From NCBI GenBank assembly GCA_048940645.1, contig JBHLOI010000072.1, forward strand, positions 1 to 15,304: a stretch of DNA of 15,304 nucleotides, in the 5' to 3' direction. The stretch is from Promethearchaeota archaeon. Its GTDB lineage: Archaea; Asgardarchaeota; Lokiarchaeia; Sigyniarchaeales; SOKP01. The position numbers and the translations under genes are program-made. This document shows positions 1 through 15,304 of this stretch, piece after piece; position 1 is the first letter of the stretch; every line of letters starts with the position of its first letter. The notes under the pieces are model-generated. The model did no database searches, had not been told where the DNA came from, and worked only from the letters and a program-made list of their open reading frames with translations.

Positions 1-200
1 AGTTCATTGGCGACCCTGAACCCGCATTGCATTGCGGCATAAGGGTTTGATTCATCACGGTCAGCTTTGACAACCATCCCACCGGAGCATTTTGCGAAGG
101 TTTCAGCTCCGCTGAGGTCGGTTGCAGTGACGATGGTATTGTTATATGATGAGAAGATATGGATCATTGCCCATTTCATTTCATCTCGTTTAGTACTCAA
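1..200 (-). CDS. rps11: 30S ribosomal protein S11 (uS11), 5' part; runs off the window edge
   Basis: Not in the ORF track. Manual translation from TTG at 200: [58 protein letters not shown], the archaeal/eukaryotic uS11 signature. GGTGA Shine-Dalgarno at 207-211; follows S13-S4. Confidence 0.96.
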
Positions 201-217
201 TTATATTCACCATAATT

Positions 218-715
218 TTATTCTTTAATTTGGGCATATGGGCTTTTTGCAGCAAATCGGATTAAGTCTTCTTCGTCTCGTTTTACGATGTAGGAAGGGG
301 AATTAATTAGTTTTTCTCCGATGGCGATATGTTTATGTACAATTTTTTGTCTGGCTTCATACACAGTAGTTGCAAGTCCTTTTTCAAAAACTAATGTTTG
401 TAATCTTCTTTTAAGGACATCCTCTACAGTTAGTAGGAGAATATCTTCAAACTCTGCTTCTGGCCCAAGAATTCCTAATCTATTCAATTTTTTAATTAAT
501 TCTTGTTGAGCTTCAAGAGCTTGTTCTTTTGTTAATGTTCTGGATTCGCGCGCGAGTTTTCTCCAATTCCCGATCATTGTTCGCATTTTCCAGAATTCTC
601 GTTTATTTCTAAGGCCGTATTTTCCTAAAAATTCAAGTTCTTCTAGAATTCTTTCTTTGCTATAGGGGGCTTTTGGTTTTTTAAATTTTTTTTTTAAGCG
701 TCGTGGATCTCCCAT
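218..715 (-). CDS. rps4: 30S ribosomal protein S4 (uS4)
   Basis: MGDPRR N-terminus, YGLRNKRE, RRLQTLV and ARQxIVHxHI motifs. Start moved from 760 to ATG 715, which is preceded by GGTGA and removes the overlap with rps13. Confidence 0.96.
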   Translation of the reverse strand: MGDPRRLKKKFKKPKAPYSKERILEELEFLGKYGLRNKREFWKMRTMIGNWRKLARESRTLTKEQALEAQQELIKKLNRLGILGPEAEFEDILLLTVEDVLKRRLQTLVFEKGLATTVYEARQKIVHKHIAIGEKLINSPSYIVKRDEEDLIRFAAKSPYAQIKE

Positions 716-725
716 TGTTATCACC

Positions 726-1211
726 TTATCTTTGTCCTTTCTTTCTGCGTACAACTCCAACGACTAATCCATGCCGTCCTGTGCTTTTAGTTCTTTGTCC
801 TCTTACTTTTAATCTTAGGTGGTGTCGAACGCCTTTATAACTTTTAATTTTTTTCATGCGATCTATGTCTTTTTTCACTTCTAATTCTAATTTATTCCCA
901 ATGAGATGGATATTTTCACCAGTTCTTAAGTCTTTTTTTCTATTTACCATCCAAGAGGGAATGCCATTCTCGCCGGGATTTAATATGATTTCCTCAATTC
1001 TATTTATGTCTTTTTCTGGGAGAGCACCTATTCTTGAGTGAGGGTTAATTTCAGCTATCTTAACTATTGCTTGAGCTATCCTTCTTCCAACTCCCCTTAT
1101 TTGAGTTAAACCATGTTCAACTTTTGCATTACCATCAACTTGAGACCTTAGTTTTCTGAAAAATACTTTTTCACGAAAATTTTTGGGTCTAATTGGAGAT
1201 ATAGAACTCAT
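726..1211 (-). CDS. rps13: 30S ribosomal protein S13 (uS13)
   Basis: LTQIRGVGRR, IPSWMVNRKKD and YKGVRH..LKVRGQRTKSTGR motifs of archaeal uS13. Confidence 0.97.
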   Translation of the reverse strand: MSSISPIRPKNFREKVFFRKLRSQVDGNAKVEHGLTQIRGVGRRIAQAIVKIAEINPHSRIGALPEKDINRIEEIILNPGENGIPSWMVNRKKDLRTGENIHLIGNKLELEVKKDIDRMKKIKSYKGVRHHLRLKVRGQRTKSTGRHGLVVGVVRRKKGQR

Positions 1212-1325
1212 TTTAATTCCAAATAAATATTAATGATATACTTTTTAATGTGAAATTTAATATTAATTTTATGGTTTAGAATAGAAGAAAGAAGATTTCG
1301 AGATAATTTCATATATCACATAATT

Positions 1326-2819
1326 TTAGTAAATAGGCGTTCTTTTTTCTTCGCCTTCTTTTTTAGCGATATGTTTGGAGCATTTATTTCTTTTTGAATT
1401 GGCAATTTTTTCAACCATTGGTAATCCAGGTTGAACTTCTGTAATCTCTTTAAATTCGATCAAATCATTTTTTATTAATCCATCAAATAATTCTTTTCCT
1501 TTTGGTGTTCGTATTATAACGGTATTCCAGCCTGATGGCGCTCCAATTGAACCAACTGATATATCAGCTGACTCAGAGGTTAAATCAAAACACATTTCAC
1601 AATCTTCTCTTGCTAAGTGAGATATCTCTTTAATTGGGATTGATAATTGTTTTCCCTCATGAGTGTAAACAAAAAATTTGCCTTTATTGATATCGGATTT
1701 TCGAACATTGTTAATATTTACACTTAAAGTTTCGCAGATTTTTAATAGGGATTCATAAGAAAATGATTCCATGCAAAAAATACCGATTCTATATTTTACT
1801 TTATTTAATGAGGGAATTCCAATATTATAGATTTCTGATTTTAACAAAGCTTGCATCATGCAAGGAACTCCAACAATCGCTAAATTGCTGGAATTTTCAT
1901 TTAATTTATTTAATAAGCTGAGGGTAGGATTATTGACGTATTTTGTTCCGGCAGCTTTCAATATATCTTCTTTACTTTTAATTAATAGAGGTTCTGGACG
2001 CCACAGAGTTCGACTCATTTGGGCTCCTAATGCAATATCAATTTCATTTCTTTCAAACAAAAAATGGAGACACGTACTTGTAATTCCACCATCTTGACAT
2101 ACTTCAGAAATTTCCTTGATTTTAGTTCTTGCTGAATATACCTCTAGATAATGACCTATTTTAGGAAAATTTTCTAATTTAGAAGTGTTCTTTTGAGTCA
2201 TATTTAACAATTTTACAGGTAAATATGTTCTTGGGCAAAAATAATAACATAAACCGCATCTTATACATTTATCTTCCTCAATTTTTCCAAACCCATTATA
2301 AATATTTATACAATTAACTGGACAGATACCAGCACACAATCCACATCCAGAACAATTATTAGTTTCATAAATAACTTTTACTGGCTCATAAATAGATTTA
2401 ACCTCAGAAGAAATTACATGTAAACTACTAACTAATAAATCCTTAATGGCTAAATCACTAGAGTTTCCTTCATTAGGATCAACATTGTTATAAATATAAT
2501 CAACCTTGATTAGTCCCTCATTTCTCAATAACTCTAAAAAGCTTAGAGTTTTTTTAATATCAATTGAATTTTCTTTAGAATATTGTTTTAAGGATTTAAG
2601 ATTATGAGTTTCTTCAGTATTTAAATAGTTAAATAGGGAATATTTCATTCTTTCTTCATCAATCATCTGAAAAAGTATTTGATAATATTGATCTTCATCA
2701 TAAATACCAGAACTAATAATATCATTTTTGGCATCTATTAGATTACGTATCCTATATGAATCTAAAGTATCTGCTATAACCTTTAAAAAGTTCCATGAAA
2801 TAGTTCCTTTTGATTCCAT
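1326..2819 (-). CDS. Coenzyme F420 hydrogenase/dehydrogenase beta-subunit family protein (FrhB/FpoF-like) with 2x[4Fe-4S] domain and ~150-aa N-terminal extension
   Basis: CSGCGLCAGICP and CIRCGLCYYFCP ferredoxin motifs; QDGG, GTKY, VGVPC, IGIFCMESF and CxxCxD..ADISVG FrhB motifs. ATG 2819 preferred over TTG 2852; start uncertain. Confidence 0.88.
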   Translation of the reverse strand: MESKGTISWNFLKVIADTLDSYRIRNLIDAKNDIISSGIYDEDQYYQILFQMIDEERMKYSLFNYLNTEETHNLKSLKQYSKENSIDIKKTLSFLELLRNEGLIKVDYIYNNVDPNEGNSSDLAIKDLLVSSLHVISSEVKSIYEPVKVIYETNNCSGCGLCAGICPVNCINIYNGFGKIEEDKCIRCGLCYYFCPRTYLPVKLLNMTQKNTSKLENFPKIGHYLEVYSARTKIKEISEVCQDGGITSTCLHFLFERNEIDIALGAQMSRTLWRPEPLLIKSKEDILKAAGTKYVNNPTLSLLNKLNENSSNLAIVGVPCMMQALLKSEIYNIGIPSLNKVKYRIGIFCMESFSYESLLKICETLSVNINNVRKSDINKGKFFVYTHEGKQLSIPIKEISHLAREDCEMCFDLTSESADISVGSIGAPSGWNTVIIRTPKGKELFDGLIKNDLIEFKEITEVQPGLPMVEKIANSKRNKCSKHIAKKEGEEKRTPIY

Positions 2820-2853
2820 CTTTCTAATATTAATAATTAATCTAATTTTCAAT

Positions 2854-2924
2854 TCCGAAAGCTCATGCTATGAGTTAGTTTCCTCCCAACTATAATTTTT
2901 TTGGCAGGATCATCCTACTTCGGA
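2854..2924 (-). promoter_or_regulatory. Candidate SECIS-like RNA element in the 3' UTR of vhuD
   Basis: Minus strand reads UAG-G-AUGA-UCCUGCCAA-[AAAAAUUAUAG]-UUGGGAGGA-AA-CUA: AUGA, a 9-position stem (8 pairs, one G-G) and an A-rich loop directly after a gene with two in-frame UGAs. It is flanked by an outer helix (2918-2924 with 2854-2860) and a 5-bp side hairpin (2862-2874). The 3' core reads AA rather than canonical GA in the best register. Confidence 0.6.
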
Positions 2925-3349
2925 TTAATTTTTTGTTTAGGTAGAGGTGGGAGTTCATTGATTTTAGTTGTTATATCTGCTACTGATTGGATGAATTTTT
3001 CCACTTCTGCTGCTGAACAGAAATATTGCTGAATTCTGTTTTCTGAAATCCCCAAACGGTTAAATAACCGTCTCAAGAACTTTACATGCTCATAAGTATT
3101 AAGATTACCACTACCATATTCACATTCTCCTTCTTTTCATGATATAATAGCCACTCCATCAGCACCGTTTAAAAAACACTCCATAATTAAATGAATACCA
3201 ACTCTTCCTGTACATCTAACTCTAATTAAATGAAAATCAGTTGAATAAGTTCTTCTCGTAGTTCCAGTTAAGTCCGCAGCAGAATAACCTCATTTGTCAC
3301 ATCCAAAAGCAATAATTTTTCTAAAATTCTTATTTTCTGTACTAACCAT
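2915..3349 (-). CDS. vhuD: Selenocysteine-containing hydrogenase iron-sulfur subunit MvhD/VhuD (144 aa, 2 Sec)
   Basis: Missed by the ORF track. Translation: MVSTENKNFRKIIAFGCDKUGYSAADLTG...IRVRCTGRV...NGADGVAIISUKEGECEYGSGN...RIQQYFCSAAEVEKF...PK then TAG. TGA at 3290-3292 and 3137-3139 align to Cys in CCNWC and SGCHIGDC of the paralog at 10143. GAGGT Shine-Dalgarno upstream. Confidence 0.93.
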
Positions 3350-3370
3350 ATGAATTTACCTCTATTTTAT

Positions 3371-5368
3371 TTAATCTTCCTCGATTTTAGGTGCATCTTG
3401 AATGGATTTGATTTCGCTACTACTGATTCCTTTAATTTCTTCAATGAATTGTTTGTCTCTATAGTATTTTAGGTCAATCGCTCTTGCGGGACACGATGTA
3501 GAACACACACCACAGCCTTTACATTTCAAATCATCTACAATTGCAATATTGTTTTCACCTACTTTTATTGCTTCATAATAACACAATTTTTCACACCTAT
3601 GGCACCCCATACAAAGTTCTTCTTTCACTTCTGCAATCAGTAATTCTTGATTTATAGTATCGTGGGAAAGTAGAGTAGCAGCCTTACTTGCTGCCGCTAA
3701 AGCTGTTGATACTGAATAAGGGATGTTTTTTGGTCCAGCTGCAGTCCCACATATGTAAATTCCCATACTATTTGTTTCTTGTGGGCTTAAACATCCATGA
3801 ATTTCTGTTAAAAATCCATTTGGACCTTTTCCTAGACCCATTATATCTATAATTTCAATAGTACCTTTTGAAGGTATCATACCTGTAGATAGTACAACTA
3901 AATCAGCATCGTGTTTAATTATATCACCTGTTAATGATGAAAATGCCCTAATTTTAAGTTTTTTCGTTTCAGGGTCTTCTAATATTTCTCCAACCTTTCC
4001 TCGAATCATTCTTATTCCCGTATCTCTTATTCTTCTATAATATTCTTCGTTTCCTTTATCTGTTGTCCTAATATCAATATAAAATAAAACTACATCCATA
4101 TCAGGATACTCTTGTTTTAATAATTGCGCATTTTTAAGAGCGACATTACAACACACTCCAGAGCAATAGGGAAGTTCTTTTACTGATCTTGAACCAACAC
4201 ATTGAATCATTACAATCGTATTTGGAATTTCTCCATTAGAAATTCTATACACATGACCATCAGTTGGACCAATAGGGCTTAACATCCGTTCCAGTTCAAT
4301 TTGAGTGATCACGTCAGGATATAATCCATAGTTATATTCATTAGTTTCGATAATTGGGTATTCATCATAACCTGTCGCAATTATTACAGCTCCCACATTT
4401 ATATCAATATATTGTGGTTCTTGATTAAAATCAACTGCTTCAGCTGGGCAGACACGTTCGCAATTTTTGCAGTCAATGCAAACAGATTTGTCAATTACAG
4501 CGTACTTTGGTACAGCTTGAGGGAATGGAATGTAAATTGCACCCCTATCACCGATCCCTCTATTGAATTCGTCGGGTACTTTTATGGGACATTTGCTTGT
4601 GCATAATCCGCAACCAGTACACCTACTTTCATCAATATAACGAGGATTTTTTCTTATTTTAACTTTATAATTACCAGGAATTCCGCTAAATTCGGTAATA
4701 TCACTATATGTATATAAATTTATATTTGGTTGCTTTGAAGCATTAACCATTATTGGAGCAAGTACTCATATTCCACAATCATCAGTTGGATAAATCCTAT
4801 CTAATTGTGCCATTTTACCACCAATAGTAGGTTCTTTTTCAACTAGATATACATTTATTCCTTGGTTCGCTAAATCTAATGCTGCATTCATTCCAGCAAT
4901 TCCAGCACCAATTACTAAAGCTGCTCGTTCTACGGGAATAATTTTTCGGGGAATATTCTCTAACTCGCGAGAACGGTTTATTCCTGCTATAACTAGTCTT
5001 ATAGCCTTTTCAGTAGCACCCCTCTTATCATCTCCATGTACGAATGAACAATGTTCACGTAAATTAACCATCTGAAAATAGTAAGGGCTTAAACCGGCCT
5101 CAATTAAAACGGCACGATAGGTTGGTTCATGAATTTTTGGAGTACACGCAGCAACAACAATACGATTTAAATCTAACTCTAGAATATCATTTTTGATTAT
5201 TTTCTGTCCAGGATCACTACAAGTAAAGTCATTTACTCTAACTATTGCGACATTTGGGAGATGTTCAACAGCATCTTTCACAGCATCGCAATCTACCGTA
5301 GCTCCTATATTTACTCCTCACCTGCATACATAAACGCCTATTCTAACAATGGTCTGTTTATCAGACAT
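3371..5368 (-). CDS. hdrA: Selenocysteine-containing heterodisulfide reductase subunit A (665 aa, 2 Sec)
   Basis: Joins track ORFs 4766..5281 and 3371..4750 plus an upstream segment in one frame: MSDKQTIVRIGVYVCRUGVNIG (TGA 5318-5320; paralog RIGVLICHCGINIG) and PTDDCGIUVLAPIM (TGA 4766-4768; paralog PTNDCSLCILAPKM). GAGIAG FAD motif, QCVGSR, YCSGVCC and four CxxCxxCxxxC motifs. GGTGA Shine-Dalgarno at 5374-5378. Confidence 0.95.
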
Positions 5369-5403
5369 TTATGTCACCCTAGTATTCTTTCACCTTGATT
5401 TAT

Positions 5404-5421
5404 TTGGTTTTAAATTTAACG
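5404..5421 (-). promoter_or_regulatory. Putative BRE-TATA promoter for the Sec-hdrA operon
   Basis: Minus strand CGTTAAA-TTTAAAA-CCAA about 40 nt upstream of the hdrA ATG. AT-rich background limits certainty. Confidence 0.4.
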
Positions 5422-5442
5422 ATTTAAATATAATGATTAATT

Positions 5443-5701
5443 AAAAAAAGGAAATAATTTATTCTTTCTGATTAGACTATATAATTCTAATATTAAATAA
5501 GAAAAAGTCTCAAAACTACAATCTTTCCTATTGGTTTTAAATTTTTTAAAGATAACAACAGGGGAAAAGACATATTGAATAATAGAGCACAGTAAACTCT
5601 ATATCAAAATTTTTTATAGAACTCTGCGCTTATTACCTTTATTTTCATACTGAATTACCATTATTAAAACTAATCAGAAAAAATAAATTCATTCCCTTTT
5701 T
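5443..5701 (-). ncRNA. Candidate structured RNA (~260 nt, long stem with two terminal hairpins), family unknown
   Basis: 5445-5475 pairs with 5670-5701 (29 Watson-Crick, 2 G-U, one bulge), continued by 5481-5500 with 5639-5658. Hairpins at 5580-5635 and 5522-5570. In-helix mismatches are C-A on plus and G-U on minus. Ends in a U7 run; TATA-like sequence at 5723-5733. Confidence 0.55.
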
Positions 5702-5753
5702 ATCATATTCAAAGTGATTCAATATAATATATAGTAAGAATTAAAATATTTTA

Positions 5754-7034
5754 GTGAAGCGTATAACAGAAATCAATGAAAAAGGTAATTCTGAGCAATC
5801 CATAGAGAATTCAGAGTTATATTTAAACAAGATTTACGAGCCGAACTTAAGAAAATTATTGAGTAAATGTTATCAATGTGTTCGTTGTAGTGGTGTATGC
5901 CAACTTAGCAAAGTTCAAAGTTTTATCCCTAGTGTAATCATTCAACGAATATTAGAAGGCTCTGAAGATAAAGTAATCAGTAGTGGTGTATTATGGGATT
6001 GTTTAACATGTAATAGCTGTCTTCAGAATTGTCCCGAAGATATAAATTTTGCTGATATTGTAAGAAATGCAAAATATAAAATGAAAAATTATTATAAACA
6101 AAATCCCGAGGAATTCGTCGCACATAAAGGGGTTTATACTACTATATCAGAAATATTGAGTGAGCCTTATATCCAACCGAACAAAAATCTTGATTGGGTT
6201 CCAAAAGAATGTAAAATTTCAGATAGAGGGGATATTCTGTATTTCGTAGGTTGCATGCCTTATTTTAAATTTGAATTCCAAGAAGTAGATCCAATTCCTA
6301 TAAGCTCACTTAAAATTTTGTGTCAAATTGAAAAACGTCCAATTGTTGTTCTTAAAGATGAGGTTTGTTGCGGACACGACTTGTACTGGGGATTAGGAAA
6401 TTTTGAGGCTTTTATTAAATTAGCAAAGAAAAATTACGACTTATTTGAAAAGTCAGGAGTTTCAACAATTATTACATCTTGCGCAGAAGGTTATAGGACC
6501 TTTAAAGTGGAGTATCCAAAACTATTTGAAGATTTTGATAAAAAATTTGAAGTGAAACACATAATTGAGTATATATATGAAAAACTTAAACAAGGTAAGA
6601 TTGAGTTAAAAGCTCCAGATGAAGGTGACATAAATATTCAGTTTACTTATCACGATCCTTGTCGGTTAAGCAGATTCCTACCAAAATCTAATAATCTTTT
6701 AGAAAAATTAAGGGAAATTTTTAACTTATTGGAGGGATCAGGTTATTCTTTCAAAGAAATGACACACAATAAAGAGAATGCATTATGTTGTGGGGTTAGT
6801 TCATGGATGAATTGTAATACTCGATCGAAAGCTCTTAGATATAGTCGCCTCTTGGAAGCTAAAAAAGCAGGTTCAACTTTAGTTACATCATGTCCAAAAT
6901 GTATAATTCACCTCTCGTGCCTTCAAAAGGATTACGATGATTTATCTTCTATAGAAATTAAAGATTTTTCTGAGCTTATGGTAAATTTAATTCATGTAAT
7001 TGATTTAAAAAATAATGGAGAAGTTAAATCATAA
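5754..7034 (+). CDS. HdrC-HdrB fusion (HdrD/GlpC-like Fe-S oxidoreductase with two CCG domains)
   Basis: CYQCVRCSGVC and CLTCNSCLQNCP clusters, then FVGC, EVCCG, SCAEG, YHDPC, LCCG and SCPKC. Stop overlaps the next start (TAATG). GTG start uncertain. Confidence 0.88.
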   Translation: MKRITEINEKGNSEQSIENSELYLNKIYEPNLRKLLSKCYQCVRCSGVCQLSKVQSFIPSVIIQRILEGSEDKVISSGVLWDCLTCNSCLQNCPEDINFADIVRNAKYKMKNYYKQNPEEFVAHKGVYTTISEILSEPYIQPNKNLDWVPKECKISDRGDILYFVGCMPYFKFEFQEVDPIPISSLKILCQIEKRPIVVLKDEVCCGHDLYWGLGNFEAFIKLAKKNYDLFEKSGVSTIITSCAEGYRTFKVEYPKLFEDFDKKFEVKHIIEYIYEKLKQGKIELKAPDEGDINIQFTYHDPCRLSRFLPKSNNLLEKLREIFNLLEGSGYSFKEMTHNKENALCCGVSSWMNCNTRSKALRYSRLLEAKKAGSTLVTSCPKCIIHLSCLQKDYDDLSSIEIKDFSELMVNLIHVIDLKNNGEVKS

Positions 7035-10000
7035 TGGAAGGATCTGTATTAGTAATTGGGGGAGGCATTGCTGGTATCCAATGTTCTTTAGATTTGACCG
7101 AATTAGGTTATAAAGTTTATTTAGTTGAAAGAACACCCTCAATTGGAGGCCGAATGGCTCAACTTGATAAGACATTCCCTACAAATGATTGCAGTTTATG
7201 TATTCTTGCACCTAAAATGGTCGAAGTTTTTAGAAATCCTAATATTGAATTATTAACTTATCATGAAGTTAAAGAAATTATTGGAGCGACAGGAGATTTT
7301 ACTGCCACAATTCTTAAAAAACCACGCTATATTGATGAAACAAAATGTAAAGGTTGTGGAGATTGTGCTACAAAATGCCCAAAAATTGAAGTTCCAAACT
7401 TATTCGATATGAACTTAGGTAAAAGAAAATCTATTTATATACCGTTTCCTCAAGCAGTCCCTCCTATCTATTTAATTGATCCTAGCTTGTGTTTGAAATT
7501 AACAAAAGGAGTATGTGGAGTTTGTGAAAAAGTATGTGAAGCCGAAGCAATTGATTATGAACAAAAACCTCAAGATATTCAACTCAATATAGGAGCTATT
7601 GTAGTAGCAACTGGTTTTGAGATGCCTGCTGAAAAATTATCTTTAAGATGGGGGTACCAATATGAAAATGTAGTAAGTGCTCTTGAATATGAGAGAATTT
7701 TATGTGCTTCAGGACCTTTCGGGGGACATGTCTTAAGACCAAGTGATCATGAAGAACCTGAGAAAATTGCTTTTATTCAATGTGCTGGTTCAAGGGATCT
7801 ACATGAGGGTGTACCTTATTGTTCAAGTGTATGTTGTACATATACAGCAAAAGAAGCAATCATCACAAAAGAACATTCCGAGAAATCACAATGCTATGTA
7901 TTTAGACATGATATTAGAGCTTATGGTAAAAACTTCTATGAATTCACTCAGCGGGCTCAGCAAGAATATGGAGTAAAATACTACCAAACAAAGATCAGTC
8001 AAATTAGAGAAGACCCTGAAACTAATGATTTAATTATTCATTACGAGGATTTAAAAACTGGAGAATTCAAGAATTTTAAAGCGAATTTAGTAGTATTAGC
8101 ATCACCCTTAGTACCATCAAAAGGTACAAACGAATTAGCAGAGATTTTAGGAATCGAACTTGATCAATATAATTTTTTCAAGGAACGTTCTTATTTTAAT
8201 AAATTACAATCTTCAAAAGATGGTATATTTTTATGCGGTTTTTGTCAAGGTCCAATGGATATACCTGAGACTGTAGCAGATGCGAGTGGTGTAGCATCAC
8301 AAGTTGCAACATTATTAAACTCAGTTAAATTTACCCAGATCAAAGAAAAGGAGTTTGAAGAACCAGAAAAGCAAGTAAAAACGTCTGAAGAGCCGAGAAT
8401 TGGAGTCTTAATTTGTCATTGTGGGATTAATATTGGAAAGTATGTAGATGTTCCAGACGTTGTTGAAGAAATTAAAAAATTACCAAATGTAGTTCACTGT
8501 GAAGCAAATTTATATTCATGTTCTAGTGATTCTCAGGAAAGGATAAAGGAAGTTATTAAAGAAAATGATTTAAATAGGTTTATAGTAGCTTCTTGCACTC
8601 CGAGAACACATGAAACCTTGTTTCAGGTTACTTGTCAGGAGGCAGGATTAAATAAATATCTTTTTGAAATGGTGAATATTCGAGATCAATGTTCTTGGGT
8701 TCATATGACAGAGAAAGAAGCAGCTACCGAAAAATCTATAGACCTTGTAAAAATGGCTGTAGCGAAATCGAGACTCTTAAAACCACAAAGAGAAGAAACC
8801 CTTAATATTATTCCCTCAGCGTTAGTCATTGGTGGTGGGGTTGCAGGAATGACTGCTGCACTAAATATTGCAGAACAAGGATTTGAAACATATCTTGTAG
8901 AAAGAGAGAATAAGTTAGGAGGAATCCTAAATTATCTTAACATCCTTTCTCCAATTCAAGAAAGAGGATCGATTTTTCTAAATGAATTAATTGAAAAAGT
9001 AAAAAAGAATAAAAATATCAAAATTTTCTTAGAATCTAAAATTGAGAATATTAAGGGTTATATAGGAAATTATGATATTGCTGTAGGCAATAAAGAAAAA
9101 GTAATTAACGATTTTAAAGTTGGTACAATAATAGTTGCTACTGGAGGAAAGGAATTAAAACCAACTGGTTATTTCCAATATAATGCTAAAAATCAAAATG
9201 TTATAACGCAACTAGAACTAGAACAAAAATTAAAAGATCAAAATGTTGCATGGTTAAAAAATATAAATCGAATAACTACCATTTTATGTGCGAATTCAAG
9301 ACAAAAAGAAGGGATTACCTATTGTTCAAACGTTTGTTGTGCAACAGCAATTAAGAATATTAATTTACTTAAAGAAATTAAACCTGAACTTGAAATTACG
9401 GTATTATATAGAGATTTGCAAATGGCTAAGAAGCAATTCGAAGATTACTATCGCGAAAGAAGAAAAGATGCAATTTTTTTGAGATATGATTTAACTAATA
9501 TACCAGAAATTACTAGAAAAAAGGGAGCCAAAGAAAATTACCAAATAAAGGTTTTTGACACAAATCTTCAAGAGGAAATAGATTTTCAAACCGATTTAAT
9601 AATATTGTCTACTCCAATGATTCCAGCAGATAATTTAGAAGAATTAGCAAAAATGTTAAAAGTACCAATAGACAAAAACGGTTTTTTTTTGGAAGCGCAT
9701 GTTAAGTTAAGACCATTAGATTTTGCAACTGATGGTATCTTTTTGTGTGGATGCGCCCAATGGCCGAAAAGTATTCAGGATTCAATTTCACAGGCAAATG
9801 GAGCAGCTGGTAGAGCTAGCCGATTTTTAAGCGCAAAACAGATTAAAACTTCTGGTTTAATCTCGGAAGTTAATCCAGATAAATGTATTGGATGTGGAAA
9901 ATGTGTAGAAACTTGTCCTTATAATGCTATTGAACTTTTGGATACTAAAATGGAATTTGAAGATTTAAATTTAATTATAAAGCAATCATATATAAATTCG

Positions 10001-10141
10001 GCATTATGCAAAGGTTGTGGGACATGTGCTGCCAGCTGCCCAGTTGGTGCAATATCTGTAAAGCATTATGATTTTGACCAAATAGGTGTGATGATAGATT
10101 CATATCTGCTAAAGAAAACTAAATCATTAGAGGAATTATAA
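7034..10141 (+). CDS. hdrA: Large tandem heterodisulfide reductase subunit A-like flavoprotein (Cys-only, two FAD modules)
   Basis: GGGIAG and GGGVAG FAD motifs, DKTFPTNDCSLC, QCAGSR, YCSSVCC, internal RIGVLICHCGINI domain, FFLEAHVKLRP and C-terminal 2x[4Fe-4S]. Confidence 0.93.
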   Translation: MEGSVLVIGGGIAGIQCSLDLTELGYKVYLVERTPSIGGRMAQLDKTFPTNDCSLCILAPKMVEVFRNPNIELLTYHEVKEIIGATGDFTATILKKPRYIDETKCKGCGDCATKCPKIEVPNLFDMNLGKRKSIYIPFPQAVPPIYLIDPSLCLKLTKGVCGVCEKVCEAEAIDYEQKPQDIQLNIGAIVVATGFEMPAEKLSLRWGYQYENVVSALEYERILCASGPFGGHVLRPSDHEEPEKIAFIQCAGSRDLHEGVPYCSSVCCTYTAKEAIITKEHSEKSQCYVFRHDIRAYGKNFYEFTQRAQQEYGVKYYQTKISQIREDPETNDLIIHYEDLKTGEFKNFKANLVVLASPLVPSKGTNELAEILGIELDQYNFFKERSYFNKLQSSKDGIFLCGFCQGPMDIPETVADASGVASQVATLLNSVKFTQIKEKEFEEPEKQVKTSEEPRIGVLICHCGINIGKYVDVPDVVEEIKKLPNVVHCEANLYSCSSDSQERIKEVIKENDLNRFIVASCTPRTHETLFQVTCQEAGLNKYLFEMVNIRDQCSWVHMTEKEAATEKSIDLVKMAVAKSRLLKPQREETLNIIPSALVIGGGVAGMTAALNIAEQGFETYLVERENKLGGILNYLNILSPIQERGSIFLNELIEKVKKNKNIKIFLESKIENIKGYIGNYDIAVGNKEKVINDFKVGTIIVATGGKELKPTGYFQYNAKNQNVITQLELEQKLKDQNVAWLKNINRITTILCANSRQKEGITYCSNVCCATAIKNINLLKEIKPELEITVLYRDLQMAKKQFEDYYRERRKDAIFLRYDLTNIPEITRKKGAKENYQIKVFDTNLQEEIDFQTDLIILSTPMIPADNLEELAKMLKVPIDKNGFFLEAHVKLRPLDFATDGIFLCGCAQWPKSIQDSISQANGAAGRASRFLSAKQIKTSGLISEVNPDKCIGCGKCVETCPYNAIELLDTKMEFEDLNLIIKQSYINSALCKGCGTCAASCPVGAISVKHYDFDQIGVMIDSYLLKKTKSLEEL

Positions 10142-10142
10142 A

Positions 10143-10577
10143 ATGACAAAAGCAGTATCAAAAGTTGAGAAGGGAGTTTTTGAGCCCTATATTTTGGTTT
10201 TTTGTTGTAATTGGTGTAGTTATGCTGGAGCTGATTTAGCAGGAGTTTCTCGATTCCAATATCCACCAAATGTCAGGATAATAAGAGTTATGTGTTCTGG
10301 AAGAGTGGATCCTGCTTTTGTCTTAAAAGCTTTGAAAAATCGTGCTGATGGGGTTCTTATTAGTGGATGCCACATTGGTGATTGCCATTACATCTCTGGA
10401 AATGAATATACAAGAGATCGTTTTGAAAGGTTATATAATATAATTATAAAGCAATTAGGTGTTAATGAAAAACGCGTCAAGTTAGAATGGGTAAGTGCTT
10501 CCGAAGGAAAAAGGTTTGCTGAAGTAATCACTGAATTTACAACTGAAATAAAGGAATTGGGCCCTTTACGAAAGTAA
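10143..10577 (+). CDS. mvhD: Hydrogenase iron-sulfur subunit MvhD (Cys form)
   Basis: FCCNWCSYAGADLAG, RVMCSGRVDP, GCHIGDCHY and WVSASEG canonical MvhD motifs. Confidence 0.96.
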   Translation: MTKAVSKVEKGVFEPYILVFCCNWCSYAGADLAGVSRFQYPPNVRIIRVMCSGRVDPAFVLKALKNRADGVLISGCHIGDCHYISGNEYTRDRFERLYNIIIKQLGVNEKRVKLEWVSASEGKRFAEVITEFTTEIKELGPLRK

Positions 10578-10621
10578 AAATTCTGATTAAATTTTTTTAT
10601 TACCAAGAATATTTTTAAGTA

Positions 10622-10807
10622 ATGTCTGAGTCAGAAGAGAATAAGAAAGAGGAATTCGCAAAGCAATTTATGCTTGAAGAAGGCTTGAAAGGTAAAGCCA
10701 AGAGAATAAAAATAATGAAAATTATCGACAAAGTAGGTTACAATAAAATTAAAATAAAAACAGCTCTTCTTCGCTCAACAATAGCTGAAAGGATTCAGCA
10801 CGAATAA
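10622..10807 (+). CDS. Small hypothetical protein (61 aa)
   Basis: ATG-started ORF filling the mvhD-serS gap, with protein-like charged composition and codon usage like its neighbours; no recognised motif. Confidence 0.7.
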   Translation: MSESEENKKEEFAKQFMLEEGLKGKAKRIKIMKIIDKVGYNKIKIKTALLRSTIAERIQHE

Positions 10808-10826
10808 AATATCGAGGGAATTTTAT

Positions 10827-12119
10827 TTGCTCGACATCGAATTATATCGAAATGATTTGGAAACGATAATTGATTCGGAAGAAAAAAGATTTAAAGACCC
10901 ATCTAATGCGAGAAAAGTTTTAGATTATGATAAAAAATGGAGAGAAGTATTAAAAGAGCTTCAAGAATTAAAAAGACAAAGAAACGAAATCTCAATTCAG
11001 ATTGGTCAATTTAAGAAATCCGGAGAAATTGATAAATTTGAAGGAGCTAAATTAAACTCAATAAAAATTAAGGAAAGAATAGATGAGTTAGAAAAAAATA
11101 AAGTGGAATTTTTAGAACAAAGAGAAAAGTTTCGATATATTGTTGGAAATATTTTGCATCAGTCAGTTCCAATTGGAGAAACTGAAGAAAATAATGAAAT
11201 TGTAAGAGTAGTAGGAGATATTGCTAAGTTTAAGTTTAACCCATTATCTCATGTTGATTTAATCTCCAAAATTGATGGAGCAGATACAAAGAAGGCATCT
11301 GAAGTAGCTGGTTCGAGATTTTATTACTTAAAGGGTGATATTGTATCCTTAAATTTCGCATTACTGAGATTTGCTTTAGACAAATTAATTTCTAAGGGTT
11401 ATACTCCCATGTGGCCCCCATTTTTTATTAAATATGATGTAATTAAAGCAGCTGCGGAATTGGCAGATTTCGAAGAACAACTGTATAAAATTCAGGATGA
11501 AGATCTCTATATGATTGCCACAGCAGAACAAACTTTAGCAGCTTATCATTTTAACGAAATAATCGAGCCAGAGAATTTACCAATTAAGTACGTTGGAATT
11601 TCTACATGTTTTAGACGAGAAGCAGGATCTCACGGTAAAGATACTTTAGGAATATTTAGAGTTCATCAGTTTGAAAAAGTAGAACAGTATATATTTTGTA
11701 AACCTGATAATTCTTGGATATTTCATGAGGAATTATTAGCTAACACGGAAGAAATCTTTAAAGAATTAGAAATTCCTTATAGGATTGTTAATATAGCTTC
11801 AGGAGAGTTGAATGATAATGCTGCTAAGAAATACGATCTTGAAGGATGGTTTCCAAGTTCGCAGGAATATAGAGAATTAGTTTCTTGCAGCAATTGTCTT
11901 GATTATCAAGCGAGGAAATTAAAAATTAGAATGGGAAAAGTTGGAACTCAAGAAAAAAAGCAGATTGTACACACATTAAATTCCACAGCAATAGCCACGG
12001 AACGTACAATTTGCTGTTTATTAGAAAATTATCAAAATGAAGATCATTCTGTAAGAATTCCCAGAGTTTTACAGAAATATATGAATAATAAAAAATTAAT
12101 TGAATCTAGAAAAAAATAG
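10827..12119 (+). CDS. serS: Serine--tRNA ligase (canonical type)
   Basis: MLDI start, N-terminal coiled coil, IATAEQ, CFRREAGSHGKDTLGIFRVHQFEKVE (motif 2), ELVSCSNCLDYQAR and HTLNSTAIATER (motif 3). TTG start preceded by GAGG. Confidence 0.97.
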   Translation: MLDIELYRNDLETIIDSEEKRFKDPSNARKVLDYDKKWREVLKELQELKRQRNEISIQIGQFKKSGEIDKFEGAKLNSIKIKERIDELEKNKVEFLEQREKFRYIVGNILHQSVPIGETEENNEIVRVVGDIAKFKFNPLSHVDLISKIDGADTKKASEVAGSRFYYLKGDIVSLNFALLRFALDKLISKGYTPMWPPFFIKYDVIKAAAELADFEEQLYKIQDEDLYMIATAEQTLAAYHFNEIIEPENLPIKYVGISTCFRREAGSHGKDTLGIFRVHQFEKVEQYIFCKPDNSWIFHEELLANTEEIFKELEIPYRIVNIASGELNDNAAKKYDLEGWFPSSQEYRELVSCSNCLDYQARKLKIRMGKVGTQEKKQIVHTLNSTAIATERTICCLLENYQNEDHSVRIPRVLQKYMNNKKLIESRKK

Positions 12120-12126
12120 ATATAAA

Positions 12127-13359
12127 ATGATTGAAGTAATATTAGAAGAATTTGAAGATTTTTATAAGAGTCGATTAGACTCTCGGTATGTAAAAGTAAA
12201 AAAGGCAGTTCAGAAACTTATATCAGAAATAAGAGATGGTTTAATAGAGATCAAAGTTTGTATGGATCATTTTTTAGAAGCGGGAGAGGGAAAAATAGAA
12301 GAAAAAGCTTTAAAATCTTTACATTTTTTCTCTGATCGCATCAGGAAAGAAATTGATGAGATAGAAATTCCAGAAGAAGAATTAAACTATGATAATATCA
12401 TGAGTTTATTAAATTCAATTAAAAAGTTATTCACTAATATAAATGAAATCGCAAGAAAAGCATTACCAAAGTTTCAAAAAGAAGTACAACCTGAAATAAA
12501 GGAACTTAATTATATCACACGTAAAATTCAAAAAAAGCAAGCAGTATTAGATCAATTTTTAAGAAAAAAATATGAGGATCTTAGAGATGCTGAATATTTG
12601 CTTAAAAAATTACCGAAACTTTTTAGTTTACGAGAAAATATTGAACATGCAAAAAAAGATTTAGAAGAATTTGAAGAACAATTAGAAGAGCATAGAAACC
12701 ATCAGGAAGAATTAAATAATAAATTAATGGAGCTAGAAAAAAATACATTATTTTCAGATTTAGAAAAAAAAAGAGAGAAACGATTTAAATTAAGAATGAA
12801 AATCAATGATCAATTAGGTTTTAAAAAAGCATTAAAAAAGTTGAAACATGAATTGGAAAAAGAAACATTTCATATATCAAATCTTAATATGAATTTCTTA
12901 AAAAACTTCCTTAAAGATCCAATAAAAACTCTTCGCAATGAAAGACAAGATCTACCAAATTTTTCAAACTTATTAGTCCAATTACGCCATATTTTAGAAG
13001 AGAATAAGCTAGATCTAAAGACTGATACAAAGGAAAAAACAATTGAAAATATTAATTCGATTTTCGAAGAAAAAAGCATTTTTAACTTTATCGAAGAATT
13101 AAATGAATTAAAGCAAGAAACTAAGTTATTAGAAGAAAAAGTAAAAGAAGCGGGATTATCTGAAGAATTAGAAGATGTTAAAAATCAAATTTCAACAAAT
13201 TCTGTGAGATTAGAGCATGTTCAAAATGATCTAGATAGAAAGAATAAGGATTATATGAGATATTTGGCTGCATTAAAGAATGAAAGAGAAGATTTTCAGA
13301 ATGCAGTAGAACGTGTATTAAATGAAGATATTAAGATAAATATTACCTTCTCTTTTTAA
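12127..13359 (+). CDS. Uncharacterised alpha-helical/coiled-coil protein
   Basis: About 410 aa, very E/K/L rich with heptad stretches and no Walker motif. ATG 12127 preferred over the serS-overlapping TTG 12100. Confidence 0.8.
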   Translation: MIEVILEEFEDFYKSRLDSRYVKVKKAVQKLISEIRDGLIEIKVCMDHFLEAGEGKIEEKALKSLHFFSDRIRKEIDEIEIPEEELNYDNIMSLLNSIKKLFTNINEIARKALPKFQKEVQPEIKELNYITRKIQKKQAVLDQFLRKKYEDLRDAEYLLKKLPKLFSLRENIEHAKKDLEEFEEQLEEHRNHQEELNNKLMELEKNTLFSDLEKKREKRFKLRMKINDQLGFKKALKKLKHELEKETFHISNLNMNFLKNFLKDPIKTLRNERQDLPNFSNLLVQLRHILEENKLDLKTDTKEKTIENINSIFEEKSIFNFIEELNELKQETKLLEEKVKEAGLSEELEDVKNQISTNSVRLEHVQNDLDRKNKDYMRYLAALKNEREDFQNAVERVLNEDIKINITFSF

Positions 13360-13363
13360 GAAG

Positions 13364-14095
13364 CTATAATTTTAACTCCCTCAATTCAAAATCTCTATTA
13401 TCTCTTATATTTCTTTTAAGTAAAGATATCTTTAAATTTTGTTTTAAGAATTTGTAAGTTTCTGTGTTTGTTAAATTAAGGATTTTTAAATATTCATATG
13501 CTAAAACTAAATCTTGTTTAATATCGATATCAAAACCTGCACGAAAAGAATCATAAACTGCTATTTTTAAATTTAAATTATTTGCTCTATTTAATAGAGC
13601 CAGAAGTGAAGGAGTGTCTGGTTCTGAAAAGAAAGTGGGTATTATGTCAGGCGGGTTCCTCCCAAGAACTGAAATTCCTGCAGAATGTATAGCAGGACAT
13701 ACAACTAATTGATGATCTTTTATAATGGAATGAAGTTCATAAAAGTTATTTATTGAAATCAAAATTGTGTCTAAAAAGATAAATGTAGTTTCTTTAGCTT
13801 TGAACTTTGAAATAGCAAGCTCGTTGAGATCTCTGATTACAGCATCAAAATTTTTTCTAGGGGCAGTCAATTCTTCTTTAATACCTCTTAATCCATATTC
13901 ATTCGCGAGTTCTAATATTTCTGCACTGTTGCAATATACAATTTTTTGATCAAATACAGAAACCATTTCTAGTTTTTTGGCTAAATCTTTAAACATAGCA
14001 AGGGTTAAATCTTTAAGTTGCTCTTTTGAAAAGCAATCTCTAAGACGAGATTTTGTTCGTGATAATGGAGCTATAGGGATTAATAAAAAACTCAT
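13364..14095 (-). CDS. cofC: CofC-like 2-phospho-L-lactate/PEP guanylyltransferase (F420 biosynthesis)
   Basis: N-terminal LIPIxxLxxTKSRL...LxLAMFxD and C-terminal GFDIDxxxDL match the CofC/FbiD pattern; central motifs are divergent. Confidence 0.75.
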   Translation of the reverse strand: MSFLLIPIAPLSRTKSRLRDCFSKEQLKDLTLAMFKDLAKKLEMVSVFDQKIVYCNSAEILELANEYGLRGIKEELTAPRKNFDAVIRDLNELAISKFKAKETTFIFLDTILISINNFYELHSIIKDHQLVVCPAIHSAGISVLGRNPPDIIPTFFSEPDTPSLLALLNRANNLNLKIAVYDSFRAGFDIDIKQDLVLAYEYLKILNLTNTETYKFLKQNLKISLLKRNIRDNRDFELRELKL

Positions 14096-14166
14096 TGAAC
14101 TCTAATATTTAAAATTTTAAGATTAAACTAAATTTAATTTAGGTTATAAATAAGGATAATAAGAAA

Positions 14167-14733
14167 TTATTTTAAATTATTCAAAATTTGAATTGATAGC
14201 TTTTTAAAAGCCATATCAACATTTTGGTTTAATTTTGCAGAAGTTTCATAATATTCAACTCCTAATTCATTAGCTTTTTTTTCAGCTATATTTTTAGCTA
14301 CCTCTCTTTTTAAATCTGTCTTATTGCCAACAAGGATATATGGTACTTCTCCACTTAGTTCTTTTAATTTAGAGACCCAAAAATCGAGATCCTTAAATGT
14401 ATCATAAGAACTTAAACTAAAAACGACCATAGCTCCAACTGCTTGAACAAAATAATATTCATTTGCGAAAAGCTTATCTTGTTGGCCTCCTACATCCCAA
14501 AAATATAATTTAAACCCTTTATCTTTAATATCTTTCTTTAATTCAGGATTTTTTATATTAACTTTATCAATAATCCCTCTGAGATCAATTTCTTTTATCA
14601 AAAAATTTGCTCCTATAGTTTGATGGTATTCTTCACTAAATTTATTGTCTACATACCGAGCTAGGAGACTAGTTTTCCCAACATTAGGAGAGCCAACCAT
14701 CAATGCCTTTCCTCGATAGCTTATTCCATTCAC
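14167..14733 (-). CDS. Rab-like Ras-superfamily small GTPase (eukaryotic signature protein)
   Basis: G1 GSPNVGKTS, G2 TIG, G3 WDVGGQ, G4 GNKTD, G5 ETSAK; no C-terminal Cys prenylation motif. Confidence 0.93.
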   Translation of the reverse strand: MNGISYRGKALMVGSPNVGKTSLLARYVDNKFSEEYHQTIGANFLIKEIDLRGIIDKVNIKNPELKKDIKDKGFKLYFWDVGGQQDKLFANEYYFVQAVGAMVVFSLSSYDTFKDLDFWVSKLKELSGEVPYILVGNKTDLKREVAKNIAEKKANELGVEYYETSAKLNQNVDMAFKKLSIQILNNLK

Positions 14734-14833
14734 CCTAGATTTTTCTAATTCACAATTTCTTCAAAGAATTGGTTAATAAATTAATATTGGTTTTATATAT
14801 ATACTTTTTTTATATTTTCCATATTTTAGAATT

Positions 14834-15304
14834 TTATGCTTCTGGTGTCCCTTTTTTAGGCGTTAATTTGATCTCCTTACATTCTGAGGTTATAAAATGT
14901 CTAAAAAGGTGCTCATAGCCCATAATCTGTTTTTGATGTCCATTTTCTAACCATAGACCTGAAGTGTATTCTGGGGCTTCACTCACTTGATCTAAAGTTG
15001 TAAGTAGAAAATCATTATCTGCAATTAATAATCCAAAGGGTATTACACTATCACCCTCTATTGAATGTATTTTTACGGATATTTTCAAGAGTTTTTTAAT
15101 TTCTTCTTTAAGGGCTCCAAAATATTTTAACGCTATAATTATCTGAGTAGGAGAGGAAAACTTTTTGTTCCATAATAGTTTGAGTATCCATTCATATCCT
15201 CCTAATTCTTCCATTAGTAAATCGGGAGTTATAATGAAGTAAATTCGATTTTGTGATGTTTCAATAAGTTCTTTAATCTTTTTTCTTATTTTATCTCTAT
15301 CACC
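14834..15304 (-). CDS. 3' part of a probable TrmB-family transcriptional regulator (effector-binding domain); start lies outside the window
   Basis: The frame stays open to the window edge: GDRDKIRKKIKELIETSQNRIYFIITPD...FGLLIADNDFLL...SGLWLEN...YEHLFRHF resembles the PLD-like C-terminal domain of TrmB. The HTH is not visible here. Confidence 0.55.
   Translation of the reverse strand, partial: GDRDKIRKKIKELIETSQNRIYFIITPDLLMEELGGYEWILKLLWNKKFSSPTQIIIALKYFGALKEEIKKLLKISVKIHSIEGDSVIPFGLLIADNDFLLTTLDQVSEAPEYTSGLWLENGHQKQIMGYEHLFRHFITSECKEIKLTPKKGTPEA

Follow-up and report, generated by a model that had tools for sequence, protein, structure and literature searches.

The hdrA and vhuD genes on the minus strand of the 15,304-nucleotide window, the whole stretch of DNA analysed here, are almost certainly a genuine selenoprotein gene pair, in which four UGA codons are decoded as selenocysteine (Sec) through a shared lokiSECIS. 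The window belongs to a metagenome-assembled genome (MAG) of a Promethearchaeota (Lokiarchaeia) archaeon that is 90% complete with 3.7% contamination. When TGA is read through, the minus strand holds two open reading frames, of 665 amino acids (5368..3371) and 144 amino acids (3349..2915). The TGA triplets are codons 17 and 201 of hdrA (5320-5318 and 4768-4766) and codons 20 and 71 of vhuD (3292-3290 and 3139-3137); no other gene of the window has an in-frame TGA, and in hdrA and vhuD all of them fall at Cys columns. Translation with table 11 breaks hdrA into pieces of 171 and 459 amino acids and cuts vhuD down to 53. The first-pass annotation had proposed that both genes are open in single frames once the four TGAs are decoded and that standard gene calling splits hdrA; the read-through translation bears out the former, and the table 11 pieces, together with a public 171-residue entry, bear out the latter. 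Public databases list that fragment as a protein of its own, named 'heterodisulfide reductase subunit A' or 'FAD-dependent oxidoreductase', and a search for a public-database record of the 53-residue vhuD remnant found none. We infer Sec insertion itself, what each Sec does chemically, co-transcription of the two genes and their use of one SECIS. The features are:

5374..5378, minus strand: predicted Shine-Dalgarno-like GGUGA, 5 nt upstream of the hdrA ATG
3371..5368, minus strand: hdrA, encoding a type I HdrA; 665 codons, stop TAA
5318..5320, minus strand: UGA of putative Sec17 of HdrA; motif C-R-U-G in the N-terminal Fe-S domain
4766..4768, minus strand: UGA of putative Sec201 of HdrA, the canonical HdrA Sec position; D-D-C-G-I-U (CxxU)
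3350..3370, minus strand: hdrA-vhuD spacer of 21 nt, with a predicted Shine-Dalgarno-like GAGGT at 3362-3358
2915..3349, minus strand: vhuD/mvhD (FlpD family), encoding the [2Fe-2S] electron-transfer subunit that docks on HdrA; 144 codons, stop TAG
3290..3292, minus strand: UGA of putative Sec20 of VhuD; C-D-K-U (CxxU), aligned with the first X of Methanococcus maripaludis VhuD (9sfi_K)
3137..3139, minus strand: UGA of putative Sec71 of VhuD; I-S-U-K, aligned with the second X of 9sfi_K
2879..2913, minus strand: lokiSECIS (type I eukaryote-like SECIS), beginning 1 nt after the vhuD stop
2849..2928, minus strand: extended SECIS, with a closing lower stem around the SECIS and an accessory hairpin
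1326..2819, minus strand: frhB/fdhB-like gene, with two [4Fe-4S] motifs and FrhB_FdhB N and C domains (Pfam, NCBIfam)

HdrA comprises an N-terminal Fe-S domain, an FAD/thioredoxin-reductase-like domain and two ferredoxin domains, one inserted and one C-terminal. The NCBIfam HdrA2 model NF040770 matches residues 9-652 with 808 bits, a score that falls below the 1100-bit cut-off because the model also covers a fused MvhD domain, encoded here by a gene of its own. Comparison with solved structures yields E values of 1.5e-220 for PDB 9sfi_A (residues 9-650) and 1.4e-207 for 5odc_A. The DDCGIU segment aligns with DDCAMX of M. maripaludis HdrA (9sfi_A), where X is Sec197. The column of codon 17 is occupied by Cys in all solved HdrAs, 9sfi_A included, and in the HdrA paralog encoded in the window, which is a type II fused HdrA. 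VhuD matches Pfam PF02662 with 128 bits and the NCBIfam VhuD model with 129 bits, and its homologous chains in the PDB are 9sfi_K, 9sw2_D and 5odc_D. Three of the four TGAs (U201, U20 and U71) align exactly with Sec positions of the solved M. maripaludis complex (9sfi). BLASTP alignments with the window paralogs place a Cys opposite each U, both in HdrA (CRU/CHC and CGIU/CSLC) and in VhuD (CDKU/CNWC and SU/GC), in agreement with the earlier claim that all four TGAs face conserved Cys residues of these paralogs.

The opposite strand carries Cys-type paralogs of HdrA and MvhD at a distance of 1.7 kb, and the genome has several TGA-free hdrA copies, an arrangement that would suit a selenium-responsive switch in place of a constitutive enzyme, in which the UGAs act mainly as conditional stops and Cys paralogs replace the pair when selenium is absent. 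Methanococcus exchanges Vhu for Vhc under selenium limitation (PMC13518236). However, the neighbouring paralog is a type II fused HdrA and not an isofunctional Cys copy. We consider a role of the UGAs mainly as a switch unlikely; it would in any case be compatible with Sec decoding of the pair and would not replace that explanation.

Decoding of the four UGAs as Sec is consistent with the lokiSECIS behind vhuD. Its parts are, in order, AUGA (2913-2910), a 9-position stem, the 11-nt loop AAAAAUUAUAG, the 3' arm and the AA of the 3' core. The stem in the window contains 8 pairs and a central G.G mismatch, and the loop has the form A5...AG, whose columns are invariant or nearly so in relatives. 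Covariation is seen at 7 of the 9 stem pairs, with 94% of the cells pairing across 55 relatives, and RNAalifold independently predicts the stem. Of 100 related loci, 94 have the element, with a 3' core of AA in 77 and GA in 17; both the central G.G mismatch and the AA core occur in relatives. Searching the genome with the lokiSECIS pattern gave nine matches where ~0.5 are expected, and at least six of the nine immediately follow an hdrA, vhuD, vhuU or prx-like ORF that contains TGA. The Rfam covariance models yielded no credible RNA family in the window and no SECIS match at E ≤ 10; the lack of a SECIS match is expected because standard SECIS tools miss the lokiSECIS, as stated in the text of PMC4989117.

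Each UGA, or at least those of hdrA, might instead be recoded by a nearby signal of its own, either a bacterial-type hairpin or a hidden intragenic SECIS. The 2.4 kb between the codon of Sec17 and the SECIS, across a cistron boundary, is an unusual distance, and some related hdrA paralogs, of the C77 type, have their own SECIS directly after hdrA. However, the 60 nt that follow each UGA, where a bacterial-type hairpin would be placed, are no more stable than shuffled sequences (z = -0.4, -1.1, +0.4 and -0.8), a separate SECIS between hdrA and vhuD has no room because the spacer is only 21 nt long, and the pattern scan and the covariance model both locate a single SECIS on the whole contig. The published analysis, in the text of PMC4989117, also chose a shared element for all Loki hdrA-vhuD pairs. 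Local signals are therefore very improbable, and the shared lokiSECIS is the preferred source of recoding for all four codons.

Conservation of the four codons was counted in an alignment of 100 related hdrA loci from Promethearchaeota MAGs, 74 of which have vhuD. In HdrA, TGA occurs at codon 17 in 99 of the 100 loci and at codon 201 in all of them; in VhuD it occurs at codon 20 in 74 of 74 and at codon 71 in 69, with Cys in the remaining five. The frames are otherwise kept open at 72-96% protein identity, a pattern well beyond what chance would give, so the check for conserved TGA or Cys at the four columns in relatives is positive. Logan contigs from other studies, the best-matching of which may come from the source sample, are identical across 5318-5320, TGA included. 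Assembly or sequencing errors, or decaying pseudogenes, might be suspected because both genes are broken under the standard code and the source is a metagenome-assembled genome, but this reading retains practically no probability and is effectively refuted by conservation, as ~70-100 loci, drawn from many independent studies and MAGs, keep the four TGA columns in otherwise open frames, contigs from other studies are exact across 5318-5320, and the TGAs hit conserved Cys columns only.

The genome also encodes the Sec machinery, and a search for tRNA-Sec, selD, PSTK, SepSecS and SelB/EFSec, through which the first-pass annotation could be checked, found all of them. A tRNA scan of the window itself found none. 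The tRNA-Sec gene located in the same genome scores 62 bits, above the cut-off, and has the anticodon UCA; it is directly adjoined by the SepSecS gene (477 bits). An EFSec/SelB-like gene 4 kb away from these two scores 236 bits against a 242-bit cut-off, and a full-length PSTK-like gene scores 168 bits, below the equivalog cut-off. The NCBIfam PSTK model is built on methanogen sequences and the EFSec/SelB model on bacterial sequences, and both alignments run the full length over the expected domains. The selD gene (187 bits) itself carries one TGA. TGA terminates 203 of 1600 long ORFs in the genome (~13%), and UGA is therefore not reassigned. Genome-wide reassignment of UGA (for example to Trp, Gly or Cys) that does not involve Sec would also yield intact proteins on read-through, but next to no probability can be given to it, considering these 203 TGA stops, the restriction of in-frame TGA in the window to Cys columns of hdrA and vhuD, the presence of tRNA-Sec(UCA), SepSecS, PSTK, SelD and EFSec, and the SECIS behind the genes.

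In the proposed mechanism, hdrA and vhuD would be translated from one mRNA, perhaps including the downstream frhB-like gene. The four in-frame UGAs would be decoded as selenocysteine by Sec-tRNA(UCA), delivered by an archaeal/eukaryotic-type EFSec, and a single lokiSECIS with an AUGA_AA core, 0.2-2.4 kb downstream of the UGAs, would direct the recoding. The predicted products are a flavin-based electron-bifurcating core (HdrA) and a [2Fe-2S] docking subunit (VhuD). Sec201 would be the CxxU residue beside the FAD and the N-terminal cluster, Sec17 would lie in the N-terminal Fe-S domain, and Sec20 and Sec71, as judged from sequence, would be among the conserved Cys positions of the VhuD cluster site.

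The arrangement matches that described by Mariotti et al. 2016 (PMC4989117) for tandem HdrA-VhuD selenoprotein genes of Lokiarchaeota with a shared lokiSECIS, and that of the hdrA-frhD clusters in the 2024 ISME J survey of the Asgard selenoproteome (PMC11227280), and the finding is therefore already known. The published features include HdrA with several Sec, one SECIS shared by the genes and the AUGA_AA core, the last documented as a variant for Lokiarchaeia hdrA/frhD in the text of PMC11227280. In both cases hdrA precedes vhuD on the same strand, and only a very short spacer separates them; HdrA contains multiple Sec, always including the canonical position at ~200, and VhuD contains two. 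PMC4989117 counts five Sec positions. The published HdrA genes stop with UAA or UAG, and the UAA stop here is as the published model expects. A single SECIS closely follows vhuD and has the AUGA, the 9-bp stem and the 11-nt loop of the form A5...AG. There is no essential difference from the published pairs. The text of PMC4989117 also reports that no SBP2 was found in Loki. The hdrA-vhuD pair is a clean, well-supported case of the selenocysteine system of Asgard archaea, itself regarded as a link between the archaeal and eukaryotic recoding machineries, and on its own it opens no new question. Gene calls that cut hdrA at its TGAs and leave a remnant of vhuD imply that metabolic reconstructions of Loki-type archaea under-count electron-bifurcating modules.

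Both proteins belong to the same families, with the same domain order, as their counterparts in the Hdr-Vhu complex of M. maripaludis (PDB 9sfi / 9t1s, Nature 2026, PMC13518236) and in HdrABC-MvhAGD of Methanothermococcus (5odc), with E values of 1e-220 and 1e-26. The statement of the first-pass annotation that Sec-containing HdrA and VhuD are families of Methanococcales and Lokiarchaeota is correct according to the literature and the 9sfi alignments. The Sec positions shared with M. maripaludis are HdrA 197/201 and the two of VhuD. However, methanogen HdrA contains one Sec, whereas the Loki HdrA has a second (U17) in the N-terminal Fe-S domain. Methanogens have a SECIS of the euryarchaeal type in place of the lokiSECIS. 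The Loki host is no methanogen, and its pair is neighboured by an frhB-like gene, not by vhuAGU or hdrBC. In the M. maripaludis complex, Sec197 and the cysteine of the CxxU motif have been proposed to act near the FAD as a selenenylsulfide relay (PMC13518236). The equivalent Cys197 is described in the secondary literature as an inter-subunit ligand of the N-terminal [4Fe-4S] cluster. Sec17 and the Sec201 of the partner subunit (Sec201') may converge on this same inter-subunit [4Fe-4S] site; if they do, a single cluster environment would become progressively more selenated across Loki HdrAs with 2-4 Sec. Structural work could take the clustering of Sec positions at one Fe-S/FAD site as a guide.

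The lokiSECIS is embedded in a larger predicted fold. The core of the closing lower stem pairs UCCGAA (2924-2919) with UUCGGA (2860-2855), and its 5' arm overlaps the last vhuD codons. The accessory hairpin, CUCAU-AGC-AUGAG, is located at 2874-2862. A covariance model of the extended architecture also matched the 3' ends of 6 further selenoprotein genes in the genome, and the architecture is common to all nine genome SECIS and to the 55 hdrA-vhuD relatives. Compared with the eukaryotic type I SECIS, the lokiSECIS has a shorter upper stem (9 bp), is situated 1 nt after a stop codon in a polycistronic context, and contains the accessory hairpin in the 3' side of its internal loop. The closing stem, the accessory hairpin and the following frhB-like gene were not found described in the text of PMC4989117 and PMC11227280. 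The conserved closing stem and accessory hairpin are thus a possible small addition to the published lokiSECIS. The element may be a unit of three helices, namely a gene-specific closing lower stem, a kink-turn core with the upper stem, and the 3'-side accessory hairpin with its GC-containing loop, and this architecture may be what enables a single element to recode UGAs that lie 0.2-2.4 kb upstream of it in two cistrons. A three-helix unit that aids cross-cistron recoding, taken jointly with the convergence of Sec17 and Sec201' on one [4Fe-4S] site, is a tentative proposal that we would sooner doubt than accept. The extended architecture could guide reporter experiments.

The frhB/fdhB-like gene contains no TGA, and a gene of this kind follows on the same strand in 71 of the ~74 related loci that bear vhuD. 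It is probably the third, Sec-free gene of the hdrA-vhuD unit. Its likely start is the ATG at 2819; an alternative start, TTG at 2852, falls within the lower stem of the SECIS.

Under the standard code, ORF calling on the minus strand of 2915-5368 yields nothing but pieces of 171, 459 and 53 aa. Public annotation splits the genes here, and herein lies the practical relevance of reading the region otherwise; the first-pass annotation had stated that standard annotation would split hdrA and miss vhuD. When TGA is read through, two clean minus-strand ORFs are obtained, separated by a 21-nt spacer. The four TGA codons occur in the raw sequence exactly where that annotation placed them, and its pairing of each with a Cys of in-window paralogs holds at all four columns.

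Features of the hdrA-vhuD pair and its in-window paralogs
5368..3371, minus strand: hdrA, 665 aa, U17 and U201, stop TAA
3349..2915, minus strand: vhuD, 144 aa, U20 and U71, stop TAG
5320-5318, 4768-4766, 3292-3290 and 3139-3137, minus strand: TGA codons
Ahead of each of the two genes, minus strand: Shine-Dalgarno-like motif (GGUGA, GAGGU)
2913-2879, minus strand: lokiSECIS, composed of AUGA, UCCUGCCAA, loop AAAAAUUAUAG, UUGGGAGGA and AA, starting 1 nt past the vhuD stop
7034-10141, plus strand: type II (double) HdrA paralog, 1035 aa, Cys at the HdrA Sec columns
10143-10577, plus strand: Cys-type MvhD paralog, Cys at the VhuD Sec columns

The hdrA product is a type I HdrA, matching the NCBIfam HdrA2 model with 808 bits over residues 9-652; the portion of the model that it lacks is the model's fused MvhD domain. 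Among solved structures it aligns with 9sfi_A (M. maripaludis HdrA, E=1.5e-220) and 5odc_A (E=1.4e-207). The vhuD product is a FlpD/MvhD/VhuD protein (PF02662, 128 bits; NCBIfam VhuD, 129 bits) and matches the VhuD/MvhD chains in 9sw2, 9sfi and 5odc. HdrA U201 aligns opposite the depositors' X in 9sfi (DDCGIU versus DDCAMX), a residue named Sec197 in M. maripaludis HdrA (PMC13518236), and VhuD U20 and U71 each align opposite an X in the 9sfi sequence. All solved HdrAs have Cys at the U17 column.

When 40 related genomes were searched with TGA read through, orthologues of 71-95% identity were identified; each frame spans ~ 665 codons and is interrupted by nothing but 2-3 in-frame TGAs. A scan of the named genomes showed the relatives to be Promethearchaeota/Promethearchaeia (Lokiarchaeia) MAGs from many projects. 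Conservation of TGA or Cys, proposed in the first-pass annotation as a check, was counted over 100 aligned loci from two partly overlapping locus sets (n=74 for the VhuD columns). TGA occupies HdrA column 17 in 99/100 loci (the other has a non-Cys residue, Gly), HdrA column 201 in 100/100, VhuD column 20 in 74/74 and VhuD column 71 in 69/74, the remaining five having Cys. The Cys columns flanking the Sec columns are invariant among the aligned loci, and the sequence at 5318-5320 is the same in contigs of other studies. Sec/Cys interchange at fixed columns is a classical selenoprotein signature, and its occurrence here rules out sequencing or assembly errors and pseudogenes. HdrA column 303, in the C-I-D-C-K-N-C region of the inserted ferredoxin domain, is a Sec/Cys polymorphic Fe-S motif site, with Cys in 95 of the 100 loci and a third TGA in five (L026, L028-L031).

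The source genome is a 3.83-Mb MAG of 29.8% GC, of which the window is one entire 15.3-kb contig. The Sec machinery whose presence the earlier reading called for is present. A tRNA-Sec gene (62 bits; SeC with anticodon UCA by ARAGORN) lies directly upstream of SepSecS (477 bits). That contig also carries, at a distance of 4 kb, a SelB/EFSec-like gene (236 bits, 489-aa frame), whose match to the bacterial model is confined, as expected, to the EF-Tu-like portion. The genome further contains a PSTK-like gene aligned over the full length (168 bits) and selD (187 bits, one in-frame TGA). Genome-wide reassignment of TGA is ruled out, because TGA is the stop of 203 of 1600 long ORFs and occurs in-frame in only two genes of the window, hdrA and vhuD.

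As defined in the text of Mariotti et al. 2016 (PMC4989117), the lokiSECIS has AUGA and a 9-bp stem capped by an 11-nt loop that opens with five A's and closes with AG, and the stem is followed by GA or AA. The window element agrees at every point, and its AUGA_AA form is a variant known from Lokiarchaeia hdrA/frhD (PMC11227280). The strict pattern matches nine sites in the genome versus 0.5 on average across ten simulated genomes matched in dinucleotide composition; the other sites lie directly behind TGA-containing hdrA, vhuD, a vhuU, a Prx-like gene and small TGA-containing ORFs. The motif is found at the equivalent place in 94/100 related loci. Over 55 distinct relatives, compensatory changes occur in seven of the nine stem pairs, and pairing holds in 94% of cells, falling to 27-58% in slid controls, and RNAalifold recovers the stem independently. 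No second recoding signal is evident in the 21-nt spacer, in the 60 nt 3' of each UGA, where folding is no better than shuffled, or in a covariance-model scan of the contig, which returns this single match. Thus, one SECIS most likely serves all four UGAs, which lie 226, 379, 1855 and 2407 nt away from it; Mariotti et al. 2016 proposed this configuration for every Loki hdrA-vhuD pair (PMC4989117).

The hdrA-vhuD selenoprotein pair is therefore real, was rightly interpreted, and is already known, since each element appears in the text of Mariotti et al. 2016 (PMC4989117) or of the 2024 survey covering 1439 Asgard selenoproteins (PMC11227280): the families, tandem order, multi-Sec HdrA, two-Sec VhuD, shared SECIS, its AA-core variant and the hdrA UAA/UAG stop.

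Outside the published core, an upstream UCCGAA pairs with a downstream UUCGGA to form a closing stem, which encloses a short accessory hairpin (here CUCAU-AGC-AUGAG) along with the SECIS. Here the UCCGAA arm is part of the final vhuD codons; in some relatives it lies in the 3' UTR instead. Among relatives, pairing in the closing stem stands at 91%, with covariation at two pairs, and the hairpin covaries strongly (CUC/GAG, CCC/GGG and UUU/AAA types). In constrained folds all nine genome SECIS share this three-helix layout, with entirely different closing-stem sequences and GC in every accessory loop. A model with this structure, built from hdrA-vhuD relatives alone, finds the SECIS behind six other genes. 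The 2016 text describes the core alone, with neither closing stem nor accessory hairpin (PMC4989117), and the hairpin is absent from the 2024 text, which covers lower stems and internal loops (PMC11227280). Judged against these main texts, the two helices are a possible small addition to the published lokiSECIS. The longest-ORF start of the downstream frhB-like gene, TTG at 2852-2850, falls in the region of the closing stem's 3' arm. A start at ATG 2819 is more plausible, and automated calls may therefore over-extend this gene into the SECIS.

A divergent operon (5754-10577, plus strand) encoding an HdrD-like protein, the double HdrA and the Cys-type MvhD adjoins the pair. The first half of the double HdrA has a CxxC (Cys197-type) motif and no N-terminal Fe-S domain, and its two halves follow the complementary pattern described for fused ANME HdrAs. 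The genes for serS, cofC and a Ras-family GTPase adjoin these redox genes. The serS enzyme also charges tRNA-Sec with serine, and Ras-family small GTPases are typical of Asgard archaea.

Neighbouring genes in the window
5754-7034, plus strand: HdrD-like protein, ferredoxin and two CCG domains
10827-12119, plus strand: serS
12100-13359, plus strand: ORF of 419 codons, no Pfam/NCBIfam match, 20-nt overlap with the serS end
13364-14095, minus strand: cofC (F420 biosynthesis)
14167-14733, minus strand: Ras-family small GTPase

Flavin-based electron bifurcation is the role of the HdrA subunit, which is fed by VhuD/MvhD, a [2Fe-2S] adaptor (PMC13518236). Sec201 and Cys198 of the window HdrA correspond to the M. 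maripaludis Cys-Sec197 pair, for which the density fits a selenenylsulfide lying between FAD and the N-terminal cluster (PMC13518236). In the crystallised HdrABC-MvhAGD, the equivalent Cys197 is described as a ligand given to the partner HdrA's N-terminal [4Fe-4S] cluster. The N-terminal HdrA domain has four conserved Cys columns (15, 17, 50 and 75), one of which is Sec17, and an HdrA paralog on contig C107 of the same genome has Sec at columns 16, 49, 74 and 199. From these placements, the Sec positions of Loki HdrAs appear to converge on one cluster/FAD environment. The frhB/fdhB-like gene is conserved behind the SECIS in 71 of ~ 74 loci and, together with cofC in the window, suggests the hypothesis of an F420-linked electron input.

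Other loci of the source genome
C107, L126:552-2492, minus strand: four-Sec hdrA paralog (U16, U49, U74, U199)
C77:3011-5093: hdrA paralog with its own SECIS, 678 aa, U17 and U201
C57, L122:352-702, plus strand: 116-codon ORF, no Pfam match, adjacent TGAs (G-C-U-U-E-K)
C120, L127:536-757, plus strand: SECIS match behind a very small ORF
C121:12399-12483, minus strand: SECIS match behind a very small ORF
C11:63388-63475, plus strand: SECIS match behind a very small ORF

In the C107 paralog, U16, U49 and U74 are N-terminal-domain Cys columns and U199 is the canonical position; the gene overlaps a two-Sec vhuD in a different frame, and the SECIS overlaps the vhuD end. The C77 hdrA has its SECIS 11 nt past the stop with no intervening vhuD. 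Many relatives retain this type (~ 25 related loci, e.g. L082-L105), showing that a tandem vhuD does not accompany every Sec-hdrA. The C57 ORF, which has a perfect 9-bp lokiSECIS 8 nt past its stop, is a candidate selenoprotein of no assigned family. The C120 ORF has 64 codons, an N-terminal membrane helix and a G-G-G-U-G-C motif, and its stop is the UGA within the SECIS AUGA.
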